Sequence record: HE978309 | From: Enterobacteria phage GEC-3S | DNA: 64,000 bases | Direction: 5' to 3' (one strand) | In this document: piece by piece, positions 1 to 64,000 of the stretch | Layout: the number at the start of each line of letters is the position of its first letter | Position numbering within the stretch: position 1 is the stretch's first letter | Made by a program: the position numbers and the translations under genes | Notes under the pieces: model-generated | What the model was told of the DNA's origin: nothing | Databases searched by the model: none | Seen by the model: the letters and a program-made list of their open reading frames with translations, nothing else

Positions 1-70
1 CTGCTTTGAATGCTTCGAACATTGCCTTTTTCATTGCTACGTGGTTTTTACGGAATTTCATAATTAGTCA
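1..70 (-). CDS. hypothetical protein, N-terminal part only (gene runs out of window start)
   Basis: ATG near 68-70 preceded by AGAGGTGA RBS; reads MKFRKNHVAMKKAMFEAFKA leftwards. Confidence 0.35.
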
Positions 71-107
71 CCTCTATTGATTAGTTATTCAGAATATTAA
101 TTACAAA

Positions 108-383
108 TCAGGACATTGCCCTTTTGAATGCGTCCATTATAACAGTGTTATTTGGCTTGTCAACACGTTTTTGAACTTTATTTTTAAATTTTTTGTTGAT
201 GTGGTGTTTACGATAAACAACCTTTTCACGGTTGGCGTAAGCCTCGCGTGCGTCTTTTACCATCAACCATGCCTTAGCCGCATCTTGTCCGCTGATCCCG
301 CCAATCTTCTTAGCAATATCAACAAAATTAAGACCGTGGTCTTCGCGTAGCATGTAAACCATTAACGCTGTTTTCTTGTCCAT
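108..383 (-). CDS. hypothetical protein (~91 aa)
   Basis: ORF track 108..491; probable start is the internal ATG at 381-383, overlapping the stop of the upstream ORF (TGATG coupling). Confidence 0.45.
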   Translation of the reverse strand: MDKKTALMVYMLREDHGLNFVDIAKKIGGISGQDAAKAWLMVKDAREAYANREKVVYRKHHINKKFKNKVQKRVDKPNNTVIMDAFKRAMS

Positions 384-580
384 CACTTCGCCCCATTGAC
401 GATTAACAGGATAGTGATTAGCACCGGAAACTGGATCATGATAGTGCCAATAAACCGGATAAATGCATTTTCTGACTTCCACACATGACATGCGACTAGC
501 TGATAGACCATTGTTGAAACCAGAACTAGGATATAAACCGAAAGCGGTGTAACTTCGATTAGTCGGGAAATCTCATTCAT
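383..580 (-). CDS. small hydrophobic membrane protein (65 aa)
   Basis: ORF track; GAGGTGA RBS before ATG; two hydrophobic segments. Confidence 0.45.
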   Translation of the reverse strand: MNEISRLIEVTPLSVYILVLVSTMVYQLVACHVWKSENAFIRFIGTIMIQFPVLITILLIVNGAK

Positions 581-738
581 ACTTCACCTCATACATTCAT
601 AAACACAACAACGAATAATACAGTAACAGTTATCAACGCCATTTTCAACCCCATATTCATAATATGTTCTTCGCCTCACTATGGACAGTAGCATGTCGAT
701 GCGTGCCATTATAGACATCTAAATCGCTCTGTCAAGCA

Positions 739-770
739 CAAAAACAAAAAAGCCACCCCGAAGGATGGCT
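739..770 (-). terminator. rho-independent terminator downstream of hoc
   Basis: minus-strand hairpin AGCCATCC-UUCG-GGGUGGCU followed by a U-run. Confidence 0.5.
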
Positions 771-781
771 GATAGATTTCA

Positions 782-1996
782 TTAAGCAGGATGCGTTTCA
801 CGAATGCGTAGAACTCGCTCTAACGTATCTCGGTCCAGTTTATGTAACTCTTTGGAATGATACATGAAACCATTGCGAGATTCCATGCAAGTGCAATCAC
901 TATATTTTTCTTCCGCTGCCGCGATTGTCTCCAGATCTTTGGCGTACTTGCTGGTTGAATAAACTTCTCGATCACGCCACTCTAACCCAGACTCATTGAA
1001 TTTAACAATCTCGTCAAATACCCACCATCCAATGTAGATAAATGAAGTTTTGCGCCACGGGATCGGATGTACGTAACGAAACATTTTAACAACTTCCATT
1101 GAACATTTTCGGCTTGTACTTGCTGCAACTTCTACTGTTTCATCTTCGATCTGTTGATATAGTTTAGCAACACACCAGAATTTGGCTGTGTCATCGTAAG
1201 TAGCACTCTCTTTGAACAGATGACCGTCTGGAGTGATAGAAAATCCTTCCAGTGCTTCGCCGACCTCACTACCGATCAGAGTCGGTGACATTTGCCCTTC
1301 GCGCTGCAAATACCAGTTATATTTGATCGTCAAATTAGGCATACCGCTAGAATCGCCTACAATGTTCTCTGACACAACATAATTAAGTAAGATCTCATTA
1401 CCTAGTGCCACGGTCTTTGATTCCACCACATCCTGATCTACGTTCATTGTTGCCAGCATTATTTTAGTCGATGCGCTAGCGGCTGAATCTTCCGACTCGC
1501 CCCACACTTTTACAGTATACACGCCGTTTTTATCTGCTGTAAATTCTTGGATCGTAATATCCTTTTTTGTGTCTATAACGTCATCGCCCTTACTCCAACT
1601 ATAATGTAGTTCATAGTTGTCTGCTGGAGTCTTCCCACCAGAAAAATTTACTGTTGCATGTAATTCTACGTCTTTTTGTGATGATACGTAGAAATGCTGC
1701 GGTTCGGTGATATTTACGATTAATTCAGCTTCTTCCATGAGGAAAACTTCAGATTCTACTGATGTCATCGTATCGGTATCTTGTACCGTTACTTTATAGC
1801 TACCCGCATTTTCACTTGTTGCGTCTGCTACAGTTAGCGTAGCTGTGCTATTTTCATGCGGTTGGTCGTCTTTTGTCCATGTATATGTCAAATTGCTGGG
1901 TAATGGTTCGTCACCCGCTACAGTCGCCGTTAAGGTGAAACCATCTCCAGCAAGAAAACATCTTTTGTTAGATTGTATTGATACTGTGAAAGCCAT
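782..1996 (-). CDS. hoc: Hoc, Ig-like-domain outer capsid decoration protein
   Basis: 404 aa; C-terminal YVHPIPWR...WWVFDEI...ESRNGFMYH matches my recollection of the T4 Hoc capsid-binding region; position upstream of inh/uvsW. Confidence 0.85.
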   Translation of the reverse strand: MAFTVSIQSNKRCFLAGDGFTLTATVAGDEPLPSNLTYTWTKDDQPHENSTATLTVADATSENAGSYKVTVQDTDTMTSVESEVFLMEEAELIVNITEPQHFYVSSQKDVELHATVNFSGGKTPADNYELHYSWSKGDDVIDTKKDITIQEFTADKNGVYTVKVWGESEDSAASASTKIMLATMNVDQDVVESKTVALGNEILLNYVVSENIVGDSSGMPNLTIKYNWYLQREGQMSPTLIGSEVGEALEGFSITPDGHLFKESATYDDTAKFWCVAKLYQQIEDETVEVAASTSRKCSMEVVKMFRYVHPIPWRKTSFIYIGWWVFDEIVKFNESGLEWRDREVYSTSKYAKDLETIAAAEEKYSDCTCMESRNGFMYHSKELHKLDRDTLERVLRIRETHPA

Positions 1997-2091
1997 ATAA
2001 AGCCACTCCCATCGAAAATCCGAATTTAATTAATTGAAATAGTTGATTGTCATCAACCAGATAACCATTGCGAGATTCCAATACATGAGTA

Positions 2092-2256
2092 TTAGAATAG
2101 TGATGCAACGAGGCCGAAATAGTATCGATCTCGTCTGGGTATTTGTTCTGCTATAAAGTCTGCTGTACTAACAACAATCTTTAACAGAAGTGGATGACCA
2201 ACGGAGCCATAAACCGGATCTTCTGTTTGATGTAATACATTGATTTTGTTAGACAT
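2092..2256 (-). CDS. hypothetical small protein (54 aa)
   Basis: ORF track 2092..2280; second ATG has AAAGAGGAT RBS, first does not. Confidence 0.35.
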   Translation of the reverse strand: MSNKINVLHQTEDPVYGSVGHPLLLKIVVSTADFIAEQIPRRDRYYFGLVASLF

Positions 2257-2336
2257 GTAGTATCCTCTTTTTAATTGCATAACGGAACTACAATTAAAAT
2301 TATAACAAATATTTCACAACTTTTATCACCCAAAAA

Positions 2337-3062
2337 TTACTTGAGTGTGTGGAATTGGCTATGTTTAGTCTCTCGCACCTTGACAGACCCATCGCGTTTG
2401 ATATAATAGATCAGTGACTTGAGGGTGTCGTGTACATACGCGTGCGGGAAACGCTCTGGATACTTCTTCCAATCTGGAGTATTAACGATCCAGTCGAAAA
2501 TCCACCACGGGCAGGAGTAGTAACCACGACCGCCACCGATCAAACAAATGGTCGGACGGAAACCAGTAAGATCGCAAAATGAATCAGTGTCATGTGCAGG
2601 AGAACGATGCTCTGCTTCGTCAGAGAAAATGTTTGCTACCGGAGATTTCACTTTAACTTCCGGTGCTTCTTCAACATCTGACTTAACTTCTTCGACCACT
2701 GGTTCAACTGCTGGAGATTCTTCTTTTGTTTCTTCAATGACGATCTCAGGTTCTTTCATTGCTTCAACCAGAGACGGATCAACTTCGTCGAATACTACTT
2801 TATCATCTGCGGTATCTGCTGCCAGAATAAGATCGTTAATACTGGTTCCTTCTGCCGGAGTTTCTTCTTCCATTTCGGAAGCCAGTTTAGTTAATTCGGT
2901 TTCTACGAACTCGATCATGTTCTCTAACGAGAGCGTCTTTTTGACCTTTATATCAAATTGTTTTGCGTAGTCCGCTAATTCTGTTTTAGCGGTTTTCTGT
3001 GCTTCTTTGTCGTCGGACGCCGCAATAGCGCGGAGTTCTTCGAAATATTCTTTATCAAACAT
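2337..3062 (-). CDS. acidic protein, possibly Inh (prohead protease inhibitor) by position
   Basis: 241 aa, Glu-rich centre, Cys-rich C-terminus; lies between hoc and uvsW as inh does in T4; no motif-level confirmation. Confidence 0.4.
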   Translation of the reverse strand: MFDKEYFEELRAIAASDDKEAQKTAKTELADYAKQFDIKVKKTLSLENMIEFVETELTKLASEMEEETPAEGTSINDLILAADTADDKVVFDEVDPSLVEAMKEPEIVIEETKEESPAVEPVVEEVKSDVEEAPEVKVKSPVANIFSDEAEHRSPAHDTDSFCDLTGFRPTICLIGGGRGYYSCPWWIFDWIVNTPDWKKYPERFPHAYVHDTLKSLIYYIKRDGSVKVRETKHSQFHTLK

Positions 3063-3088
3063 GTTATTCTCCTGATTGGGGGTGTTTG

Positions 3089-3096
3089 TATAAATA
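3089..3096 (+). promoter_or_regulatory. T4-type late promoter (TATAAATA) for uvsW
   Basis: exact TATAAATA about 35 nt upstream of the uvsW ATG. Confidence 0.5.
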
Positions 3097-3132
3097 TTTG
3101 TATACTGTATTTATTGAGTGAGGCTATTCGCT

Positions 3133-4635
3133 ATGCAAGATATTAAAATTCACTTTCTGAACTACTCCCATGTTCAAATTGAATGTAGCGATTCAATTTT
3201 ATTAGAAATGCGAGATTATTTTAGTTTTGAAGTCGAGGGAGCAAGATTTCAAAAAAGATTTAAGTATGGTGGATGGGATGGGCGTATTCGTCTTTTAGAT
3301 TACAACGGAAAGCTGCCAATCGGTCTAACTAAAACCGTGGGAATCTTCGCTAAAAATATGGGCTATAGCGTATGGGTAGATCCTCGCTTATTCGAAAAAG
3401 AACAAGTTACAGAAGAAGAAATTACAAAATGGTGTAATGACTTAGAATTATATTCCGGTGCTAACAGGATCACCCCTCATTGGTATCAATCAAAGGCCGT
3501 CTTTGAAGGTATTCATCATAAACGCCGTATGTTAGTTTTGCCTACGTCCGCTGGTAAATCTGCGATTGCTTGTATGTTGTCTCGTTGGTACTTAGAGAAT
3601 TACGAAGGGAAAGTGTTGATCATCGTTCCTACCACGTCGCTAGTGCTGCAAATGCGTGATGACTTTGTTGATTATCGCCAGTTTCCTTATGAAGCAATTC
3701 ATACTATCATGAGCGGTACTAGTAAACACGTAGGTGATCGCCTGATCGTTGTTAGTACGTGGCAATCTGCATGTAAACAACCTAGTGAGTGGTTCCAACA
3801 ATTCGGGATGGTTATTGTTGACGAATGTCACAAGGCTACTGCTAAAAACCTGCTAAACATCGTTACTGATATGGATCATTGCCAATTTAAGATCGGCATG
3901 ACTGGTTCCCCTCGTGACGGGAAAGCTAACATGATGCAGTATGTCGGGCTTTTTGGTGATATTTCTAAGATCGTGAGTATTGACCGCCTGATGGAAGAAG
4001 GTCAAGTGACAAAACTGAAAATTAACTGCCTTTTCCTTCGTTATACCGATGAGGAATGTAGCGCGGTTAAGGGGCGAGAATATGCGGAAGAGATCAAGTA
4101 TATTACATCTAACCCACGACGAAATAAGTTTGCTTGCAATTTGGCGCTAAAACTCGCTAAGAAGGGCGAAAACGTATTCCTGATGTTCCGCAATACTAAG
4201 CACGGAAAACTTATGTATGATGCGTTACAGAAGGTACACGACAAGGTTTATTATATTGACGGTGGAGTTAAGACAGAAGAACGTGATGAATTTAAGAAAA
4301 TGGCGGAGGGTGACACCGGGATCATTTGTGTTGCGTCTTATGGTGTGTTCTCTACTGGTGTTTCAATTAAGAATTTGCACCATGTTATTTTCGGTCATCC
4401 AGTGAAGGAATCAACTATCGTTCGTCAGAGTATCGGTCGTGCATTGCGTAAACATGGTTCGAAAGACATTGCAACGGTCTGGGATCTTATAGATCATCTG
4501 GCGGTGAAGACAAAGAGCAAGAATGCTAAGAAACAGTTTAGTCACCTTAATTATGCTCTTAAACATGCCCTTGAAAGAATAAAAATTTACAATACCGACC
4601 GATTCGAATATGTCACGAAAACCATCGAGATTTAA
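3133..4635 (+). CDS. uvsW: UvsW DNA/RNA helicase
   Basis: ORF track 3118..4635 starts at GTG; the ATG at 3133 gives MQDIKIHF..., matching T4 UvsW as I recall it; Walker A LPTSAGKS and helicase motifs. Confidence 0.93.
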   Translation: MQDIKIHFLNYSHVQIECSDSILLEMRDYFSFEVEGARFQKRFKYGGWDGRIRLLDYNGKLPIGLTKTVGIFAKNMGYSVWVDPRLFEKEQVTEEEITKWCNDLELYSGANRITPHWYQSKAVFEGIHHKRRMLVLPTSAGKSAIACMLSRWYLENYEGKVLIIVPTTSLVLQMRDDFVDYRQFPYEAIHTIMSGTSKHVGDRLIVVSTWQSACKQPSEWFQQFGMVIVDECHKATAKNLLNIVTDMDHCQFKIGMTGSPRDGKANMMQYVGLFGDISKIVSIDRLMEEGQVTKLKINCLFLRYTDEECSAVKGREYAEEIKYITSNPRRNKFACNLALKLAKKGENVFLMFRNTKHGKLMYDALQKVHDKVYYIDGGVKTEERDEFKKMAEGDTGIICVASYGVFSTGVSIKNLHHVIFGHPVKESTIVRQSIGRALRKHGSKDIATVWDLIDHLAVKTKSKNAKKQFSHLNYALKHALERIKIYNTDRFEYVTKTIEI

Positions 4636-4678
4636 TAAATAGGGGATTTAATGCCCCTTTATTCTACGGAGATTAAAA

Positions 4679-4915
4679 ATGATTAGCTTTAAACGTTTTT
4701 TGGTTGAGGCCGCTATTGACGGTTTCATGCGTAAGATTTATTCTTGTAATACTATCGAGGGATTAAATGAACTTGAGGCATATTATGAGAAGCGCAAGAA
4801 AGAAACAGAATTGAAACCTGCTGATGATATTTCGATCCGTGATGCCATCGCTGGACGCCGTAAGCAATTGGAAGCGGACAACGAGCCAGAAGAGGAGCCG
4901 GAAGAGGATTTTTAA
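4679..4915 (+). CDS. UvsW.1-like small protein
   Basis: 78-aa ORF directly downstream of uvsW, same size and position as T4 uvsW.1. Confidence 0.55.
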   Translation: MISFKRFLVEAAIDGFMRKIYSCNTIEGLNELEAYYEKRKKETELKPADDISIRDAIAGRRKQLEADNEPEEEPEEDF

Positions 4916-4916
4916 G

Positions 4917-4945
4917 ATATAAAAAAGCCCCATCAATGATGGGGC
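4917..4945 (-). terminator. rho-independent terminator (minus strand)
   Basis: hairpin GCCCCATC...GATGGGGC with a minus-strand U-run, between convergent genes. Confidence 0.45.
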
Positions 4946-4978
4946 AAAATAAACCAATTAAAATCGGTTATCAACAAA

Positions 4979-5155
4979 TTACATTAACAGCATTGTTTGC
5001 TCTACGAGTTGTTCTTGTTCTTCGCCGTTCGCATCTTCACTAATCGAACGTTCTGTTACTAGCTGTAAGCAGTAGCCAGTGTGAACAACGCCGTTTTCTG
5101 TCTGGACTGATAACGCATCCTCGACAGGTTGTTTACAACAAATACAGATTTTCAT
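4979..5155 (-). CDS. small Cys-rich protein downstream of uvsY (58 aa)
   Basis: sub-60-aa ORF MKICICCKQP...; AGGAGG RBS 6 nt before ATG. Confidence 0.4.
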   Translation of the reverse strand: MKICICCKQPVEDALSVQTENGVVHTGYCLQLVTERSISEDANGEEQEQLVEQTMLLM

Positions 5156-5176
5156 AAAAATTCCTCCTGCATGTAT

Positions 5177-5584
5177 TTAGCGACCAGATTCCAGCATACG
5201 CAATTCTATAGCATTCTTGATCGCAAATCCACGAGATTTAACGATATCAAGTGCGCGACCAGCAAAATCCATTACCATCTGGTAATATGCAATTTTCGTA
5301 TCAAGCGGTAAGATCTCGTCGTCTGCTGCCATGACAACTTTCAATTCTGATTTCTCATATTCAGCACGACACCAGTCATCACTACGGTTAGTGTAAAAGT
5401 CAAGACGATTTTTCATAGCCTTTTTCTTTTTAGCCTCAAGAGCAATCGTCTCTCTTTTCGCCTCGCTGTAAATCCTTAACCACTTTGAGTATACTACCGG
5501 ATTATTCAGCGCCTCCCATTGCAACTTAGTCGCATCGATCTTCATGTCAGCTTCTAATTGTTCTTTCAAATCGTTTAGGTCCAT
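5177..5584 (-). CDS. uvsY: UvsY recombination mediator
   Basis: 135 aa; LQWEALNNPVVYSKWL...KSRGFAIKN resembles T4 UvsY as I recall it. Confidence 0.9.
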   Translation of the reverse strand: MDLNDLKEQLEADMKIDATKLQWEALNNPVVYSKWLRIYSEAKRETIALEAKKKKAMKNRLDFYTNRSDDWCRAEYEKSELKVVMAADDEILPLDTKIAYYQMVMDFAGRALDIVKSRGFAIKNAIELRMLESGR

Positions 5585-5631
5585 AATATCCCCTTATTCA
5601 CACTAAGACCTATATCATATCACACACAAAA

Positions 5632-6030
5632 TCACTTTGCAAGTCTTATGCGTAGTTGTTCAAGATCATCTGGGTTATCTATTACTGAAAAGTAGATTGA
5701 TACTATGATTGAGTTATCGTCGTACTGCGGGGTTACTTCTACTGTCAGGTTTCGGACCCGTGGTTCATAGTTTCGGATCGCCTCATTGATGTTTTTTGAT
5801 AAGGTATCCACTGTCAGTGGGTTCATGTTCTCAAACAGTGATTTATTGAGATCGCATCCAAACAGTGGATCAAATGGACGAGATCCCTTGCGAGTAGTCA
5901 CGATCAGTAGAATAGAATCTTTAACCGCTTTAATCCCTATGTTCTTTTTAACGTCGTTATTCCACGATCTGGATATATTGAGATCCAAATCAGTATACAT
6001 CTGATTAATAGTTGCCATGTTATACCTCAA
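5632..6030 (-). CDS. 25: gp25 baseplate wedge protein
   Basis: 132 aa; TTRKGSRPFDPLFGCDL...NYEPRV...FSVIDNPDD matches T4 gp25. Confidence 0.9.
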   Translation of the reverse strand: MRYNMATINQMYTDLDLNISRSWNNDVKKNIGIKAVKDSILLIVTTRKGSRPFDPLFGCDLNKSLFENMNPLTVDTLSKNINEAIRNYEPRVRNLTVEVTPQYDDNSIIVSIYFSVIDNPDDLEQLRIRLAK

Positions 6031-6656
6031 AGAATTTTAAGGAAACTGGATAGACCTGATAATGAATATACACCAGATTCCCCGCATTCGCACTTGATCG
6101 GTACTGCCAGCGTGATTTGATTTCTTGTTAGCTCGTCGATCACTTCTTCCACTTTATCCGTGGTAAGCATATCCAGCACGCGGTCAAAGTCCTGTGCGTT
6201 CAGGTCGTCTATATTGAATTGCTGATCGCCGATCACGATATATTCGATACATGCAATTACCATCTGCATAATATCAACATCTTCTGTAAACTTAGGTTGA
6301 CGAAACTTGATTTTTACTTGTCCTAAGTCCAGAATATACGGTTCAACTTCTGGTATCTGTGTGCGTGAAACATCAAGAGAGTATACTTTCTCTTTATTGC
6401 ATACACCACACACCCAAGTAGCATCAATTTTCATCTTATTGAGGCTGTGACACCATAAGAGAAGAAAAATATATTCTGCTTCGCATTTCTCTAGCTCTAA
6501 TGCATTGACCCCCGTACATTCATGTATGATCTCTATAACAACCTCTGACAGCTTGCCAGTCTCTTTTGCTGCTACCAGTTTTTGAAATTCGCCGAAGGTG
6601 AAAGCACGGGCGTGTATCAACTTTTCGCCTAATTGGATCTTGAAAAAGTATTGCAT
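6027..6656 (-). CDS. 26: gp26 baseplate hub protein
   Basis: 209 aa; position between 25 and the divergent gene 51, start overlaps gene 25. Confidence 0.7.
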   Translation of the reverse strand: MQYFFKIQLGEKLIHARAFTFGEFQKLVAAKETGKLSEVVIEIIHECTGVNALELEKCEAEYIFLLLWCHSLNKMKIDATWVCGVCNKEKVYSLDVSRTQIPEVEPYILDLGQVKIKFRQPKFTEDVDIMQMVIACIEYIVIGDQQFNIDDLNAQDFDRVLDMLTTDKVEEVIDELTRNQITLAVPIKCECGESGVYSLSGLSSFLKIL

Positions 6657-6698
6657 AATAAAACACCCTTTATAAACACATAGAATTATTTAGTATTT

Positions 6699-6706
6699 TA
6701 TAAATA
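6699..6706 (+). promoter_or_regulatory. T4-type late promoter (TATAAATA) for the 51-27-28-29-48-54 block
   Basis: exact TATAAATA about 20 nt upstream of the gene 51 start. Confidence 0.55.
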
Positions 6707-6726
6707 CCCGAAAGGGGGATTATACC

Positions 6727-7497
6727 ATGAATATTATCAGAATAAAACTACCGGAAGGTGTGCAGAGATTTAAACCATTCACGGTAAAAGATTATAGAGA
6801 TTTCCTTCTGGTGTCAACTGAAATTAAGATGAATCCAGAAGAAGAACAAACGATTCTTGATGAGCTATTAGAAGAAATATATCCAGACGTAGATCCGGCA
6901 TTTCGTGAATATATTTTCCTGAATGTCTTTACTAGTTCAATTGGTAAAACTAAGATACCGCTTTGTTTTACTTGCCCGACTTGCAACAAAGAAAGAAAAA
7001 TGTTGCTTAACTTACAGATTGAAGCACTAAAACCAATCGTTCTAGAGGCCGCAGGGCTTAAAATAACTTTCCGGTATGTTAAACCATCAACCGACTATGC
7101 AAAAACGTTTCTGGATGCGATAGAGCGTGTATCTGATGGTATTAATGATTATCTATGGACTGAATTACCGGAAGAAGTTAGAGAACAGGTTATCGATTCA
7201 ATCTCATTTGCTGAATTTGAAGAAGTTGTCAAGCAGATGCACACAATCAAGATCGAACAAAAGATATCTTGTTGTGAAAGTCATGACCTGAAATACATAG
7301 GTCTTCTTCCATTATTCAAATTGTTGTTGAATCCAGATGAGTTATTCATCTTTTATCGAATAAACCATCTATTGGCAAAATCAAATTATTCTATCAGTGA
7401 TCTTATGGATATGTTACCGGTCGAGAGAAACATTGCACTGACACTGGTCGAGAAAGACGTAAAAGAGGCAAATAATGCAAAGAACGGGGTTTCCTAA
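6727..7497 (+). CDS. 51: gp51 baseplate hub assembly protein
   Basis: 256 aa; synteny, divergent from 26; CxxC...C motif. Confidence 0.7.
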   Translation: MNIIRIKLPEGVQRFKPFTVKDYRDFLLVSTEIKMNPEEEQTILDELLEEIYPDVDPAFREYIFLNVFTSSIGKTKIPLCFTCPTCNKERKMLLNLQIEALKPIVLEAAGLKITFRYVKPSTDYAKTFLDAIERVSDGINDYLWTELPEEVREQVIDSISFAEFEEVVKQMHTIKIEQKISCCESHDLKYIGLLPLFKLLLNPDELFIFYRINHLLAKSNYSISDLMDMLPVERNIALTLVEKDVKEANNAKNGVS

Positions 7498-8257
7498 TGT
7501 CTCAATAAAACTTTATGCTGTTAATAACGTAACTAGCATGATTGATGCCATCTATAAGGAAGTTCCTTTATGGAAACCTACTATAAAGGGTGATAACGTT
7601 GTTATTCCTCGTTGTCCGTGGGTTAGTACCATAAATGACTATATGGATTTTGTGAGGGCATACGGGCAAAGCGTAGAAACAGAGTCTTTCGTGTATTGCT
7701 GGGAAGATTTTGATGGTATAACGATAGCTGGACACGATACAATATTAAAAAATGAGCCAATACCAGCTATAATCTGTGAGCCTAGACTCATGGGGCAATT
7801 TATTGATATGTCGCCTAATCTGATGGTTTTTAATTTCGAGTGGCAGACTAAGAGCAATGCTAAAGTTAAAAATTCATTTAGCAATGTGACATACACAACT
7901 ATTGATTTTGTTACTAAGCAGTATAATAAAATTATTGTTGGTAATGGGGATAACATTGCACACTTTGTTCATGGTGGCGCTTATGGCGATTTAACTTATA
8001 AGAATGCGTTTTTGGAAGGTTCTAAACTTGCCACAATAGAACAATATGATTCATATGCTACCGCCGTGTGTCACGGTAATTTTTCGTTGCGCCCCGGTAT
8101 GGTTATTCGATTCTTTGATGAGAAGCAACAAGCACGCAATGATTTTATTGTTGACGAAGTGGTGCATGAAATTAGCCGAGAGCAATCATTAACTCACCTG
8201 TATATGATCGGTAACAGCGAAGAATTACAGGAAGTCAAATTTGAAGGTAAGATATAA
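7475..8257 (+). CDS. 27: gp27 baseplate hub protein (short form, 260 aa)
   Basis: N- and C-terminal similarity to T4 gp27 (PNVSIKL..., ...VDEVVHEIS...THLYM); synteny between 51 and 28. Confidence 0.7.
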   Translation: MQRTGFPNVSIKLYAVNNVTSMIDAIYKEVPLWKPTIKGDNVVIPRCPWVSTINDYMDFVRAYGQSVETESFVYCWEDFDGITIAGHDTILKNEPIPAIICEPRLMGQFIDMSPNLMVFNFEWQTKSNAKVKNSFSNVTYTTIDFVTKQYNKIIVGNGDNIAHFVHGGAYGDLTYKNAFLEGSKLATIEQYDSYATAVCHGNFSLRPGMVIRFFDEKQQARNDFIVDEVVHEISREQSLTHLYMIGNSEELQEVKFEGKI

Positions 8258-8775
8258 TGACAGAAACTAAACCTATGTTAAAATTTGTTGTTCCTGTAAA
8301 AAAATTAGATATAAACGGGAAACATATCAAGATCCCAAAAATGGGGATTAAGCAACATCGATTATTAAAAGATGTTCGTAGCTGTGATGAAACATTAAAG
8401 ATTCTTCTTGATTCAATCTGTCCTGGGTTAAACGCTGCCGAGTCTGAATTGGTTATGCTTAACCTTTGTGCGTTTAATGGTAAGTGTCTGGAAGAAAAGG
8501 ATGGTCTTAAGCTGTCTGATGTGTATATTTGTACAGAGACTGAATTTACTTTAAATGGTAAAGTCTTTAAATTTAAAAATCCAATGTATACTTCTGACCC
8601 CATTATCGATGACGCTGATTTCTTGAGTCATCATTATCACGATCCTAGTGTAGACTTCCATGATTTCCCAGCTTTTATTATGGATTGGGCTACAGGATTA
8701 AGAAAAACTATTGCACTGGATACACCGGAAGGTACTATCTATGGTGGAATTAACATATTGGATCGCCTATCATGA
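8257..8775 (+). CDS. 28: gp28 baseplate hub distal subunit
   Basis: 172 aa, synteny, translationally coupled to 27 and 29. Confidence 0.7.
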   Translation: MTETKPMLKFVVPVKKLDINGKHIKIPKMGIKQHRLLKDVRSCDETLKILLDSICPGLNAAESELVMLNLCAFNGKCLEEKDGLKLSDVYICTETEFTLNGKVFKFKNPMYTSDPIIDDADFLSHHYHDPSVDFHDFPAFIMDWATGLRKTIALDTPEGTIYGGINILDRLS

Positions 8776-10505
8776 ATGACGCATTAACATCATTTCGCGG
8801 GATGCGCAAGGAAGCGGAAGAAAACCCGATTGATAAACTTAACAAATTAGATAAACTTGATTCTATTGATAATTTGCAAGCCGCTACCGAATTGGTGGCG
8901 GAGACAGTAGAACAAAAATCTAATGAAGTTGTTGGTGCGGTAGAGGATAACACCGCAGCCAATGAATTGACGGCAGAAAATACACAATCTACCGCTGGCA
9001 ATACCAAAAAAACTTATGAAGAATTGCAAAAACTCAATAATTTCTCTTCTCAGATGAATGAGAAATTACGTGGTTTTGGTGTTATGATGGAACGTAGATT
9101 TGGTGTTGTCAGTAAAATGGCTAGCGGTATTGGTGCGATTGAAGAAGCACTGAAAAAACCGGAACAACCGCAAACAATGCCATCACCTCAGCCAGTTTTG
9201 CCTACTGTGCCGGAACAGCCTAATAATGACAACTATCAAGGTCTTCCAAAGAAAAAACCAGATGTTGAGGAACGGAAGAAAAAGAACGCCACAGATAAGC
9301 GTAATGCCGATTCTATGGAAAATCTTCTTAAAGTTGTTCGTGGAGGATTTAAAGAAACCATAGGTATCTCTAATAAGGTCTTAGGGATGTTATTTAAGAT
9401 CACCTTGACCGCTATGGCAGAAGCCGCAAAATGGGGCGCTATTTTGATGGGTATTGTTTTTGCCATTGATACCCTTATGATTCATTTCAGATATTGGAGT
9501 GATTTATTCGAAACAAAATTTGATGAATTTATGGATAAAGCCGGAGAATGGGCTGGACCAATTAGTGATATTCTAACAACTATTCGTCAAGTTCGAGATT
9601 ATTGGTCTAAAGGCGAATATGGAGAGTTAATTAAATCTCTTGTTATGGGTATTGGTGATGCATTCTATAAAACCTTTATCCAACTTGATCGAATTATCAC
9701 TACTGGTATTGCTAAAATTCTTCGCATGATCCCTGGTATGGGTGATTATGCCGATAAGTTAGAATACGGTGCTTTAAAGTCTGCTGTCGCTCAAGGCTAT
9801 ACTCCAAATGAAAGAGAACTCGAATTAATGGATAAGGTCGAGTCTGAACATGAAGAAGACAAATATGGAGAGCGTACTGGTTGGACCGGAAAAGCCCGTG
9901 ATATTGGCGAAGCTATTGGGGATTCTATTAAGGATAAAGTTAACGAAGGTCTTGTTAGTCTGGGCTGGCGAGATCAAAAGGATGTTGACGCAGAGAAACG
10001 ACAAGAAGAATTAAAACGCGGGGAATATAAGTCTGTTTCTGCTGAACAACGATCTGCTAGTCGTAAACTTAGAATTAAAAGCGAGGGCGCGATCAATAAT
10101 ATTAATGAAGTTATGGAGAATTTGAGCGGTGACTATGACAAAGAAAGAATGGGAGAGTTGAAAAAGGATATTGATGTTTACCGTGAGCAAGTTCAAGATC
10201 CTACATTAGTTGAAAGTGATCGTTCTCAGTTAGAGCGTCTTATTGAAAAATTTGATGAGATGTATGCTGATAAAACTAAGGGTGCGGTTCCAACTAATCC
10301 TGTTCCTGCAACTGAAACGGAAACAGCAAAACAAGCGGAACGTACTGAACAAATGCAGAAACAAGCTGCAATCCAGCAACAAACGACAAATCAGACCTCA
10401 AACGTAAATAATACACAAATTGTAACAAACAATAGAACTGTTAAACAGGGTGCACCAACAACTAGAATTGATGCCCCCGGTACAATTAATATGGGGAACT
10501 TTTAA
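8772..10505 (+). CDS. 29: gp29 baseplate hub / tail-length determinant
   Basis: 577 aa, synteny, size close to T4 gp29 (590 aa). Confidence 0.8.
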   Translation: MNDALTSFRGMRKEAEENPIDKLNKLDKLDSIDNLQAATELVAETVEQKSNEVVGAVEDNTAANELTAENTQSTAGNTKKTYEELQKLNNFSSQMNEKLRGFGVMMERRFGVVSKMASGIGAIEEALKKPEQPQTMPSPQPVLPTVPEQPNNDNYQGLPKKKPDVEERKKKNATDKRNADSMENLLKVVRGGFKETIGISNKVLGMLFKITLTAMAEAAKWGAILMGIVFAIDTLMIHFRYWSDLFETKFDEFMDKAGEWAGPISDILTTIRQVRDYWSKGEYGELIKSLVMGIGDAFYKTFIQLDRIITTGIAKILRMIPGMGDYADKLEYGALKSAVAQGYTPNERELELMDKVESEHEEDKYGERTGWTGKARDIGEAIGDSIKDKVNEGLVSLGWRDQKDVDAEKRQEELKRGEYKSVSAEQRSASRKLRIKSEGAINNINEVMENLSGDYDKERMGELKKDIDVYREQVQDPTLVESDRSQLERLIEKFDEMYADKTKGAVPTNPVPATETETAKQAERTEQMQKQAAIQQQTTNQTSNVNNTQIVTNNRTVKQGAPTTRIDAPGTINMGNF

Positions 10506-11563
10506 TGAAAATTAGTGTTATCAATGATGCCGTTGATAGCTTTAAAGCGGGGGTTAAAACCTCCGCTGGTTTTACCTCAAAAAATAAAGGAAAAACATTA
10601 ACCGCTCAATTCCCCGCTGAACGTGCTAGCGGTAATGATGCTAGCGGTTATTATATCAACGACTTATATAATAATGGTCTGTTATTCACTGCATACGATT
10701 ATACATCTCGTACTACTGGATCGTTGCGTGATTTCAGGAAAAAGAAAAATGTTGCTAGCGGTTTTGGCGGTAGCGTTAATATCGCTGGTTTTGATTTAAA
10801 TTTGGGAGGGAGAAATGCTGCATTTGACCGCGAGGCAATTGCTAATATTCTTCTTCCTCGTAGTCAATCTGACGTTGACGCTGCTAGCCATAAGTTTAAT
10901 GATGTTGGTGAATCTGTCATTTCTCGCGGCGGTGGTACTTTAGGCGGTGCTCTTTCTAATATGGCATCTACTGCCGTTTTTGGTGGTATCGAAAGTATTA
11001 CTGGTGGATACCTTGCCGATCACGGTGAACAGATTTATAATACTGCGCGAAGCATGTATGCGGGTGCTGACGCACGAACTAAAAACTACGTATGGCATTT
11101 AACCCCACGTAGTATTGAAGACCTTCGCAATATTCTGATCATATACGAAACGTTTTTAGAATTGTCTTATGGATCTAGTGGTATTTCCAGCACCGCAAAA
11201 GAATTAAAAGCGGAAGTTGATGCGTGGTATAAAAATACACTATTGAGAAAATCCACCCCAGAGGAAGCGAAGAGAAATGATACTCTGTTTGAAGGGATCA
11301 CCGATTTTCTATCAAACGCAATTACTGTATCTAACCCGACAATATGGATGATCTCTAACTTCGGTAAGCGTACATCGTTTGAAGGGCGTAGCGATGCATT
11401 TGGTCCCGCTCAGATCTCAAGTGTACGTCTGGACAAGTCGCCGGATGGTAAGTTTAATGGCCTTGCTATTTCTCCTAACTTGCCGAGTACCTTTGTTCTG
11501 GAAGTATCATTTAGAGAGATCTTGACACTTTCCCGTGGTACTATATTTGGGAGTGCGGTATAA
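10505..11563 (+). CDS. 48: gp48 baseplate tail-tube cap
   Basis: 352 aa, synteny. Confidence 0.8.
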   Translation: MKISVINDAVDSFKAGVKTSAGFTSKNKGKTLTAQFPAERASGNDASGYYINDLYNNGLLFTAYDYTSRTTGSLRDFRKKKNVASGFGGSVNIAGFDLNLGGRNAAFDREAIANILLPRSQSDVDAASHKFNDVGESVISRGGGTLGGALSNMASTAVFGGIESITGGYLADHGEQIYNTARSMYAGADARTKNYVWHLTPRSIEDLRNILIIYETFLELSYGSSGISSTAKELKAEVDAWYKNTLLRKSTPEEAKRNDTLFEGITDFLSNAITVSNPTIWMISNFGKRTSFEGRSDAFGPAQISSVRLDKSPDGKFNGLAISPNLPSTFVLEVSFREILTLSRGTIFGSAV

Positions 11564-12495
11564 TGTTTGATTTAAATGATTTTAACGAACAAGCCGCTAA
11601 CCTTGACTTTCAGCGATCCAACTTATTCAGCGTGGCATTTGCCACCACTCCAAGTAATAAGACACAAGCGATCCTAGAAAGTATGGGCGGTGCGGTATAT
11701 GATATTATACCAAATGCATTAAATGACTATTTCGGGATTACTCGTGGTGATTATACTGACGCATTAACAAATCTTGCTGTACAGGGTGTTAGGCGTGCTG
11801 TTGATTCATCCGGTGTCAAAAAGTATCTTTTAGGTGCAATGTCATCCCGCGTAGTTCAATCTCTTCTGGGGCAATTTGATGTTGGTACATATGCGCTTGA
11901 CTGGTTCAATATGGCATATAAGACAAGCGGTCTTCTGGTGTATGCTGTTAAGGTTCCAGAAAACAGATTGAATTATGAAATGGACCGTAACCACAATGCG
12001 CCAAACATTCGAATTACCGGACGTGATTTTGATCCGCTTGTGTTGAGCTTTAGAATGGACTCTAGCGCATCAAACTATAGAGCAATGCAGGATTGGGTTA
12101 ACTCAGTAGAAGACCCCGTCACAGGGCTTCGTGCGCTTCCTGTTGACGTTGAAGCGGATATTCAGGTCAACTTACATAACCGAATGGGAGTCCCTCACAC
12201 GATTATGATGTTTAATGGTTGTGTTCCTGTTGGTGTGAGTGCACCGGAATTAACCTATGAAAACAACAACGAAATTACAACATTCGATGTTACTTTCGCA
12301 TATCGTTCTATGCAAACTGGTGCTGTAGGAGAGCAAGCCGCGCGAGAATGGATTGAGGATAAGGCAATAAACGCAATAACAAACACTTTCGGCAATAATT
12401 TACTTGATAGTGGGTTATCTGCTGCTGGTAATGCTTTATCGCGTCTAAATGGCGTTGGTGGGCGTGTGGTGAATACTGTCACTAACTGGTTCTGA
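11563..12495 (+). CDS. 54: gp54 baseplate tail-tube initiator
   Basis: 310 aa, synteny. Confidence 0.8.
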   Translation: MFDLNDFNEQAANLDFQRSNLFSVAFATTPSNKTQAILESMGGAVYDIIPNALNDYFGITRGDYTDALTNLAVQGVRRAVDSSGVKKYLLGAMSSRVVQSLLGQFDVGTYALDWFNMAYKTSGLLVYAVKVPENRLNYEMDRNHNAPNIRITGRDFDPLVLSFRMDSSASNYRAMQDWVNSVEDPVTGLRALPVDVEADIQVNLHNRMGVPHTIMMFNGCVPVGVSAPELTYENNNEITTFDVTFAYRSMQTGAVGEQAAREWIEDKAINAITNTFGNNLLDSGLSAAGNALSRLNGVGGRVVNTVTNWF

Positions 12496-12504
12496 TAAGC
12501 GAAA

Positions 12505-12533
12505 GGCGGGGATTATCCCCGCCTTTTTATTTT
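12505..12533 (+). terminator. rho-independent terminator after gene 54
   Basis: hairpin GGCGGGGAT-TATCCCCGCC followed by TTTTTATTTT. Confidence 0.6.
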
Positions 12534-13012
12534 GCTAAATCATTGCAATATTTTAGTGCCTTAGTTTGAAATTCTGCGCTGTTAAGTTCTTCATAACGGT
12601 CATAATCACCGTTTAATGCTGCCTTTCTTGCTTCTTGCTCTATCTGCATGTCAGACATGATAATACAGCGATCCCGTGCTTTCATCTTCTCAAGTTGTTT
12701 AGACTCTTCTTTCTGCTTGCGCAATTCTTCTTGACGCTTCTTTTCTTCTTGTTCTTTCTCTTCCCGCGCTTCTTTGATTGCATCCTTGAACATCTGCGTT
12801 TGTGGTGCTAAACCAACTTTAACGCGATCCACGTCTCGACGTTCCATTTTAGAAATAAAGCATGATTCGATCTGGTCATCACTTGCATATGCTGCTTTAC
12901 ATTCACGAAGCAAGAAAACCGGATCTGATTTAGCATTCATCATAGCTTCCATGTTGGTACAACCAGTAAGCATGAATGCAGCCGCAAGACCAATCAGTTT
13001 AATCATTTTCAT
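12527..13012 (-). CDS. phage lipoprotein with coiled-coil region
   Basis: 161 aa; signal peptide ending in lipobox LTGC; Lys/Glu-rich repeat region. Confidence 0.6.
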   Translation of the reverse strand: MKMIKLIGLAAAFMLTGCTNMEAMMNAKSDPVFLLRECKAAYASDDQIESCFISKMERRDVDRVKVGLAPQTQMFKDAIKEAREEKEQEEKKRQEELRKQKEESKQLEKMKARDRCIIMSDMQIEQEARKAALNGDYDRYEELNSAEFQTKALKYCNDLAK

Positions 13013-13833
13013 TTAGTCACCTCACCGAAAATTGTAAATTGTCTACGATTCTCATCGCCGAAAGATTCTACTACGTCGTTTACCTTGACGCAAGTCCCGC
13101 GCGGTAAAATTACTTCACATTCGCAAGGGTTCCATGCAATTGATCCAACAACAAAACCTTTATGATCTTTTACGTCAATTACCCATGATACATTACAAGA
13201 ATGTTGCATCTTTCCGGTCATGGATTCATATCGATTCTCACAATAAAGGCTAGTGCTATTTGAAAGCCAGCCTCCAAAGATGATTGGTGTCATGCTGGTC
13301 GATACAAAGTTTTTAAAGGTAAACTCCTTATCTTCAATAATACGCTCTATTGTCTGAATGTCAAGATGTTGACCGCGATAAAGAGTACCGTTTAACTTTT
13401 CGGTTTTATCCATGACACAATCCATCAAATCAACAATCTCTGATATCTCATCGGTCATGTCTTCTTCCCCTAAGAGAGCACCATTTACCCATTCGTATTG
13501 TTCAGACACATAATCACAGATTGCATTATATTCTGCTGGGGTTATGTTGTTATGTTTGTAATGTTTGAATACATTATCTCCAAAGTCTTCGGAGTGTACT
13601 TCATACATCACATTAATGATTTTCTTGACAAATCCATAATCTTGTGTCTCGCGCTCAAGGAAGCGGATAACCTTCACATAATCATCAAAGTTAATCTGAT
13701 CGCTGATCATCTCAGTGATCATGTAACCATTAATCCCCTCAATGTCATATGTTTCGATGTAATTATCCATACGTTCCATCATTGATTCGCGTGATTCTTC
13801 TGAAAGACGAAAATCCTGTAATTTCTTGAACAT
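13009..13833 (-). CDS. ADP-ribosyltransferase, short Alt/Mod-like paralog
   Basis: 274 aa; R (LYRG), STS (FVSTSM) and ExE (CECEV) ART motifs aligned with the Alt C-terminus. Confidence 0.7.
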   Translation of the reverse strand: MFKKLQDFRLSEESRESMMERMDNYIETYDIEGINGYMITEMISDQINFDDYVKVIRFLERETQDYGFVKKIINVMYEVHSEDFGDNVFKHYKHNNITPAEYNAICDYVSEQYEWVNGALLGEEDMTDEISEIVDLMDCVMDKTEKLNGTLYRGQHLDIQTIERIIEDKEFTFKNFVSTSMTPIIFGGWLSNSTSLYCENRYESMTGKMQHSCNVSWVIDVKDHKGFVVGSIAWNPCECEVILPRGTCVKVNDVVESFGDENRRQFTIFGEVTK

Positions 13834-13862
13834 TTTAAACCTCCCATATAACAGAAAACGGG

Positions 13863-13904
13863 GCTAGTATAAAACTAGTCCCCGTTTGAGTCAACCATTA
13901 TTTC
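13863..13904 (-). promoter_or_regulatory. terminator-promoter cassette between alt and the alt-like gene
   Basis: minus strand TTGACT, 17-nt spacer, TATACT; 11-bp stem-loop spanning spacer and -10. Confidence 0.4.
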
Positions 13905-13911
13905 TTAAAAA

Positions 13912-15963
13912 TTACATTTTAAATTTATCTGGCATTGCGTCTACAGATACCAGATCAGCGATAAGCTGACGTAGAGTTGCCTTATCTGCTTTCTTACGTT
14001 CGGTTTTAGCTTCGCTAATGAAGCTGGAGAAAGACAGGTCAGAAGCAGGTTTAACAACACCCTCACGGATGAATGCATCACCGTCCGCGATCATCTCGCC
14101 AGATTCTTGTAATGCTGCCAGTTCACTTTTGTTCATAATATGTGCCTCAATGTAATAAGTTTCTTGTGAATCCGTAGATGCCGTAGCACGAGTTACCGTA
14201 TCAAAGGATAACACAACACCGCGAGGAAGTAAAATCTCGCATTCTTTGTAAGCAAATGCTTTGTTACCTACTGGCAATACAGGGATGTTTTCCGCGCCAG
14301 CAATGGAGAAAGCAACATTAGCGCCACCTTCACCGCGAGATCCAGCCATAGAATCTACCCCAGCAACGGCACTAGCCACGTTTGCATTCCAGCCGCCAAA
14401 AATGTTAGGTGCAAGGGAAGTGCTCACGTAGTTTTTAAAGTAAAACGCTTTTTGCTTACGTGCAGTTTCCCACATTTGAGACCGGAAGTCCATACCACGA
14501 TACAGAATAGTACCCGGATCAAGTTTAACGCCATAGTTAGAGAAGGCATTATCCAGTGCATCGCACATCTTGACCAATTCTTCTGGATCTGCGATTCCCT
14601 CAAACTCTTCCAGCTTGCGATCAGTTAGGAAGTTGTTCATATTGATGTATGCTGCATCGGCATATTCGCTCAACACAAAACCTTCCGCGCCCGGCAGATC
14701 AAGATCAATATCTGCCATCATTTCACCCATGTTGCTAGCAATTGCTTCAAACATACCGGAAGCAACATTACGAAGGGCATCGGTTTTAATCTGGGTGATA
14801 TGACTACGCAGCATTTCAGCTTTTACATCTGCTGGCATAGACTGGTCTACTCGATCCATTGCCAGGGCGGTGATCTTGTTTTCGAATACTTCCTCGCTCA
14901 TGATTTCTTTTAAGCGTTTGATTGATGCTGCGATAACTTCCGCAGACAACGGATCATATTGATCCTGAACTTTTACCAGTTCGCTTACTGCGTATTTTGC
15001 ATCGGCTTCGCTTTCAAAAATAGTACGCATGAAACCATAGCGAGTGATAATATCACTTGTCCAGTCATTCAGAGAACGGGCGGTTGAACGTTCTAAGGCT
15101 TGACGGTCAATCAGAGTATTAAACTGTTTCTTAGGTTCTGCTTCGGTGATATCTTCTTCCGGTTTAAGATTAATTTTTTCTGGATGATTCACATAGTCGC
15201 TGTTATAGGTCGCTTGAGTTTTCAGCATTTCTTCTTTAGTCAAACGAGATTTAGCCGCTACGCGTTGTTCTGCTTCCGCGTTTCGTTCTTCTTCTGACAC
15301 AAGACTAGCCGCATATGCCTCATCTTTAGTCAGAGATTCACCAGTAGCCTTAGATACCCAGCGATCACCTAAATCACTTTCTACTTTAGTGAACAAGGAT
15401 TCATCAAGTTTAATCCCTTTAATCTTATCAATCGCCATCCCGCGACGCTTGACAACAACTAAAGCGATCTTTTTGCTGGTCATTACTTCCTGCTGGAATA
15501 CTTCAAACTTCGGTGTACGACGCACCAAACGCTCTATAACGCGCTTAACCAGTTCGGTCTTACCTTTCATGCGGGATACGTTAAAACGGAACATAACAGC
15601 GTCTAATTGCGCTTTACGGGCTGTTTCCATAACCACATCAAACGCACTTGCCATAACTGCAATCGGGTTATCGCCTAGACCATTTTTAAGCTGTACAATA
15701 CGACCGCTTTTGTTCATTTCGCACAGTACAACATGTGCGGTCTTGTCGCCCATACGAATGATTTTAGGTGTTTTGTTGGTGAAGTTACAAAGACGGACAA
15801 TCACATCTTTATCGCGTGTCTGTACTGCAAAAAGCTGTTTAGGATTCTGCTTAGGCTTTAAGCACTGTACCGGAGCAATACTGCCAAAGTTTTCTTCCTC
15901 TTCCGTCAACAGCCATTTCTCGAAAGATTCAATCATTAGATCGTCGATTTCTAAGTTAAACAT
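13912..15963 (-). CDS. alt: Alt ADP-ribosyltransferase
   Basis: 683 aa (T4 Alt is 682 aa by my recollection); ART motifs ILYRG, YVSTSL, KECEIL; position after gene 54. Confidence 0.85.
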   Translation of the reverse strand: MFNLEIDDLMIESFEKWLLTEEEENFGSIAPVQCLKPKQNPKQLFAVQTRDKDVIVRLCNFTNKTPKIIRMGDKTAHVVLCEMNKSGRIVQLKNGLGDNPIAVMASAFDVVMETARKAQLDAVMFRFNVSRMKGKTELVKRVIERLVRRTPKFEVFQQEVMTSKKIALVVVKRRGMAIDKIKGIKLDESLFTKVESDLGDRWVSKATGESLTKDEAYAASLVSEEERNAEAEQRVAAKSRLTKEEMLKTQATYNSDYVNHPEKINLKPEEDITEAEPKKQFNTLIDRQALERSTARSLNDWTSDIITRYGFMRTIFESEADAKYAVSELVKVQDQYDPLSAEVIAASIKRLKEIMSEEVFENKITALAMDRVDQSMPADVKAEMLRSHITQIKTDALRNVASGMFEAIASNMGEMMADIDLDLPGAEGFVLSEYADAAYINMNNFLTDRKLEEFEGIADPEELVKMCDALDNAFSNYGVKLDPGTILYRGMDFRSQMWETARKQKAFYFKNYVSTSLAPNIFGGWNANVASAVAGVDSMAGSRGEGGANVAFSIAGAENIPVLPVGNKAFAYKECEILLPRGVVLSFDTVTRATASTDSQETYYIEAHIMNKSELAALQESGEMIADGDAFIREGVVKPASDLSFSSFISEAKTERKKADKATLRQLIADLVSVDAMPDKFKM

Positions 15964-16004
15964 TTTATATCCTCTAGTTGATAACCTATAAACCTATATT
16001 TATG

Positions 16005-16030
16005 AAAAAGGGGCTTAACGCCCCCTTTTA
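16005..16030 (-). terminator. rho-independent terminator
   Basis: hairpin GGGGC-GTTAAG-GCCCC(U) then U-run on minus strand. Confidence 0.45.
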
Positions 16031-16243
16031 TTATAATGCACCATCGAGCAATTGCTCTAAGGTGTATCCTGAATAGTCTTTTTCAATCAGGGTATATTTT
16101 CCTACTCGTTTAATACAACCGCGCATTTCCACGTATTCTGTGTAGTTGATGGTACGAGTTGTTCCATCTTCCAGTAATGCAGTACCGATTTCGTTAATGC
16201 GGTCATAAGTTACGTCGGTAATGATGATTTCGATGTTAGCCAT
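16031..16243 (-). CDS. hypothetical early protein (70 aa)
   Basis: ORF track; GGAGTATCAA RBS; promoter cassette upstream. Confidence 0.5.
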   Translation of the reverse strand: MANIEIIITDVTYDRINEIGTALLEDGTTRTINYTEYVEMRGCIKRVGKYTLIEKDYSGYTLEQLLDGAL

Positions 16244-16277
16244 TTGATACTCCTTAGTAGTTCGTTTCGGTATGGGT

Positions 16278-16318
16278 GTATTATGATATACACCCTCTGT
16301 TATGTCAACAACTTTTTA
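16278..16318 (-). promoter_or_regulatory. early promoter cassette (PeSL-like)
   Basis: minus strand TTGACA, 17 nt, CATAAT; stem-loop GGGTGTAT...ATACACCC. Confidence 0.55.
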
Positions 16319-16495
16319 GAACATTTTTGAAATTAATTTTGCTTTGATTTCGCAGAGAACACCTAAAGATTTCTCGTCACCCGCTTTTGCTGCTTCTGAT
16401 TGCATTTTTGAAATGGCTTCAATGTCAGTGCAATTATAAGCCGCTTGAACTTTAGCGATTGCGATGATTGCCGATTCGATGGTTAAGTGTTTCAT
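16316..16495 (-). CDS. hypothetical small protein (59 aa)
   Basis: sub-60-aa ORF MKHLTIESAIIAIAK...; GGAGAATCAAAC RBS; own promoter cassette. Confidence 0.45.
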   Translation of the reverse strand: MKHLTIESAIIAIAKVQAAYNCTDIEAISKMQSEAAKAGDEKSLGVLCEIKAKLISKMF

Positions 16496-16524
16496 GTTTG
16501 ATTCTCCTTTCGTTTCGGTATGTG

Positions 16525-16566
16525 TGCATTATAGGGGATCACCGATCCCCTGTCAACAACTTTTTA
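16525..16566 (-). promoter_or_regulatory. early promoter cassette (PeSL-like)
   Basis: TTGACA, spacer GGGGATCGGTGATCCCC (17-nt palindrome), TATAAT. Confidence 0.6.
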
Positions 16567-17082
16567 GTTATTTTTTAATTGCTCATCTTGCAATAGGGAA
16601 ATCACATGCTGGCGATGTTCTTCCGATTGAGGAACACCGAAAAAGTTTGTTTTGTAGAAATACTCTAATCGGTCTTCTCGTGTGCTCTCTTCCATCATGA
16701 TCGCGGGTAGTCCGAGATTTCGGAAACGTCGCTTTTCTGCTGGCGTAAAATCACTGTAATACAACATAGAATCATCATTACCCGCAATGCTAAATTCATC
16801 CTTCATAAAGGAGAATATTGCGTTTAAACGCTGTTTACCGTCCACGATTTCGATCTCATAGCGAGATCCATCATCAATCTTAGCCATTGCGATAGCACCA
16901 ACCGGAAAATCATTAATCAGGTTTTCGATAAACATACGTTTGTTTTCGGTGTCCCATACCAAAGGACGCTGATAATCTGGGTTCATGTTGATATAGCCAT
17001 CTTCTAACCACGCCTCATAAACAGAGATGACAAAGTTTTTAGTATTGGTATAGTAACGGCGTTTAGGCGTTAAACGGTTCAT
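16564..17082 (-). CDS. DUF262 (ParB/GmrS N-terminal-like) domain protein
   Basis: ORF track 16564..17118; start ATG coupled to upstream stop (TAACATG) with AGGAGA RBS; motifs PDYQRPLVWD and IVDGKQRL. Confidence 0.6.
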   Translation of the reverse strand: MNRLTPKRRYYTNTKNFVISVYEAWLEDGYINMNPDYQRPLVWDTENKRMFIENLINDFPVGAIAMAKIDDGSRYEIEIVDGKQRLNAIFSFMKDEFSIAGNDDSMLYYSDFTPAEKRRFRNLGLPAIMMEESTREDRLEYFYKTNFFGVPQSEEHRQHVISLLQDEQLKNN

Positions 17083-17083
17083 G

Positions 17084-17416
17084 TTATAGTCTCCTGAATG
17101 GATCATCACGTAAATCAATATCTTTTAAGAACTCATCCCATGAATGGCGGATATTGTTCTTAATTCTCCAGATAAGCGCAGGGATTGAACGCTCTCCCAT
17201 CTGGAAGTAGGGATCATATGATCCGTATGCCCAATATGCTACTACAATTCCACAATCAGCGCAATAGTATTCTATTTCACTTGCTGGCGACCAAATTCCA
17301 TCAATATGATCGGTGATCCTGCTTTCGATGTTATGGCTATGGCAATCAGGGCAACGGATGCAATGACCTTGTTTATCGTAATTTGACGTTAGCGAATACT
17401 TAAACAATCTCATCAT
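17084..17416 (-). CDS. zinc-ribbon protein (two CxxC pairs)
   Basis: 110 aa; CIRCPDC...CADCG. Confidence 0.5.
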   Translation of the reverse strand: MMRLFKYSLTSNYDKQGHCIRCPDCHSHNIESRITDHIDGIWSPASEIEYYCADCGIVVAYWAYGSYDPYFQMGERSIPALIWRIKNNIRHSWDEFLKDIDLRDDPFRRL

Positions 17417-18129
17417 AGATCCTTATTGGCTTCAAATACTGCCTTTGCGAATCCTCGCGGGGTAAGTGACCTGATAGTCTTTGTTCTGGTTCCTTTCCCG
17501 CCTAGCTTAGAATGCTGTTTACTGTACCCTTTATTAATATGCAACGGTTTCTTTTCTGGCATTATAAAGCCTTGTCCGGTCCATAAGCAAGTCTTTTTCG
17601 GGTACATATCACGGGCGGCGATATACTCAGGAAACGTAGGATGTTTATCATCTTCCGGCAAATAACCGCCATATTCCCACGGATGGAACATGTAATCAGG
17701 CTTACGCCACATACTAGAGATAACGCTTACAGGATTCTCTATCATGTAGGGAACTCCTAGCCATTCACCCAAATAAGCGGTTATTTTAGCTGCCCGTACA
17801 TCATGAACTTGAATCAACGGTCCTTGTTCTCGTTTCTTTCGTTCAAAGTGTGCAGCGCCACTAACAGCTAAATTGGTACACGGTGGGAATGCAAAGATAA
17901 TATCCGGTTTCCCCCATTCAAGGTCCATTGCTCTTTCCAGCCAGTTCAAATCAATCCAGGTGTTTACATAGGTAATGTTTGGATGTTCAAATCTGGTATT
18001 ATACTTTTTGTATGTACCGTGGTCGGCGTCATCCGCATTAAAGCAGACTACCTTATGACCTGCTTTAGCCCATTCTAGACCCATTATCCCCGATCCATCA
18101 AAGTTGCAGAATATTAATTTTTGTTTCAT
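17413..18129 (-). CDS. C5-cytosine methyltransferase-like SAM-dependent enzyme (compact, no obvious target-recognition domain)
   Basis: 238 aa; motif I-like FCNFDGSGIMG, PC motif FPPCTNLAVSG, ENV-like MIENPVS, C-terminal RSLTPRGFAKAV. Confidence 0.5.
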   Translation of the reverse strand: MKQKLIFCNFDGSGIMGLEWAKAGHKVVCFNADDADHGTYKKYNTRFEHPNITYVNTWIDLNWLERAMDLEWGKPDIIFAFPPCTNLAVSGAAHFERKKREQGPLIQVHDVRAAKITAYLGEWLGVPYMIENPVSVISSMWRKPDYMFHPWEYGGYLPEDDKHPTFPEYIAARDMYPKKTCLWTGQGFIMPEKKPLHINKGYSKQHSKLGGKGTRTKTIRSLTPRGFAKAVFEANKDL

Positions 18130-18371
18130 ATACGACCCTTTAACCCAGCACAGATTTTAGTCGGTTCTTTACCGTGCCACATTAAGTAAAGTCCGTTAAT
18201 GCGACCTTGTTTTGTGTGTGATTCTTTTCTGATCTTCTTATAGTGTCGTGCTTCCTCAACTGATTGTTTAGAATACCAATCATAAAGGAAGAGGCACAAA
18301 GGCCAACCATTAGCGGCCTTAATGCAGTTATTAAGAAATTCCTTATTGCGTTTAATTAATTTTCTTTTCAC
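18126..18371 (-). CDS. hypothetical early protein (81 aa)
   Basis: ORF track; overlapping start/stop with neighbours. Confidence 0.5.
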   Translation of the reverse strand: MKRKLIKRNKEFLNNCIKAANGWPLCLFLYDWYSKQSVEEARHYKKIRKESHTKQGRINGLYLMWHGKEPTKICAGLKGRI

Positions 18372-18619
18372 GCTGCCCCCGTTGGTTTGATAGTAACAGA
18401 ATCTAAAAGACCTTTGTTAGCCAGTTCGCGGCAAGTTTTCAGATCCGCAACTTCCCAGCCAGCCGCAATCAGGTTATCAATCAGGCTGTTAGCAACTTCT
18501 TCGCTCATGAAAGAGCACTGTTTGCCGATGGTGTAGCGTACACGCTGTAATTTCAGTTTACGGAAGCCTTTAACGTTCAGGTCTTTAGCGATTTTCTTTG
18601 CGGTTTCGATGTTAGCCAT
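18368..18619 (-). CDS. hypothetical early protein (83 aa)
   Basis: ORF track; first gene after a promoter cassette; GGAGAATCAAAC RBS. Confidence 0.5.
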   Translation of the reverse strand: MANIETAKKIAKDLNVKGFRKLKLQRVRYTIGKQCSFMSEEVANSLIDNLIAAGWEVADLKTCRELANKGLLDSVTIKPTGAA

Positions 18620-18656
18620 TGTTTGATTCTCCTAAGTGGTATCTCGTCTTGATGGT

Positions 18657-18698
18657 TGTATTGTAGGGGAGTTATCCTCCCCTGTCAACACTTTTTAT
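18657..18698 (-). promoter_or_regulatory. early promoter cassette (PeSL-like)
   Basis: TTGACA, spacer GGGGAGGATAACTCCCC palindrome, TACAAT. Confidence 0.55.
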
Positions 18699-18702
18699 AA
18701 AA

Positions 18703-18870
18703 TTATTTGTTAATTTCTGGTGCGTTGCTAGGATAGTAACCTTCTTTAACTCCGAGGTATTTCGCAACCATCCCTACAATCTTCTGTGCTACTACAATGT
18801 CAAATTTCAGATAATCTTCGCCGTAGGTTTCAATGATATATGCTTCACATGCTGCTTTAGTCTCGAACAT
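18703..18870 (-). CDS. small protein, copy A of a duplicated gene (55 aa)
   Basis: MFETKAACEAYIIETYGEDYLKFDIVVAQKIVGMVAKYLGVKEGYYPSNAPEINK; about 85% nt identity to 21979..22146. Confidence 0.5.
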   Translation of the reverse strand: MFETKAACEAYIIETYGEDYLKFDIVVAQKIVGMVAKYLGVKEGYYPSNAPEINK

Positions 18871-18902
18871 TTTGATTCTCCTATATTTCGTTTCGGTATG
18901 GG

Positions 18903-18944
18903 TGTATTATAGGGGATCTCCCGATCCCCGTCAACAACTTTTTT
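18903..18944 (-). promoter_or_regulatory. early promoter cassette (PeSL-like)
   Basis: TTGACG, spacer GGGATCGGGAGATCCCC, TATAAT, conserved leader. Confidence 0.6.
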
Positions 18945-18948
18945 AAAA

Positions 18949-19230
18949 TTATTCGTGATTAGTTTCGATGTTGTGCATTTTGCACCAGTTCAGCCAATCG
19001 ACCAGGTCTTGATAGTTGATGCTTTTATCTGCTGCCATCGTTTTTGTCTTGATACCCATATGTGCGTTATGAGTAAGCATTTTTACAGTGAACTCAATTT
19101 TATCGCCTTTAGCTTTAACATCAACCAGTTTGGTCCACTGGCTACCAGCGCCGCGAATGTTCATGCCAACGATGTTTCCGATGTATGCTTCTTTGTTTTT
19201 CAGGATTTCGGTTGCTTTGATGAATTTCAT
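18949..19230 (-). CDS. hypothetical early protein (93 aa)
   Basis: ORF track; GGAGAATCAAA RBS. Confidence 0.5.
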   Translation of the reverse strand: MKFIKATEILKNKEAYIGNIVGMNIRGAGSQWTKLVDVKAKGDKIEFTVKMLTHNAHMGIKTKTMAADKSINYQDLVDWLNWCKMHNIETNHE

Positions 19231-19261
19231 TTTTGATTCTCCAGTTCGTTTCGGTATGGGT

Positions 19262-19303
19262 GTATTATGCTATGTTCTTACTTTGGTGTCAACAACTTTT
19301 TTA
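19262..19303 (-). promoter_or_regulatory. early promoter cassette (PeSL-like)
   Basis: TTGACA, 17-18 nt, CATAAT, conserved leader ACACCCATACCGAAACGAAC. Confidence 0.55.
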
Positions 19304-19570
19304 GATATTTTCAGAAATAAATTTTAAAACTTGACGTAAATGTTTCTCATCTTTGATAGTCGCCGGAAGTTCTTCTTTTACTTCCTGTGCAAGATAGATA
19401 TTTCCGTTCCAAGTGAAAGATCCGTCTTCGTTTACGCGATAGCTGAACATCCACTCGCAATCATTTTCGATTTCATATACACATAGAAGAGTATAATCTT
19501 CAAAGCTATTGATTTCAAGGTCGAAGCCGTGACGTTTTGCAAAGTTGGTAGTGGTTTTAGTCAGTGCCAT
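19301..19570 (-). CDS. hypothetical early protein (89 aa)
   Basis: ORF track; GGAGAATCAAAC RBS. Confidence 0.5.
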   Translation of the reverse strand: MALTKTTTNFAKRHGFDLEINSFEDYTLLCVYEIENDCEWMFSYRVNEDGSFTWNGNIYLAQEVKEELPATIKDEKHLRQVLKFISENI

Positions 19571-19606
19571 TGTTTGATTCTCCTAAGTGGTATCTCGTTT
19601 CGATGG

Positions 19607-19648
19607 GTGTATTATGCTATAGGCGTGATCTGGTGTCAATTCTTTTTT
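19607..19648 (-). promoter_or_regulatory. early promoter cassette (PeSL-like)
   Basis: TTGACA then CATAAT-like -10, conserved leader variant. Confidence 0.5.
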
Positions 19649-19659
19649 TAAATTTTATG

Positions 19660-19687
19660 CAATAAAAAAGCCGACGCTATGGTCGGC
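19660..19687 (-). terminator. rho-independent terminator
   Basis: hairpin AGCCGACC-AUAGC-GUCGGCU then UUUUUUAUU. Confidence 0.5.
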
Positions 19688-19695
19688 TAATAAAA

Positions 19696-20004
19696 TCATT
19701 TAGACAAATAATCATTCAGTGCAATCCGGTCGGCGTATGCTGGTGTTACGTCAATCGCAATCACTTTAACGCGTGCTTTCTTGCGACCTGGGTTTTCACG
19801 TAACCAGTGCTCATGACCGTGAACATTTTTATACTGCGATGCTTCTTCGAAGGTACGGATCGGACCTGGGTAATCAGCGTAAAGGATCTCTAGATCTTCG
19901 GTGATGTAAAAATATACATCGTAATTGCTGTTCTCTAGCTTAAGCAGAGACTTTCGGAACATTGGGAGATTTTCGCGGGTAAATTCAAAGATATTATCTT
20001 TCAT
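19696..20004 (-). CDS. HxHW-family small protein, paralog 1
   Basis: 102 aa; YDVYFYITEDLEILY...HGHEHW...VIAIDV. Confidence 0.55.
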   Translation of the reverse strand: MKDNIFEFTRENLPMFRKSLLKLENSNYDVYFYITEDLEILYADYPGPIRTFEEASQYKNVHGHEHWLRENPGRKKARVKVIAIDVTPAYADRIALNDYLSK

Positions 20005-20026
20005 AGTATTATCCTCAATAGTTGGA

Positions 20027-20049
20027 TGAAAAGGGGCGTTAACGCCCCC
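20027..20049 (-). terminator. hairpin, weak terminator
   Basis: GGGGCG-TTAA-CGCCCC with a short U-run; near-copy of the 16005 hairpin. Confidence 0.3.
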
Positions 20050-20054
20050 ATATA

Positions 20055-20342
20055 TTAAAACAGTCCTTCCTGTACACCGTAGTAGAGTTCGTCGCTGATA
20101 ATTTCATTAATGCGACGGTGTGCATATTCCTGATTTGCGAAGTTGTCAGCAAGTTCTATTTTAGTTTCGCCGTCATGAGTCCATTTAGTGATAACTTTAC
20201 CATCTGCAAATTTGAAGTTGAACTCTTTAGCTACTGCATCGCGTACCAGACGTGCAAACTTATTGTTGCGGATTGCATTGTCGGTTTCGTGTGCAGCGTG
20301 AGCAAATTTGTTAACTTTCAGAGTGATAGTGATGTATGCCAT
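20055..20342 (-). CDS. hypothetical early protein (95 aa), related to 23382..23693
   Basis: ORF track; shared segment ...RNNKFARLVRDAVAKEFNFKF vs ...LIREVRKALAKEFNTKI. Confidence 0.5.
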   Translation of the reverse strand: MAYITITLKVNKFAHAAHETDNAIRNNKFARLVRDAVAKEFNFKFADGKVITKWTHDGETKIELADNFANQEYAHRRINEIISDELYYGVQEGLF

Positions 20343-20385
20343 AATTTGATTCTCCTAGTTAGAAAGTGTATCTCGTTTCGATGGG

Positions 20386-20427
20386 GATATTATGCTATAT
20401 CCCCGATCCGGTGTCAACACTTTTTAT
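20386..20427 (-). promoter_or_regulatory. early promoter cassette (PeSL-like)
   Basis: TTGACA; -10 CATAAT lies inside hairpin GGGGATAT...ATATCCCC. Confidence 0.5.
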
Positions 20428-20702
20428 AAAATAATTTTTTGATATTTTTCTATGATGTTCGTGTAAGTCACATCAACCGCTAGCACTGTTGCTTCGAATC
20501 CACCGTTTAGCCAATGGCTATGATCATGGTCGTGAAAGAAACCTAGACCAGTACGAAGACCTTCTTTATATTCTGCGCGTACATTCAGTTTGTCGTCGAT
20601 AAACAGATAAAACCATGAATTTTTACTAGGATTGATGATACAACCTTTCAGATTAGGGAGAATATCACGACTAAGAATAAACTTATCACCTACTTTGAAC
20701 AT
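20424..20702 (-). CDS. HxHW-family small protein, paralog 2
   Basis: ORF track 20424..20717; start ATG with GAGGA RBS; WFYLFIDDKLNV...HDHDHSHW...VLAVDV. Confidence 0.55.
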   Translation of the reverse strand: MFKVGDKFILSRDILPNLKGCIINPSKNSWFYLFIDDKLNVRAEYKEGLRTGLGFFHDHDHSHWLNGGFEATVLAVDVTYTNIIEKYQKIIL

Positions 20703-20706
20703 AATA

Positions 20707-21027
20707 TTAGTCCTCACTTATAAGGTCAAACCAATTGTTTTTCGCATAATGCTTAATGCGTGCTTGATCTGCTTCCGCTGGTGATAGATTCCATGCAACC
20801 ACTACAACTTCTGACGCATCGTCATCAGTTTCCGATACCCAATGATTGTGATTCATACAGTTATTTGCTATCGAGTGAGCAAATGATTTCATCACTGGAG
20901 ACGTATAATCATAGTAACGGATTTTCAGATTTTCATCAACATACAAATAGATCGTATAAGGTTTATATTCAGTAACAAGTAACAGACAGTTACGCAATTC
21001 TGGGAAAATCTTTTTAGTTAATTTCAT
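20707..21027 (-). CDS. HxHW-family small protein, paralog 3
   Basis: 106 aa; YTIYLYVDENLKIRY...NHNHW...VVVAWNL. Confidence 0.55.
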   Translation of the reverse strand: MKLTKKIFPELRNCLLLVTEYKPYTIYLYVDENLKIRYYDYTSPVMKSFAHSIANNCMNHNHWVSETDDDASEVVVVAWNLSPAEADQARIKHYAKNNWFDLISED

Positions 21028-21229
21028 ATTCTAGTTCTCCGTAATACACGGTAATCCATTTTTCTTCATATTTTGTATCTTTCCAGCACACAATACCGTT
21101 TACTGTGCAATCTTTGGAATTGACGAATGATTCATATTGTTCCGCATCTTCCATCATTTCATGAGCGGTCTTTTCATCGAATATATCGCAGATCGCTTTA
21201 TATGCTCGATAATCTTTAAATTTGCTCAT
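21014..21229 (-). CDS. small protein, tandem duplicate (copy 1)
   Basis: MSKFKDYRAYKAICDIFDEKTAHEMMEDAEQYESF..., paralog of the adjacent upstream gene. Confidence 0.5.
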   Translation of the reverse strand: MSKFKDYRAYKAICDIFDEKTAHEMMEDAEQYESFVNSKDCTVNGIVCWKDTKYEEKWITVYYGELEYEIN

Positions 21230-21231
21230 AA

Positions 21232-21441
21232 TTAACACCACTCAAGAGTTTTTGAAAACACATCTATCCATTGTTGAGTATATGCGGTTTCTTTCCATGA
21301 TACAATACCAGTCGAATAATGGTTTTTGTTTCCAGAAAAGGACGGGCATTTTGATGCATCTTCCATCATCTTTTCGGCGAACTCTGGTTCGTATACTCGC
21401 AAGATCTGTTGATATGCTTTATAATCTTTAAACTTACTCAT
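21232..21441 (-). CDS. small protein, tandem duplicate (copy 2)
   Basis: MSKFKDYKAYQQILRVYEPEFAEKMMEDASKCPSF... Confidence 0.5.
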   Translation of the reverse strand: MSKFKDYKAYQQILRVYEPEFAEKMMEDASKCPSFSGNKNHYSTGIVSWKETAYTQQWIDVFSKTLEWC

Positions 21442-21722
21442 AACAACACCACCGATACATCGTAATCATTCGCGACCTTATCGGCTTCTTCAACCGACAT
21501 AATACCTTCTGCGACAATTGGCATAGGGTGATCGTGATTCCACCAATGGTCATGTATATCAATTTCAGTTTTGCCGGAAAATGAATCATGTTTGACGTTT
21601 TTCACTTTATACCCGATGTGACCGTCGTGGTCAATAAAGATATAGTTTCCGAAAATCGGTGTCTGTAAAATCATACCGAAAAATTTTTCTTTGTTGTTCG
21701 GGTCGAGTGTAATCATTTTCAT
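21438..21722 (-). CDS. HxHW-family small protein, paralog 4
   Basis: 94 aa; NYIFIDHDGHIGY...HDHWWNHDH. Confidence 0.5.
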   Translation of the reverse strand: MKMITLDPNNKEKFFGMILQTPIFGNYIFIDHDGHIGYKVKNVKHDSFSGKTEIDIHDHWWNHDHPMPIVAEGIMSVEEADKVANDYDVSVVLL

Positions 21723-21734
21723 AATATATTCCTC

Positions 21735-21914
21735 TTAGAAAGGGATGGTCATTTCTTGAGCTTGTACATTCTCGTTAGGATTAAACTTCATCCAACCGAT
21801 ATTGTCTACCAGCATATGCACATTTTTATCATATCCTACGTGAGTAGTCAACACTAAATGTGCTTTACATTCAACGATGATTTCCATGTACTTCTGAACT
21901 TCGATAGCTTTCAT
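21735..21914 (-). CDS. hypothetical small protein (59 aa)
   Basis: sub-60-aa ORF MKAIEVQKYMEIIVECKAHL...; GGAGAATCAAA RBS; promoter cassette upstream. Confidence 0.4.
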   Translation of the reverse strand: MKAIEVQKYMEIIVECKAHLVLTTHVGYDKNVHMLVDNIGWMKFNPNENVQAQEMTIPF

Positions 21915-21943
21915 TTTGATTCTCCGTTTGTTGTCTTGATGGG

Positions 21944-21985
21944 AGTATCTTACTACTCCCTTTAATCATTGTCAACGATTATTTG
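21944..21985 (-). promoter_or_regulatory. early promoter cassette (PeSL-like)
   Basis: TTGACA, spacer containing GGGAGTAGTAAGATACTCCC hairpin, weak -10. Confidence 0.45.
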
Positions 21986-22146
21986 TTAATTTCTGGTGCG
22001 TTGCTCGGATAGTAACCTTCTTTAACACCCAGATATTTTGCAACCATTCCGGTGATCTTCTGTGCTACTACGATATCGAATTTCAGGTAGTCTTCACCGT
22101 GGTTTGCTACAATGTATGCTTCGCATTCTGCTTTAGTCTGGAACAT
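21979..22146 (-). CDS. small protein, copy B of a duplicated gene (55 aa)
   Basis: ORF track 21979..22212; start at MFQTKAECEAY... with GGAGAATCAAAA RBS; duplicate of 18703..18870. Confidence 0.5.
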   Translation of the reverse strand: MFQTKAECEAYIVANHGEDYLKFDIVVAQKITGMVAKYLGVKEGYYPSNAPEINK

Positions 22147-22177
22147 TTTTGATTCTCCTATATCTCGTTGGTATGTG

Positions 22178-22219
22178 TGTAGTATAGGGGATCGGTGATC
22201 CCCTGTCAACAACTTTTTT
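22178..22219 (-). promoter_or_regulatory. early promoter cassette (PeSL-like)
   Basis: TTGACA, spacer GGGGATCACCGATCCCC, TATACT. Confidence 0.55.
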
Positions 22220-22526
22220 ATTCTTCATCTTCATTTTTATCTTTATATGCGTACTTCATAAATTTGTCTGCTACTTTGTCCGCGTTTTCAGGTTCTACGT
22301 CTGACGCTAGGACAACAGCTAGTTCGGTTTTGTCGTTTCCGTCATACCAATGATTATGAGTGTCGTTTTCTTCGATATAAAACGAATCATTTGGAGTTGT
22401 TCGACAATATACGTCTAAATTCCCATCGATATAAAAGATCCAATCCGAATACAAAATGATTGCTTTAGCCAGATTTTTATTGTCTCTTACAAAAGGTTCC
22501 GCGACAAATAGCTTAGTTTGTTCCAT
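22218..22526 (-). CDS. HxHW-family small protein, paralog 5
   Basis: ORF track 22218..22583; start at MEQTKLF... with GAGGAAAA RBS; WIFYIDGNLDVY...HNHW...AVVLASDV. Confidence 0.55.
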   Translation of the reverse strand: MEQTKLFVAEPFVRDNKNLAKAIILYSDWIFYIDGNLDVYCRTTPNDSFYIEENDTHNHWYDGNDKTELAVVLASDVEPENADKVADKFMKYAYKDKNEDEE

Positions 22527-22542
22527 AATATTTTCCTCAAAA

Positions 22543-22734
22543 TTATACAGCTTCGTAAACTTCCCAATGTTCAGCGCCAACACGCTTAACGAAAAGGTTT
22601 TCTTTGATGTTATTCATAAACGTCTGGATAGATTTAATGCGGTTGGAAGGTTTCCAGTCTTCGTTGGCATTGCGGCGATACATAATAACATTACCAGTTC
22701 GCTTATATTCAGCAACCATTTTAAGATCACACAT
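22543..22734 (-). CDS. hypothetical early protein (63 aa)
   Basis: ORF track; GAGGATAAT RBS. Confidence 0.45.
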   Translation of the reverse strand: MCDLKMVAEYKRTGNVIMYRRNANEDWKPSNRIKSIQTFMNNIKENLFVKRVGAEHWEVYEAV

Positions 22735-22779
22735 AATATTATCCTCAATTTGTGGGAGAGTATTACCCCTCCCAATGAT

Positions 22780-22821
22780 TGTTATGTTATATCACACAAA
22801 ATGGCGTGTCAATGCTTCTTT
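22780..22821 (-). promoter_or_regulatory. early promoter (sigma70-like)
   Basis: TTGACA, 17 nt, TAACAT; overlaps the 3' end of the upstream ORF. Confidence 0.4.
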
Positions 22822-23112
22822 TGCGGTTCCGCTAAGACTTTCGATCTCGCCTGGCATAACATCAACCGCCAGAACTTCGACAACATCCTCGGACCCTAAC
22901 CAGTGAGTATGGCCTTTGTAGAACTTGATAACCAGACTACCTTCCTCATCCCATTTAACGCTATCGCTAGCCCACCACACATCACCGTCGATAAAGTTGA
23001 TGTAAAGCACACTACGCCACATTGAATTAATTACTTTCAATACTGCGCCTTTCATCTCTTCCACGGTATGGTCTTCCATTTTGAAGACCTCACCTACCTG
23101 AACTTTTGCCAT
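22792..23112 (-). CDS. HxHW-family small protein, paralog 6
   Basis: 106 aa; VLYINFIDGDVWW...HTHW...VLAVDV. Confidence 0.55.
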   Translation of the reverse strand: MAKVQVGEVFKMEDHTVEEMKGAVLKVINSMWRSVLYINFIDGDVWWASDSVKWDEEGSLVIKFYKGHTHWLGSEDVVEVLAVDVMPGEIESLSGTAKEALTRHFV

Positions 23113-23129
23113 TTAGTCACCTCTCTTTA

Positions 23130-23309
23130 TTACATAACAATCACGCCAGCCGTTGAAAGTTGATGTTTCAACTGAGCATTTTCTGCTACCGTCAAATCAA
23201 TGATTTCTTGTGACGCTGCAATCATATATCCATTGGTGATATTGTTTTGCATCAGTTCAATGGTTTCTTCGTTGTAGCGGATTTTAGCGATGATTTCGTT
23301 GAAGTTCAT
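23130..23309 (-). CDS. hypothetical small protein (59 aa)
   Basis: sub-60-aa ORF MNFNEIIAKIRYNEETIELMQ...; GGAGAATCAATC RBS. Confidence 0.4.
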   Translation of the reverse strand: MNFNEIIAKIRYNEETIELMQNNITNGYMIAASQEIIDLTVAENAQLKHQLSTAGVIVM

Positions 23310-23341
23310 GATTGATTCTCCTAGTTCGTTTCGGTATGTGT

Positions 23342-23383
23342 GTATTATAGGGGATCTCCCGATCCCCTGTCAACAACTTTTTT
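23342..23383 (-). promoter_or_regulatory. early promoter cassette (PeSL-like)
   Basis: TTGACA, spacer GGGGATCGGGAGATCCCC, TATAAT, conserved leader. Confidence 0.6.
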
Positions 23384-23693
23384 AAAGTTTTTCCATGATA
23401 ACGGTCATAATTACATCTTCTGCGCGAGCGGTCAGATTATCAGCGTCAGCATGTGGGCGGTTGGTTGTTACAGAGATAGCACCGTTGCGCACTGGTTTGA
23501 TATTGATATCAAGATGATCCGCGAAACGTTCGCCAGTTACAGAATGAATTTTGGTGTTAAATTCTTTTGCCAGTGCCTTGCGAACTTCACGAATCAGGGT
23601 AGCGTTTTTCAGTTGGTTCTCCGCGCTCATGGTCTTCTGGGTGTTCATGGTTCCGTCGAAGTCAATCATTGGCAGCGTTACGATGTATTTCAT
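23382..23693 (-). CDS. hypothetical early protein (103 aa), related to 20055..20342
   Basis: ORF track; GGAGAATCAAAA RBS. Confidence 0.5.
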   Translation of the reverse strand: MKYIVTLPMIDFDGTMNTQKTMSAENQLKNATLIREVRKALAKEFNTKIHSVTGERFADHLDINIKPVRNGAISVTTNRPHADADNLTARAEDVIMTVIMEKL

Positions 23694-23736
23694 TTTTGAT
23701 TCTCCGTTTAAGAAAGTGTGTTTCGTTTTGATGTGT

Positions 23737-23778
23737 GTATTATAAGGGGATCACCGATCCCCTGTCAACAACTTTTTG
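23737..23778 (-). promoter_or_regulatory. early promoter cassette (PeSL-like)
   Basis: TTGACA, spacer GGGGATCGGTGATCCCC, TATAAT. Confidence 0.6.
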
Positions 23779-23780
23779 AA

Positions 23781-24257
23781 TTATTTTTCTTGATGCTCGC
23801 GCTCGTACTTTTCGAAATAAAATTCTACTGGCTGATCGTGGATTGAAAGCAAGCCAAAGCGTTTAGCCGCTCGCAATCCCATATTGCGCTGAATGTACTT
23901 CTGGAAGTTCTCGCGTATACACTTACGCCAGTATTCTAAGCCCATACAGCTTTTATAAAGATTGCATTGCACACACGCCGGATTCATGTTATCAAGTATA
24001 TCATGTTCCGGTTTATGCATTCCTACAACCTTATACTTCCACGATCCATCATCATTACGGGCAATTCGTCCATTTTCATCATAGACTACCTTTGAGCGTC
24101 GCAATACTGGTTTGATATGGTCTGCGTGCCAGCGATCCCCTAGTTCCTCGCCACAATAGGCACAACGCCCACCGTATTTCATTTTCAGGATCTGGCGTTG
24201 CTCTTTCTTTGACAATTTTTTAGGTTTAGGGGCTTTCGCCCCTTCATTATCACACAT
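23781..24257 (-). CDS. HNH endonuclease (free-standing, homing-endonuclease-like)
   Basis: 158 aa; CAYCG...HADHIKP...N...ACVQCN HNH motif; start overlaps ligase stop. Confidence 0.65.
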   Translation of the reverse strand: MCDNEGAKAPKPKKLSKKEQRQILKMKYGGRCAYCGEELGDRWHADHIKPVLRRSKVVYDENGRIARNDDGSWKYKVVGMHKPEHDILDNMNPACVQCNLYKSCMGLEYWRKCIRENFQKYIQRNMGLRAAKRFGLLSIHDQPVEFYFEKYEREHQEK

Positions 24258-25752
24258 CGAATACCTCTTTTACTGTATTTGCCGTGGTCTTGTCGTAGCG
24301 AATACGTTTGATGATCGGGAGAAATAAAGAGAACTCCGGTTCATCTTCTTTACGTGATTTGCTGCGAATGTACCCGTTGCATGTCATCTCAATGACTTTT
24401 CCGACCAGGTTATGCCGTTCAGCCCATAACATTTCTCGGTCAAGTTCATTTCGACGATCGAACGGAATTACACGTTCAGTACCATCATCACCTTTTTCGG
24501 TTGTAGTGTCGGTTAATCCCGATCCGGTGTTAGTCATCATTCGTCCGCACGCACTACGGACAGTAAAACCGCCTACCTTATTGGGGTCTTTACTATGCGG
24601 ATATACATCAACAATTTCCGCGTCGAAGTCAATAACTTCTTTAAATTTAACCTGATCTTTACTGCGACGATCTTCAAATACACCATGTAAATTTTTAAGG
24701 ATAATACCTTCTAAGCCCATGTTTACATAGCGATGATATACTTCGCGAGCTTCATCGATATTGTTAACTACGGTATTTTCGATTATCTGAACACGAGGAT
24801 CGTTAAGTTCTTCAACAATCTGTTTTAGTTCTTCGAATCGATCTTTATATTGCTTCGTTGCTTTCTCGTTTCCGTAATACACATCACGGTCGATAACATC
24901 CCAGACAGTGTAAACAATACATTGGGCTTCTTCTTTTGGAATAGTTCCTTTCAGTGATTTGTTGAGGATACCATTTCCGGTCTGACGATCTGCAACAACG
25001 GATTCTTTCACCGCTTCCGCTACTGGCGTTAATGGCATTTCCTCTTCTTCAAATATCCATGACAGAGTACCATCATAAACGCTCTCAACGAAGTTCTGCG
25101 CTGGTGTTTGCGAAAGGGTAGGCATATATACCAATTCGCCATCTAGAACAATTCCACGGCCTCGTAGACGCTCTAAAACCGCAAACAAATCATCAAGCCC
25201 TTGATAGGTATTACCTGAGCGGGTATAGATTGCTAATGTTTCCCCGTCAATATCAGCCATACCACGAGCGCCATCGCTTTTAAGTTGTGCATACGCCGGA
25301 TACTTGATATTAGAAATAGTCTTATCAGAACATGACGATGCAAGGTGGCACGGTTGCTGAGGGATCAGTTTCTTCCATACCTTGTTTGCAGTGGTAGCGG
25401 AACAACCGCATTCCAGGTCACGATTCAGGACCATCATTGCAACTTTAGCATCATCCTCTGACAAGCAAGTCAGAGTATCGGTAACTAGCTGTAATGCTGC
25501 GTTGCCAGTTACTTGACGCGTGGCAAGTTTATTTTTAAAGACCTGTAATGCACCGGATAAAGACAATACAGACGAATAGCGAGATGGTTTATCGTATTTC
25601 TTTACGCCAAACGTAACCTGTTTGCAATATGCCAGATAAAAGCATTCTTTCAGCGTTTCATTGCTCGCGGATTCTTTCAGAATCTTTTCTTTCAGCGATG
25701 TTTTGTCTGTTGCTGCAAGCTGATTAATGATATTAAGAATTGACATTTTCAC
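24250..25752 (-). CDS. 30: ATP-dependent DNA ligase
   Basis: 500 aa; KSDGARG adenylation motif and flanking similarity to T4 gp30. Confidence 0.9.
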   Translation of the reverse strand: MKMSILNIINQLAATDKTSLKEKILKESASNETLKECFYLAYCKQVTFGVKKYDKPSRYSSVLSLSGALQVFKNKLATRQVTGNAALQLVTDTLTCLSEDDAKVAMMVLNRDLECGCSATTANKVWKKLIPQQPCHLASSCSDKTISNIKYPAYAQLKSDGARGMADIDGETLAIYTRSGNTYQGLDDLFAVLERLRGRGIVLDGELVYMPTLSQTPAQNFVESVYDGTLSWIFEEEEMPLTPVAEAVKESVVADRQTGNGILNKSLKGTIPKEEAQCIVYTVWDVIDRDVYYGNEKATKQYKDRFEELKQIVEELNDPRVQIIENTVVNNIDEAREVYHRYVNMGLEGIILKNLHGVFEDRRSKDQVKFKEVIDFDAEIVDVYPHSKDPNKVGGFTVRSACGRMMTNTGSGLTDTTTEKGDDGTERVIPFDRRNELDREMLWAERHNLVGKVIEMTCNGYIRSKSRKEDEPEFSLFLPIIKRIRYDKTTANTVKEVFDV

Positions 25753-26212
25753 CTCGTTTTGTTAAACGTTCACGAATATCATTGAGGATACTACAAAATT
25801 CCGATTCAGTCAATATAGTCTTTAACGGATCTGTTCCACCTATACTATGACGCAATTTCTTATTTCCGGTAGCGAGTAATGCTTTACAAAATTCTGGGTT
25901 ATTCCGTGCCATCGTAACAAATGCCAGATGTACCAGTCTGTAATAATGCTCACTCATTCGATGAATCGGGCGACCCTGAAAATATAGCATGTGATTCTCT
26001 ATCTTTTCAGTCCTTCCGGTTCTTTTTGCTTTGCCACCGTGCATCAAAAAGATTTCTCTTTGTCTCTGGGGGTTCTTGAATCTTAATCCCTGTAAAAATC
26101 CTTCTGTGCTGTTAATATCGCAACCAAATAGACGGAATGGTCTTTTATTGAAATTACTCAATTCACCCGATGGATAAGGTCCACCCGCATAGATATCAAT
26201 TTCATAAGTCAT
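25733..26212 (-). CDS. NADAR (DUF1768, YbiA-like) domain protein
   Basis: 159 aa; IDIYAGG...LSNF...F..G...STEGFLQGLRF...ALLATGNKKL pattern of NADAR proteins. Confidence 0.55.
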   Translation of the reverse strand: MTYEIDIYAGGPYPSGELSNFNKRPFRLFGCDINSTEGFLQGLRFKNPQRQREIFLMHGGKAKRTGRTEKIENHMLYFQGRPIHRMSEHYYRLVHLAFVTMARNNPEFCKALLATGNKKLRHSIGGTDPLKTILTESEFCSILNDIRERLTKRGENVNS

Positions 26213-26366
26213 TGAAACTAATCTCGCTAATCAGAGAGAACGGATCATAATCGTCATTAGGAATATCGATAGTAATCGAATGAGGATTTACCCATACACC
26301 AAACTGGTCTTCTTCGGTGAATACTTCGGTATGGATTTCGTGGATGTTTACATTCATAGTTTTCAT
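26202..26366 (-). CDS. hypothetical small protein (54 aa)
   Basis: sub-60-aa ORF MKTMNVNIHEIHTEVF...; AAGGAA RBS; stop overlaps the NADAR start. Confidence 0.35.
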   Translation of the reverse strand: MKTMNVNIHEIHTEVFTEEDQFGVWVNPHSITIDIPNDDYDPFSLISEISFNDL

Positions 26367-26408
26367 AATAAAATTCCTTAATAATCAATAACTTACAAAA
26401 TCATATAG

Positions 26409-26437
26409 CCAAAATATAGGCGGGATTATTTCCCGCC
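26409..26437 (-). terminator. rho-independent terminator after gene 31
   Basis: hairpin GGCGGGAAAUAAUCCCGCC then UAUAUUUUG. Confidence 0.45.
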
Positions 26438-26449
26438 GTTTAAAAATCA

Positions 26450-26773
26450 TTAACCGTAAACTACCACAATATTCTGTTTGTGCGTTACAGTCCATTTCAG
26501 GTCGATCTCTTCTTCCTTCTTAACGCCGTTAATAACGTCTGGATGAGGAACTTTATTCATCTTTCCGTGTGGCAGTAGAACAGTTTTACCCAGCAATTCT
26601 TTATCTACAGTTTCACCAATATCAATAATCTTACCTACCAGCGGAATCTCGCCCATAGTGCGCTTTTGCTCAATAATGATCCCCATAGAGCTTTTTACTT
26701 CGGTCCCTGCGCTTTCTGCTTTAGCTTCGATAATTACATAATCACCAAGTGCTTTAGGAGTTTTAACGGTCAT
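26450..26773 (-). CDS. 31: gp31 co-chaperonin (GroES-like)
   Basis: 107 aa; LGDYVIIEAKAESAGTEV...NKVPHP... similar to T4 gp31. Confidence 0.8.
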   Translation of the reverse strand: MTVKTPKALGDYVIIEAKAESAGTEVKSSMGIIIEQKRTMGEIPLVGKIIDIGETVDKELLGKTVLLPHGKMNKVPHPDVINGVKKEEEIDLKWTVTHKQNIVVVYG

Positions 26774-26814
26774 AATTTTATTACCTCTTCAAATCAATAC
26801 AGTTTAATGATGAA

Positions 26815-27135
26815 TTATTTATAAATTTCGACGATCTGTGCTGGAGTCAGCCCGTCTACATTAATCAGACTATCAAGCCCAAAACTACGGAAACCTTCAA
26901 CTGCAATTTCATATACGGGCAAAGATGTTTCTGATTCTTTACGCGGTTTTTCTACATTAGGAACTAACCACTTTTCGTATGTTTCAAACGGCATCAGTGC
27001 CGGATCTCGCGTGGCGATCATCTCGCGGACAGTACCATCTTTCTTAGTAAACTGCAAAGAGTGAGTACCGACCGAAAACATTTTCTTTAGTGCTTCACGA
27101 ATTGCGATATTATCAATTTGTTCAGTCATTATCAA
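26815..27135 (-). CDS. hypothetical protein (106 aa)
   Basis: ORF track; between cd and 31. Confidence 0.5.
   Translation of the reverse strand: MIMTEQIDNIAIREALKKMFSVGTHSLQFTKKDGTVREMIATRDPALMPFETYEKWLVPNVEKPRKESETSLPVYEIAVEGFRSFGLDSLINVDGLTPAQIVEIYK
26816..26823 (-). promoter_or_regulatory. T4-type late promoter (TATAAATA on minus strand) upstream of gene 31
   Basis: plus-strand TATTTATA about 43 nt upstream of the gp31 ATG, overlapping the stop region of the preceding ORF. Confidence 0.4.
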
Positions 27136-27628
27136 TACCCTTCAAATCAGTCAATAATGCTTTTGGAATACGCGTAACCGTAATGTCGGCTTTATCCAAA
27201 ATATCAGCCCAATCACGCCCACCATTTCGATCATATGTGTCGCAATAATATAGATGTTTAATTCCACTGTTTGCAATTGCTTTAGCGCAATCTGGACATG
27301 GTGAAGCAGTACACCACATACTAGCGCCTTCAATCGATACACCGCTACGGGCAGCAAACAAAATAGCATTTAATTCAGCGTGGATCTCGTTTTTCTGTGA
27401 CCATGCACTATGCTCTGACCGTTTTTCAGGGATCATTTTACCTTCATCATCCAGCCAACCGCTTTTATGTGCATGACAGCTACAATTTACTTGCCCTGCT
27501 GGAGTTCCATTAAATCCAGTAGAAATGATTCGCCCGTCTTTTTCAATTAGTGCGCCTACCTTCCACGAAACGCATTTAGAGTTCTTTGCGATTAGATAGG
27601 CGATCTGCATGTAAGTTTGTGACAACAT
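27122..27628 (-). CDS. cd: dCMP deaminase
   Basis: 168 aa; HAELNAI and CTASPCPDCAKAI zinc-binding CDA motifs. Confidence 0.9.
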   Translation of the reverse strand: MLSQTYMQIAYLIAKNSKCVSWKVGALIEKDGRIISTGFNGTPAGQVNCSCHAHKSGWLDDEGKMIPEKRSEHSAWSQKNEIHAELNAILFAARSGVSIEGASMWCTASPCPDCAKAIANSGIKHLYYCDTYDRNGGRDWADILDKADITVTRIPKALLTDLKGIDND

Positions 27629-27649
27629 AATATAATCCTCACATATTAA

Positions 27650-27853
27650 TTAACCGTATACGCGAAAGTATTCTACTGATCCGTCGCTATACTGTTTTAC
27701 ATTGAATGTATTCACACCATGATTATTGCTCATAATGACATATACACTACGACGCTCATCGCTAAACGGGTTAACTGGTGCGGGTTCAATTTCAACATTA
27801 AAACCACGTTTAGCAAGTGCTTCGCCTAATTGCTTGAGTTTATCGGTAAACAT
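27650..27853 (-). CDS. hypothetical protein (67 aa)
   Basis: ORF track. Confidence 0.45.
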   Translation of the reverse strand: MFTDKLKQLGEALAKRGFNVEIEPAPVNPFSDERRSVYVIMSNNHGVNTFNVKQYSDGSVEYFRVYG

Positions 27854-28731
27854 TAAAAGTCTCCGTAGTTAACCTGAAAACATTCTACACCAATTGCGCG
27901 GTACATGTCAACCACTTGATCACGGTCATCTACTGCCAACACAACATGATAACGCGGTGCAATTTCAGAGAAGAAAATCTCTTTCTTCACTTCATGGTCA
28001 GGACGACGATCATTAGTTTCACGTTGAAAGTGATCACTAGGTTCAATACCCTGTTCACGCAGCCATTGCAGAGTATCTTCTTCGCAAACATCCTCACGCC
28101 CTGAGCATGTAATGATACGATAACCATTATCACGATACAGTTTAAGCATTTCGATCACTTGCGGACGCGGTTTATCTTCTTTGACCTTTGTCCAGTCAAA
28201 CGGATGACGACCGCCCTTATCCGCTAATGTCCCATCAATATCAAAGATCACTGCTTTCGGCAGCATGGTATTCGGTTTGTATACTTCTTGACCCATATAT
28301 TCCTGCATCAGATAAAATTGGTTGCGCAAATGAGAAAGTGGAATTGCTTTCTCTCCGCGATAGAAATTACGTTTCTTTAGTGTCTCAAATGATTCATTGA
28401 ACACTTGTTCAGTATACACCGCGTTAAATTCTTTTGCAAGTTTTTTGTAGAATACACGATGTTTTTCTTTCAGGTTAGTATCAGAGATAATGATACTTAA
28501 TCCGCGTGATAGAGTCTCACGAGCAATCATTCTCTGAATAGACTCTACCAGCTTTTCTTTTTCCTTAGTATACTTGTATTTCAAATGTGAGTCAACACCA
28601 AACAACATAAGACGAAGGTCATCACGATTCACATTACGATAATTACTAAACCGTTTACATGTCTCCATAGCCCATGTAGTTTTACCGGACCCAGAACAAC
28701 CAACGGTTAAAATCACTTCACATTTCGGCAT
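27853..28731 (-). CDS. pseT: polynucleotide 5'-kinase/3'-phosphatase
   Basis: ORF track 27853..28752; P-loop GCSGSGKTT near N-terminus and HAD motif FDIDGT in C-terminal half. Confidence 0.85.
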   Translation of the reverse strand: MPKCEVILTVGCSGSGKTTWAMETCKRFSNYRNVNRDDLRLMLFGVDSHLKYKYTKEKEKLVESIQRMIARETLSRGLSIIISDTNLKEKHRVFYKKLAKEFNAVYTEQVFNESFETLKKRNFYRGEKAIPLSHLRNQFYLMQEYMGQEVYKPNTMLPKAVIFDIDGTLADKGGRHPFDWTKVKEDKPRPQVIEMLKLYRDNGYRIITCSGREDVCEEDTLQWLREQGIEPSDHFQRETNDRRPDHEVKKEIFFSEIAPRYHVVLAVDDRDQVVDMYRAIGVECFQVNYGDF

Positions 28732-29183
28732 TATTTCTCCTTCGGTTTGCACCGTTCCTCATTAAGTTCTTTGCGATAATAACACATGATCAACTTACTT
28801 TCAAGTGTATATCTCTTAATATCCGCAAGCCAGACTCTGAATTTTTGGGAGTCCTCCCACGACATAGAAACTCTAGGTTTACCGTCTATTGTATCCACTT
28901 TCAGGTCAATGTCAACTTTTTCTATTGGTGCTGGTAGTGGAGGATGTAATTTCGGTTCTTGTGAATAATGGTCCATTGTACACGAAGAAAGCACAAATAC
29001 AATAGGCACAGCGAAGACATGGATTATGGAGGTCTGAAAATTCTTGTGTACTTTCTTAAACATCCAGTGTATCACGAAAATTGAAAACACCATCAGAATA
29101 ATAATGCTTGCACCTATCCACAAATAATCAACCAGATTAAAATTGCTTATCTGCTCTTGCGTAGGCAATATTTCTATGCTCAT
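28731..29183 (-). CDS. o-spanin (outer-membrane lipoprotein), start uncertain
   Basis: lipobox VFVLSSC after a hydrophobic segment, Pro-rich mature region; probable start near 29063 (MFKKVHK...); adjacent to pseT as T4 pseT.2. Confidence 0.55.
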   Translation of the reverse strand: MSIEILPTQEQISNFNLVDYLWIGASIIILMVFSIFVIHWMFKKVHKNFQTSIIHVFAVPIVFVLSSCTMDHYSQEPKLHPPLPAPIEKVDIDLKVDTIDGKPRVSMSWEDSQKFRVWLADIKRYTLESKLIMCYYRKELNEERCKPKEK

Positions 29184-29503
29184 TTAGTAGCCTCCTTTAA
29201 TTCTTCGGTAAACTCCTTAAATGAGTCATTAAGCTGTTTCTCTACCAACTTGGGTTTTTGTGCTACTACATAGCCTCGTGTAGCGTCTTTCATTGCTTTG
29301 TTTTGTTCTTCTGCAAACTTAGTTCTTATTCCGTACATCTCCTTTTGCAGCGAGTCTACAATCTTCATCTTTTCATCTGTCTTTTTCTTATACTCTGTAA
29401 ATTCCTGATTCAGTCGATCTACCTCCTTTTTATTTTCCCACCACATATTTCCACCTACCCCCAGCAACACAGAGATGATAACAATGTATATCAGCTTTGA
29501 CAT
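29180..29503 (-). CDS. i-spanin (N-terminal TM plus coiled coil)
   Basis: ORF track 29180..29554; start MSKLIYIVIISVLLGV with GGGGGT RBS; position as T4 pseT.3. Confidence 0.55.
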   Translation of the reverse strand: MSKLIYIVIISVLLGVGGNMWWENKKEVDRLNQEFTEYKKKTDEKMKIVDSLQKEMYGIRTKFAEEQNKAMKDATRGYVVAQKPKLVEKQLNDSFKEFTEELKEATK

Positions 29504-29513
29504 ATTACCCCCA

Positions 29514-29541
29514 ACGACAAAAGGCGGGGAACTAGCCCCGC
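29514..29541 (-). terminator. rho-independent terminator after rnlA
   Basis: hairpin GCGGGGCUAGUUCCCCGC then CUUUUGUCG. Confidence 0.4.
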
Positions 29542-29547
29542 TTATTA

Positions 29548-30717
29548 TTACCAATCAATCTTATCTGCCGGAATCAGTTTCTTATAATTCCGTAGATAGT
29601 AAGTTTTCATTGAATCCAGAATACGGTCATAATCAAGACCATCGAATGCAATCATCAGACACATGAAAATATATGCTTGTGCATCACCATGTTTACGCGA
29701 TTCGATAGTCGCATTGGATGCATATGTCTTTCTGTCTTCTCCCGCGTGTTCGTTATAAAACTCTGTTGCTGTCGTAAAGGCATTGCGAAGAATAGACCTG
29801 AATGCTTCCTCGAATAACTCGATTCGTTCCAGTGCTTCCGGTTCGCCTTCATATGCAGCACGCAAATCATCGGTTTCGCTTTCTACGACATAGTAGATCA
29901 GGTTATTAGGAAACATCGATGTGTTTTTAATGTTATGCACACCAATATACCATTCACTCTTCACTTTGAACAGTTGACCGTCTTTAGTGCGTGCAACAAT
30001 TCCTTCGATACCTTCTGCGGTCCGAACTTCATCAAGAATATTGCTAAAACGCGCTGAATCAACCTGTAACGCATTTACCAGATGAGGACGTAGGATTGAA
30101 TCGGCGAATAGCATTTGATGCGGTACATACTCTCCTGTGACGTTATGGCGTACATTCAGAAGTGTTAGCGACGGTTCAGAATATTCTACAACAATTCGGT
30201 TGCTGGGTGCTGTATATTCAAAGTTGAAAGTATAATCAGACCCAATATCGGCGATCTTAGCGCGTAGATCCGCATACTTCTCGGAATACAGAAGACCGTT
30301 TGCTCTCTCTGCCTGGCTTGAGTATAAGGCCGCTTTAGACTTCAACTGAACATAGCCGTTATCAATGTATGTGCTTACTAGACTACCGTCCATTTTGTCC
30401 ATGACCATTTCCACATCTTCCGGCTTAAAGCGAGCGCGATCATTCTCACCTAAATTAAAAAACTTCTCCATAGGACGAGATGCAATGCGGACCGGACTAC
30501 CTTTATCGTCAATTTCAAACATGATCCCGCGACACTCTAACGCATCTGGTTTATTCCACATTTCCGGTTTGCTCAAGTACAGATAACTAAAAATGCGCAT
30601 ACGGGTTTGCATCGCCGTAATTTCATCTTTGTAATAGAACGTATCAGATCCGTCACATAGTGCCATCAGATTTTTGAACAATGCTAAAACTTTTTTGTTG
30701 TTTTCTTTTGTTGACAT
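29548..30717 (-). CDS. rnlA: RNA ligase 1
   Basis: 389 aa; LECRGIMFE...VRIASRPMEKFFNL matches T4 gp63/Rnl1. Confidence 0.9.
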   Translation of the reverse strand: MSTKENNKKVLALFKNLMALCDGSDTFYYKDEITAMQTRMRIFSYLYLSKPEMWNKPDALECRGIMFEIDDKGSPVRIASRPMEKFFNLGENDRARFKPEDVEMVMDKMDGSLVSTYIDNGYVQLKSKAALYSSQAERANGLLYSEKYADLRAKIADIGSDYTFNFEYTAPSNRIVVEYSEPSLTLLNVRHNVTGEYVPHQMLFADSILRPHLVNALQVDSARFSNILDEVRTAEGIEGIVARTKDGQLFKVKSEWYIGVHNIKNTSMFPNNLIYYVVESETDDLRAAYEGEPEALERIELFEEAFRSILRNAFTTATEFYNEHAGEDRKTYASNATIESRKHGDAQAYIFMCLMIAFDGLDYDRILDSMKTYYLRNYKKLIPADKIDW

Positions 30718-31114
30718 AATTTGTGTTCCATTCTGGTTTAAATTTGGTGATCAAAACAGGTTCTTCGATATCGGCAGTGCTTATAATATCCTTACCCGTT
30801 GGATTCTCAATATATAACTCAAAGCACTGGCGGTAATAGAATGTTACTGTCTTACCTTCCTCTAGCGCCTTATGAATATTCTTACTCTTGCGAGTATCCG
30901 CTGTTGGTGTTTGTCTGTTAATGCTAGTCCGGTAATAATTGATCCGCTTTCTGAGATTGACAGTCTGACCAATGTATACCAGTTCATTATCAACCGCAAT
31001 AGCGTAAAGAACATTTAAACGGTTCTTCTGAGGCGGTAGAATAACGTCACCATCTTTACACTCTAAACATGAATATTTAACGAATCCATAGTTTTCTATT
31101 AGCTCATTAATCAT
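30653..31114 (-). CDS. denA: endonuclease II (GIY-YIG)
   Basis: 153 aa; VLYAIAVDNELVYIGQTVNLRKRINYYR matches T4 DenA. Confidence 0.85.
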   Translation of the reverse strand: MINELIENYGFVKYSCLECKDGDVILPPQKNRLNVLYAIAVDNELVYIGQTVNLRKRINYYRTSINRQTPTADTRKSKNIHKALEEGKTVTFYYRQCFELYIENPTGKDIISTADIEEPVLITKFKPEWNTNYVNKRKQQKSFSIVQKSDGTM

Positions 31115-31129
31115 TATCCTTTCCTCACG

Positions 31130-31157
31130 TCACAACAAAGGCGGGATTTCTCCCGCC
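31130..31157 (-). terminator. rho-independent terminator
   Basis: hairpin GGCGGGA-GAAA-UCCCGCC (GNRA loop) then UUUGUUGU. Confidence 0.45.
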
Positions 31158-31164
31158 CACCTTA

Positions 31165-31563
31165 TTAACTTTCCAGAATATCGCGAGCTTCGTTACGCTC
31201 CTTGATGATTTTCAGGACAAATTCCAGTTTTTCTTTGTTTAGTGTTCCGTTTTCCATTGCTTCTTTGACGGTAAACACTCCGCCACCTTGCCCGTATACA
31301 GTGACAGTGATTTCACCTAACATCGTGGTATGAAAACCGCCAATTTTCGGTGATTCGAAAGAAACAATTACCTCGCGGACAGTATTACCGTCGTTGATTT
31401 CTGAGAGGGTAATGTCGTTTTTGTAGGCGGTTGCTTTAACCATACGGATCAGCATAGTCTGATCTGGGGAGATGGTCATTTTGTCCATTGCATGTTGCAA
31501 TGCAGCGTAACCGAAAACTTTAACGAAGTCCAGAACGTCTTTGCGAGTTTGAAATTTAATCAT
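31165..31563 (-). CDS. hypothetical protein (132 aa)
   Basis: ORF track; own promoter cassette. Confidence 0.5.
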   Translation of the reverse strand: MIKFQTRKDVLDFVKVFGYAALQHAMDKMTISPDQTMLIRMVKATAYKNDITLSEINDGNTVREVIVSFESPKIGGFHTTMLGEITVTVYGQGGGVFTVKEAMENGTLNKEKLEFVLKIIKERNEARDILES

Positions 31564-31593
31564 CTTGATACTCCTTAGTTGTTTTAGTATTGG

Positions 31594-31635
31594 AGTATCT
31601 TACTACTCCCGTGATATGCTGTCAACTGCTTTTTT
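31594..31635 (-). promoter_or_regulatory. early promoter cassette (PeSL-like)
   Basis: TTGACA, spacer with GGGAGTAGTAAGATACTCC hairpin. Confidence 0.5.
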
Positions 31636-31783
31636 ATGCAACCGCAAACATCAACATTTGAACATTCTTGGCTGTCTGGCTTTCAAAGTTCTGACATTCT
31701 TTGATAATGTCCTCTACTTTCTCTCCGGAGATCTCCGCGTAAGTTTCGATTGCCATTTTCAGTACCGCGTCAAAGTTGTTCAT
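31634..31783 (-). CDS. hypothetical small protein (49 aa)
   Basis: sub-60-aa ORF MNNFDAVLKMAIETYAEISGEK...; AAGGAGAATCAA RBS. Confidence 0.4.
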   Translation of the reverse strand: MNNFDAVLKMAIETYAEISGEKVEDIIKECQNFESQTAKNVQMLMFAVA

Positions 31784-31818
31784 TTGATTCTCCTTAAAGT
31801 GTATTTCGTTTCGATGGG

Positions 31819-31860
31819 GGTATATTAATACCCCCGTTATTCAGTGTCAACTACTTTTTA
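31819..31860 (-). promoter_or_regulatory. early promoter cassette (PeSL-like)
   Basis: TTGACA; hairpin GGGGGTAT-TAAT-ATACCCCC over the -10 region. Confidence 0.5.
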
Positions 31861-32069
31861 ATGACAAGTTCGAATTTTGCTACCTTGCGTCCGCGTTTAT
31901 TGAAAGCAACCCACGGACGGTTTTCAATGTAGAACAATTCTTCGCCAATAATGAATACTGGCTGATTGTAAAGTCGACCCATCAGGTCACGTTGACGAAT
32001 AGTAGTAGATTCGTATACTTCGCCCACTACAAAGTGTTTGTTGATAGAGTCGGTGCAAATAAATTTCAT
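31851..32069 (-). CDS. hypothetical protein (72 aa)
   Basis: ORF track; AGGAGAATCAAA RBS. Confidence 0.5.
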   Translation of the reverse strand: MKFICTDSINKHFVVGEVYESTTIRQRDLMGRLYNQPVFIIGEELFYIENRPWVAFNKRGRKVAKFELVIKK

Positions 32070-32096
32070 TTTGATTCTCCTTTGTTTCTTGGTGGG

Positions 32097-32138
32097 GTAT
32101 ATTACTACCCCCGTTATTCAGTGTAAACTACTTTTTAC
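32097..32138 (-). promoter_or_regulatory. early promoter cassette (PeSL-like)
   Basis: GTTTACA -35 (T4-type), hairpin GGGGGTAGTAATATACCCC. Confidence 0.5.
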
Positions 32139-32353
32139 TTGTTGTATTCATTCCACCATTGGGTGAGCTTATCAATTATTTTTGTGTTTCTATCCAACTT
32201 ATCCCACCGTTTTCGAGGGTTTATCAACCGGAATAGGTAAGGTGTACTTGTTAAGTGAACTCGGTCAATATAGTGATTGATGTACTGCTTTTCGATTCTA
32301 AGTTTCATCTTTTTACGATGAAAATATGCAATAACTTGTTCTTCTGTTTCCAT
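32135..32353 (-). CDS. hypothetical protein (72 aa)
   Basis: ORF track; GGAGGAACAT RBS. Confidence 0.5.
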   Translation of the reverse strand: METEEQVIAYFHRKKMKLRIEKQYINHYIDRVHLTSTPYLFRLINPRKRWDKLDRNTKIIDKLTQWWNEYNK

Positions 32354-32374
32354 ATGTTCCTCCGTCTCGATGTG

Positions 32375-32416
32375 CGTATTATGCTATGGTAAGATCCGAT
32401 TGTCAACACCCAATAA
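32375..32416 (-). promoter_or_regulatory. early promoter (sigma70-like)
   Basis: TTGACA, about 17 nt, CATAAT; immediately follows a terminator hairpin. Confidence 0.5.
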
Positions 32417-32442
32417 CAAAAAAGTCGCCACTATGGGCGACT
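32412..32442 (-). terminator. rho-independent terminator
   Basis: hairpin AGUCGCCC-AUAGU-GGCGACU then UUUUUUGUUAUU. Confidence 0.5.
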
Positions 32443-32453
32443 TTGAACAAACA

Positions 32454-32930
32454 TTAATCATGACCGTGATTTGCAATATCCGCTCGCGTCTTATCTTTGT
32501 GATTTCCTACGTCAAAAACACGATAACCATTTTCACGCAAAACTTTAATCACTTCTGGGTTATCCTCAAAGACTCCGACAACTTCATCTTTATCAAAGGA
32601 TTTAATTACCTCTAATTTGATGTGATAGTCTTTACGGGAGTCTGTGCGGCCTCTCATAAAGATTTTATCAAAACACACCCCGTTAGAAATTAACCAATCA
32701 ATTGTTTCCATGTAAGCATGTGAACTTCGTCCGGTGAGGATGTAAATCAAATGCCCGTTATCGGAAAGAGCATTAATAACACGAATTACATCGTAAATGG
32801 GGGAATCTCCCCCACATGCCTTGTTATATTCGATCCATGACTCAACTTTATCAAGATTTTCGGTTGGCATCTTTGTTAGTCGATGTGTTGGATCTGTGAT
32901 CGTAAAATCTAAATCGACAAAATATATCAT
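32454..32930 (-). CDS. HAD-superfamily phosphatase (possible deoxynucleotidase)
   Basis: 158 aa; motif I FVDLDFT, motif II ILTGR, acidic motif FEDNPE. Confidence 0.5.
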   Translation of the reverse strand: MIYFVDLDFTITDPTHRLTKMPTENLDKVESWIEYNKACGGDSPIYDVIRVINALSDNGHLIYILTGRSSHAYMETIDWLISNGVCFDKIFMRGRTDSRKDYHIKLEVIKSFDKDEVVGVFEDNPEVIKVLRENGYRVFDVGNHKDKTRADIANHGHD

Positions 32931-34087
32931 AGATATTTCCCGAATCGGTTGTAGTCATCGTCTGTTAAATCGGTATTAACCTGAGATACCAGATACATAA
33001 TCTCTACTTCCTGCGCTGCATTCTGTACTTCGTCAGAGTTCAACCATTTACGCATCCACGGTAACGGATGACGACGAACACTAAACGGGCTTTTCAGTCC
33101 GGCAGCACGCATACGGGAATCTGCCAGGTATTCTACATAGGTTTTCAGAATTTCCGGTGACAGGTTAGGAATTGCCCCCATTGCGAATAGGTGGTCTACC
33201 CATTCTTTTTCTTGCTCGACAACATCCAGAAAGATTTTCGTTGCTTCGCCTTCAAGTTCTTCCGCAATCTGTTTCCACTCATCACCATCAACCCCCGTTT
33301 GCCATTGACGAATAATGTATTGTGTGCCTTTTAAGTGAAGTTGTTCATCACGCGCAATAAATTTCATGATCTTCGCGTTACCTTCCAGTAAACCACGTTC
33401 GGCAAAGCTGAAAGTACATGCAAAGGACACATAAAAACGAATTGCTTCCAGTGCATTGACGCAGTGTGCACACAGATAAATCGAAGCCATCAGATCTCGT
33501 TTTGTATCTTCAAAAAATCTTCTTGCATCATCTAATGCTGTCTGGTCGTCTCGTTCTTCCCAATAGCGGAGATCTTCTTTTGCATTCTCATACTTACGAA
33601 TCCAATAAAGAACATCATCATAATATTTCCCGATAGATTCCGCTCGCTTCATGATAGCAGGGTTATCGATGATCTGGTCGAACTCACTAGCCGGATCAAT
33701 GAAACAGTTACGCATAATGTGTGTATAGCTTCGGCTATGAATCGTTTCGCTGAATGTCCATGTTTGCAACCATGTATCGAGAGTTGGATCAGATACAATT
33801 GGACCAAATGCTGCGGACGGTGCGCGTCCTTGAATAGAATCAAGTAATGTCTGATACTTCAAATTTTCGGTAAAGAAACGCTTTTCAACGTCACCCATAT
33901 TAAGATATTGAATGCGGTCGGTTGCAAGTGAAATTTCTTCGGGGCGCCAAAAAAATGACAATTGCTTTTCGATCAGTTCTTCAAATACTTGATGACGCTG
34001 AATATCATAGCGAGCGATACCCAACCCACTACCCAGAAACATTGGTTCGTTCATAATATCAACATGTTCGCGGTTAAATACGCTCAT
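32927..34087 (-). CDS. nrdB: ribonucleotide reductase small subunit
   Basis: 386 aa; ferritin-like di-iron motifs; uninterrupted ORF. Confidence 0.9.
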   Translation of the reverse strand: MSVFNREHVDIMNEPMFLGSGLGIARYDIQRHQVFEELIEKQLSFFWRPEEISLATDRIQYLNMGDVEKRFFTENLKYQTLLDSIQGRAPSAAFGPIVSDPTLDTWLQTWTFSETIHSRSYTHIMRNCFIDPASEFDQIIDNPAIMKRAESIGKYYDDVLYWIRKYENAKEDLRYWEERDDQTALDDARRFFEDTKRDLMASIYLCAHCVNALEAIRFYVSFACTFSFAERGLLEGNAKIMKFIARDEQLHLKGTQYIIRQWQTGVDGDEWKQIAEELEGEATKIFLDVVEQEKEWVDHLFAMGAIPNLSPEILKTYVEYLADSRMRAAGLKSPFSVRRHPLPWMRKWLNSDEVQNAAQEVEIMYLVSQVNTDLTDDDYNRFGKYL

Positions 34088-34102
34088 TAATTCACCTCAC
34101 TA

Positions 34103-34270
34103 TCACTTTTTAACACAAAAGAACTTAGTATTTCTGTTAACTTCGCTATCCTGCTGCAATTCCTGCACAGCTTCAAAACAATTTTGATATGATGAAAACT
34201 CTACGCTGGTAACAGTTCCTTTATTATATACGCCTACGCTAACGGAAAGCAATAACCATAATGTAGCCAT
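34103..34270 (-). CDS. small hydrophobic N-terminus protein, tandem paralog 1 (55 aa)
   Basis: MATLWLLLSVSVGVYNKG...; AAGGTGA RBS; TAATG stop-start overlap with paralog 2. Confidence 0.4.
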   Translation of the reverse strand: MATLWLLLSVSVGVYNKGTVTSVEFSSYQNCFEAVQELQQDSEVNRNTKFFCVKK

Positions 34271-34443
34271 TAGTTCACCTTTTGTTTTTCAACGCAATAT
34301 AGATTCATAAAGCGTTTATTGTCTTCGCGGATAATCTCGCGAGCTTTAACGCAATCCTGCTTTGTTGCAAATTCAATGCTTGACATATTTCCGTAATTAT
34401 ACATTGAATTGCTGATTGCAATCAATAACCATACAGTAGCCAT
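34270..34443 (-). CDS. small hydrophobic N-terminus protein, tandem paralog 2 (57 aa)
   Basis: MATVWLLIAISNSMYNYG...; TAATG stop-start overlap with upstream ORF. Confidence 0.4.
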   Translation of the reverse strand: MATVWLLIAISNSMYNYGNMSSIEFATKQDCVKAREIIREDNKRFMNLYCVEKQKVN

Positions 34444-34631
34444 TATTCGACAACCTCAAAGCATTTATCATCAGGAAGAATAGCCCATTCTATGCCGTAT
34501 TCATCCTCAACGTAGTAGCAAGCCCCATCATGTCGAGCATCATATTCATCACGTCGAGCATCATATACATCACCGACAACAAAGCTATCAGCTAGCTCAA
34601 AATCTACAGCAACACATTTTAATTTGGTCAT
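34443..34631 (-). CDS. hypothetical acidic protein (62 aa)
   Basis: ORF track 34443..34694; start MTKLKCVAV with GTGAGGAT RBS. Confidence 0.45.
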   Translation of the reverse strand: MTKLKCVAVDFELADSFVVGDVYDARRDEYDARHDGACYYVEDEYGIEWAILPDDKCFEVVE

Positions 34632-34659
34632 AATAAAATCCTCACTTGTTTTTGATGGT

Positions 34660-34701
34660 TGAATTATAGCGGGGATTTCTCCCCGCGTCAACACTTATTT
34701 T
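34660..34701 (-). promoter_or_regulatory. promoter with palindromic spacer, just downstream of nrdA
   Basis: TTGACG, spacer CGGGGAGAAATCCCCGC, TATAAT. Confidence 0.5.
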
Positions 34702-36943
34702 ACAGCTTGCAAGATGAGCACTCGCTAGAGTCTTCCGTACCATCTGCACCGTCGCGAACGTTCGCATAATACAGGGTTTTCAGACCGTAATATTGAGCAA
34801 ACAACATATCATCTAAAACATCAGCAATATCGACTTTACCCGTCTTATAAGTGCTTGGGTCGTAGGATGTATTGGAACTAATCGCCTGGTCTACAAACTT
34901 CTGCATGATCGCTGCCAGTGTCAGATAAGGCTTGTTACCTTTCTTGATCAGTGTCCAAAGCAGGTCAATAACATCAGCATTATTCTCTACGTTCGGAATA
35001 ACCTGATTAAATTGCCCTTCTTTCGATCCTTTAACCGATACAATCCCGCGAGGCGGTTCAATACCGTTTGTGCTGTTAGACACCTGAGAAGACGACTCAC
35101 AAGGCATCAGCGCCGAAAGCGTACTGTTACGAATGCCATATTTTTTCAGGTCTTCGCGCAGTTCTTCCCAATCCATCTCATACACCGGATCAACCAGTTC
35201 ATCTACTGTCTTTTTGTACCAGTCGATAGGAAGTTCACCGCGACCATAGCGTGTTTCGTGCATCAGTTCGCAAGCACCCTTCTCTTTTGCTAGCTGCACA
35301 CTAGCTTTAATCAGAGCATATTGCAAGCGTTCAAACGTTTTATGCGTAAACTCGTTAGCGTCTTCATATGTGAAGAAATTATCTGCTAGATATGATGCAA
35401 AGTTAGTCACACCAACACCCAGAGAGCGACGTTTTTTGGCTGTCAGAGCTTGTTCTACAGGATAATCCTGGTAATCTAACAGGTTGTCAAGTGCACGCAC
35501 CATAACCATAGCAATGCGTTCTACTTCTTCCATATTTTCGATATCAAAGTTTCCTAAAACATATGCTGCCAAAGTGCATAGGCTGATCTCTGAATCATCA
35601 CGACCCATCGGTTTTGTAGGCAGAGCAATTTCACAACACAGGTTGGATTGTTTAATCGGTGCTACATTACGAATAAACGCCCCGTGATTGTTCATGTTGT
35701 CTGTGAACGTTGGGTAGATTCGACCAGTGTTAAAACGTTCAATTGCCACCGCTAAAAACAGGTCTTCGGCTTTAACACGAGTTTTACGAACACTCGGATC
35801 TTTTTCCAGTTTTTCGTAAAGCTGGCGGAAACCTTCCTCATCTCGGAAGTATAGATCCCACAACAAGCCACCTGCAACATCTGGACTAAACAGAGTAATG
35901 TAATCCCGTTTAAGGAATCGCTCTACCATCAGGTTATTAATCTGTACGCCGTAGTCAAGATGGCGAATGCGGTTATCTTCCACGCCCTTATTGTTCTTTA
36001 ACACAATCAGACTTTCAAACTCTAAATGCCACATTGGGTAATAGAGAGTCGCCGCCCCGCCACGAATACCGCCTTGTGAGCATGACTTAACGGCAGTCTG
36101 AAAATGTTTCCAGAATGGGATAACGCCAGTATGACGAACTTCACCATGCCCGATCTTAGATCCTTCCGCGCGAATCATGCCAGCGTTGATACCGATACCC
36201 GCACGCTTGCTAATATACTTGATGATTGCATTTGCTGTTTCGTTGATGCCCTGCAATGAGTCATCACTTTCAATCACCACACACGAACTAAATTGGCGTG
36301 TTGGGGTACGCACACCAGCCATAATCGGAGTAGGCAGAGAGATTTGCTTATTCGAAACAGCATTATAAAAATCAATCACATGTTCAAGTCGATTTTCTGT
36401 CTCTTCTTGATGCAAGCACATACCGATCAGCATATACGCAAATTGCGGTGTTTCGATGATTTTCTTAGTGCTGCGATCCTGAACAAGATATTTCTCTTTT
36501 AACTGCATCGCACCAGCATAGGTCATTTTAAAATCAAGTTTATGGTCGATGAATTTCTCCAGATATTCCACTTCTTCACGGGAATACTTTTGCAGAATTT
36601 CACGATCATATTTTCCGGTTGCAATATTACGCTCAATATGGCTGTAAAAATCAATCGGTTGGAATTGACCGTATACTGATTTGCGAAGCGCGAACATTGC
36701 AAGGTTACTTGCTACATATTGATAATCGGGTGTTTCTACAGTAATGTTATCTGCTGCGACCTTAATCAATACTTTCTGGATATCATTGGTAGACATACCT
36801 TCTGTCAGAAGTGGTTCAACCATATCAAACAATTCATATGGATCAACGTTATGACCTTCGGCTGCCGCTTCCAGAATTTTCATTACTTTTTCTTTTTCAA
36901 ACGGAACAGTCAGACCGGAAGACTTAACAACATTTTTAATCAT
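34700..36943 (-). CDS. nrdA: ribonucleotide reductase large subunit
   Basis: 747 aa; class Ia RNR alpha features, synteny with nrdB. Confidence 0.9.
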   Translation of the reverse strand: MIKNVVKSSGLTVPFEKEKVMKILEAAAEGHNVDPYELFDMVEPLLTEGMSTNDIQKVLIKVAADNITVETPDYQYVASNLAMFALRKSVYGQFQPIDFYSHIERNIATGKYDREILQKYSREEVEYLEKFIDHKLDFKMTYAGAMQLKEKYLVQDRSTKKIIETPQFAYMLIGMCLHQEETENRLEHVIDFYNAVSNKQISLPTPIMAGVRTPTRQFSSCVVIESDDSLQGINETANAIIKYISKRAGIGINAGMIRAEGSKIGHGEVRHTGVIPFWKHFQTAVKSCSQGGIRGGAATLYYPMWHLEFESLIVLKNNKGVEDNRIRHLDYGVQINNLMVERFLKRDYITLFSPDVAGGLLWDLYFRDEEGFRQLYEKLEKDPSVRKTRVKAEDLFLAVAIERFNTGRIYPTFTDNMNNHGAFIRNVAPIKQSNLCCEIALPTKPMGRDDSEISLCTLAAYVLGNFDIENMEEVERIAMVMVRALDNLLDYQDYPVEQALTAKKRRSLGVGVTNFASYLADNFFTYEDANEFTHKTFERLQYALIKASVQLAKEKGACELMHETRYGRGELPIDWYKKTVDELVDPVYEMDWEELREDLKKYGIRNSTLSALMPCESSSQVSNSTNGIEPPRGIVSVKGSKEGQFNQVIPNVENNADVIDLLWTLIKKGNKPYLTLAAIMQKFVDQAISSNTSYDPSTYKTGKVDIADVLDDMLFAQYYGLKTLYYANVRDGADGTEDSSECSSCKL

Positions 36944-37011
36944 ATTACCTCACTTCATATTTTAGCAGGAACAAGTTTATCCTCCATATTGGGGGCTTTC
37001 GCCCCCTTTGT

Positions 37012-38235
37012 TTATACTGCCATTTGAGCGGTGATCGCTGGATGGCTTTGATAGTTGTGAATTTTAAAATCTTTCGGAGTCTTTGTCAATACCTCATCTA
37101 AAGATTTAAATTCCGGCAACTCAATTGTTGGTTTATCAAACGGAACACGGCTTAACTGTTCCATAACTTGATCAAAATGGTTTTTGTAAATGTGGCAATC
37201 CCCACACTGATAAACCAGTTCGCCAACTTCTAACCCGCAAATCTTCGCGATGATATGCGTTAACAGTGCATAGCTCGCTACGTTGAACGGATTCCCTAAA
37301 AAGAGATCATTCGAACGCATGAAAAATAAACAACTCAATTTGTTGTCGTTGGAAACATAAAACTGTACCATCGGATGACATACACCTAACACAGCATTAT
37401 GCGTTTCCTGTACGTTCCATGAATCAATGATAATACGACGACTATACGGATCATTCTTGATCATGTCAATAACTTTTTGTAACTGGTCTTCCCAAATCTT
37501 CGGGCGATAGACATATTCTTCATCGTCTTTAGTGCTTGATGTGTCTACGTCCATACTAACAAACATCGTGGTATCCGGTGCTATAATATCCCCACCCAGA
37601 TAATCACTATCAAGCAGATAACCGAAATAACCATCATCTACCCATTCCTGGAATCCCCACAAGCAATATGCATCATTAACAAAATTAGATTGAGTCTTCC
37701 AGTGGTCTGCTACCAGAATATAATCAAACTCTTCATAACGCATACCACGCCAGATAGCACATAAACGGTCTTCTGTGTCATTGGTTGGCGTAAAGTCTTC
37801 TACCCACGGGTGCTTAAATGTATGTGTATATTTGCTCTTAACGCGCTTAATTTTGATTTCACCATGTGGATGAATCGGTTTGCGTCGCCACGCCATACCA
37901 TACATATTGCCGACATTATAACCATTGAATCGCAAGGGATTCTTTTCTTTCATATCAAGACAGTTGCCGCGCCAAATATCAAAGGCTTCCTCGTCAAACT
38001 TGCCGCGTGTAATTTCCTGTAAGCGACGGCGGTCAAGTGATCCCTCCATAAACCATAGCAATTCGCCAATCACAGAGGCTGTAGCCATCTTTTTAGTGGT
38101 CAGTAATGGGAAACCCTTGCTTAAATCAATTCGCATCTCTGCGCCGAATTTAGAGAGCGTACCTACCCCCGTGCGGTCTTCACGAGGACAGCCATTATCA
38201 AGAACATCACGCAACAGTTTCAAATATTCTTTCAT
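37012..38235 (-). CDS. td: thymidylate synthase with a large internal insertion
   Basis: 407 aa; conserved DRTGVGT, catalytic CHPMVQFYV, SNDLFLGNPFNVASYALL; roughly 120 extra residues between YGMAWRR and DPYSRRII; no intron. Confidence 0.85.
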   Translation of the reverse strand: MKEYLKLLRDVLDNGCPREDRTGVGTLSKFGAEMRIDLSKGFPLLTTKKMATASVIGELLWFMEGSLDRRRLQEITRGKFDEEAFDIWRGNCLDMKEKNPLRFNGYNVGNMYGMAWRRKPIHPHGEIKIKRVKSKYTHTFKHPWVEDFTPTNDTEDRLCAIWRGMRYEEFDYILVADHWKTQSNFVNDAYCLWGFQEWVDDGYFGYLLDSDYLGGDIIAPDTTMFVSMDVDTSSTKDDEEYVYRPKIWEDQLQKVIDMIKNDPYSRRIIIDSWNVQETHNAVLGVCHPMVQFYVSNDNKLSCLFFMRSNDLFLGNPFNVASYALLTHIIAKICGLEVGELVYQCGDCHIYKNHFDQVMEQLSRVPFDKPTIELPEFKSLDEVLTKTPKDFKIHNYQSHPAITAQMAV

Positions 38236-38476
38236 CCCACATCACCTTTTTCTTGTTGATTGCTTTCTTACGCAGTTTTGCTACTGTCTCGTCAATATCG
38301 ATAAAGACAACGCCACGGTCGAATATAGTAGCAGGTCTTGAGATATCGCTATTTTCTTGCACAGGAAGCCATGATGCGCTCGCTTCATCATAGAGATATT
38401 GTAAACCGTAATAATCTACGGCTACTGCGTAGTTTTCACTGGTAGCCGTCCATAATTGAATAATACCGACTTTCAT
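38207..38476 (-). CDS. hypothetical protein (89 aa)
   Basis: ORF track 38207..38503; start MKVGIIQLW coupled (TAATG) to the upstream mini-ORF. Confidence 0.45.
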   Translation of the reverse strand: MKVGIIQLWTATSENYAVAVDYYGLQYLYDEASASWLPVQENSDISRPATIFDRGVVFIDIDETVAKLRKKAINKKKVMWDERIFETVA

Positions 38477-38568
38477 TATTGTTCCCGTCCGCAATGTAAG
38501 CACCGACTACCAGCAAACATCAAAGATTCACCACAATGTTTGCACTCATAATCTGTAAGAATTTTCAT
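38476..38568 (-). CDS. zinc-ribbon mini-protein (30 aa)
   Basis: MKILTDYECKHCGESLMFAGSRCLHCGREQ; AAGAAGGCG RBS; coupled to the frd stop. Confidence 0.35.
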   Translation of the reverse strand: MKILTDYECKHCGESLMFAGSRCLHCGREQ

Positions 38569-38569
38569 G

Positions 38570-39139
38570 TTACGCCTTCTTACGTTCTAAAATTTGTTCG
38601 CTGATCAGGTAATTATCAAGGAAGTAATTATGTTCTTCTTTGGTTACAAAGTCAAAATACAATTCCTGAATCATTTCCTTAGAGATACCAACATCATATT
38701 CAAATGGATCGTTGATCCCTGAACGTTGAACATACGTTAACACAATACGGTCCGCAAAGTCAACCGCTTTTTCAATCAGGGAAGGTCCGCCGATAACACT
38801 TACCAAACCTTGCGTTTTCTCCAGGACTTTTAACAGATCCTTTAATTCAATTCCAGTATACACATTAGGCTGGTCGCCGTTTTTGGCTTTCGGTGTCGGC
38901 TTGCTGGCATCGGTACTAATAACCACATTAAGACGACCTTCCAGTGCTTTAGGGAGACTTTCAAAGGTATTACGTCCCATTACAACCGCCGCAAGATCAA
39001 CATCTCCCATAGTGCGCATTTTAAAGTTTTCCATGTCCTTTTTAATTGGACGCCCCCACGGTAAACCGCCTTTAAAACCAAAAGACCATTTTTCATCTGA
39101 CATTTTAGTGTCACCAATAGCAAATACACATTGAATCAT
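38570..39139 (-). CDS. frd: dihydrofolate reductase
   Basis: 189 aa; GLPWGRPIKKDMENF...VVMGRNTFESLP DHFR motifs. Confidence 0.85.
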   Translation of the reverse strand: MIQCVFAIGDTKMSDEKWSFGFKGGLPWGRPIKKDMENFKMRTMGDVDLAAVVMGRNTFESLPKALEGRLNVVISTDASKPTPKAKNGDQPNVYTGIELKDLLKVLEKTQGLVSVIGGPSLIEKAVDFADRIVLTYVQRSGINDPFEYDVGISKEMIQELYFDFVTKEEHNYFLDNYLISEQILERKKA

Positions 39140-39154
39140 AATATAAATCTCCCA

Positions 39155-39484
39155 TCAAATCAGTTTGAAATAGTTTTCGTTTACATTTTCTTCTGTGATT
39201 GCTGTCTTAAATTCTTGACCGTTATCCGGTGTGATGAAATAACGGTCAGAATAATCACGAAAACGTTTTAAGTGAGATACCCCAACATTAACACCATTTT
39301 CCCAAAAACGAAAGGTAATCATTTTTGGTTCATATCGATAGTCGCTGGTTAACACAGTACCATCACCGCGACGGGCTTCATAAACCGTAATACATTCACG
39401 ATTAGCGGCTTTAAGGCATTCTTCAATAGTGCCGCATGAGATAATACTTACTTTTTCATCTACGATTTGTTCTACAGTCCACAT
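39155..39484 (-). CDS. hypothetical protein (~109 aa)
   Basis: ORF track 39155..39517; the first ATG lies inside the promoter -10; second ATG has GAGAGGAT RBS. Confidence 0.45.
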   Translation of the reverse strand: MWTVEQIVDEKVSIISCGTIEECLKAANRECITVYEARRGDGTVLTSDYRYEPKMITFRFWENGVNVGVSHLKRFRDYSDRYFITPDNGQEFKTAITEENVNENYFKLI

Positions 39485-39512
39485 AATATAATCCTCTCTT
39501 TGTTTCGATATG

Positions 39513-39554
39513 TGCATTATACACTATTGCGTTACGCTGTCAACTCTTTTTCAA
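39513..39554 (-). promoter_or_regulatory. early promoter (sigma70-like)
   Basis: TTGACA, about 16 nt, TATAAT. Confidence 0.5.
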
Positions 39555-40710
39555 AAGATTTTACGATATACATGATGGTGCTCAATTCGGACGGCGCTAC
39601 TGTCTCTGTGTAGCCATCCGGCATATCTTCTTTCGAGATATAGGAAGTTTTACCTTTCATTGCTTCCTTGATTTTGTTCTCTAATTCTAAGATCTTTTGA
39701 CCGTCTTGTAAAGTCAATTCATAAAAGATCTCATGATCGAACTTTGAAACACGAGATTGGTTTCTCATGCGCTCATGTGTTTCTTTGTTTGTTATTCCAA
39801 ATTTCACGCCAACAAAGGAATCATTGTTGGTTAATTTCTGTATATAAAGAGTTCCTGTCTTTAATGCCTGATAACCATGCTTAGAACACAACGGGCAGCG
39901 TGTTCCGCGATTAACAAAATTATCAATAGTTACATCCCATTCATGGTTACGTTCGCATGTCAGAAGTATTCTTGTTAATGCACCTTTCCACTTTCCTGAA
40001 ATCCCAATAAATTTTAGTCTGTTGGTTTCGCATATTTTTTCAATTTGTTTTAATCGGTCACTTTTTGTTATTGGTGCTGTTCCGCTACATTTGCGACACC
40101 GACGACCTAGTTTGAACTTATCATAACTTTGTTCGTAAATGTGATTATTAGGACACTCAAATTTAAGTTTAGTTTTTGTTCCTCTCCATTCCCCAATTAT
40201 ACCCAAAAATTTATAATCTCCTTTATTTTCATTTATATAAGATAAGGAATCTTCTTTATCATGCATCTTGCCCCCGTTACATAAAGGACATCTTGTTTTT
40301 TGATGAATGAAATCTGTATATGTTGGTTGGTATGTGTGTCCGTTTGTACAGTTCATAATGAGTCTTGTTCTGCTATTTTTATACTCCCCACCAACAAAAC
40401 CAACAAATACATCGTTTGTTTCTTGTTTTATTCTTTCTATCACATTGTTTGGGTTTAATCTTTGAGAATCAACCACACATTTCTTACACGAAACTTTTTT
40501 CCTGATATTTGCTAGAGTTGATGTGTATTCATGCTTGTTATTACATAATATAAGAGCTTTTGTTTTGAGACCAGACCATTCTCCAACAAACCCCATGAAA
40601 GAATAACCAACTTCCAAACATGATTTTTTTACAACATTTTCCCAATAGAAGGGAGTTTTCGTGTTTCCTTTTATTTCTATACGAATCTCATGTGCTTGAC
40701 GTACTAACAT
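39532..40710 (-). CDS. protein with four zinc-ribbon repeats and a C-terminal T5orf172/GIY-YIG-like domain
   Basis: ORF track 39532..40755; start MLVRQAHEIR with GGAGGA RBS; four repeats of G..G.W.G..TK....C...H.Y...(F)....RC..C; C-terminal GTLYIQKL...VGVKFGITN. Confidence 0.55.
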   Translation of the reverse strand: MLVRQAHEIRIEIKGNTKTPFYWENVVKKSCLEVGYSFMGFVGEWSGLKTKALILCNNKHEYTSTLANIRKKVSCKKCVVDSQRLNPNNVIERIKQETNDVFVGFVGGEYKNSRTRLIMNCTNGHTYQPTYTDFIHQKTRCPLCNGGKMHDKEDSLSYINENKGDYKFLGIIGEWRGTKTKLKFECPNNHIYEQSYDKFKLGRRCRKCSGTAPITKSDRLKQIEKICETNRLKFIGISGKWKGALTRILLTCERNHEWDVTIDNFVNRGTRCPLCSKHGYQALKTGTLYIQKLTNNDSFVGVKFGITNKETHERMRNQSRVSKFDHEIFYELTLQDGQKILELENKIKEAMKGKTSYISKEDMPDGYTETVAPSELSTIMYIVKSFEKELTA

Positions 40711-40737
40711 ATTTTTATCCTCCGTTGTTTCGATGAT

Positions 40738-40779
40738 TGTATTATACATTACCACATCAGCATGTCAATACATTTTCAT
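40738..40779 (-). promoter_or_regulatory. early promoter (sigma70-like)
   Basis: TTGACA, 16-17 nt, TATAAT, directly after the gp32 terminator. Confidence 0.5.
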
Positions 40780-40789
40780 AAAATTTTAG

Positions 40790-40820
40790 GCAATAAAAAA
40801 GCCTTCCCGAAGGAAGGCTT
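40790..40820 (-). terminator. rho-independent terminator after gene 32
   Basis: hairpin AAGCCUUCC-UUCG-GGAAGGCUU then UUUUUUAU. Confidence 0.55.
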
Positions 40821-40829
40821 TAAAATTCA

Positions 40830-41804
40830 TTACATCGCTAACAGAGAGTCAAGGTCATCCAGATCAGAAGCGGAGGAAGTACCGCCACCCAGGTCCAGAG
40901 ATGCCATCAGGTCATCAGCGGAAGAATCTAACGCCGTGCTAGCTGCGTTAATACCAACTACAGTGCTAGCTGCGGTAATACCAGAGTCGAATGCATTCAT
41001 CTGTGCGTCAAAATCGTCAAGCTGACTGTTAATCGCTGCCGCAGCACTGGAAGCCGCAGCACCCGCTACCATAGAAACGCCCATAGTTTTCTTAAATTTG
41101 GTTTCCAGTTCATCGAACGGTTTAAACTGGCTAGGCGCTACAATCTCACTCAGATCAACCATGTTTTCCATCAGATATTTCTGATATGCTTCGTCTTCAA
41201 TCTTCGGAAGCTGTGATTGCTGCATGAAACGAGAATCATCATAGTTCTGGTGTTTATCAACCTTCTTAGCTTTCAGGAGGAAGTTAGCACCGGAGAACAC
41301 ACAAGTTACATCTACCGGAACTTCGCCCATGTCGGTATTCACGTTCACCATTGCAACGATCTTATCATAAATTTTCTGACCGAATCGGAATTTGAATACT
41401 TTACCTTCATTTTCTGGTGCTTGAGGATCTTTCAGTACAAGAATGTTTGCGTAGTAAGACGCTTTACGCTTAATCAGTTGCCATTCGGTTTTATCGGTAT
41501 TGTATAGGTCTTTTTCGTTAATATATTTGCACACAGGGCAAGAATCAAAATCACCGTGGGTGCTGGAGCAGTTTTCCCAATACCATTTACCATTAACTTT
41601 GAAGGAATGGTTTACCAGTTTCACAATCGGCAGACCGTCTTCTGTCTTAGACGGCAGGAAGCGAATCAGGGCTTCACCGTTACCTGCTGCATCAGTCTTA
41701 ATCTTCCACTCTTTCGGATCTTCTTTTGAGAAACCGTTGCCACCTTTCAGTGCGGCCAGTTGAGCTTGCAGTTTGGAAGAATCTTGGCGTTTAAACATAT
41801 TCAC
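40830..41804 (-). CDS. 32: gp32 single-stranded DNA-binding protein
   Basis: 324 aa; zinc-binding C/H cluster and acidic Ser/Asp-rich C-terminal tail as in T4 gp32; synteny. Confidence 0.9.
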
Positions 41805-41858
41805 TATTCCTTCTTTTGATTAATTTACTAGACTATTATACAGATTTAAATTTACTTG

Positions 41859-42539
41859 TCAACTATTTGTTTCGGCTTTTAATTGAGATATTTCTTTACA
41901 CTCTTTAACTACTTTAACAAATAATGCTCTTGCTTTTGCGGCGTCAATAACAAGTAGTTTCTTGTACGCCTTCATTTTAACACTATAAGTTTGCCAAATC
42001 AAGTCTTTGGCTACCTTGTCGTGTTCGTCGATTATATTTAGAAAGCTATCTAACAACATAAACGACTCAAACGATATAATCCGATTTTGCAGTAGTTTAA
42101 AGATACCGCTAGTTTCGGTTGCGGGATTGTATGTAATTAGCTCTTTAAGAGTAACCCCGCGTTTCTCGGAGAAGTATACCAGACTTTTAATGTCATCGTC
42201 AAATCTTGTTGCTGCATCGGTTATCTTTCCTATGTATTCCATATAAAAGCCGTATGCGTCAACATCAGTGATTTCACCTACCCATGCATCGGTATTAGCT
42301 ACCAGATTGCTTAGGAATAAGAAGTATAATTCTCTTAGATTGTACTTTTCCGCTAATTTTGCGAAATAATACTTATCTCTGCGTTTATTGAATGCGGCAT
42401 CAGACAACCGCATCCTCCAATTGTATTTTACGCAATCATAACGCCCGTTCATATGAGCTTTCATCATGCAATATAACATATACACAGATTTAGCATTAAT
42501 TCGCATATCTGGATCTGGAGGAAGACGGTTTCTGATCAT
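41859..42539 (-). CDS. 59: gp59 helicase loader
   Basis: 226 aa; KSVYMLYCMMKAHMNGRYD...YNWRMRLSDAAFNKRRDKYYF matches T4 gp59. Confidence 0.9.
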   Translation of the reverse strand: MIRNRLPPDPDMRINAKSVYMLYCMMKAHMNGRYDCVKYNWRMRLSDAAFNKRRDKYYFAKLAEKYNLRELYFLFLSNLVANTDAWVGEITDVDAYGFYMEYIGKITDAATRFDDDIKSLVYFSEKRGVTLKELITYNPATETSGIFKLLQNRIISFESFMLLDSFLNIIDEHDKVAKDLIWQTYSVKMKAYKKLLVIDAAKARALFVKVVKECKEISQLKAETNS

Positions 42540-42548
42540 ACATACCCC

Positions 42549-42803
42549 TTAAATATCGAGAGTGTTGGTCGGTTCGTCGATCACTCCCTTCCTGAGCGTT
42601 CTATTTACTATACATTCTTGTGTGATCTTGTCAATAATGGACACCGGAATATACTTCTGATAGTGACCATATTCTATAGAGTTTTCCTCGACAAACTGAG
42701 TTGTCGCTTCAAGATAAGTCAATCCCTCTTCAACAACCAGTTTTTCGATTGCAAGACCGTTTGCTGTTTTATTCGCGGCTTTTACCGCATGTTCATTAAG
42801 CAT
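42549..42803 (-). CDS. 33: gp33 late transcription co-activator
   Basis: ORF track 42549..42818; IEKLVVEEGLTYLEATTQFVEENSI...PTNTLD matches T4 gp33. Confidence 0.8.
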   Translation of the reverse strand: MLNEHAVKAANKTANGLAIEKLVVEEGLTYLEATTQFVEENSIEYGHYQKYIPVSIIDKITQECIVNRTLRKGVIDEPTNTLDI

Positions 42804-43071
42804 TGAACACCCGATCATAGAGTTCTACCGCTTCATCGCGTTCTGCTTCGAAGGTTTCGCGCTGTTGCTGGTGATACAGTTTAAACAGAATGCCCCACAT
42901 TTTACCATCTACACCTAATTCTTCTTTAGCACGCTGTTTGATCTCTTTGATCTTATCGCCATATGCTTCTTGAATGGTTTTCTGATCGCTGGCTTCTTTA
43001 ATCAGTTGTGCCAGGGTATTTCCGTGCGCTGCTTCGTCAAATACTACTTTTTCTTTTTTCTGTTCAGTCAT
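42796..43071 (-). CDS. small protein in the DsbA (dsDNA-binding) position
   Basis: 91 aa, size and position as T4 dsbA; no motif confirmation. Confidence 0.4.
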   Translation of the reverse strand: MTEQKKEKVVFDEAAHGNTLAQLIKEASDQKTIQEAYGDKIKEIKQRAKEELGVDGKMWGILFKLYHQQQRETFEAERDEAVELYDRVFNA

Positions 43072-43075
43072 AATA

Positions 43076-43672
43076 TTAACCCTCTTTCGTCATTAATTGA
43101 AAACCACGTTCAGCTTTTGAAATTTCGCTAGGACTTAAATCGTCACCCACATATTCTAGCATCATTTCTCGGATAATGTCAAGTGCTTTTTCATCGCCTG
43201 ATTTTAACTCAAACTCAAGTTCATAGTGAGCATCTCCCATTACTTCGCCGACTTTGCAATAATAGAAAGTGTCTCTGCACATTTCCACTATACCACAACC
43301 CATATCTAGAGTCAATGACTTGCGGTATGTCATTACTTGAAGTAAAGGAACGATAAGGTCGGAGTTTACGCCTAGACTATCAACATAGTGATAGAAATCA
43401 TCCATTGTTGAAAAAGTAATTTCTTCTCGGTTGAATAGTCCAGATTCACCATCACCTATTTTGACCATGATCAATGATCTATTAACGTCAAGTCGTGCAT
43501 AAATTCCTTTTTGACGTAGAGCATGATCTTTGGTATCATAATAAAATTCGTGTTTTATAATGTTATCTCGGTCTACGAGATTGTACCCGTCATACATTGC
43601 TACCCACAAATCACAGATTGTTTCGACGCCAATTTGTGAGTGTGCATAGTATTTTAATTCAAGTTCTTTCAT
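43076..43672 (-). CDS. CYTH-domain (triphosphate tunnel metalloenzyme-like) protein
   Basis: 198 aa; N-terminal ELELKYY (ExExK), EFYYDTKDHALRQKGIYARLD, YELEFELK. Confidence 0.5.
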   Translation of the reverse strand: MKELELKYYAHSQIGVETICDLWVAMYDGYNLVDRDNIIKHEFYYDTKDHALRQKGIYARLDVNRSLIMVKIGDGESGLFNREEITFSTMDDFYHYVDSLGVNSDLIVPLLQVMTYRKSLTLDMGCGIVEMCRDTFYYCKVGEVMGDAHYELEFELKSGDEKALDIIREMMLEYVGDDLSPSEISKAERGFQLMTKEG

Positions 43673-43682
43673 GTGTCAACCC

Positions 43683-44630
43683 TTAGAACTCACCAATTTT
43701 CTGCAACATTTTAACTAACGCATTTGTTACAAAATAGTTATAAATTTTACCGCGTGGTGCTGGTTTAGATTTTTCCCATGACTCCAGAATCTGAGTCTTA
43801 ATATTGTCTGGGATGTAATCGAAATCAATAAGTTCGCGGTTTTCGTCAAAGCGTCGTGCTTCTTCCTCTGTCATTAAAGACTTTGGATCTTCGGCATCGA
43901 AAATTTGCTCTAACCATTTGGTTGCAACCGGTTTAGCTCGTTCCCCTTCCAGTCGAGAGATAATGAAATCACTACGACACTTGACAGAAGCCACACCGTC
44001 TTTTGCGTCACCCTTAACACATTTTACCATAAGGTCTTTGTAAGGGCTACCATATTTGCATTTCTTCCATGCTTTCTGTACTGGCGCCCACTGTTTCACG
44101 TTTTTGTATTTGTGCAACTGCGTGTAGTCACCATCACCGGAGTTGATCAGCACCTGGCGACCTTCTACAGAAAACTTTTTAGTTAATACAGCGATTATAT
44201 CATCCGCTTCAACTTTGTCAACCTTAATAACGTGATAAGGCATATTCTCTTTAAACTCTTCGGTGATCTTATTGATCGCAGCAAAGATCATCTCCCAATC
44301 ACGCGGATCTGCGTCTCGCTTTTCCTTACGGTTGCGTTTATAGTAAGGGGCGATATCACGTCGCCAGTAACCTTTGCTTGAATCAAAAGCAAGTACCGTA
44401 ATAGGGTATTGCTCTTTGAATTTTGTCATATTATAACGCATGGTGTCAAGAATAAGATGACGGATCATGCCTTCATTAATAGGATCTTCCGGTTTAAATG
44501 TATGCGAGATAGTAGCAATCATAAGCTGTGACATATCAATCAAATGCACACCTTCCGGCAGTTTATCTTCTGGATCATCGAAGAAATCATTAAGTGTAGC
44601 GGTAGTTTTTGTAAACGGGTTATATGTCAT
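43683..44630 (-). CDS. rnh: RNase H (5'-3' exonuclease / flap endonuclease)
   Basis: 315 aa; SKGYWRRDIAPYYKRNR, INSGDGDYTQLHKY, DFDYIPDNI match T4 RNase H. Confidence 0.9.
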   Translation of the reverse strand: MTYNPFTKTTATLNDFFDDPEDKLPEGVHLIDMSQLMIATISHTFKPEDPINEGMIRHLILDTMRYNMTKFKEQYPITVLAFDSSKGYWRRDIAPYYKRNRKEKRDADPRDWEMIFAAINKITEEFKENMPYHVIKVDKVEADDIIAVLTKKFSVEGRQVLINSGDGDYTQLHKYKNVKQWAPVQKAWKKCKYGSPYKDLMVKCVKGDAKDGVASVKCRSDFIISRLEGERAKPVATKWLEQIFDAEDPKSLMTEEEARRFDENRELIDFDYIPDNIKTQILESWEKSKPAPRGKIYNYFVTNALVKMLQKIGEF

Positions 44631-44632
44631 AA

Positions 44633-44818
44633 TTAAGTTCTCTCCACTCTCACAACAACATATTCGCCAAACGAGTTAGATACTTCACGATCATAACCGT
44701 ACTTCTCCATAACTCGCAGAATTGCATTGTTTAATTCGGCGCGGAAATAATTGTAATCCTTATCAGGGATTCTGTCAACTACCCATTTTGCACCGTCTGA
44801 CAAATCAACTTTAACCAT
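44633..44818 (-). CDS. hypothetical protein (61 aa)
   Basis: ORF track; coupled to rnh. Confidence 0.45.
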   Translation of the reverse strand: MVKVDLSDGAKWVVDRIPDKDYNYFRAELNNAILRVMEKYGYDREVSNSFGEYVVVRVERT

Positions 44819-44856
44819 AATATATCATCCTCTTTTGTTTCTATCAAGCCTTATTT

Positions 44857-44864
44857 TATAAATA
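44857..44864 (+). promoter_or_regulatory. T4-type late promoter (TATAAATA) for gene 34
   Basis: exact TATAAATA about 29 nt upstream of the gp34 ATG; AAAGGAGA RBS. Confidence 0.6.
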
Positions 44865-44892
44865 TGATCATACTATAAAAGGAGACCCAATA

Positions 44893-47800
44893 ATGGCAGA
44901 TTTTTCTCAACATTTCAAGGCCACATTTGGCTTTGACGCTGGTAATGAAAAGGTCGTCAATGTAGCATTGGCTGATAAGAATGTCAACACCGATGCGGTC
45001 AACGTTGAATTTTTCAATTACCATAATGGTATTACTCAGTATGACACAACTCGCGGTTATGATCAATACGGAACTACAATCTATCAAAACCGTCCGTATT
45101 ATGCAAAAGAAGATATCACAAAACCAGCAGGTGATTTTGACCCGACTAAATGGCAAGCACTGCGCACGGACCCACGTTGGGATTATATTGCAGCAACTTC
45201 CGGTGATACTCCTTTACAGTCTGGTGATTATATCGCAGCAGATGGTCAATTTGCAAACTTGACTTTCTCTATGCCAACTAAACCAGCAGAGGGAGACACT
45301 ATAACAGTAAAAGATATCGGTGGCAAGTGTGGTGTTAACGAATTATCGTTCTTGAGTTCAGGACATGAGTTTTACCATAACGGTAATGTGTATAACCGAA
45401 AATGGTATTGCACTACCCCGTATGCAATGAACTATTTCATCTTTGTTCGTAATCGTTGGCATGTTTATCAGACAGGAACAGAGCCACGCGGTGTGTACGC
45501 ACAGCCAGCGATTGATGCTATTCAAATGCAGAATGGTGATCAGGTCTTTCGTCGTAGTTCGTTGGGTAATATTACCTTAGTGCTTCCTAAGTTTGCCAAC
45601 AATGGCGACATGATCCAGACTACAGACCTTGACGGATTAACCGCAACCAACCACGTTACGGTTAAAGTTCATGAGCACGCAGAAGAACAATCAATTGGCA
45701 CGTCCGGTCTAAAAGAGATTATCGGTAAGCGTAGCGGTCATGGTGTATTCATCTTTGACAAGACGGAAAACTTATGGCGTTTGTGGGATGGTGATCAGTC
45801 TGTTCGTCTTAAACCGATCATCGATGACACTCGCTTGCAACCTAATAGCTATGTTGCCGTATTTGGTGATCGTGATGTTACTCTGACGCTGCCGACCAAT
45901 GTCGAGCCGGGTGATCGTATTCAAGTTTCTATGCAGTATATGCACGGAAACCAGAATTGCCGTATTATCACCGCCACAGAGGATACAAAAATCCTTATGC
46001 AGAAAAACATGGTTCAGTTTCCTAAGCGTAGCGAGTACCCATTCAATGGGACCGATACATGGACGGGAGTTTCTGAATTGTCTTTCAACGCTGCAAATGA
46101 TTATGTACCTTATCTGGAGTTCTCTTATTCAGAAGGTGATGATGGTAAGAAATACTGGTTGGTGGCACATGCTCACCCGATTGTAGAACGAGTAGATCCG
46201 ACTCGTAAAGACCGTGTTGGTGTAATTGCACTGGCTACCCAGGATGAAACAAACAAAAACCATGAAGATAATCCTAGCGACGAAGTTGCGGTGACTCCAA
46301 AGGTTCTGGCTAATAAAACAGCCAACGAAACTCGACGCGGTATTGCTCGCATTGCGACTCAAGCGGAAACGCATCAAGATACTGGTTCTAACTTCCTGGA
46401 TGATGTTATCGTTACGCCTAAAAAGTTAAATGACTGTGTTGCTACCGAAGCCCGTCGTGGTGTGATGGAAATTGCAACCCAGCACGAAACCAATGAAGGT
46501 TTAGACGATACCCGCGCTATTACTCCTAAGAAATTAGAAGAACGTCGCGCTTCCGAAGATCTCGCTGGTATTGCTGAAATTGTTCAGGTTGGCGGTAGTG
46601 CTGCCGCTCGACGTGGCGAAGCTGGTACAGGGATCTATAACATCAATGACCATGCTAAAATTGTTACGCCAAAAAACATCAACGAAGTCAAGGCGACCGA
46701 AACTTCCCGTGGTGTTGGCTATCTGGCAACTGACGCGGAAGTGCAAGGGGCTACAGAATCAACCCCGCAAGATGCTTTACTAATCACTACTCGCACGCTA
46801 ACTAAACGTACTGCTACCGAATCGCGCACTGGTATCGCTGAAATTGCAACTCAGGAAGAAACAAACTTAGGTCAAAGTGATAACCATATCATCACGCCTA
46901 AAAAGCTGCATACTCGCCGCGCAACGGAAACTTTACATGGTTTAGCAGAAATTGCAACTCAACCGGAGTTTGACGCAGGTCTTGACGATGCTCGCATTTC
47001 TACCCCATTGAAGATTAAAACCTTCTTTGAGAATGCACAGCGTTTGAAAGTAGATCCGACTCAGGGGCTTAACCTTACTGGTGATTTGTGGCAAGGTATC
47101 ATGATCAGCGGTCTGGATGCAACCGAAGACACAAAAGGTGTCGCTAAAGTTGCTACTACTCAGCTTACGGATGCTGGTCAAGATGATACTACAATCATCA
47201 CGCCTAAAAAGCTGCAAGGCAAAAAAGCCACCGAAGGTAAAGAAGGTATTATCCGCGTTGGTACTCAAGCCGAAACCGTGGCTGGTACACTGGCTAATGT
47301 AGCAATTTCTCCGAAGAACTTCAAATATGTTGTTCAGACAGAGGATACATGGAAAGCAACCGAAGCGCGTCGTGGATTCTTGAAAGTTGCTACTCAGGAA
47401 AACTGTTTTGTTGGTGACAATCTGCAAGGTTCTACTCAAGAACTAGGAAACTACCAGCATGACGGAATTGCTGTTACCCCGAAAGGATTAAACTATGCAC
47501 TTGCTAATTTCTTACCTAAGATGGCAACCGCTCAGAATAGTTTGAAATTGGGTAACGTAGAGGCCGCTAAATGGGCGCGTAGAGACATTGACCAGACCAT
47601 AGAGAGCAATTACACGTTTAATAAAAACGTTAACGTGAAGGGCGATTTAGGGTGCTTAAAATCTGGTTCCTTTGAAACTCTTTCTGTGACTAAGAACTCT
47701 ACTGATGTTCCGAGTAATGGTCATCTGGTGTTGGGTAAGCGTGGAGTTGACGGTCACACCGGAATTACTCTGCATGGTACAACCGCATCGGAAGGCATGA

Positions 47801-48633
47801 AAAACTCGTGGTCTATTATCGTTGGTGGTACTGGAACAGCGCAAGTTGTTGATAGTGATGCTATCGCTTTCGGTCAAATCAATGATGGTGGAGTCGTCGA
47901 GCATTACGCCTTTGCTGTGGAACACAATGGCGACGCGACAGCATATAGAGACTTTATTGCAGGTCGTAACCTGTATGCGAAACAAGGCGGTTTATACATT
48001 GTTGACCAGTCTAATCCGGCAATGACTCGTTCCCAAGATGGTATGCTGAATATCGGTCACGGTGGAAGTGTTAACATCAAGGCAGGTTCTCAAAAGTTAA
48101 CTACAGAGATCGCCGGACAGAAATATCAGATCGTACACGCAGGAAACGCCGACGAAGTTCTTAACCGTCAGTTTGTTAAGAATGCTGGCGATACAATGGT
48201 CGGTAAGCTGACTATGGATAATGCGCCTATTGTTTCTGTTAAGCATGAAGCTAGCGCGGCAACCGCTCCGGCAATCGGTAACATCGGTTTCTGGAATATG
48301 CGAGTTACTACCCAGAACATCAAAGAAACTTATCCAGAGAAGAAAAACGGTACTCTGATGCAATGGGGTACTGACGCGGACGGGCTTACCCAGCTTTGGT
48401 CCCCTGATGGTACTCATAAACATTATATCCGTTCCGGTACTGGTGGTCAATGGACCGCATGGGGTGAAATTTACACCAAACAGAATAAGCCTACCGCTCA
48501 GGAAATCGGGGCAGTAGTTGCAGAAGGTGGTTTAATGAACTCTATGACGGTTCGTGATTGGATCAAAGTTGGTAATGTTAAAATCATCGCCAATAATCTG
48601 ACTCGTACCGTAGACTTTATCTGGGAAGACTAA
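44893..48633 (+). CDS. 34: gp34 long tail fibre proximal subunit
   Basis: 1246 aa; N-terminus similar to T4 gp34; synteny after rnh. Confidence 0.9.
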   Translation: MADFSQHFKATFGFDAGNEKVVNVALADKNVNTDAVNVEFFNYHNGITQYDTTRGYDQYGTTIYQNRPYYAKEDITKPAGDFDPTKWQALRTDPRWDYIAATSGDTPLQSGDYIAADGQFANLTFSMPTKPAEGDTITVKDIGGKCGVNELSFLSSGHEFYHNGNVYNRKWYCTTPYAMNYFIFVRNRWHVYQTGTEPRGVYAQPAIDAIQMQNGDQVFRRSSLGNITLVLPKFANNGDMIQTTDLDGLTATNHVTVKVHEHAEEQSIGTSGLKEIIGKRSGHGVFIFDKTENLWRLWDGDQSVRLKPIIDDTRLQPNSYVAVFGDRDVTLTLPTNVEPGDRIQVSMQYMHGNQNCRIITATEDTKILMQKNMVQFPKRSEYPFNGTDTWTGVSELSFNAANDYVPYLEFSYSEGDDGKKYWLVAHAHPIVERVDPTRKDRVGVIALATQDETNKNHEDNPSDEVAVTPKVLANKTANETRRGIARIATQAETHQDTGSNFLDDVIVTPKKLNDCVATEARRGVMEIATQHETNEGLDDTRAITPKKLEERRASEDLAGIAEIVQVGGSAAARRGEAGTGIYNINDHAKIVTPKNINEVKATETSRGVGYLATDAEVQGATESTPQDALLITTRTLTKRTATESRTGIAEIATQEETNLGQSDNHIITPKKLHTRRATETLHGLAEIATQPEFDAGLDDARISTPLKIKTFFENAQRLKVDPTQGLNLTGDLWQGIMISGLDATEDTKGVAKVATTQLTDAGQDDTTIITPKKLQGKKATEGKEGIIRVGTQAETVAGTLANVAISPKNFKYVVQTEDTWKATEARRGFLKVATQENCFVGDNLQGSTQELGNYQHDGIAVTPKGLNYALANFLPKMATAQNSLKLGNVEAAKWARRDIDQTIESNYTFNKNVNVKGDLGCLKSGSFETLSVTKNSTDVPSNGHLVLGKRGVDGHTGITLHGTTASEGMKNSWSIIVGGTGTAQVVDSDAIAFGQINDGGVVEHYAFAVEHNGDATAYRDFIAGRNLYAKQGGLYIVDQSNPAMTRSQDGMLNIGHGGSVNIKAGSQKLTTEIAGQKYQIVHAGNADEVLNRQFVKNAGDTMVGKLTMDNAPIVSVKHEASAATAPAIGNIGFWNMRVTTQNIKETYPEKKNGTLMQWGTDADGLTQLWSPDGTHKHYIRSGTGGQWTAWGEIYTKQNKPTAQEIGAVVAEGGLMNSMTVRDWIKVGNVKIIANNLTRTVDFIWED

Positions 48634-48666
48634 TTAAAGGGGGCGAAAGCCCCCTATGGGGTTATT

Positions 48667-49806
48667 ATGACACAAGAGATAGAATTACGCAACACTGGAA
48701 TTAGGTTTGCGCATTTCGACGAAGACTCTGCGACATTTACCAGCATTTCAGAAAATAACTCTGTGATGTATAAGCTGGAAGTGCGCGGATCTAATGCGGA
48801 TTCTACCAAACCAGCAAGGATTAGATTTAATGGAGTGGAGATCGTTGGCACTGGCTATGAAAATGGCCTAAATTTTAAAGTTCTTACTCCAACTGGACAA
48901 TTACACGAAGAAAAGGTATTCTATGGTCGCGGTGCTGTTTTGGCAATGCGTGATTATCTTTCTTTGCTGAAAGGTGACTATATCATTGCGATGGCAACGC
49001 ATGGAGAATTGTTTGCAGATCCGGTAAGTGATGTTGTATTTTCTAAGCTGGGATCTGTATCATTCCCGAATCACATTTTGTTACAGCAAATGCCTCGTGT
49101 ATCATATGCAGCAATTTATTCTACGAAAATGGGTAAAATTGTGTGCGAAGGGATGCAAGCAACTCACGGGGAAGGACAAGATTCATCTATACAAATTGAG
49201 AAAGTCTATGATACTATAGATGATCTTGCTATAACAGGAACACCGCAACGATTTTTAGATTATCCGGTTGAGTATGTTAGCGAAGATGCCGAACATTTCG
49301 AGCTAATACAATGGCCTCACGATGAGATCAGCGCCCCACTTGAGGATTTTAACATAAAGGCAGGTGACAAACTATCAATATCCTTTGAATTGTTCCGTGA
49401 TAGTGCCGCAGCCGCAGCCAACGTAACAGCGCGTTTCTATCACAACTACTTCACCGATGGACAATATCAAACTGGTGTTCGATACAATGCCAGCAAAAAA
49501 GATCAATGGGAAAAGTTTGAAGCAGTCTATACCGTACCGGAAGGTGTCGATAGTGTAGTAACTGGTTGTATCAGATATCCAACCAACTCAAGTGAAGGTA
49601 TTGTTAAAATTAGAAACATACTAATAACGCCGATCAGTGGAGTCGTCAAAACTACTGGTCCTACTTCATTTGGTGTTAATGGTGTTAGAACAACTCATAT
49701 TCAGGATAACGGTGATTTTACTAACCCTGTAATGAGTCTTCTTAAGCTGCCTAGAGACAATAAACATATCACATCCAACAACTTTAAAGAGTTCGATGTT
49801 GATTAA
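48667..49806 (+). CDS. 35: gp35 long tail fibre hinge
   Basis: 379 aa (T4 gp35 is 372 aa by my recollection), synteny. Confidence 0.8.
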   Translation: MTQEIELRNTGIRFAHFDEDSATFTSISENNSVMYKLEVRGSNADSTKPARIRFNGVEIVGTGYENGLNFKVLTPTGQLHEEKVFYGRGAVLAMRDYLSLLKGDYIIAMATHGELFADPVSDVVFSKLGSVSFPNHILLQQMPRVSYAAIYSTKMGKIVCEGMQATHGEGQDSSIQIEKVYDTIDDLAITGTPQRFLDYPVEYVSEDAEHFELIQWPHDEISAPLEDFNIKAGDKLSISFELFRDSAAAAANVTARFYHNYFTDGQYQTGVRYNASKKDQWEKFEAVYTVPEGVDSVVTGCIRYPTNSSEGIVKIRNILITPISGVVKTTGPTSFGVNGVRTTHIQDNGDFTNPVMSLLKLPRDNKHITSNNFKEFDVD

Positions 49807-49816
49807 CATTTTTAAC

Positions 49817-49848
49817 AAGCCGATCCATGTGGTCGGCTTTATTTTTAT
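49817..49848 (+). terminator. rho-independent terminator after gene 35
   Basis: hairpin AAGCCGA...UCGGCUU then UAUUUUUAU. Confidence 0.55.
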
Positions 49849-49968
49849 ACAGTTGGTTAAAATGTAACCAAAACGAAGAAAGATCTTTAGAATAATAGAA
49901 AATTTGTTTCGGTTAAAAATTAGTCAGTGCCTCCGGCACGTCGCGAAGCGATATTTTTGTTAACATTC

Positions 49969-49976
49969 TATAAATA
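49969..49976 (+). promoter_or_regulatory. T4-type late promoter (TATAAATA) for gene 36
   Basis: exact TATAAATA about 34 nt upstream of the gp36 ATG. Confidence 0.6.
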
Positions 49977-50009
49977 CTCGGAACTATAACTAATTTTTGA
50001 GGTTACTTT

Positions 50010-51500
50010 ATGGCAGATTTGAAATATGGATCTACTGTAGGTGGATCTCCCATTTGGACGCAAGGAAACTTGACGATCCAGCCAGCGGGGGATCAGCTTT
50101 TCTACAAAGGTCATAAAATCTATACCGCTTTTGATAGACCTTCGGCTACCGATTTTGATGCTGTTAGTGCATCCGAAGGTGGCACATTTCAAAAGCAAGT
50201 TCATTTCGAGGAAGGTTTAAGCGTAGGTAGCGCATCGGCTGGAGAAACTAAAAAGAATGGTATCTTTAAAGGTCAGAGTGACGCTGCTAATTTTGACGGT
50301 GTAAGCTGGGGTTTGCATTCATGGAAGTCAATCGGCTTTGTTAATGCCCGTGATGGCGTTATTATGGCGTATATTGACACCACAACTGGCGAATTTAAGT
50401 CTAAAGGGACTATCGAAGGGACAACCATTAAAGACACAGGTCAACGCGTCTATAGCCCTGTTAATAAACCAACGAATAATGATTTAGATTTGGTGTCTCG
50501 TCGCGGTGATACTCTCACAGGAACATATAATTTAAACACCGTCACTGTTAAACTATCGGTTGATTCGAAATTAATTGCAAGGGAACGTGATTTAATTAAT
50601 TTTGATGCGACTAAGATCTATTATGGTAACGTTCTTGATACGTTGGTCTTCCGAAGTAAAGATGAGCCTACCATTTTTGTTAATGGCAAAGAAGGTCGTT
50701 TTTATCACACCAACAATAAACCAACTAAAGCCGATGTTGGACTAGGCAATGTCACCAATGATGCACAGGTTAAACGTGCTGGTGATATTATGGAAGGTAA
50801 CTTGCAAGCGCCTAGAATGTTGGCGACAAACGATCCTGCTGGTCCTAATGAATTGGTTCGTTTGAGCTACTTTGAGAGAAAATCAATGGTAGCAAATCCA
50901 ACCATCATTGGAAACGTTGATTGGAACACTCTTATTAATCGCGGTATCTATCGTGTGGAAAATGCTGGATCAGGTACTAATAAACCGTCTGATAGCTATT
51001 ATAACGGCGTTTTGATGGTATATCGCCCAGAAGATGCGGTCGGTACTCGTCGAATTGTTCAGGTGTATTATCCTGAATCTATTGACCATCCGATGTGCTG
51101 GCGTTCTTGTTCTAATGAATCATGGACTGCATGGAACTATGTAGATCACCGTAAATTAGCCGATATTCGCTATGTTAACGTAACTGGCGATACCATGACA
51201 GGACCGTTAACTGTTCCGGCTGCAAACGGTGTTAGAACAGCTAAAACTAACTATAACGGGGATAACTGTTATGCGGCGTTAAGCGGTGCTGATGGTACTG
51301 CTATGATTCACCGCATTAGTGATATTAAAGGGACCGAAAAGCTGGGGATCACCCACGACTCAAAGGTCGTGTTTTTCCGTTCTAGAAACAATACTCAAAC
51401 CGTGGATCGCTATCAGCTTTATCATGAAGGTAATAAACCTACTCCGGCTGATGTTGGAGCGGTTCCACTTAATGCGGTGATTGATTTTGGTACTTTCTAA
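50010..51500 (+). CDS. 36: gp36 long tail fibre distal connector (expanded, 496 aa)
   Basis: N-terminus MADLKYGSTVGGSPIWTQGN similar to T4 gp36; more than twice the T4 length. Confidence 0.8.
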   Translation: MADLKYGSTVGGSPIWTQGNLTIQPAGDQLFYKGHKIYTAFDRPSATDFDAVSASEGGTFQKQVHFEEGLSVGSASAGETKKNGIFKGQSDAANFDGVSWGLHSWKSIGFVNARDGVIMAYIDTTTGEFKSKGTIEGTTIKDTGQRVYSPVNKPTNNDLDLVSRRGDTLTGTYNLNTVTVKLSVDSKLIARERDLINFDATKIYYGNVLDTLVFRSKDEPTIFVNGKEGRFYHTNNKPTKADVGLGNVTNDAQVKRAGDIMEGNLQAPRMLATNDPAGPNELVRLSYFERKSMVANPTIIGNVDWNTLINRGIYRVENAGSGTNKPSDSYYNGVLMVYRPEDAVGTRRIVQVYYPESIDHPMCWRSCSNESWTAWNYVDHRKLADIRYVNVTGDTMTGPLTVPAANGVRTAKTNYNGDNCYAALSGADGTAMIHRISDIKGTEKLGITHDSKVVFFRSRNNTQTVDRYQLYHEGNKPTPADVGAVPLNAVIDFGTF

Positions 51501-51504
51501 TTTT

Positions 51505-51529
51505 AGCGGGGATTATCTCCCCGCTTTTC
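51505..51529 (+). terminator. hairpin, weak terminator after gene 36
   Basis: AGCGGGGA-UUAUC-UCCCCGCU then UUUC. Confidence 0.4.
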
Positions 51530-51570
51530 TAAATAATATTATTCTAATAACCGTTTAAGGATTTTATAAA

Positions 51571-54339
51571 ATGGCAGATTTAAGCAGAATCCAATTTAAA
51601 CGCACTAGCACTAAAGGTCGTAAACCTGATGCTAGTACGATGAATCCGGGGGAATTGGCAATCAACCTTGCGGATCAATATCTTCTTACTAAAAATGATT
51701 CCGGTGCTATTATCAATTTAAGTTGCCCTCCGGTGTATGACCGTGATGTTACAATGGCGGGTAAGGTTAAAGGTAATAATTATATCTTAGGTAAAACCGC
51801 CAACTATCTGGAAGATCAGACAGCGCGAGATCTTAACTACTTTGGTGCTTTCCGTACCAATGGTCTTGATGGTTTTCTCGAACTCACGCTAAACGTTCCT
51901 CATTCTTCTGGTGTTCAGCATGGTCGAGGATTTACTTTCCAGTATGGACACACAGGAAACCGTGTAGAAACTTATGGTTATAATAAAGAAGGACAAAAAG
52001 CATTTAGCTATAAAATGTATCACGAAGGTGATAAACCAACACCCTCAGAATTGAACGTTTACAGCAAACAAGAAGTTGACCGTATGTTTGTTAAAAACGT
52101 TAAACTTGCTACAGTTCCTGGTGATATAGTTGACGGTTATTTTAAATTAGCAACTGCAATGATTCCGCAAAGCGGTCGTAGTGTATTTTTCCGTATTCAT
52201 GGTGGTAACGGATATAACGTTACTGCATACGATCAAGTTGATATTGTAGAAATTGTTATTCGCAGTGGAAATAATCGTCCTAAAGGTGTTAACGTTATTG
52301 CATATCGCCGAAATACAAACAAAGCATTTGATGTTTTGGCTGTTAATACTTCTGGTGATAACTATGATATCTACGTGAAATATCAGCGTTATACTGATAA
52401 CGTTATTGTTGAATTTGGTAAAAGTGTTGATGTTAATCTGGTAGTCCATGACGTTCCAGACTTTGTTGTTGATCGTCCTGCTGGCGATAATGTTATTGGC
52501 GGTCGCGCGGTAACTCTTTTTAACACCGAAAACAAACGAGGTGTGTTGAGTTTTGACGATAACACACAAAATAGTTATGATATTGTTCACTTGAGTAATG
52601 ATAGGGGTACTGGACGAAAATATATTCGTAAATTCCGTAGTAACTATAATGAAATGATCTGGCACGAGACGGTTCAAGGCGCCAGCTATCGTCTGGCTAC
52701 TGGTGCAACTGATGTTCAGGAGATTCTAACCGTTGAATCTGTTAGCTCAATTGCTGGAACTCATAAAGGTAATATTACTTCTGGCCGTATGCTGTTAAAT
52801 GGTGGTAGTAATGTTATTACCTTGCGGCGTCCTGCTGGTCAATCCAACCATATTGCGTTTCAAGATAATCGTACTGGAGATATTACCCGTCAAGGATGGA
52901 TCGGTTATGCCAATGCTGATACTAACGTTTTTGAATGGTATAGTGATGTAGGTGGCAGTTCTATTCGTCAACATATCGACGGACAGATCGAATTTCAGAC
53001 AGGTAGCATGAAGCGAGTTTATACTAACGGACAATTCATTTCATTATATGCCGATGGCTTCCGTACAGTATATGGAAACTATGGTTCATGGTGGCGAAAT
53101 GACGGTAGTAACGTTTATCTGATGAGCACAAAATCAGGCGACACTATGGGTCCGTGGAATACCTTTAGGCCGTTCATATACAGTCTCGCCAATGGAAACG
53201 TTACTCTAGGTGGTAGCGATGCTGGCAACCATTTAATGCGTCTCAATAATGAAAATCGTCAAGTAGAAATAAATGCAACAACACATTTAGGGTCTCGATT
53301 ATATTGGGAACGTAGCGAAGGATCGGCATCTAGATTTTTTATTAAGAATTGGGGTAATGGATCTTCTCGCGCTCAAGTGTGGGAACTTGCTGACGAGACA
53401 GGTTATCATGTATATTCTCAGCGAAACGACGCGGGTGTTCTTCAATTCCGTACTGCTGGTAATTTTGAGACTGGTGGTGATGCTCAAGTAAACGGGACTT
53501 TACGTGTCACCAATGTTCTTCGAACAGATAACCAAATTCAGATTTATCGCGATAACAACAAAGAACTCTGGTTTAAGGATGCTAATGGTACTAACCGTGG
53601 TGTTATCTGGGGTGATAGCACAGGTCAAATGCGCATTCGAAACTATAACAGCGGAGAATTTGACCATGTTTTCCAGACTGGTATGATTCGCTTAGAACGT
53701 GGGTATGCAAACGGTAGCGACCGTGGTTTGATTCGCGGAGAAGTACAAGGTGGTGCTTGGTCAGAATGGAAAACTCGCGCTGCTGGCTTATTGGTTGACT
53801 GTCCAGCTGCTCAAACTTCCGCATATAACGTATGGAAAGCGACCAAATGGGGTTTAGACCACATCGCGGCAATGGGCGTTCATGTTCCTAGTGGCGTTAT
53901 TACTAATGCTATGGCACGTCTTCATATTCATACCACAAACTTTGACTTTAACGCCTCCGGTGATTTCCAAGCAGGTCGTAACGGTAATTTTAACGATGTG
54001 TATATTCGTTCTGATGCTCGCCTTAAAATCAATAAGGAAGAGTATAAGGAGAATGCCACCGATAAAGTTAATCGCTTGACGGTATACACCTATGACAAGG
54101 TTAAATCTTTAACCGACCGTACTGTCATTGCTCATGAAGTTGGTATTATTGCTCAGGATCTTGAGAAAGAATTGCCGGAAGCCGTAACAACTTCTAAGGT
54201 CGGCGATCCTGATAAGCCAGAAGAGATCTTAACAATTTCTAACTCTGCTGTCAACGCTCTTTTAATTAAGGCGTTTCAGGAAATGAGCGAAGAACTTAAA
54301 GCCGTTAAAGCTGAACTAGCGGAACTTAAAAAGAATTAA
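51571..54339 (+). CDS. 37: gp37 long tail fibre distal subunit with C-terminal intramolecular chaperone (peptidase S74-like) domain
   Basis: 922 aa; N-terminus MADLSRIQFKRTSTKGRKP similar to T4 gp37; C-terminal about 110 aa begins SDARLKINKE. Confidence 0.8.
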   Translation: MADLSRIQFKRTSTKGRKPDASTMNPGELAINLADQYLLTKNDSGAIINLSCPPVYDRDVTMAGKVKGNNYILGKTANYLEDQTARDLNYFGAFRTNGLDGFLELTLNVPHSSGVQHGRGFTFQYGHTGNRVETYGYNKEGQKAFSYKMYHEGDKPTPSELNVYSKQEVDRMFVKNVKLATVPGDIVDGYFKLATAMIPQSGRSVFFRIHGGNGYNVTAYDQVDIVEIVIRSGNNRPKGVNVIAYRRNTNKAFDVLAVNTSGDNYDIYVKYQRYTDNVIVEFGKSVDVNLVVHDVPDFVVDRPAGDNVIGGRAVTLFNTENKRGVLSFDDNTQNSYDIVHLSNDRGTGRKYIRKFRSNYNEMIWHETVQGASYRLATGATDVQEILTVESVSSIAGTHKGNITSGRMLLNGGSNVITLRRPAGQSNHIAFQDNRTGDITRQGWIGYANADTNVFEWYSDVGGSSIRQHIDGQIEFQTGSMKRVYTNGQFISLYADGFRTVYGNYGSWWRNDGSNVYLMSTKSGDTMGPWNTFRPFIYSLANGNVTLGGSDAGNHLMRLNNENRQVEINATTHLGSRLYWERSEGSASRFFIKNWGNGSSRAQVWELADETGYHVYSQRNDAGVLQFRTAGNFETGGDAQVNGTLRVTNVLRTDNQIQIYRDNNKELWFKDANGTNRGVIWGDSTGQMRIRNYNSGEFDHVFQTGMIRLERGYANGSDRGLIRGEVQGGAWSEWKTRAAGLLVDCPAAQTSAYNVWKATKWGLDHIAAMGVHVPSGVITNAMARLHIHTTNFDFNASGDFQAGRNGNFNDVYIRSDARLKINKEEYKENATDKVNRLTVYTYDKVKSLTDRTVIAHEVGIIAQDLEKELPEAVTTSKVGDPDKPEEILTISNSAVNALLIKAFQEMSEELKAVKAELAELKKN

Positions 54340-54381
54340 GGAAAACTCCCAGGGAAGGGAAACTACTAAGGAGAAACGGCT

Positions 54382-54621
54382 ATGGTCTATAATATCGTCA
54401 TTGGTGCTTTGTCTAGTTTCGGAATGAAATTATTGTCAAAGTTAATTAGTGAAAAGATGCTCACTAAAATTTTCTTCTATTGCGCTCGTCGTCTTGCGGC
54501 TTATACCAATACGCCAATTGATGATCGTTTTGTGGAAGAACTTTATAAGGAGTTTAATAAAGATCAGTCAGAAGATAGTAACGAGCAAGAGAAACCTAGT
54601 GATAGTCAACTACCTAAATAA
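54382..54621 (+). CDS. small protein with N-terminal hydrophobic helix (79 aa)
   Basis: ORF track; AAGGAGAAACGGCT RBS; sits where gp38 lies in T4 but shows no resemblance. Confidence 0.45.
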   Translation: MVYNIVIGALSSFGMKLLSKLISEKMLTKIFFYCARRLAAYTNTPIDDRFVEELYKEFNKDQSEDSNEQEKPSDSQLPK

Positions 54622-54654
54622 GAGTACACTGTCATAGTTATCTTAGGGCATTAT

Positions 54655-55311
54655 ATGCAAGTTTCTGAAAAAGGGAAAGACTTTGCTATCTCAAATGTCC
54701 TGCGCGCTATTTTCACAACTAAAAGCACGGAGTTGCTCGTACTTCGTGTTTTTGCTGCCGTCGTGTTGTCCATATTGGCATTTGTCGTTTATAGTAAAAA
54801 CGAGTTGTTTGCGCTTTATAAAGAGACTCGTTATGAGACTTATGCTCACATTCTCCAGGTAGAGAAAGACCGCAATTTTGATAATGCAGCACAGGAGCAG
54901 TTACAGATAGTTCATGTGTCGGCTGATGCCGATTTTTCTGCTGTTTTTAGTTTTCGTCCGAAAAACCTAAACTATTTTGTTGATTTGGTGGCATATGAAG
55001 GAAAGTTGCCGCATACAATCGATGAAAAAAATTTAGGCGGATTCCCTATCAATAAAACGAGTGAAGAATATCGTAGGCATCTTTTAGGTAAATCATATTT
55101 TACCGATAAAGATTTCCAGTATATTCCATCAAGAGAAAAGAAATTAGAGAATATCGATATAGGTTTCATGTATTCTTGTCCTATATTCAATCTCGATAAT
55201 GTCTATTCTGGTAGTATCGCCATTTCATGGAAGAATAAACCGGATATTGACATTGAGAATTTAGATACTCTTTGCAATCAATCTGCCAGAATCCTCGGAA
55301 GGATTAGATAA
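54655..55311 (+). CDS. t: holin
   Basis: 218 aa; ETRYETYAHILQVEKDR...LQIVHVSADADFSAVFSFRPKNLNYFVDLVAYEGKLP...SARILGR matches T4 holin T. Confidence 0.9.
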   Translation: MQVSEKGKDFAISNVLRAIFTTKSTELLVLRVFAAVVLSILAFVVYSKNELFALYKETRYETYAHILQVEKDRNFDNAAQEQLQIVHVSADADFSAVFSFRPKNLNYFVDLVAYEGKLPHTIDEKNLGGFPINKTSEEYRRHLLGKSYFTDKDFQYIPSREKKLENIDIGFMYSCPIFNLDNVYSGSIAISWKNKPDIDIENLDTLCNQSARILGRIR

Positions 55312-55315
55312 CTTA

Positions 55316-55347
55316 AAGGGGAAGCCTTTCGGCCTCCCCTTCTTTTT
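55316..55347. terminator. terminator between convergent genes
   Basis: hairpin with UUUC/GAAA loop followed by TTCTTTTTATT. Confidence 0.55.
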
Positions 55348-55594
55348 ATTGGCGCATAGAAGCCCCTGAATCACATTTTGACGCTGTATGATGAAAACAG
55401 GTAGCGTACCAGTCATCGGCTTGTTTGTCTTCGTCAGAAAACGCGTAATTGCGTTGTATGCCGTTTTCTACTTTGACCAGTGCAATAGCTGTTTCTGGAA
55501 GATCAATCAATCGGACAAAATCACCATCTTCCCACTCTACACGAGCAATATCATAGCCCATCTCAAAGTATACAATCGCTTGTTCTAATTTCAT
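55346..55594 (-). CDS. DUF2829-like small protein, candidate Tad2-type anti-defence sponge
   Basis: 82 aa; pattern ...YDIARVEW...DKQADDWY resembles DUF2829/Tad2 as I recall it. Confidence 0.4.
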   Translation of the reverse strand: MKLEQAIVYFEMGYDIARVEWEDGDFVRLIDLPETAIALVKVENGIQRNYAFSDEDKQADDWYATCFHHTASKCDSGASMRQ

Positions 55595-55914
55595 TCTGGA
55601 AACTTCCCGTAAACATTCTCTGCCAGCTTACGTGCATCTTTTACAATATCTTTCATGTAGTGACTATAATTTTTAGCTAGATCAATGATGCAATCAACAA
55701 AGAAGTAATAGCGTCGCAGTGCTACCAGCTCAACATCTTCAAGATGACCATTTTCTCCAATCGCTGAAATATGTTTAAATTCCTTTCGGATCGCATCCAT
55801 CGCTACATTAACTTCTTTTATAATATCTTTCGTATTATATGCACCTCGACTAATCAAAATTTTGGTTAGGTCTTCTGCTTTTTCGTGAAAGTTGTCAATT
55901 TCAAACTCGATCAT
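55591..55914 (-). CDS. hypothetical protein, paralog pair member 1
   Basis: ORF track 55591..55920 starts at GTG; ATG with GAGAGGTGA RBS; C-terminus ...ENVYGKF. Confidence 0.45.
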   Translation of the reverse strand: MIEFEIDNFHEKAEDLTKILISRGAYNTKDIIKEVNVAMDAIRKEFKHISAIGENGHLEDVELVALRRYYFFVDCIIDLAKNYSHYMKDIVKDARKLAENVYGKFPE

Positions 55915-56028
55915 AATCACCTCTCATAATTTCACGCTGTTGTTTCAACATTTTTTCGTGGTTTGCTAATTCTATACCTTGTAATAGCATAACCAGTGCA
56001 ATTTTCAATGATTCATCATCTTTCATAA

Positions 56029-56361
56029 TCAAAATTTACCGAAAATATTCTCTGTCATAATTCTTGCTTCGTCGATTATTTTCGTCATGTTCATGGTGTA
56101 GTTATGATCATTTAATGCCTTAATGACAACGAGCAAGGAATCTAAAAACACTCGATACCGGGTATATTCTACGCTATTTGTGAATACCGATGTTTTCTCT
56201 ACTTTATCGATCAGATAGCCTAAAACCGATAGCGCCTCGTTTACTTCCCTTGTTACTTTATCGGCGCTAAACAACACCGGATAAAGACGCGGTGTGATTA
56301 ACCGCGCTGCCTCTTTCAATTCGGTCGCTTTCCATGATTCATATTTGTCATAGTTAAACAA
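56029..56361 (-). CDS. hypothetical protein, paralog pair member 2
   Basis: 110 aa; C-terminus ...ENIFGKF. Confidence 0.45.
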   Translation of the reverse strand: MFNYDKYESWKATELKEAARLITPRLYPVLFSADKVTREVNEALSVLGYLIDKVEKTSVFTNSVEYTRYRVFLDSLLVVIKALNDHNYTMNMTKIIDEARIMTENIFGKF

Positions 56362-56373
56362 TGTATAATCTCC

Positions 56374-56706
56374 TTACAGATGAAAACCTGTTACAATCAC
56401 CGCATCGATCATACCGCTAGGAATAAACGGTTCGCCCTCTTTTATTTCAACTTTGAATTGATGCCATTTCGCTAATACTTCTTCCGGTACACCCAGCGAT
56501 TCGGCGTCTGCTTTAGTTTCATCCATAATCCAACTAGGCTGCATGAGAGCATAGTTTACATAGTCCATTTCTGGGGTCATGTCATCAATGTTAATATATT
56601 TGCAGTTGACGCGTTTCAGAATTTCAAATTCTTTATTGTCAACCTGTACCATGTATAATTCAGTAGTTTCTGGAATCAGTTCCCACACAATCAGTACATT
56701 TTTCAT
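56374..56706 (-). CDS. hypothetical protein (110 aa)
   Basis: ORF track. Confidence 0.45.
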   Translation of the reverse strand: MKNVLIVWELIPETTELYMVQVDNKEFEILKRVNCKYINIDDMTPEMDYVNYALMQPSWIMDETKADAESLGVPEEVLAKWHQFKVEIKEGEPFIPSGMIDAVIVTGFHL

Positions 56707-56714
56707 AGTTCACC

Positions 56715-57083
56715 TCACTTAACAAAGATTTTCTTTAATGCTTTCAGGATCGTTGCTTCCGGCGCTTCTTCCGGTGGAGGAAGCAATTCTACCACTTCCT
56801 CTTCCAACTCGATATAGTCTACCAGATATTCTACATAGAATGCAAGTGCTTCCATGAAATTAGATGCTACATCCGATTCGCCACACGCGCCCACATGCAT
56901 TGTATAAACATCACTGCGATCAAGTTTGTGGATGCTCCCCAGATAGTTTCGGTTATACCAGACTTCCCACACTTTCAACTTTCCGGTTTTGGTTGCTGTT
57001 TTATAATCGGTTTCGTAATGATGCAATTGACGTTGCAGATCATTGATAATAACACATTTTTCGTAATTGTTTTGAATTTCCAT
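56715..57083 (-). CDS. hypothetical protein (122 aa)
   Basis: ORF track. Confidence 0.45.
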   Translation of the reverse strand: MEIQNNYEKCVIINDLQRQLHHYETDYKTATKTGKLKVWEVWYNRNYLGSIHKLDRSDVYTMHVGACGESDVASNFMEALAFYVEYLVDYIELEEEVVELLPPPEEAPEATILKALKKIFVK

Positions 57084-57093
57084 GATGTAATCC

Positions 57094-57285
57094 TCACTTA
57101 TCGTTAAGAAGTTCTAAAACTTTCTGTCGTACTTTGTCAATATTAGTTGATTCAAAAACTGTACGGTATCCCCAACCTTGACCGTATGATCGCGAGCAAT
57201 CCCCATATCCCCATTGTTCAACCTGATAGTATTCAAGGAATTGGTGCTGCCGAACTATGATACCATCGCGATTAAAAATTACCAT
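57094..57285 (-). CDS. hypothetical protein (63 aa)
   Basis: ORF track. Confidence 0.4.
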   Translation of the reverse strand: MVIFNRDGIIVRQHQFLEYYQVEQWGYGDCSRSYGQGWGYRTVFESTNIDKVRQKVLELLNDK

Positions 57286-57308
57286 AATATAATCCTCACG
57301 TCAACAAC

Positions 57309-57590
57309 TTATTTTCGGTTGTAATTCTGCCACTTTCGGTAATACTGCTTGTAATATTGTTTAATGTTTGGTGGTTCGTCACTATACATGTTATCAACCA
57401 TCATGTCAATAAGACCTTCCGGTGTTTGATAGTTACCCGCTCGAATGAGTTCCTTAATCAAAAGATCTTGTGTCGCTTTATACTTGACAATAACAACTGT
57501 CTTTTCTGCCTTTCCAATTCCGATCCGGTCGTTAGCTCTCATAGCATCCCACCAATCTTTTTTAAACTTCATGTTGTTAAATTTCATCAT
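57309..57590 (-). CDS. hypothetical protein (93 aa)
   Basis: ORF track. Confidence 0.4.
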   Translation of the reverse strand: MMKFNNMKFKKDWWDAMRANDRIGIGKAEKTVVIVKYKATQDLLIKELIRAGNYQTPEGLIDMMVDNMYSDEPPNIKQYYKQYYRKWQNYNRK

Positions 57591-58391
57591 TTAACCCTTC
57601 TTATATTCGCAAACATATTGAGTACCATAATCATAGCTAATGCGACCTTTCTCGATGACTTCAAAGCGGATTTCATCGTTTTCCCCTACCCACATTTTGT
57701 ACTCGTTGAAGTATCCTGCTACATCCGGTTTGCTCATACCAACAACCATATTTTTATATTGTTTGCTGCGTGTCAGATTTGATTTAAACACTTCGCGCTC
57801 ATCAACATATACGAAAGAAGACAATTCACCTTCGGTCATGGTCATTTTCAGCTTGCCGCCCTTGTTGCCATAAGTAGAGTTGCCATACAATGGATCTTTG
57901 CGGCTGTCTGTTTCAATACCATCAATGATTTTCCATGTAAATTTTGCAATGCACTGATAAGTGATAGATCCAGAGATTTTCTCTTCTTTCTTCTGTTCTT
58001 CCACCACTTTTTCTTCCTGTTTCGGCTGTTCTTCTTCAACCTTCACGGAAGTCTCTGAATCGATTTCTGACGCGGTTTCTTCTTTAGGTAATACATTCAT
58101 CAAGTTTTGGATTTGAGCGTTATATACAGCCTCCAGTGGCTGGATCTGCCCGATATTGATCATTGTATCACGAACAGTTTTATTCCAGTTGCGTTGCTCT
58201 TGTTTAAGAGACGGATCAATCTTAACAGCCTTAACATATACTTCATGAAGTTTCGAATCCAGTGCGGAGATTGACTCATTAGCACAAATAAACTTCTCTG
58301 ATTTGGTAGTAGCTTTAGCGCAATCAAAGGACGCAGCATTAGCACCGAAAGCAGTAGCAGAAAGAACGATAGCAGCGATAATGTTTTTCAT
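57591..58391 (-). CDS. secreted protein with DUF1311 (LprI-like) N-terminal domain
   Basis: 266 aa; signal peptide MKNIIAAIVLSATAFGANA; FDCAKATTKSEKFIC...LDSKLHEVY. Confidence 0.5.
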   Translation of the reverse strand: MKNIIAAIVLSATAFGANAASFDCAKATTKSEKFICANESISALDSKLHEVYVKAVKIDPSLKQEQRNWNKTVRDTMINIGQIQPLEAVYNAQIQNLMNVLPKEETASEIDSETSVKVEEEQPKQEEKVVEEQKKEEKISGSITYQCIAKFTWKIIDGIETDSRKDPLYGNSTYGNKGGKLKMTMTEGELSSFVYVDEREVFKSNLTRSKQYKNMVVGMSKPDVAGYFNEYKMWVGENDEIRFEVIEKGRISYDYGTQYVCEYKKG

Positions 58392-58421
58392 AATATATTC
58401 CTCAATGTTTTTCTTGATGGG

Positions 58422-58463
58422 AGTATCTTACTACTCCCTTAATCCGGTGTCAACTACTTTTTA
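58422..58463 (-). promoter_or_regulatory. early promoter cassette (PeSL-like)
   Basis: TTGACA with GGGAGTAGTAAGATACTCCC hairpin. Confidence 0.5.
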
Positions 58464-58673
58464 ATTTTTACCCACTCGTGCATTAATGCGCATTTTCTGC
58501 ATAGCCATGATCTGGTTTACTGCTTCTTCTTTACGTTCTTGCGTGATAACGTGACCAGATTCCGCAAACTCTCCAGCAACTTCTTCTACGATCTCGCGAA
58601 CTTGAGAACGTCCAAAGATGCGGTTTCCTTCGTAGCTCATAAATTCAGTCACTACTTGCTCAATAGATTTCAT
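58461..58673 (-). CDS. hypothetical protein (70 aa)
   Basis: ORF track; GGAGAATCACATG RBS. Confidence 0.5.
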   Translation of the reverse strand: MKSIEQVVTEFMSYEGNRIFGRSQVREIVEEVAGEFAESGHVITQERKEEAVNQIMAMQKMRINARVGKN

Positions 58674-58703
58674 GTGATTCTCCTTCTTTCGTTTCGGTGT
58701 GGT

Positions 58704-58745
58704 AGTATGTTAATACTCCCATTTCTTTACGTCAACCAGTTTTTA
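58704..58745 (-). promoter_or_regulatory. early promoter cassette (PeSL-like)
   Basis: TTGACG then TAACAT-like -10, conserved leader. Confidence 0.45.
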
Positions 58746-58985
58746 GAAATTTTTCGCTTCTTCTTCGGTCATCATCACCGCGCATTCGTGCATAACTTTG
58801 AAAACCGGGTCAATCATATCGAATGCTTCGCGGGACAGTTTACGAGAAGCGATTTTGACTGCTTCAACGTCTTCTACTACAGGAACAAAAACAGTTTTCA
58901 GTTCGTCGAGCATGGCAGCTTCTTTTTCATTCAGGAAGATTCCAGCGTCGTACAATGCAACTTCGATAACATTAACTTTAACCAT
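58743..58985 (-). CDS. hypothetical protein (~80 aa)
   Basis: ORF track 58743..59048; start MVKVNVIE with GGAGGAAATAAAA RBS. Confidence 0.45.
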   Translation of the reverse strand: MVKVNVIEVALYDAGIFLNEKEAAMLDELKTVFVPVVEDVEAVKIASRKLSREAFDMIDPVFKVMHECAVMMTEEEAKNF

Positions 58986-59016
58986 TTTTATTTCCTCCAG
59001 TTCGTTTCGGTATGGG

Positions 59017-59058
59017 AGTATAATACTACCGATGACCTTTGGCGTCAACTAGTTTTTG
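59017..59058 (-). promoter_or_regulatory. early promoter cassette (PeSL-like)
   Basis: TTGACG, 17 nt, TATTAT-like, conserved leader ACTCCCATACCGAAACGAAC. Confidence 0.5.
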
Positions 59059-59249
59059 TTATTTTCGTGAAAATTTTTCGTCGCCTCATGTGCTTTTCTC
59101 TGGGCTTCTTGTTGTGCTTGCTGGCGTGCTGCCTCTTGCGATGTCATAACGGAAGCATTTGCAGCAGTTACAGCCGCGACCATCGCTGCGGTATTAGCAT
59201 TTACAGTACATGCACTAGCCAGCAAAGCAATTGCAATCATTTTCTTCAT
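59049..59249 (-). CDS. small secreted/periplasmic protein (66 aa)
   Basis: signal peptide MKKMIAIALLASACTVNA; Gln/Ala-rich mature part. Confidence 0.45.
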   Translation of the reverse strand: MKKMIAIALLASACTVNANTAAMVAAVTAANASVMTSQEAARQQAQQEAQRKAHEATKNFHENNKN

Positions 59250-59416
59250 AGTTTCCCCTTTAGGTTATCTTCGACCTTCATCCATTCCGCGTATTCTTGC
59301 GCGGCTACTTTCGGATTTAGTCCGTCTTCGTACATTGCTTCAAGTAATTCTTCGTCGGTGGGCTTATACCCTAGATAAGCCTCCACCTGATTTTTCCAAA
59401 TTTTATACCAGTTCAT
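59246..59416 (-). CDS. hypothetical small protein (56 aa)
   Basis: ORF track 59246..59485; start MNWYKIWKNQ with GGTGATAAT RBS. Confidence 0.4.
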   Translation of the reverse strand: MNWYKIWKNQVEAYLGYKPTDEELLEAMYEDGLNPKVAAQEYAEWMKVEDNLKGKL

Positions 59417-59420
59417 ATTA

Positions 59421-59693
59421 TCACCAGTCAAGAGCGCGTGTCTCTGCGTCTTCCCATGCTTGATCCATAACAGCCTTGAAAACATATTCTAAAGTATCAT
59501 CTTTAGAGAATCCGAAGACCTTAGACGGGATATCTTCAATTGCTACTCCCGCAACTTCTGCATTACGCGCTTGGCAATAATGCAACTCTAAGTTATCGAG
59601 ATAGCGACCGCCTAATTTCTCCATATCATCCCAGCATTTCCAGTAACCTACTTTATCTGCAATTGCTAACACTTTGCTGTTTTTGTTGCTCAT
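59421..59693 (-). CDS. hypothetical protein (90 aa)
   Basis: ORF track 59421..59783; start MSNKNSK with AAAAGGAGAATCAAAG RBS. Confidence 0.45.
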   Translation of the reverse strand: MSNKNSKVLAIADKVGYWKCWDDMEKLGGRYLDNLELHYCQARNAEVAGVAIEDIPSKVFGFSKDDTLEYVFKAVMDQAWEDAETRALDW

Positions 59694-59721
59694 CTTTGAT
59701 TCTCCTTTTGTTTGGTATGGG

Positions 59722-59763
59722 TGTATTATGCAATGCTGGATTTGTGAAGTCAACAACTTTTTA
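59722..59763 (-). promoter_or_regulatory. early promoter cassette (PeSL-like)
   Basis: TTGACT, 17 nt, CATAAT, conserved leader ACACCCATACCAAACAAAAGGAGAATCAAAG. Confidence 0.55.
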
Positions 59764-59793
59764 AAATAAAAAAAGCCGACCACAAGGATCGGC
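59764..59793 (-). terminator. rho-independent terminator
   Basis: hairpin AGCCGAUCC-UUGU-GGUCGGCU then UUUUUUUAUUUU. Confidence 0.55.
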
Positions 59794-59804
59794 TTAATAA
59801 TCAG

Positions 59805-60200
59805 TTACTTACTAAATTTCTTTTTGGCTTCGTCTACTGCATGAGATGCCAGTACCGCAGCCGCATGTGCACTTTTATCTGTGTTGCAGAGAACACCCAG
59901 ATAAACATCACGCCAAAGTTTAATCATCTCGTAGATCATATCAATATCATTTTCTTGTTTGTTGGCGATGCTATTCGTCGTTATCTGGTAAGGCAACGGC
60001 TTGATCTGTACTGGTTCCGCCATCGGGCTAATCGGTTTCGGATCAGTCATAATAGGTGCTGTTGTGGGCGGTGTTTTCCATACGCCATTATTCCACGGTT
60101 TAATTGTTGTATCGTAAAGTTTATAAGGGTTTTTGTCTGGGTCAACCATCCATGCATGATGAGTACCCAAACCATTTGAAGTGATGCGTCGTTCAGTCAT
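59805..60200 (-). CDS. hypothetical Pro-rich protein (131 aa)
   Basis: ORF track. Confidence 0.45.
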   Translation of the reverse strand: MTERRITSNGLGTHHAWMVDPDKNPYKLYDTTIKPWNNGVWKTPPTTAPIMTDPKPISPMAEPVQIKPLPYQITTNSIANKQENDIDMIYEMIKLWRDVYLGVLCNTDKSAHAAAVLASHAVDEAKKKFSK

Positions 60201-60215
60201 AATTTATTTCCCCTC

Positions 60216-60407
60216 TTAAAATTCTTTCATCAAGCTATCGATCTTTGCTCTGTGTTCTGGCGTGTTTGTCATCTCTGCTAATTTGCTCAGAGATTCACTG
60301 GTGATCCGGTTGGATTCTTCCAGTGTTTCAACGACCATTGGCACAATCTTTTTATTGTTGTACAGAAATGCAATATAACCGCCTTCTGGATATTCTTTCA
60401 TAATCAA
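60216..60407 (-). CDS. hypothetical protein (63 aa)
   Basis: ORF track; overlaps gene 52 stop. Confidence 0.45.
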   Translation of the reverse strand: MIMKEYPEGGYIAFLYNNKKIVPMVVETLEESNRITSESLSKLAEMTNTPEHRAKIDSLMKEF

Positions 60408-61765
60408 CCCTTCTTAAGTTCTTTAAGATCTTTCTTATATTCCTTCATTGCGGTCGTCTTTGTCCAATACTCATATTCACTATGATGTTTATCGGCATCT
60501 TTGACCAGTCGATCATACTCTTCTTGAGTAACGCTATACAATGGCATAGAAACTAGCTTATCGGCGTATGAACGTAGTTTTTCATGTCCATTGATGGATT
60601 GCATTACCTCGGCCTTTTTCTTGCCCTGTAGCTCGATTTCGCCCTTAATTACGCGATCGATAAATTCGGCTTTAGCCATTGCATAATTGTATGCTTCCAG
60701 CGTTTCCGCTTGCATCAATTCAATGCGTTTATCGACATACCCTAATCGGATTTCGACGAATCGACGGATCAGATCGCTCGCTTTCTCGAATACTTCTACT
60801 AAACCACGTTCGTTAACTACCACGATATTCTGGGCTACTAACTGCGTTAGTTTAAAATCCTTCATGATTTGCTCGTGTCGAGCGGATTCATCTTCGCTTT
60901 TGAAATAATCGCGTTTCAGTGTTACTTCAAATCTGAATCCGTCCTTAGAGCAACGGTCATTATATGAGACAATCAGATCTTTTTCTTCCAGTGCATCCAG
61001 TACCGCTACATATTCTTCACGATCGAACTTATAAGGAACTTCTGATATTGTTAGTTTAGTCTTGCCGTTTAGTTCATATGTACCCTCAAGGATCACCCCA
61101 TCGCGATCATCTCGCGGGATAACTTTACCCGTGAATTTCGGGAATTGAACACTAGGTTCTTTATCCAGTTTTCCGGCAAGTGCTAGCTCTGTGCATTCAA
61201 TGAGGCTTTCCAGTGAATGCGGTAAAATGTCAGTTTTATACCCTGTAGCAATACCACTAATACCATTAGCCAATACCATCGGCACAACTGGCAAGTAGAA
61301 CGCTGGCGGGATGTGTTCCAGATCTTCGTGCTTAGGTGCGCAATTCATATCTTTATAGATTTTAAAGAAGTTTTCATGCACACGAGCAAAAATATAACGT
61401 GCTGCACCTGCTTTCTGGACTAAACGCGATCCGAAGTTACCTTGACCGTCAAGCAGTGGAGTATTATTGCTCCATGTATTCGCCATGAGTGATCCGGCTT
61501 CTACGGCATTAGTTTCGCCGTGGTGATACCCCAACTCAGCAACACCAGATCCAATATCTGCCATCTTACGGAATTTCTTACGGTCGCCTTTACTCTTTTG
61601 CAAAGCACATTCCATAACAAAGCGTTGCACTGGTTTAAGCCCATCCACTAATTGAGGAATCCCGCGTTCCTCGGCAGAATAGATCGCATATTCCTTAGCT
61701 TCATTATGTACAATGCTTTCAAGGCTACGGTAAGTAACTGATTTATTCATCTTCACCTCATACAC
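60404..61765 (-). CDS. 52: gp52 DNA topoisomerase II medium subunit
   Basis: 453 aa; GyrA-like N-terminus LVDGLKPVQRFV, active-site region AARYIFAR. Confidence 0.9.
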   Translation of the reverse strand: MYEVKMNKSVTYRSLESIVHNEAKEYAIYSAEERGIPQLVDGLKPVQRFVMECALQKSKGDRKKFRKMADIGSGVAELGYHHGETNAVEAGSLMANTWSNNTPLLDGQGNFGSRLVQKAGAARYIFARVHENFFKIYKDMNCAPKHEDLEHIPPAFYLPVVPMVLANGISGIATGYKTDILPHSLESLIECTELALAGKLDKEPSVQFPKFTGKVIPRDDRDGVILEGTYELNGKTKLTISEVPYKFDREEYVAVLDALEEKDLIVSYNDRCSKDGFRFEVTLKRDYFKSEDESARHEQIMKDFKLTQLVAQNIVVVNERGLVEVFEKASDLIRRFVEIRLGYVDKRIELMQAETLEAYNYAMAKAEFIDRVIKGEIELQGKKKAEVMQSINGHEKLRSYADKLVSMPLYSVTQEEYDRLVKDADKHHSEYEYWTKTTAMKEYKKDLKELKKG

Positions 61766-62120
61766 GCTTACAAATCACATTCTTTACTTTATCAGATTTA
61801 TCAGCCCAATCCAATAGCCATTTTAACGGAAGGATTGAAACAATAAACGGGGCAGCAATCAAAGCAAACATGATACATCGGATAATCAGGAAAGCGCAAG
61901 TAACAAAGCTAGCGATAGCGATCCCGACAAAACAAAATACCATAGAAAACAGAGTAATGATATAGAAAGGCCAGAATACCCACTCCCGCATCTTAACGCC
62001 TTTGTATTCTCTGAATTGCTTAAAATCTACAAACAACTCTCGGATAGACGCGTACAGGACCGAAAAATCATCTTTCATTGCTCTGAATGAGCAATCTTCT
62101 ATTTTAGAATGACCTAGCAT
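61758..62120 (-). CDS. membrane protein (120 aa)
   Basis: ORF track; two to three hydrophobic helices. Confidence 0.45.
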   Translation of the reverse strand: MLGHSKIEDCSFRAMKDDFSVLYASIRELFVDFKQFREYKGVKMREWVFWPFYIITLFSMVFCFVGIAIASFVTCAFLIIRCIMFALIAAPFIVSILPLKWLLDWADKSDKVKNVICKRV

Positions 62121-62122
62121 TA

Positions 62123-62416
62123 TTAACCGCCTTTCATCATTGATACTGGAATTGTTTTCTGATTTGTGTATAATTGGCCTACTTCAATTTTTTCTTGAAT
62201 CACCACGACGTTACAATATCCACTGTCTTTAAGTTTTCTGATAATAACTCGCTTTTGTTCGTCGGTGATAGGATTGACTGTTCTCACCAATTCACCACAA
62301 ATAATAGCACCATCTTTACAATTACCAGTAACTTTCATGCTACGACCGTGAACAACAACCACATCACCGCAAATCACATTTTCGTCGTCGTATTTGGTAA
62401 TAACCGTGACCGTCAT
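62123..62416 (-). CDS. hypothetical protein (97 aa)
   Basis: ORF track. Confidence 0.4.
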   Translation of the reverse strand: MTVTVITKYDDENVICGDVVVVHGRSMKVTGNCKDGAIICGELVRTVNPITDEQKRVIIRKLKDSGYCNVVVIQEKIEVGQLYTNQKTIPVSMMKGG

Positions 62417-62461
62417 AATGTATTCCCTCTAAGAAAGGCCGCGCAAAGCGGCCTATGTTGA

Positions 62462-62788
62462 TTATTGTTCTACAGTATAACCGTTGTTTTCAAGCCATGC
62501 AATAACAATCTTCTCACCAATTTCATCGAGCATTTCATCAGCGCCATATTCTTTGATGAAAATCGATGGATCATTATTGCTTACTACGTGCTGGATCACA
62601 ACATGTTCAGGAATTGCGTCTAGCAGTTCGCTATGATCATACTCATTAACGATATCTTCAACACTAACATTATTAACCAAATCAACATCATCCATAGTCA
62701 CAGTAACGCGACCGGACGGACGCAATGAATATTGGCTACTTTCAACTTCAACATGTGCACTTTCGCAAGTAACTTTCATATCAACCAT
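62462..62788 (-). CDS. hypothetical acidic protein (108 aa)
   Basis: ORF track. Confidence 0.4.
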   Translation of the reverse strand: MVDMKVTCESAHVEVESSQYSLRPSGRVTVTMDDVDLVNNVSVEDIVNEYDHSELLDAIPEHVVIQHVVSNNDPSIFIKEYGADEMLDEIGEKIVIAWLENNGYTVEQ

Positions 62789-62802
62789 AATTAATTCCTC
62801 TG

Positions 62803-63804
62803 TTAGTAATGGCTAAAACCTTCGGTTACATCTTCAACCACATAGTAACGATGACAGCGCATTTTGGCATTCGCATAATCTTTCGGGATACTTACAACGT
62901 GACGCGGATCAACTTTGCATTTAATGATTCGGCCTCGCCCACCGCCATAGTGCGGAATATAGTGTTTCGCTGCAACATGGAGGCCATTAGAGCAAGTGCG
63001 ATCATCATCTGGGTCCACGTCTTTACGCTTCATTTTAACCGTGCGCCCTGGGCTATTATCAAACGTATGCGTAAAGAAATCTTTATAATCAACATCAACA
63101 CGTTTCCATGCATAGAAACAACCATCTTCCCCGATCTCAATGTCGTTGTGTTCTAAGAAGTCAAACAGACGATCTACGGCCTTACGGCTAGGGTTTTTCT
63201 TGCACTTCTCAAAGAAGTTCAGATAGTGCGTATATGGCTTATTCTCTTTAATAGACTCAACAACTCGACGAGTCAGATTATTATCAAGAACAATATTATG
63301 ATAATACACAATACCATTTTCGATACGGAAAGCGCCGTGATAATATACTTCAACCGCTTTCTTAATGTCAATCAGCGTAATTGCTTTAATAAAATCATTC
63401 TGCTTAACTGCTTCCAGTGCTTCATTAAAGTTGACATGTGATGGATCAGCAGTATAAACAATGTCACCACATGTAATAGTAATAAACTTAGTTGAGGCTA
63501 TGGCTACGATTTTTGAGGAAGTAGTCACGGGCTTTTTTGCGCGTTCACCGCCTTTTCCTTTACTGGTTTTACGGCGTGCTTTACGTTTTTCTAGTGCCTT
63601 GCGGCCTTCCGCTACTGCGTCTTTCTGGATCAGTAATACACGGGAGGCAGTACGACGAGATACCCCAAATGCTGCCGCAAGTGCTTCGCGGGTAGTAAAC
63701 TTACCTTCGCCCCACTGTTTAGCCAGTTTGATTTGTTTTTCAGAATCCAGGCATTGAACGTTACGGTCAGAGACGGTGATTTTTGCTTTAGTCATAGTAT
63801 TCAT
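62803..63804 (-). CDS. hypothetical protein with N-terminal helix-turn-helix-like segment (333 aa)
   Basis: ORF track; TTREALAAAFGVSRRTASRVL HTH-like; basic linker. Confidence 0.45.
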   Translation of the reverse strand: MNTMTKAKITVSDRNVQCLDSEKQIKLAKQWGEGKFTTREALAAAFGVSRRTASRVLLIQKDAVAEGRKALEKRKARRKTSKGKGGERAKKPVTTSSKIVAIASTKFITITCGDIVYTADPSHVNFNEALEAVKQNDFIKAITLIDIKKAVEVYYHGAFRIENGIVYYHNIVLDNNLTRRVVESIKENKPYTHYLNFFEKCKKNPSRKAVDRLFDFLEHNDIEIGEDGCFYAWKRVDVDYKDFFTHTFDNSPGRTVKMKRKDVDPDDDRTCSNGLHVAAKHYIPHYGGGRGRIIKCKVDPRHVVSIPKDYANAKMRCHRYYVVEDVTEGFSHY

Positions 63805-63857
63805 TCCTCTATTAGTTGGGCGACTATCGCCGCCCGATTCACATCATTATACCAGAA

Positions 63858-63989
63858 TTATTTTGCTTCGACAACCTTGCGGATTGTGCGGTCTGATACA
63901 TTATAGATTCGTGCCAGTTCGCCTTTAGTCAAGCCGCGAGCGTATTGTTTACGGATGGTTTCTTTCTGGATAGCGGTCAGTTTAGTCAT
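63858..63989 (-). CDS. small HTH protein (~43 aa), coordinates approximate
   Basis: MTKLTAIQKETIRKQYARGLTKGELARIYNVSDRTIRKVVEAK read from the reverse complement; lies at the window edge. Confidence 0.3.
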   Translation of the reverse strand: MTKLTAIQKETIRKQYARGLTKGELARIYNVSDRTIRKVVEAK

Positions 63990-64000
63990 AATATCACCTC

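What the first reader, a model, noticed from the sequence alone, without database searches (positions are those of the whole stretch)
16564..18619. Early operon: C5-cytosine-methyltransferase-like enzyme, zinc-ribbon protein and DUF262 (ParB/GmrS-like) protein
Five translationally coupled genes follow one promoter cassette. One (17413..18129) carries C5-MTase-like motifs in canonical order (FDGSGIMG, FPPCTNLAVSG, MIENPVS, RSLTPRGF) but at 238 aa has no room for a normal target-recognition domain. It is followed by a CxxC...CxxC zinc-ribbon protein and a protein with the DUF262 signatures PDYQRPLVWD and IVDGKQRL (the N-terminal NTPase module of GmrSD/SspE/DndB-type proteins). The same window carries denA and cd, which in T4 go with hydroxymethylcytosine DNA, so a C5-MTase would have no obvious substrate on the phage's own DNA. 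This may be a modification or anti-restriction module acting on host DNA or RNA, or a repurposed MTase fold.
Basis: partly seen in the sequence, partly recalled or inferred. Interest (0 to 1): 0.7.

Follow-up and report, generated by a model that had tools for sequence, protein, structure and literature searches.

The report
Known phage Dcm-like methyltransferase cassette
This is an already annotated early-gene cassette of RB49/Phi1-type coliphages; its 238-residue enzyme belongs to a very common family of compact phage DNA cytosine-C5 methyltransferases, and the zinc-ribbon and DUF262 genes beside it are neighbours only in this phage genus.

Summary
Five minus-strand genes (18619 to 16564) follow one early promoter cassette and are translationally coupled.

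The window is a Krischvirus (98-100% identical to Phi1, RB49 and MIZ6). This genus lacks dCMP hydroxymethylase and has ordinary cytosine DNA, so a C5-methyltransferase does have a substrate.

A Drexlerviridae member, phage K42 Dcm, has the same residues. It has been reported to methylate DNA in vivo on its own and to trigger retron Ec86.

The zinc-ribbon and DUF262 genes are absent from all 78 non-Krischvirus loci that carry the enzyme, so a conserved three-gene system is not supported.

Two things remain open: the enzyme's target sequence, and why Krischvirus DNA looks unmodified in bulk assays. Novelty: already known. Interest: low.

The parts
18620..18700 (-). PeSL early promoter cassette upstream of the block: TTGACA (18688), a 17-nt spacer holding the GGGGAG...CTCCCC stem-loop, TACAAT (to 18660), then the AGGAGA Shine-Dalgarno sequence and the ATG
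   Evidence: The PeSL element is defined in PMC2839356.
18368..18619 (-). g1, 83 aa, RB49p190/phi1p190 homologue, function unknown
   Evidence: phrog_14908, E 2.5e-58, unknown function. No Pfam family above cut-off.
18126..18371 (-). g2, 81 aa (GTG start, GTGA overlap with g1), RB49p189.1 homologue, function unknown. It is missing in one metagenomic Krischvirus (L004).
   Evidence: phrog_7065, E 3.9e-38..
17413..18129 (-). Compact Dcm-like DNA cytosine-C5 methyltransferase, 238 aa (RB49p189/phi1p189). Motif I is aa 10-17, the catalytic Cys84 lies in PPC, Glu131 lies in ENP, Lys178/Lys179 stand where motif VIII RxR would be, and motif IX is aa 220-227.
17084..17416 (-). Zinc-ribbon protein, 110 aa (CxxCxxC...CxxC), RB49p188 homologue, function unknown
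   Evidence: phrog_2993, E 1.2e-33. PF08271 matches at E 6.5e-4, below its cut-off. Homologues occur in Felixounavirus and in roughly 60-kb siphoviruses, not next to the methyltransferase.
16564..17082 (-). Stand-alone minimal DUF262 (ParB/Srx-like) domain protein, 172 aa, RB49p187 homologue, with no DUF1524/HNH nuclease half
   Evidence: PF03235, E 3.9e-20. PADLOC NsnA, E 1e-20, with only the N-terminal half matched. A family profile hits the DUF262 structures 9jfl and 7p9k (BrxU). Invariant motifs are YQRxxVW, DGKQRL and NxxGVPQSEEH.
16496..16563 (-). Next PeSL cassette (TTGACA-17-TATAAT with a GGGGATC...GATCCCC stem-loop). It ends the unit and drives the following 59-aa gene.
   Evidence: PeSL stem-loops act as terminators (PMC2839356).

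Best explanation
The block is one PeSL-bounded early cassette in the alt-to-gene-30 hyperplastic region of a Krischvirus (RB49/Phi1 type). Host sigma-70 RNA polymerase transcribes the five coupled genes from the upstream PeSL promoter, and the downstream PeSL stem-loop ends the unit.

The 238-aa product is an orphan, compact, DNMT3-like DNA cytosine-C5 methyltransferase. It should bind SAM through motif I (F10-x-G-x-G). Cys84 (PPC) should attack C6 of a flipped-out cytosine, with Glu131 (ENP) and Lys178/Lys179 holding the base, and the methyl group should go to C5. Sequence contacts would come from the short variable loop at aa 186-207 plus the invariant K-L-G-G-K...T-K-x-I-R-S-L-T-P-R-G segment, not from a separate recognition domain.

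Krischvirus DNA contains ordinary cytosine. The most likely role is therefore sparse, site-specific methylation of replicating phage DNA (and incidentally host DNA), to blunt some host restriction systems.

The zinc-ribbon and DUF262 proteins are independently acquired early genes that are co-transcribed. They are functional, being under purifying selection, but the methyltransferase does not need them. The DUF262 protein is probably a nucleotide-binding ParB-fold protein; its role is unknown.

Shown here: the gene structure, the fold, residue conservation, the family's distribution, and the lack of gene linkage outside the genus. Shown in the literature for a homologue: catalysis-dependent 5mC formation in vivo. 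Inferred: activity of this particular copy, its target sequence and its anti-restriction role.

The confidence of 0.75 covers the combined statement. Family membership and DNA C5-methyltransferase chemistry alone I put at about 0.9, the anti-restriction role on phage DNA at about 0.5, and independence from the two neighbours at about 0.85.
For: Identity of the phage and locus:
- The locus is 98-99% identical to 55 Krischvirus genomes. The protein is 100% identical to Phi1's. RB49 carries the same RB49p187-190 block, with p189 annotated 'DNA methyltransferase'.

Fold:

Family:
- 7,321 protein clusters, 1,159 representatives at 50% identity and 1,523 phage records, nearly all 225-260 aa.
- Across 221 full-length members: Cys84 99%, Glu131 100%, Pro133 100%, Lys178 98%, Arg220 99% conserved.

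Activity of a member:
- Phage K42 'Dcm' is a 711-bp gene with C82, E128, K175 and K176, and its model superposes on DNMT3A. Retron Ec86 escaper phages disrupt it. Expressed alone, it raises 5mC on msDNA by LC-MS, and the quadruple mutant does not (preprint 10.1101/2023.08.16.553469). This is cited as established in PMC12916289.
- The 711-bp gene of the Drexlerviridae phage tiwna has exactly C82/E128/K175/K176 and is 55% identical to the window protein (E 2e-93).

Selection within Krischvirus:
- pN/pS is 0-0.08 for the methyltransferase, 0.02-0.10 for DUF262 and 0.12-0.16 for the zinc ribbon.

No conserved linkage:
- 0 of 78 non-Krischvirus loci have a zinc-ribbon, DUF262, g1 or g2 homologue within 5 kb.
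- Phage kaaroe has an extra 59-aa ORF between the zinc-ribbon and DUF262 genes, and L004 lacks g2.
- PeSL cassettes are known shuffling units (PMC2839356).

Cytosine DNA in the genus.
Against: - No 5mC has been reported in Krischvirus DNA. TB34 DNA showed no detectable modified nucleoside and was not cut by BrxU, which does cleave 5mC DNA. RB49 DNA is cut by HpaII and NheI.
- These assays would miss sparse sites. Host Dcm methylation from the DH5alpha propagation strain was not reported either (DH5alpha being dcm+ is my own knowledge).
- Across the BASEL collection, no simple link was found between phage methyltransferase genes and restriction resistance (PMC8594841).
- CCWGG, the site assumed for K42 Dcm, is depleted in the window (26 observed against 65 expected). 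That argues against full protection of this site here.
- The window protein has the YSxQH type of variable loop, whereas the K42-like proteins have the NPGW type. Specificity therefore cannot be transferred from K42.
- The K42 sequence itself was not available. Family identity rests on gene length, residue numbering and a near relative.
Confidence: 0.75

Rival explanations
1. The methyltransferase, zinc-ribbon and DUF262 proteins form one functional system in Krischvirus. The enzyme lacks a recognition domain and gets its targeting or regulation in trans from the zinc-ribbon protein, the ParB-like DUF262 NTPase, or both. This would be comparable to two-subunit C5 methyltransferases such as M.AquI (own knowledge).
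For: - The order is fixed and the genes are translationally coupled in at least 55 Krischvirus genomes.
- All three genes are under purifying selection.
- The enzyme has only about 30 residues where a recognition domain would sit.
- In one metagenomic contig (L086), a short DUF262 gene overlaps the end of a 357-aa gene with an SPPY motif and a weak PF01555 match, i.e. an amino-methyltransferase-like gene.
Against: - 0 of 78 loci from other phages link the enzyme to either partner.
- Zinc-ribbon homologues sit elsewhere or in phages where no adjacent enzyme is seen. In KP13-27 the two genes are 9 kb apart.
- Other short DUF262 relatives sit next to AAA ATPases or unknown genes, not methyltransferases.
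- An unrelated ORF is inserted between the zinc-ribbon and DUF262 genes in kaaroe.
- K42 Dcm acts when expressed alone.
Confidence: 0.08
2. The enzyme's real substrate is not phage DNA. It acts on host nucleic acid (chromosome, tRNA or another RNA, as DNMT2 does) or on a defence-system nucleic acid, as a host-takeover or anti-defence function. This would explain why virion DNA looks unmodified.
For: - Bulk assays find no modification in TB34 and RB49 DNA.
- The genes are expressed early from a sigma-70 promoter.
- The family member K42 Dcm does methylate a non-phage substrate, the retron msDNA.
Against: - The K42 enzyme makes 5mC in DNA.
- msDNA methylation harms the phage, so it is a host sensing trick rather than the enzyme's purpose.
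- Bulk assays cannot exclude sparse site-specific methylation of phage DNA.
Confidence: 0.1
3. The enzyme transfers a group other than methyl, for example carboxymethyl from Cx-SAM as the phage enzyme CmoX does, or starts a hypermodification pathway. This might be relevant to the unexplained hmC/glucosyl-hmC reported for the Krischvirus SAP.
For: - CmoX is a natural phage enzyme (PMC12783734).
- The SAP modification pathway is unknown.
Against: - K42 Dcm yields 5mC by LC-MS.
- No CmoA, TET or glycosyltransferase gene lies in the block.
- TB34 carries the same five genes, with phmmer E-values identical to those of SAP, yet has unmodified DNA.
- The only local difference between SAP and TB34 is a duplicated promoter cassette downstream of the block.
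Confidence: 0.03

Closest known systems
Phage K42 (KarlJaspers-like, Drexlerviridae) 'Dcm', the trigger of retron Ec86/Eco1; BASEL annotation 'Dcm-like C5 cytosine methyltransferase'
   Same: Same protein family and the same compact, roughly 236-aa architecture. The window's C84/E131/K178/K179 are the same catalytic and binding residues as C82/E128/K175/K176 in K42. The window protein is 55% identical to the near relative in phage tiwna. Both resemble DNMT3.
   Different: The host phage lineage differs (Straboviridae against Drexlerviridae). The variable loop between motifs VIII and IX is of a different type (YSxQH against NPGW), so the target sequence may differ. Activity of the Krischvirus copy has not been tested.
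Canonical bacterial C5 DNA methyltransferases (Pfam PF00145; M.HhaI, M.HaeIII, E. coli Dcm)
   Different: The target-recognition domain of 80 or more residues is missing. Motif VIII RxR is replaced by KK, ENV by ENP, and PCQ by PCT. Motif X is reduced to a C-terminal helix. The protein scores below the PF00145 gathering cut-off (15 against 22 bits).
Eukaryotic DNMT3A/DNMT3B catalytic domain
   Different: The window protein has no PWWP/ADD regulatory domains. Oligomerisation was not tested. The similarity is one of compact architecture and does not indicate close ancestry.
GmrSD/BrxU/SspE-type DUF262-DUF1524 enzymes, PADLOC NsnA and PD-T4-2_A
   Same: The 172-aa protein has the DUF262 N-terminal domain with its three conserved motifs.
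   Different: It has no C-terminal DUF1524/HNH nuclease or any other effector half. It is phage-encoded and early-expressed. Only 7 clusters of this short form were found.
PeSL cassettes of RB49/Phi1 (Arbiol et al. 2010, PMC2839356)
   Same: The block is bounded by two elements, each a sigma-70 promoter with a G/C stem-loop in its spacer, and it lies in the hyperplastic region between alt and gene 30.
   Different: Most described PeSL modules carry a single ORFan. This one carries five coupled genes.

Membership tests
C5-cytosine DNA methyltransferase superfamily | Class I Rossmann methyltransferase fold whose closest structural matches are C5 methyltransferases | tested here: met
C5-cytosine DNA methyltransferase superfamily | Motif I FxGxG (SAM binding) | tested here: met
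   F10-D-G12-S13-G14, at least 90% conserved in alignment A1.
C5-cytosine DNA methyltransferase superfamily | Motif IV Pro-Cys catalytic nucleophile | tested here: met
   P83-C84. Cys is conserved in 99% of 221 members.
C5-cytosine DNA methyltransferase superfamily | Motif VI ENV glutamate | tested here: met
   E131-N132-P133-V134. Glu is 100% conserved. The motif reads ENP rather than ENV.
C5-cytosine DNA methyltransferase superfamily | Motif VIII QxRxR | tested here: not met
   It is replaced by P-K178-K179-T on the corresponding strand. These two lysines were among the four residues mutated together in the inactive K42 mutant.
C5-cytosine DNA methyltransferase superfamily | Separate target-recognition domain between motifs VIII and IX | tested here: not met
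   Only about 30 residues (aa 186-218) lie between the motif VIII strand and motif IX. The whole family is 225-260 aa.
C5-cytosine DNA methyltransferase superfamily | Pfam PF00145 gathering threshold | tested here: not met
   15.0 bits against a cut-off of 22, covering aa 10-100 only. A few relatives do carry a precomputed PF00145 hit.
C5-cytosine DNA methyltransferase superfamily | SAM-dependent formation of 5mC in DNA | not testable with these tools
   Reported for the homologue K42 Dcm in vivo. This copy is untested.
Compact phage Dcm-like family (phrog_757) | Full-length match to the family profile and to a member with the same residues as the characterised enzyme | tested here: met
   phrog_757 matches at E 9.2e-91 over aa 1-237. 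The window protein is 55% identical (E 2e-93) to the tiwna 236-aa protein, which has C82/E128/K175/K176.
DUF262 / GmrSD_N domain (PF03235) | Pfam gathering threshold and the three conserved motifs (YQR..VW, DGxQR, N..G..L/Q) | tested here: met
   73.3 bits against a cut-off of 33.2. The motifs are invariant in the short subfamily. A profile of the subfamily hits DUF262 structures, including BrxU 7p9k.
GmrSD/BrxU-type Type IV restriction enzymes | C-terminal DUF1524/HNH nuclease domain fused or adjacent | tested here: not met
   The protein ends at 172 aa. Only the N-terminal halves of the longer profiles match (phrog_1583 positions 9-183 of 417; NsnA 47-188 of 385). The downstream element is a PeSL, not a nuclease gene.
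Conserved methyltransferase/zinc-ribbon/DUF262 gene system | Co-occurrence of the genes across independent lineages | tested here: not met
   0 of 78 non-Krischvirus loci show it. add nothing in its favour.

The most novel reading that the evidence does not exclude
In Krischvirus the recognition-domain-less methyltransferase does not act alone on bulk phage DNA. Instead it works with the co-translated zinc-ribbon and stand-alone ParB-like DUF262 proteins as a lineage-specific unit. That unit would direct or gate cytosine methylation to a special target, such as the host chromosome, a competitor phage's DNA or a defence-system nucleic acid. This would explain why an enzyme under strong purifying selection leaves no modification detectable in virion DNA.
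Probability: 0.08. Interest if true: 0.6.

Novelty: already known. Interest (0 to 1): 0.2.

Why it matters
The finding matters little as a discovery. The genes are already in RefSeq (RB49p187-190, phi1p187-190), the methyltransferase is already annotated, and its family has a characterised member.

Two points are useful.

1. It corrects a tempting inference. denA and cd do not imply hydroxymethylcytosine DNA in T4-like phages, and Krischvirus uses ordinary cytosine.

2. It leaves real, testable gaps. What sequence does this very common compact phage methyltransferase recognise without a recognition domain? Why do phages that keep it under strong selection, and that also avoid restriction sites to an extreme degree, show no methylation in bulk assays? 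Do Krischviruses trigger retron Ec86, which the preprint places natively in BL21(DE3), a derivative of the E. coli B strains commonly used to grow them?

Tried and rejected
- Sequence search of the 238-aa protein against the PDB found nothing. NCBIfam also found nothing for it.
- I suspected insertions in this locus in the phages ELT3, FL37 and ELT4. The ELT3 case turned out to be neighbouring PeSL repeats joined by BLAST. Only kaaroe has a real extra ORF.
- I checked whether the 79-bp difference between SAP and TB34 in this locus could explain SAP's reported hmC. It is a tandem duplication of the downstream promoter cassette, outside the five genes, so it is unlikely to be relevant.
- I looked for a conserved methyltransferase neighbour of the short DUF262 proteins. 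One weak case (L086) stands against several without one.
- The DUF262 model (pLDDT 73) gave only weak ParB/Noc matches, all with E above 0.03.
- I tried to infer the target site from site avoidance. CCWGG, GGCC and CCSGG are depleted, but this is ambiguous: it could reflect restriction avoidance or decay of 5mC by deamination.
- Literature searches found no methylome or biochemical study of the Krischvirus enzyme.
- The PeSL paper does not mention ORF187-190.
- The K42 Dcm sequence itself could not be retrieved, because it appears only in a figure image.
Full report
**What is there.** On the minus strand of the window there are five ORFs:

| Gene | Coordinates | Length |
|---|---|---|
| g1 | 18368-18619 | 83 aa |
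| g2 | 18126-18371 | 81 aa, GTG start |
| methyltransferase-like | 17413-18129 | 238 aa |
| zinc ribbon | 17084-17416 | 110 aa |
| DUF262 | 16564-17082 | 172 aa, from the ATG at 17082 |

The junctions are GTGA, ATGA, ATGA and TAAcATG, the last preceded by AGGAGA. All four junctions therefore fit translational coupling. A near-consensus sigma-70 promoter, TTGACA-17-TACAAT at 18688-18660, has a GGGGAG/CTCCCC stem-loop in its spacer. It lies just upstream of g1. The next such element (16556-16528) starts seven bases after the last stop codon. Inside the block there are only weak 9/12 matches.

**Where the window comes from.** The 2.4-kb locus is 97-99% identical to 55 phage genomes of the genus Krischvirus: Phi1, MIZ2/3/6, TB34, SAP, kaaroe and others. 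The 238-aa protein is 100% identical to that of Phi1. In Phi1 and RB49 the genes are ORF187-190. They lie in the stretch of small early ORFs between alt and gene 30, and ORF189 is annotated 'DNA methyltransferase'. Other records call it 'Dcm' or 'putative C-5 cytosine DNA methylase', and one calls the last gene 'DUF262 domain protein'.

The promoter cassettes are the PeSLs (promoter-early stem-loops) described for RB49 and Phi1. They are strong sigma-70 promoters whose stem-loops terminate upstream transcription, and they mediate shuffling of the genes they flank (PMC2839356).

**The premise about hydroxymethylcytosine is wrong for this genus.**
- RB49 lacks the hydroxymethylase and glucosyltransferase, and its DNA is cut by the m5C-sensitive enzymes HpaII and NheI (PMC4041780).
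- HPLC/MS found only canonical nucleosides in Krischvirus TB34, and the genus lacks 5hmdCMP synthase and DNA glucosyltransferase homologues (PMC13390438).
- DenA and dCTPase homologues are known to coexist with cytosine DNA in the RB49 and RB43 groups. The presence of C5-methylase homologues there has already been noted (PMC8056088).
- The window itself behaves like unmodified DNA under restriction pressure. Of the 59 palindromic hexamers expected at least three times, 17 are completely absent, including GAATTC, GGATCC, AAGCTT and CCGCGG. Only 8 of 3,864 non-palindromic hexamers are absent.

A C5 methyltransferase therefore has an obvious substrate: the phage's own cytosine DNA.

**The 238-aa protein.** Pfam PF00145 matches only below its cut-off (15 against 22 bits, aa 10-100). 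phrog_757 'DNA methyltransferase' matches end to end at E 9e-91. An AlphaFold model built on 22 homologues is confident (pLDDT 88, pTM 0.87).

The family is very large and uniformly compact:
- 7,321 clusters at 90% identity.
- 1,159 representatives at 50% identity.
- 1,523 phage records, in T1-like Drexlerviridae, Dhillonvirus, rV5-like and phAPEC8-like myoviruses, Klebsiella siphoviruses of about 49 kb and others. Nearly all are 225-260 aa.

Across 221 full-length members the conservation is Cys84 99%, Glu131 100%, Pro133 100%, Lys178 98% and Arg220 99%. The stretch at aa 186-207, between motif VIII and motif IX, is among the most variable.

The protein departs from the canonical definition in three ways: KK replaces RxR in motif VIII, ENP replaces ENV, and motif X is vestigial.

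**A characterised relative.** A preprint on retron Ec86 (10.1101/2023.08.16.553469) isolated escaper mutants of the Drexlerviridae phage K42.
- All four escapers disrupted a 711-bp 'dcm' gene.
- The authors modelled the protein, superposed it on DNMT3A and picked C82, E128, K175 and K176 as the key residues.
- Expressing the gene alone raised 5mC on the retron msDNA (LC-MS) and was toxic only with the retron present. The quadruple mutant was inert.
- They report that 34 of 35 Ec86-sensitive phages encode such a gene.
- A later paper treats this as established (PMC12916289).

The 711-bp gene of the Drexlerviridae phage tiwna encodes a 236-aa protein with exactly C82, E128, K175 and K176. It is 55% identical to the window protein (E 2e-93). 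The copy in the BASEL phage FritzSarasin, 99.3% identical to tiwna's, is annotated 'Dcm-like C5 cytosine methyltransferase'.

I could not obtain the K42 sequence itself, so family identity is an inference from gene length, residue numbering and this near relative.

The CCWGG specificity stated in that preprint is assumed by analogy with E. coli Dcm. It is supported only by mutating the msDNA motif. The variable loop is also of a different type in the window protein (YSxQH) than in the K42-like proteins (NPGW). The target sequence of the Krischvirus enzyme is therefore unknown.

**The neighbours.** The 172-aa protein is a bona fide DUF262 domain: PF03235 at 73 bits, and a subfamily profile hits the DUF262 structures 9jfl and BrxU 7p9k. 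It matches only the N-terminal halves of longer defence proteins (phrog_1583 positions 9-183 of 417; NsnA 47-188 of 385). It has no nuclease half. Its short form is rare, with seven clusters found, and it carries invariant YQRxxVW, DGKQRL and NxxGVPQSEEH motifs. The model is moderate (pLDDT 73) and resembles ParB/Noc CTPase domains only weakly.

The 110-aa protein is a CxxCxxC...CxxC zinc ribbon (phrog_2993). Its homologues occur in Felixounavirus and in siphoviruses of about 60 kb. g1 and g2 have no informative matches.

**Is it a three-gene system?**
- I fetched 80 viral loci encoding relatives of the methyltransferase, with 5-kb flanks. The two Krischvirus loci have all the partners. None of the 78 others has a homologue of the zinc ribbon, DUF262, g1 or g2 (phmmer E below 1e-3).
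- Klebsiella phage KP13-27 has both the enzyme and a zinc-ribbon homologue, but they lie 9 kb apart.
- Contexts of the short DUF262 relatives are heterogeneous. One overlaps an SPPY-motif gene that weakly resembles an amino-methyltransferase (L086), two sit near an AAA ATPase, and the others are next to unknown genes.
- Within the genus the block is itself modular. kaaroe has an extra 59-aa ORF between the zinc-ribbon and DUF262 genes, and a metagenomic Krischvirus lacks g2.
- All three genes are under purifying selection (pN/pS 0-0.16), so they are functional.

The linkage looks like shared residence in one PeSL cassette rather than a conserved system.

**Most likely mechanism.** The genes are transcribed early from the PeSL promoter. 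The enzyme uses SAM, with Cys84 as nucleophile and Glu131 and Lys178/179 positioning the flipped cytosine. It recognises a short sequence through the aa 186-227 segment. It methylates replicating phage DNA at sparse sites as partial protection from restriction.

Evidence against an important protective role:
- Bulk assays on TB34 and RB49 were negative.
- BASEL found no correlation between methyltransferase genes and restriction resistance.
- CCWGG is depleted in the window.

The bulk assays would not see methylation of roughly 0.5% of cytosines. Host Dcm marks from the DH5alpha propagation strain were not reported either (DH5alpha being dcm+ is my own knowledge).

Confidence is high that this is a member of the compact Dcm-like DNA C5-methyltransferase family. 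It is moderate that the enzyme methylates phage DNA for anti-restriction. It is low for any specific role of the zinc-ribbon and DUF262 proteins.

**Verdict.** The genes and their annotation already exist in public records, and the enzyme family has a characterised member. Novelty is 'already known' and interest is low. The residual open questions are the enzyme's specificity and its actual in vivo target in Krischvirus.

Noticed in passing
L002 (phage SAP, OZ034687.1) about 748-826, against L001 (TB34) and window 16496-16563: SAP and TB34 are reported as 99.96% identical, yet SAP is said to carry hmC/glucosyl-hmC and TB34 plain cytosine. In this locus they differ by a 79-bp tandem duplication of the PeSL promoter cassette immediately downstream of the DUF262 gene. 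SAP annotates a spurious 117-nt ORF there. The five genes gave identical phmmer E-values in the two phages.
   Followed up: partly
window 1-64000: Restriction-site avoidance is extreme. Of 59 palindromic hexamers expected at least 3 times, 17 are absent (GAATTC expected 18.8, GGATCC 16.6, CCGCGG 12.9, AAGCTT 12.7 and others), against 8 of 3,864 non-palindromic hexamers. All 64 palindromic hexamers together give 691 observed against 1,046 expected. Observed/expected is 0.40 for CCWGG, 0.40 for GGCC and 0.28 for CCSGG, while GATC (1.05) and GCTAGC (1.19) are not avoided.
   Followed up: partly
L090 (phage kaaroe, MN850574.1) 1082-1261; L004: The cassette is modular within the genus. kaaroe has an extra 59-aa ORF inserted between the zinc-ribbon and DUF262 genes. 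The metagenomic Krischvirus L004 lacks g2 and matches only part of g1.
   Followed up: partly
L086 2953-4507 (Logan ERR11525653 contig): A 168-aa short DUF262 protein, 46% identical to the window's, overlaps by 26 nt the end of a 357-aa gene with an FTSPPYF motif and a weak PF01555 (N6/N4 DNA methylase) match at E 0.0012. This is the only other case seen of a short DUF262 gene next to a methyltransferase-like gene.
   Followed up: partly
window 18368-18619 (g1): The 83-aa first gene has a weak local match (E 2.5e-5, aa 12-75) to positions 722-785 of the PADLOC model RT_UG35, a defence-associated reverse transcriptase. It has no other annotation.
   Followed up: no
alignment A1 columns for aa 186-207 of the 238-aa protein; family set: The short loop between motifs VIII and IX comes in discrete types: a YSxQH-like type in 97 sequences including the window's, an NPGW type in 25 including the K42-like Drexlerviridae copies, and other types in 100. 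This loop may be what sets target specificity in a family that lacks a recognition domain.
   Followed up: partly
window 13912-15963 and the equivalent Phi1 ORF183-184 (L092 13292-16246): Immediately downstream of the cassette region lie a 683-aa Alt-like ADP-ribosyltransferase gene and a second gene annotated as an ADP-ribosyltransferase.
   Followed up: no
whole locus; literature: Krischviruses are routinely grown on E. coli B strains (RB49 on E. coli B, MIZ phages on E. coli B). The retron preprint states that the B derivative BL21(DE3) natively carries retron Ec86, which is triggered by a homologue of this methyltransferase. Whether Krischviruses evade or tolerate Ec86 is not addressed in the papers read.
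   Followed up: no

What the first reader, a model, noticed from the sequence alone, without database searches (positions are those of the whole stretch)
18703..22146. Dispersed duplicate of a 55-aa gene with about 85% nucleotide identity
18703..18870 and 21979..22146 encode nearly identical proteins (MFETKAACEAYIIETYGEDYLKFDIVVAQKIVGMVAKYLGVKEGYYPSNAPEINK versus MFQTKAECEAYIVANHGEDYLKFDIVVAQKITGMVAKYLGVKEGYYPSNAPEINK). Each sits after a promoter cassette, consistent with cassette-mediated duplication. The high nucleotide identity suggests a recent event or gene conversion.
Basis: seen in the sequence. Interest (0 to 1): 0.4.

Follow-up and report, generated by a model that had tools for sequence, protein, structure and literature searches.

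The report
Old duplicated phage gene between promoter cassettes
Two copies of a 55-codon early gene of unknown function sit 3.3 kb apart in an RB49/Phi1-type T4-like coliphage, each flanked by the known promoter/stem-loop (PeSL) cassettes; the duplication is old, not recent, and related phages show the copies occasionally recombining with each other.

Summary
Window 18703-18870 and 21979-22146 (both minus strand) encode 55-aa proteins with 48/55 identical residues and 142/168 identical nucleotides (84.5%). They are the only direct repeat of 100 nt or more in the 64-kb window.

The window is a Krischvirus (98.5% identical to phage Phi1). The copies are Phi1 ORF191 and ORF205, in a hyperplastic region. 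Each is flanked on both sides by a PeSL cassette, the published vehicle of gene shuffling in RB49/Phi1 (Arbiol et al. 2010).

"Recent event" is refuted:
- dS is about 0.94 and dN/dS about 0.07.
- The A and B lineages each form their own clade in the 10 other two-copy genomes compared.
- Orthologues are 94-100% identical; paralogues are 83-90%.

Purifying selection on the protein, not homogenisation, keeps the copies alike.

Ectopic exchange does occur sporadically:
- Short paralogue-type patches are present in PTE-Eco09, Brandy, Whisky and Cognac.
- Two independent 3.3-kb deletions fuse the two loci in Cognac and FL04.
- Copy A is lost by PeSL-by-PeSL recombination in JK32, Brandy, UPWr_E1 and MIZ4.
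- About 50 of 57 Krischvirus records keep both copies.

The protein is a rare phage-only ORFan (PHROG 8009) with no informative fold match. This is an ordinary example of a known mechanism, of low to moderate interest.

The parts
18703..18870 (-). Copy A. A 55-codon ORF, orthologue of Phi1 ORF191 / RB49 ORF191c, in PHROG 8009.
   Evidence: ORF list. Phi1 annotation. PHROG hit E 1.7e-37. The A lineage is 96-100% identical in nucleotides across 13 loci.
21979..22146 (-). Copy B. A 55-codon ORF starting at the ATG at 22146, orthologue of Phi1 ORF205 / RB49 ORF205c, in PHROG 8009.
   Evidence: E 1.2e-38. The B lineage is 94-100% identical across 16 loci. The TTG-started 77-aa reading is only the mechanical ORF extension.
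18871..18948 (-). PeSL 193/191, in front of copy A. It has an AT-rich tract, -35 TTGACG, the stem-loop GGGGATC..GATCCCC, -10 TATAAT, and a 5' UTR with GGAG.
   Evidence: Promoter scan 11/12. Fold. PeSL family D1. PeSL definition.
18620..18702 (-). PeSL 191/190, downstream of copy A and in front of ORF190.
   Evidence: Promoter 11/12 at 18688-18660. Stem-loop fold z = -3.7.
22147..22217 (-). PeSL 206/205, in front of copy B. In Phi1 this element was cloned and gave about 13,000 Miller units.
   Evidence: Promoter 11/12 at 22209-22181. Fold. Experimental promoter activity reported in PMC2839356.
21915..21978 (-). PeSL 205/204, downstream of copy B. The -35 TTGACA starts 4 nt after the stop codon, and the stem-loop overlaps the -10 TAAGAT.
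   Evidence: Promoter 10/12 at 21975-21947. Fold z = -3.8.
18871..21978 (-). Intervening block, holding the equivalents of the 10 annotated Phi1 ORFs 193-204. It is removed together with one copy-length (3,276 nt in all) in phages Cognac and FL04, by recombination between the two repeat units.
   Evidence: Gene tables. BLAST co-linearity. Junction alignments.

Best explanation
The two ORFs are old paralogues of a small early accessory gene of a Krischvirus (an RB49/Phi1-type T4-like coliphage). Each is a single-gene cassette bounded on both sides by PeSL promoter/stem-loop elements, in the hyperplastic region between alt and the gene 30 ligase.

Inferred origin: one cassette, probably the one at the ORF191 site, was copied to a second PeSL site by homologous recombination within PeSLs. 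This could have been re-integration of an excised PeSL mini-circle, or unequal exchange between PeSLs. It happened before the sampled Krischvirus isolates diverged.

Shown here: both copies have since been kept as protein-coding genes under strong purifying selection. That selection, not recency or homogenisation, is why they are still 85% identical.

Also shown: the pair, together with its PeSLs, is still a substrate for the phage's homology-driven recombination. Related genomes contain short non-allelic conversion patches. They contain two independent deletions of the 3.3 kb between the copies, each leaving one gene in a hybrid setting. They also contain PeSL-by-PeSL excisions of copy A.

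The protein's biochemical role is not known. The most likely role, inferred only from context, is a dispensable early host-directed factor expressed from a strong sigma-70 promoter immediately after infection. The two copies would give either extra dosage or slightly different specificities. All 7 amino-acid differences lie in residues 3-32, mostly in helix 1.
For: Identity of the locus:
- The region is 98.5% identical to Phi1, and the copies are ORF191 and ORF205.

Age and selection:
- dS = 0.94, dN = 0.064, dN/dS = 0.07.
- Mean dS is 0.056 within the A lineage, 0.114 within B, and 0.89 between A and B.
- Within-genome paralogue identity is 84.5-85.7% in 10 of 11 two-copy genomes, the window included.
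- A and B each have 100% NJ bootstrap support.
- Both copies sit at the same positions in RB49, JSE, ELT4, Whisky, 011D4, FL20, PTE-Eco09 and KFS-EC.

Cassette structure:
- PeSLs lie on all four flanks.
- The published mechanism includes a sequenced RB49 mini-circle carrying ORFs 191-194, and measured promoter activity for PeSL206/205.

Ongoing exchange:
- Six consecutive A-type sites (nt 51-75) occur in the B copies of Brandy and PTE-Eco09. If six minority sites fell at random, the chance that all are contiguous is 9e-5.
- PTE-Eco09 copy A has a B-type 5' UTR and B-type states at its first 3 diagnostic sites. Whisky copy A has a B-type UTR plus 2 B-type sites.
- The Cognac gene has the B upstream flank, an A body with a B-type 3' patch, and the A downstream flank.
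- The FL04 junction lies inside the PeSL stem-loop, so it is a separate event.
- The empty A site in JK32, Brandy and UPWr_E1 holds one chimeric PeSL, with the crossover between -10 and the Shine-Dalgarno sequence. The paper's H mini-circle junction lay between the -10 and the ATG.
- The MIZ4 deletion is bounded by PeSLs.

Copy number:
- 119 places in 69 records. After removing 12 single-copy siphovirus records, this gives about 50 two-copy and 7 one-copy Krischvirus records.

Likely ancestral site:
- In an unrelated phage contig (L020), the ORF191 homologue directly follows an ORF194 homologue.
- Against outgroups, B carries 4 derived residues and A carries 1.
Against: - The original duplication event itself left no diagnostic trace. 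The flanking PeSLs are no more alike than unrelated PeSLs, and neighbouring genes are not paralogous. PeSL mediation of the origin is therefore an inference from context.
- A+B monophyly relative to the L020 homologue has only 61% bootstrap support, against 34% for A+L020. Two separate acquisitions are not excluded.
- The exchange evidence comes from other isolates' assemblies, not from this window.
Confidence: 0.8

Rival explanations
1. Recent duplication, or continuous homogenising gene conversion, keeps the two copies alike.
For: Nucleotide identity of 85% looks high for a dispersed repeat. Conversion patches do exist in a few isolates. PTE-Eco09's copies reach 89% identity.
Against: dS is 0.94, close to saturation, and 16 of the 23 differing codons are synonymous. 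Orthologues are 94-100% identical against 83-90% for paralogues. A and B are reciprocally monophyletic at 100% bootstrap. The window's own copies carry no paralogue-type run.
Confidence: 0.04
2. The copies are not an in-genome duplication but two independent acquisitions. Related versions of the same mobile ORFan would have entered two different PeSL sites from different donor phages, for example on PeSL mini-circles during co-infection.
For: The family moves between unrelated phages. Homologues are 72-74% identical in Swiduovirus-type siphoviruses, 42% in Sashavirus, and 85% in an unknown phage contig. A+B monophyly has only 61% support, with A+L020 at 34%. The PeSL model explicitly allows insertion from circles.
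Against: A and B are each other's best match (87% aa, against 85% and 78% to L020). No known donor lineage carries a B-type sequence outside Krischvirus.
Confidence: 0.14
3. The repeat is not two real genes. It would be a non-coding repeated element or a chance similarity.
For: The ORFs are very short, no function or domain is known, and they lie in a repeat-rich region.
Against: dN/dS is 0.07. Both have a strong Shine-Dalgarno sequence and an ATG behind near-consensus promoters. Both frames are intact in all but one of 29 copies examined. The confident predicted fold has pLDDT 91. Protein-level homologues exist in other phage families. No Rfam family matches.
Confidence: 0.02

Closest known systems
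PeSL + ORFan cassettes of phages RB49/Phi1 (Arbiol, Comeau, Kutateladze, Adamia, Krisch 2010, Genome Biol Evol 2:140, PMC2839356; extended in PMC4122927)
   Same: It is the same genus and the same hyperplastic region. The elements match: an AT-rich tract, a sigma-70 consensus promoter, a GGGG..CCCC stem-loop and a Shine-Dalgarno sequence. ORF191 lay on a sequenced mini-circle, and PeSL206/205 was the promoter assayed. Single ORFs are gained and lost by recombination between flanking PeSLs.
   Different: The main texts of both papers describe insertion, deletion and replacement, but contain no mention of paralogues or gene conversion, and no mention of gene duplication. The supplements were not available. 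Here the same cassette content is present twice. The coding repeat itself, not only the PeSLs, serves as the recombination substrate, as in the Cognac chimera and the conversion patches.
Morons of lambdoid and other siphoviruses (Hendrix et al. 2000, as discussed in PMC2839356)
   Same: In swi2, Sasha and related siphoviruses the homologue is a small gene on the strand opposite to the neighbouring terminase gene. In swi2 and in contig L021 a sigma-70-type promoter precedes it, and in L021 also a terminator.
   Different: In the Krischvirus the flanks are conserved repeated cassettes that themselves recombine. In the siphoviruses the gene is coupled to a conserved 70-aa partner (PHROG 5305) that is absent here.
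Deletions between short direct repeats in T4 hyperplastic regions, and T4 homologous recombination needing about 50 bp (Mosig et al. 1998 and Singer et al. 1982, as cited in PMC2839356)
   Same: A deletion of a block of small non-essential early ORFs lying between direct repeats.
   Different: The repeats here are 168-240 nt of diverged (85%) gene plus cassette rather than short GGGC-type motifs. Nothing here tests which recombination proteins act.
Integron gene cassettes (the analogy drawn by Arbiol et al.)
   Same: Promoter-associated single-ORF cassettes, circular intermediates, and targeted insertion sites.
   Different: No integrase or attC-type site is present. By the published model, recombination is homology-driven.

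Membership tests
PeSL + ORFan cassette (Arbiol et al. 2010) | Near-consensus sigma-70 promoter (TTGACA-N17-TATAAT) with an AT-rich upstream tract, immediately 5' of the ORF | tested here: met
   Copy A scores 11/12 and copy B 11/12. The downstream cassettes score 11/12 and 10/12.
PeSL + ORFan cassette (Arbiol et al. 2010) | Stable G/C stem-loop (GGGG..CCCC) within or overlapping the promoter | tested here: met
   Stem-loops are predicted in all four flanking elements. In both upstream elements and in PeSL191/190 they lie between -35 and -10; in PeSL205/204 the stem-loop overlaps the -10.
PeSL + ORFan cassette (Arbiol et al. 2010) | Location in a hyperplastic region of a T4-type genome, in front of ORFs of unknown function | tested here: met
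   The copies lie between alt and the gene 30 ligase in a Krischvirus. All neighbours are hypothetical proteins or PHROGs of unknown function. There are 11 PeSL-like elements between 16.2 and 23.8 kb.
PeSL + ORFan cassette (Arbiol et al. 2010) | Presence/absence polymorphism between close relatives, with a single chimeric PeSL at the empty site | tested here: met
   JK32, Brandy and UPWr_E1 lack copy A and carry one PeSL. Its 5' part matches PeSL193/191 and its 3' part matches PeSL191/190.
PeSL + ORFan cassette (Arbiol et al. 2010) | Promoter and terminator activity; formation of circular excision products | not testable with these tools
   The paper reports these for PeSL206/205 (promoter), PeSL211/210 (terminator) and the RB49 ORF191-194 circle. 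They were not re-tested here, and not for this isolate.
PHROG 8009 (phage protein family of unknown function) | Full-length match to the family profile | tested here: met
   E = 1.7e-37 and 1.2e-38, covering positions 1-55 of 55.
Non-allelic (ectopic) gene conversion between paralogues | Contiguous runs of paralogue-type states at diagnostic sites inside an otherwise own-type copy | tested here: met
   This holds in related genomes only. The run is 6 of 26 sites in Brandy B and PTE-Eco09 B, and 3 sites in PTE-Eco09 A and in Cognac. Brandy has no A copy, so read mis-mapping cannot explain its patch. The window's own copies show no such run.
Recent segmental duplication | Low synonymous divergence; homology extending into flanks; lineage-specific presence | tested here: not met
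   dS is 0.94. Homology specific to the pair ends at the stop codon, and upstream it does not exceed the generic PeSL similarity. The pair is present across the genus.
Integron cassette | Tyrosine-recombinase integrase with attI/attC sites | not tested
   No recombinase was searched for here. According to the paper, none beyond the T4-type recombination machinery has been identified in RB49/Phi1.

The most novel reading that the evidence does not exclude
The ORF191/ORF205 pair would be the first natural example of duplicative transposition by the PeSL mini-circle pathway: a circle re-integrating at a second PeSL while the donor copy is retained. The resulting diverged direct repeat would then act as a recurrent recombination 'handle' that switches a 3.3-kb, 10-gene accessory block in and out of Krischvirus populations. 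The two protein copies would have diverged in helix 1 to recognise different host targets.
Probability: 0.15. Interest if true: 0.45.

Novelty: new member of a known kind. Interest (0 to 1): 0.25.

Why it matters
If the reading is right, it adds a duplication outcome to the published PeSL shuffling model, which describes insertion, deletion and replacement. It also shows, from natural isolates, that a diverged 168-nt coding repeat is enough for T4-type recombination to make conversion patches and kilobase deletions in a hyperplastic region. That is useful for understanding how accessory gene content of therapeutic coliphages drifts. It does not reveal a new kind of system, and the protein's function remains unknown.

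Tried and rejected
- Function searches led nowhere. Pfam gave no hit at E up to 10. PADLOC gave none. PHROGs gave only an unknown-function family.
- An exhaustive profile search of 1.84 billion representatives gave only 9 hits. Four of those are repeat-type matches in long proteins.
- The scan of bacterial genomes gave only weak hits (31-45% identity) in Acidimicrobiales and similar metagenome-assembled genomes, plus one 15-residue match at 67%. I regard these as spurious.
- I looked for the siphovirus 70-aa partner gene in the window. The only hit lies antisense inside a 577-aa gene and was rejected.
- I tested whether neighbouring genes were co-duplicated. Inspection of the translations shows no similarity between ORF190 and ORF204, or between ORF193 and ORF206.
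- I tested whether the upstream PeSLs are specifically related. They are not.
- Rfam found nothing in 15.5-25 kb.
- A literature search for the locus tags found no papers. The supplements of the PeSL paper are not held.
Full report
**Observation**

- They share 142 of 168 nucleotides (84.5%) without gaps, and 48 of 55 residues (BLASTP E = 2e-36).
- Of the 23 codons that differ, 16 are synonymous and 7 are not.
- All 7 amino-acid changes lie in residues 3-32. Residues 33-55 are identical.
- With a 12-nt seed and a 100-nt minimum, this pair is the only direct repeat in the 64-kb window.

**What the locus is**

The 4.2 kb around the pair is 98.5% identical to Escherichia phage Phi1, and 90-98% identical to the other listed whole-region matches, all of them Krischvirus (RB49-like, T4-type Straboviridae).
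- Copy A is Phi1 ORF191 and copy B is Phi1 ORF205. Both are annotated as hypothetical proteins.
- They lie in the block of small leftward genes between alt and the gene 30 DNA ligase.

This is the hyperplastic region in which Arbiol et al. 2010 (PMC2839356) defined PeSLs (promoter-early stem-loops). A PeSL is a cassette of roughly 70-100 bp containing an AT-rich tract, a consensus sigma-70 promoter, a GGGG..CCCC stem-loop and a Shine-Dalgarno sequence. PeSLs recombine with one another to insert, delete or replace single ORFs, and they produce mini-circles.

Two of the paper's experiments touch this pair directly:
- The PeSL in front of ORF205 was the one wild-type PeSL clone assayed, at about 13,000 Miller units.
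- A sequenced RB49 mini-circle carried ORFs 191-194.

Searches of the main texts of this paper and its 2014 sequel found no mention of paralogues or gene conversion, and no mention of gene duplication. The supplements were not available. No paper in the library names these locus tags.

**Anatomy**

Each copy is bracketed by PeSLs on both sides.
- Near-consensus promoters lie at 18934-18906 and 22209-22181 (upstream of A and B).
- Further promoters lie at 18688-18660 and 21975-21947 (downstream of A and B).
- Each has a predicted stem-loop.
- Eleven such elements lie between 16.2 and 23.8 kb.

Homology specific to the pair ends one base after the stop codon. Upstream it does not exceed the similarity that any two PeSLs share. 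The A PeSL is 83% identical to the B PeSL, but 90% and 86% identical to PeSLs in front of unrelated genes. The unit that is truly duplicated is therefore the ORF alone, sitting between generic cassettes.

**Age and selection**

Nei-Gojobori estimates for the window's pair are dS = 0.94, dN = 0.064 and dN/dS = 0.07.

I extracted 29 copies from 18 loci: the window, 16 GenBank Krischvirus regions and one further IMG/VR viral contig.
- Orthologues are 94-100% identical (mean dS 0.056 for A and 0.114 for B).
- Paralogues are 83-90% identical (mean dS 0.89).
- Within-genome identity is 84.5-85.7% in 10 of 11 two-copy genomes.
- A and B each have 100% bootstrap support.
- Both copies sit in the same positions in every two-copy genome.

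The duplication therefore predates the divergence of the sampled genus. It is not recent. The copies stay alike because the protein is constrained.

**Ongoing exchange, seen in relatives**

Scoring the 26 sites that differ between the A and B consensus sequences shows clustered paralogue-type runs.
- The B copies of Brandy and PTE-Eco09 carry six consecutive A-type sites (nt 51-75). Six randomly placed minority sites would all be contiguous with probability 9e-5.
- Brandy has no A copy at all, so read mis-mapping cannot explain its patch.
- PTE-Eco09's A copy has a B-type 5' UTR and B-type states at its first three diagnostic sites.
- Whisky's A copy has a B-type UTR and two B-type sites.

Two phages have a single gene, with everything between the two loci missing (3,276 nt, 10 annotated Phi1 ORFs).
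- In Cognac the upstream flank, PeSL and UTR are B-type. The gene body is A-type with a B-type patch near the 3' end. The downstream flank is A-type.
- In FL04 the switch lies inside the PeSL stem-loop.
- The two junctions differ, so these are independent events.

Copy A alone is missing from JK32, Brandy and UPWr_E1.
- The site there holds one chimeric PeSL, with the crossover between the -10 and the Shine-Dalgarno sequence.
- The paper's H mini-circle junction lay between the -10 and the ATG, and its L junction between the Shine-Dalgarno sequence and the -10.

Other variants:
- MIZ4 has lost ORF186-191 through PeSL exchanges.
- FL20's A copy has a premature stop at codon 45.

From the tblastn counts (69 records, 119 places, 12 single-copy siphovirus records), about 50 Krischvirus records have two copies, 7 have one and none has three.

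**The protein**

Both copies match PHROG 8009 (unknown function) over their full length.
- There is no Pfam or PADLOC hit.
- The family is rare and phage-only. A word-indexed search of 5.8 billion proteins gave five clusters.
- An exhaustive profile search of 1.84 billion representatives gave nine hits, four of them repeat-type matches in long proteins.
- No credible bacterial locus was found.

Homologues occur in unrelated phages:
- Swiduovirus-type siphoviruses at 72-74% identity, and Sashavirus at 42%.
- In both, the gene is a small one on the strand opposite to the neighbouring terminase large-subunit gene.
- In swi2, Sasha and the three metagenomic siphovirus-like contigs it is followed by an overlapping, conserved partner of about 70 aa (PHROG 5305) that the window lacks.

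In an unidentified phage contig (L020), a homologue 85% identical to A directly follows a homologue of ORF194. Against outgroups, B carries four derived residues and A carries one. Together these points suggest that the ORF191 site is the older one. This is an inference, not a demonstration.

**Rivals**

- Recent duplication or homogenising conversion is contradicted by dS, the tree and synteny.
- Two independent acquisitions of a mobile ORFan cannot be excluded. A+B monophyly relative to L020 has only 61% bootstrap support.
- A non-coding or chance repeat is excluded by dN/dS, the translation signals, conservation and the cross-family protein homologues.

**Verdict**

The 'recent' inference is wrong. 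'Gene conversion' is true only as a sporadic process seen in other isolates.

What this analysis adds is modest:
- a duplicated PeSL cassette, which the PeSL papers' main texts do not mention;
- natural evidence that the diverged repeat drives conversion patches and recurrent 3.3-kb deletions.

I rate it a new member of a known kind, with interest of about 0.25.

Noticed in passing
window 19696-20004, 20424-20717, 20707-21027, 21438-21722, 22218-22583, 22792-23112 (all minus strand): Six divergent paralogues of 92-106 aa (21-32% identity) share an invariant H-x-H-W motif and a similar C-terminal 'V.A.DV.P.EAD' stretch. They lie between and around the two copies. None passes a Pfam threshold. 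The one scanned against PHROGs matches an unknown-function family. This is an older and larger gene-family expansion in the same hyperplastic region.
   Followed up: partly
window 21014-21241 and 21232-21441 (minus strand): These adjacent ORFs (Phi1 ORF201/ORF202) are tandem paralogues, both starting MSKFKDY. They share 72% nucleotide identity over 88 nt at their 5' ends.
   Followed up: no
L004 3001-3358; L005 1992-2386; L021-L023 4001-4358: In siphoviruses the 51-62-aa homologue is always followed by an overlapping, conserved ~70-aa gene (MxxNY[IM]PKCL..., PHROG 5305). This looks like a two-gene module. In swi2 and Sasha it sits beside the terminase large-subunit gene on the opposite strand. 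The partner is absent from the Krischvirus window.
   Followed up: partly
L020 4723-5165 (Logan SRR5584643 contig): An unidentified phage contig carries homologues of ORF194 (41% aa) and ORF191 (85% aa) as an overlapping pair. A terminator plus a sigma-70 promoter lies upstream, and a PeSL-like promoter lies downstream. Apart from one weak match (67% identity) of the ORF194-homologue stretch to Pectobacterium phage POP12, no other part of the contig matched in the listed hits.
   Followed up: partly
L017 1037-1171 (phage FL20): Copy A of FL20 has a premature stop at codon 45 (Tyr to stop) and is annotated as a 135-nt CDS. This may be a copy beginning to decay.
   Followed up: no
L003 about 7600-7800 (IMG/VR contig 3300045988_033703): This Krischvirus-like contig lacks window 18531-20501, including copy A. 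The junction lies inside ORF199-like and ORF190-like coding sequence rather than in PeSLs, so this looks like a non-PeSL deletion.
   Followed up: no
window 16002-16036 and 20026-20060: A GC-rich hairpin resembling an intrinsic terminator (GGGGCGTTAACGCCCC) is present twice at 83% identity, downstream of two different leftward genes.
   Followed up: no
window 18868-18934; site 46 of copy A (codon 16): The window's copy A has Tyr16, where most A copies (and the B copies) have His16. Its 5' UTR has an extra 'AT' (GAAATATAGGAG against GAAATAGGAG), which makes it resemble the B-type UTR. This may be a very short exchange or an independent indel.
   Followed up: no

Follow-up and report, generated by a model that had tools for sequence, protein, structure and literature searches.

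Introduction

Early genes without a characterised function number in the hundreds in the hyperplastic regions of T4-type phages; the small number studied so far act in host takeover or against host defences. Among described proteins, kinds with which we compared the genes of this study are small phage inhibitors with alpha/beta or beta-barrel folds (AcrIIA7 and Tad2/DUF2829) and also Tis1, which confers immunity to the T6SS effector Tas1. The locus itself has been described in RB49 and Phi1, where the hyperplastic region HPR3 was described as rich in non-essential ORFans (Arbiol et al. 2010; PMC2839356). The genes considered here are treated in that paper as unrelated ORFans, and their paralogy is not mentioned (the word "paralog" occurs 0 times in it).

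In this study, we analysed a stretch of 64,000 nucleotides (hereafter, the window) from Enterobacteria phage GEC-3S (HE978309), an RB49/Phi1-like T4-type coliphage of the genus Krischvirus; the window is 98% identical to the Krischvirus phages Phi1 and FL38. A preliminary description of the sequence had proposed that six small ORFs, called A to F here, form a paralogous family with a His-rich motif.

Results and Discussion

Six ORFs in HPR3 constitute one family

All six ORFs are encoded on the minus strand and lie in HPR3, which is flanked by gene 30 (ligase) and an HNH gene on one side and by a DNA MTase gene and alt on the other. They correspond to A (19696..20004; 102 aa; Phi1 ORF197; PHROG 9345; motif HGHEHW), B (20424..20702; 92 aa; ORF199; PHROG 17255; HDHDHSHW), C (20707..21027; 106 aa; ORF200; PHROG 9345; NHNHW), D (21438..21722; 94 aa; ORF203; PHROG 15972; IHDHWWNHDH), E (22218..22526; 102 aa; ORF206; PHROG 15965; THNHW), and F (22792..23112; 106 aa; ORF208; PHROG 16486; GHTHW). 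The positions first proposed for the six ORFs were thereby confirmed, the start codons of B (ATG at 20702) and E (ATG at 22526) agreeing with the Phi1 annotation and both being preceded by Shine-Dalgarno sites; indeed, good sites of this kind are carried by all of A to F. The stop codon of C is located 4 nt ahead of the B start.

When the 357 ORFs of the window were compared with each other, pairwise phmmer joined A to F in a single network (E-values of 4e-13 for A-C, 7e-5 for B-C, 2e-5 for D-E, 1e-4 for E-C, and 8e-4 for both A-E and B-F). Furthermore, a profile built from any five members retrieved the left-out sixth among the window ORFs with E-values between 1e-5 and 5e-14; no non-member scored better than E = 0.047. 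The pattern H.HW occurs in six of the 357 ORFs, which are exactly A to F, against an expectation of 0.29 from residue shuffling, and no seventh member was found within the window. The paralogy is significant, and on these comparisons A to F are diverged paralogues of one protein family, as had been proposed. Each paralogue matches one of five PHROGs (9345, 17255, 15972, 15965, or 16486) at E = 1e-49 to 1e-73, and all five PHROGs are annotated as "unknown function"; the present comparison unites these five separate groups in a single superfamily whose members have a fold and a motif in common.

The proteins of this family are soluble, mostly acidic, single-domain proteins of 77-111 aa with the signature Y-x-Y-I-D ... 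H-x-H-W ... V-L-A-x-D-V. The core blocks aligned across A to F (Y-L-Y-I-D, H-x-H-W, and V-L-A-x-D-V) are essentially those that had been described, but with deviations in A (YFYIT), F (LYIN), D (IVAEGI), and C (VVAWNL). Across the family, only His-Trp is an invariant part of the motif: the first His of HxHW is replaced with Ser in the JEP8-type allele of E and is missing in P0083 and P0090. What had been regarded as a conserved His cluster hinting at metal binding thus retains one invariant His together with Trp, the first His being lost even in the commoner E allele, so that metal binding, though possible, is not indicated. A catalytic Cys was also considered and rejected; B, C, and some of the relatives have a Cys residue after the first helix, where A, D, E, and F have Ser, Met, or Ala.

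Transcription units

Eight PeSL repeats were mapped in the window, and they sit directly 5' of ORF190, 191, 193, 194, 198, 205, 209, and 210; none of A to F has its own PeSL cassette directly upstream. The earlier statement that several members have their own promoter cassette was thus mistaken, all eight PeSLs preceding neighbouring ORFs. A to F are instead promoter-distal, being the second to seventh genes of three PeSL-driven units on the minus strand. The first cassette (23322..23391; TTGACA-18-TATAAT) drives ORF209, F, ORF207, and E in this order. ORF209 (23130..23309, minus strand; 59 aa), which opens this unit, is outside the HxHW family; in a metagenomic contig (L002), too, an ORF209-like gene is located directly 5' of an F-like gene. 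The second cassette (22159..22228), called PeSL206/205 by Arbiol et al., drives ORF205, ORF204, D, ORF202, ORF201, C, and B, and its promoter activity is about 13,000 Miller units (PMC2839356). The third (20367..20436) drives ORF198 and then A, with a terminator-like hairpin on the minus strand in the gap between the two (20029..20049; GGGGGCG-TTAA-CGCCCC followed by TTTT; -15.5 kcal/mol for the fold of the 50-nt intergenic region); A is probably expressed by read-through of this hairpin. The array ends at an intrinsic terminator 3' of A (19669..19688, minus strand), as recognised in the sequence. No late-promoter motif was found in the transcription units of A to F. A to F thus belong to early sigma-70/PeSL-driven units, which supports their proposed status as early genes.

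This arrangement might also be read as a set of two-gene modules, in which A to F are antidotes or immunity partners of an unrelated small ORF located upstream (ORF209 for F, ORF207 for E, ORF204 for D, ORF201 for C, and ORF198 for A). The upstream ORFs are, however, unrelated to each other, B directly follows C, and no toxin-like domain was seen; in L016, moreover, it is ORF193-like and ORF190-like genes that precede the two members, meaning that the partners are not conserved. We thus consider such modules improbable.

Distribution and sequence variation

A, D, and E are present in all of the 54-55 sequenced Krischvirus records. A survey of copy number in related phages found all six copies in eight loci, and the order F-E-D-C-B-A is kept in every Krischvirus locus examined, each copy constituting a separate orthologous group. 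Divergent metagenomic relatives carry between one and six copies, with two domains fused in a single gene in one case, and recognisable orthologues are kept even where the relatives are deeply diverged; wherever flanking genes are visible, the location is the ligase-to-alt hyperplastic region. The family search gave 21 matches among 1.84 billion representatives, pattern scans of IMG/VR using P0092 and P0094 gave none, and P0101 (1573 aa) was rejected as a member, since it is an RCC1-repeat protein and its match a repeat artefact. For a T4 homologue, the family HMM was run against 733 ORFs (149 kb of T4, positions 1-99,000 and 119,000-168,903, on either side of the structural-gene block at ~99-119 kb), and no member was recognised, the best E-value being 0.16. 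The family is almost confined to the genus Krischvirus and its lineage, and the duplications were shown to be old, predating the genus.

The values of dN/dS are 0.06-0.20 for each of A to F, which are real protein-coding genes under purifying selection. No signature of diversifying selection was detected; pN/pS did not exceed about 0.3, the variable half of A included. Local positive selection near the A motif was rejected because pS climbs with pN in this half; given also that the variable half differs from phage to phage, A is an intragenic recombination mosaic. A is truncated or frameshifted in the phages kvi and JSE. As for the other copies, the D of GEC-3S is a rare allele (3/55 records), and its E falls in the less common of two classes (18 of 54 records; the alternative class, with SNHW in JEP8, accounts for 36). 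The D and E slots, and in one metagenome the B slot, have been swapped for deeply diverged alleles or paralogues. From sequence comparison, variation in the array arises by replacement of alleles or paralogues and by intragenic recombination.

These data bear on whether A to F might be ORFan cargo without function, or ORFs arisen by chance, that PeSL-mediated shuffling has carried along. While the published description of the region as rich in non-essential ORFans (PMC2839356) and the disrupted A genes of kvi and JSE would be in line with such cargo, the low dN/dS in all six, the genus-wide presence of A, D, and E, the fixed order of the six in the examined loci, the orthologues kept in deeply diverged relatives, and the confident folds described below all disfavour it, and we regard this explanation as highly improbable.

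Genes engaged in an arms race typically show a rapid gain-and-loss or diversifying pattern. The array had been likened to host-takeover or anti-defence genes on the ground of repeated duplication and diversification; the repeated duplication is genuine, but the copies are old, fixed in the genus, and constrained, which is unlike the arms-race pattern.

Predicted fold

Two confident AF2 models, of A (pLDDT 84.9) and B (pLDDT 87.7), share a fold of five strands and a C-terminal helix. We infer a five-stranded beta core, with a topology like that of a small SH3/KOW-type beta-barrel, on which the C-terminal helix packs; the invariant His-Trp turn would be placed between beta4 and beta5, with two loops of variable length on its flanks. 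Searches with the models revealed no significant neighbour in PDB or BFVD, the Foldseek matches in BFVD being Krischvirus paralogues only. Searches of Pfam, NCBIfam, PADLOC, and PDB sequences gave isolated sub-threshold matches, none of which was repeated across members (e.g., PROCT at 0.0017 and Cupin_2 at 0.19 in Pfam, one member each), and PADLOC-DB contained no family at E <= 1 for any of A to F. The initial view that no known domain can be assigned thus stands.

The models recall SH3/KOW/Sm-like small barrels in their five strands, in the tight hairpin formed by beta3 and beta4, and in the short helix just ahead of beta5, and the N-terminal sequences of B and F are KOW-like; this likeness, as with all structural similarities found, is below significance. 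A to F might be regulators built on a KOW/Sm-like small beta-barrel that bind nucleic acid, RNAP, or the ribosome and modulate early transcription or translation; we see this role as quite unlikely.

Possible functions

As the best explanation, we tentatively favour early cytoplasmic non-enzymatic binding proteins with paralogue-specific targets. A to F would be synthesised during the first minutes after infection, each acting by stoichiometric binding of its own host (or phage) macromolecule, for host takeover or neutralisation of a defence. The fold, or a contact common to all members, would be supplied by the shared scaffold and the His-Trp turn, perhaps in a dimeric state, and the variable loops and surfaces would determine the target of each paralogue. 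Judged from sequence, a host-takeover or anti-defence role is plausible. Several observations nonetheless weigh against binding proteins: homology provides no link to any target, the structural similarities are all below significance, and the genes are genus-core with no diversifying selection, unlike many anti-defence genes, which are variably present. Also, the invariant His, the near-invariant second His, and the D and D/N positions could equally well mark a catalytic or metal site. In that case, A to F could be small metal-binding proteins or metal-dependent enzymes, in which the H-x-H pair, the conserved Asp that closes beta3, and the Asp/Asn following beta5 are ligands of Zn, Ni, or Fe, possibly bridging a dimer interface, for hydrolysis or sequestration of a small molecule (e.g., a signalling nucleotide) or for sequestration of the metal. 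We find this alternative unlikely.

A more specific form of the binding-protein explanation is a genus-core "inhibitor array" of an unrecognised fold family, where the invariant His-Trp turn (possibly metal-bridged within a dimer) would act as a generic docking element and each paralogue would have been retargeted to a different immune or housekeeping protein of E. coli. This is a speculative and rather unlikely proposal; if true, it would explain how Krischvirus phages with cytosine DNA cope without the hmC/glucosylation shield of T4. The family alone does not reveal a new mechanism, and A to F are sound but ordinary candidates for experiments on host takeover and anti-defence. With a copy number from one to six, a natural fusion, and natural loss-of-function alleles of A, the family is tractable for deletion and expression screens in Phi1 and RB49.

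Comparison with known systems

Nothing relevant on the function or transcription of these genes, or on an anti-defence activity, was found in a literature search on Krischvirus and RB49. Neither the sequence signature nor the fold of DUF2829 (Tad2/AcrIIA7-like) was found in the family. An H-x-H near a beta-strand is common to A to F and the HxH metal families, but the context of the motif, the spacing of further ligands, the domain size, and the fold all differ: A to F lack the HxHxDH and the alpha-beta/beta-alpha sandwich of ~200+ aa of metallo-beta-lactamases as well as the E...HxHx7Sx2D and the MPN fold of JAMM/MPN metalloproteases, both cupin motifs (G-x5-HxH-x3,4-E-x6-G and G-x5-PxG-x2-H-x3-N) are absent from the alignment, with the sub-threshold Cupin_2 match confined to one of 28 members, and the family likewise differs from HIT.

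Compared with the mobile cassette composed of PeSL and ORFan, A to F share its location, a hyperplastic region of the T4-type phages; they differ in having no PeSL immediately upstream and, being genus-fixed, in showing no presence/absence variation among close relatives. The HPR3 ORFans of Arbiol et al. are the same genes (Phi1 ORF197, 199, 200, 203, 206, and 208), situated amid eight PeSLs in about 5 kb, and, like the PeSL ORFans described there, A to F are assigned to early sigma-70 units and appear to undergo recombination-driven replacement, namely at the D, E, and B slots. What is new here is that these six "unrelated ORFans", which PHROGs split five ways, are united as one defined family with a signature, structural models, and a phylogenetic range.

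Paralogy and sequence conservation

Six minus-strand ORFs, namely A (19696..20004), B (20424..20702), C (20707..21027), D (21438..21722), E (22218..22526) and F (22792..23112), had been proposed to be paralogues, and the proposal was borne out. Among the window's 357 six-frame ORFs (>=40 aa), A–F formed one connected phmmer network (A–C, E = 4e-13; D–E, 2e-5; B–C, 7e-5; E–C, 1e-4; A–E and B–F, 8e-4). A profile of any five members found the left-out sixth at E = 1e-5 to 5e-14, with the top non-member no better than E = 0.047, and the H.HW tetrapeptide was present in all six and in no other ORF, the number expected from shuffled sequences being 0.29. No seventh member was found in the window. 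Among 28 diverse members, the sole invariant residues are the "HW" His and Trp; 26 members keep the motif's first His and 26 a Phe ~10 residues N-terminal of it, and the remaining conserved positions represent the hydrophobic core (L-x3-I-L in beta2, Y-L-Y-I-D in beta3, V in beta4 and V-x-V-L-A-x-D/N-V in beta5) and an A-D opening the C-terminal helix.

By megablast, window 19,000-24,000 matched 57 phage records, all of Krischvirus, the RB49/Phi1-like "pseudo-T-even" coliphages, with Phi1 and FL38 at the top (~98% identity). The Phi1 counterparts of A–F are ORF197, 199, 200, 203, 206 and 208 (Phi1 numbering is used throughout), all annotated as "hypothetical protein"; the start codons first chosen match this annotation, and a Shine-Dalgarno GAGG/GGAG lies 6-9 nt 5' of each. 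The proteins are soluble, have pI values of 4.4-6.9 and are mostly acidic. In Phi1, the array is flanked by gene 30 (DNA ligase)/HNH on one side and by DNA methyltransferase/alt on the other. Flanking it in the window are a DUF262/GmrSD_N-like ORF (16564-17118) and a Dcm-like DNA methyltransferase (17413-18129), both likely to have restriction or anti-restriction-related functions, and an HNH endonuclease (23781-24257) adjoining the ligase gene.

Predicted structure

Searches of Pfam, NCBIfam, PADLOC and PDB sequences gave nothing above threshold, and no sub-threshold domain match was seen in more than one of the 28 members; the preliminary statement that no known domain could be assigned thus holds. 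PHROGs spreads A–F over five families, all of "unknown function". The AF2 models of A (pLDDT 84.9, pTM 0.79) and B (pLDDT 87.7, pTM 0.81; all five models 86.7-87.7) have a common topology: beta1, a short helix, beta2, beta3, beta4, a long loop, the short HxHW helix, beta5 and a C-terminal helix. Against BFVD, Foldseek returned nothing but Krischvirus paralogues. Weak neighbours that recurred, all below significance, were the Tis1 immunity protein 6ox6_B (3.9 and 4.1), Cif, YopQ and mS34, and the B model additionally gave AcrIIA7 (4.0), Tad2 (3.5) and the SH3-like barrels of eL14, uL2-C, RimP, MazF, CcdB and Kid. The predicted strand order would fit an SH3/KOW-like small barrel into which a loop is inserted, and the label "KOW2-KOW3 domains of Spt5" is given to a B orthologue by one database source; we regard this relationship as a lead and not as demonstrated. 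Binding of nucleic acid or RNAP through such a barrel is disfavoured by the acidity of the proteins and appears improbable.

Selection and allelic variation

Median dN/dS (Nei-Gojobori) in comparisons among eight Krischvirus loci was 0.20 for A, 0.06 for B, 0.16 for C, 0.14 for D, 0.18 for E and 0.12 for F. All six genes, in the order F-E-D-C-B-A along transcription, were detected in the window, Phi1, JEP8, kvi, KFS-EC, JK32 and Skers; G2248 yielded five, the gene in the E slot being under the HMM threshold. Since the phage records with a tblastn match, all Krischvirus-type, number 55 for A, 55 for D and 54 for E, and the order is shared, the family is genus-core and not sporadic. That A–F are non-functional ORFan cargo is contradicted by the selection data and is barely credible; A–F are a genus-restricted, anciently expanded family of small early proteins under purifying selection, with a distinct predicted fold.

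Two of the genes, D and E, are dimorphic among phages otherwise 91-98% identical. The window's D allele occurs in three of 55 records, the other 52 being <60% identical with saturated dS, and E splits into 18 records at >=80% identity versus 36 at 60-80%. The JEP8-type allele, from this commoner E class, has S-N-H-W in place of HNHW and thus lacks the first His, which weakens the main rival to a binding function, namely a metal site to which H-x-H and conserved acidic positions would contribute; we consider such a site unlikely. In A, substitutions are concentrated in one half of the gene, synonymous divergence along with them, and the divergent half differs from phage to phage, indicating a mosaic produced by intragenic recombination; localised positive selection was rejected on the same grounds. 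A is truncated or frameshifted in kvi and JSE.

Range of the family

A six-sequence profile run against a word index of 5.8 billion proteins retrieved 86 clusters, each orthologous to one of A–F and none with a Pfam domain, on contigs of which the largest are ~165-176 kb. When 1.84 billion representatives (50% identity) were searched exhaustively with an HMM, only 21 proteins reached E <= 1e-3, of which P0101 was rejected as an RCC1-repeat artefact. The divergent members (P0087-P0102) come from metagenomes, and in a search of 50,697 cultured phage genomes their matches were confined to Krischvirus; pattern scans of IMG/VR with P0092 and P0094 gave none. T4 had no member among 733 ORFs (best E 0.16) from positions 1-99,000 and 119,000-168,903, on either side of the structural-gene block.

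Four metagenomic contigs carry divergent members. L002 (2.1 kb; SRR8048117) is syntenic with the window, encoding ORF209-like, F-like and ORF204-like proteins, a 203-aa protein in which two family domains are joined head to tail (823-1434) and, immediately after it, D-like and C-like proteins; as a Rosetta-stone hint, the fusion suggests that the single-domain proteins may act as dimers. The Krischvirus-like genome L014 (169 kb) also carries six, but with a second C-like paralogue in the B slot. L016 (20 kb), from a more divergent T4-like phage, has just two, both E-like, in the ligase-to-alt region, where homologues of ORF190, 193, 194, 198, 201/202 and 209 surround them in shuffled order. 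L018 (9 kb; DRR517650), of different context, has a single E-like member, P0102 (1358-1591), the most divergent of all (77 aa, GHNHW), with many small ORFs and GATase and HNH_3 genes nearby and no ligase-alt region; therefore, the family may extend beyond Krischvirus-like phages. The array is thus old and expanded to six copies from one or two, and it resides in the ligase-to-alt hyperplastic region wherever flanking genes are visible.

Promoters and transcription units

Promoter-early stem-loops (PeSLs) have been described for RB49/Phi1, with "eight PeSLs in an ~5-kb area" of RB49 HPR3, the hyperplastic region from gene 30 to alt, and an activity of ~13,000 Miller units for PeSL206/205 (PMC2839356). 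Direct-repeat analysis placed eight copies of this ~65-70-nt cassette at 18638-23794, carrying near-consensus promoters (TTGACA-N17/18-TATAAT); in all eight, the stem-loop GGGGATC...GATCCCC lies within the spacer between -35 and -10. Each is directly 5' of a small neighbour (ORF190, 191, 193, 194, 198, 205, 209 or 210) and never of an A–F gene, contrary to the preliminary suggestion that several members had their own cassette. A–F instead lie within three units: PeSL-209-F-207-E; PeSL-205-204-D-202-201-C-B, tightly packed from ORF204 on (gaps -14 to 12 nt); and PeSL-198-hairpin-A-terminator. A T4-type late promoter, TATAAATA, was not found in the array region. From these PeSL units and the absence of the late promoter, we infer early expression of A–F, which is well supported. 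That family proteins work as two-gene modules with the small ORFs 5' of them is very improbable, as the partners are not conserved.

The strong hairpin between ORF198 and A (20029-20049, minus strand; GGGGGCG-TTAA-CGCCCC, then TTTT) was not in the terminator-scan output and may attenuate A expression. PeSL-linked genes share the RBS GGAGAATCAAA, and A, B, D, E and ORF207 share GAGGAnAATAtT-ATG. ORF191 (18703-18870) and ORF205 (21979-22146), on the minus strand, each with its own PeSL directly 5', arose by recent duplication (172 nt at 85% identity; protein E = 4e-33). ORF201 (21014-21229) and ORF202 (21232-21441), also minus, are tandem paralogues between D and C (E = 4e-19), with one homologue in L016. 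PeSL-linked ORF198 (20055-20342) and ORF210 (23382-23693), of 95-103 aa, match the same L016 ORF (E = 3e-43 and 2.8e-4) and may be distant paralogues.

Possible function and relation to known systems

As the most likely mechanism, A–F would act early during infection as stoichiometric binders, each with a different host or phage macromolecule as its target. The reasons are that the proteins are small with no enzyme-like fold or domain detected; that their scaffold is conserved, as is a turn set between loops of variable length; that the paralogues are deeply separated from one another yet have stably kept their identities; that two family domains occur naturally fused in one gene; and that the neighbours are host-directed (Alt/ADP-ribosyltransferases, DNA methyltransferase and the GmrSD_N-like ORF). 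Our confidence in the mechanistic part is low, and the proposal overall falls somewhat short of an even chance.

The HPR3 region, PeSLs and "ORFans" have been published (PMC2839356; PMC4122927), and the word "paralog" does not occur in either paper. In the literature, we found no account that treats A–F as one family of six sharing a fold and an invariant H-W motif, and no functional work on them. The family is a clean, testable candidate and not a surprise; lineage-specific multi-copy early gene families are familiar in the hyperplastic regions of T4-type phages.
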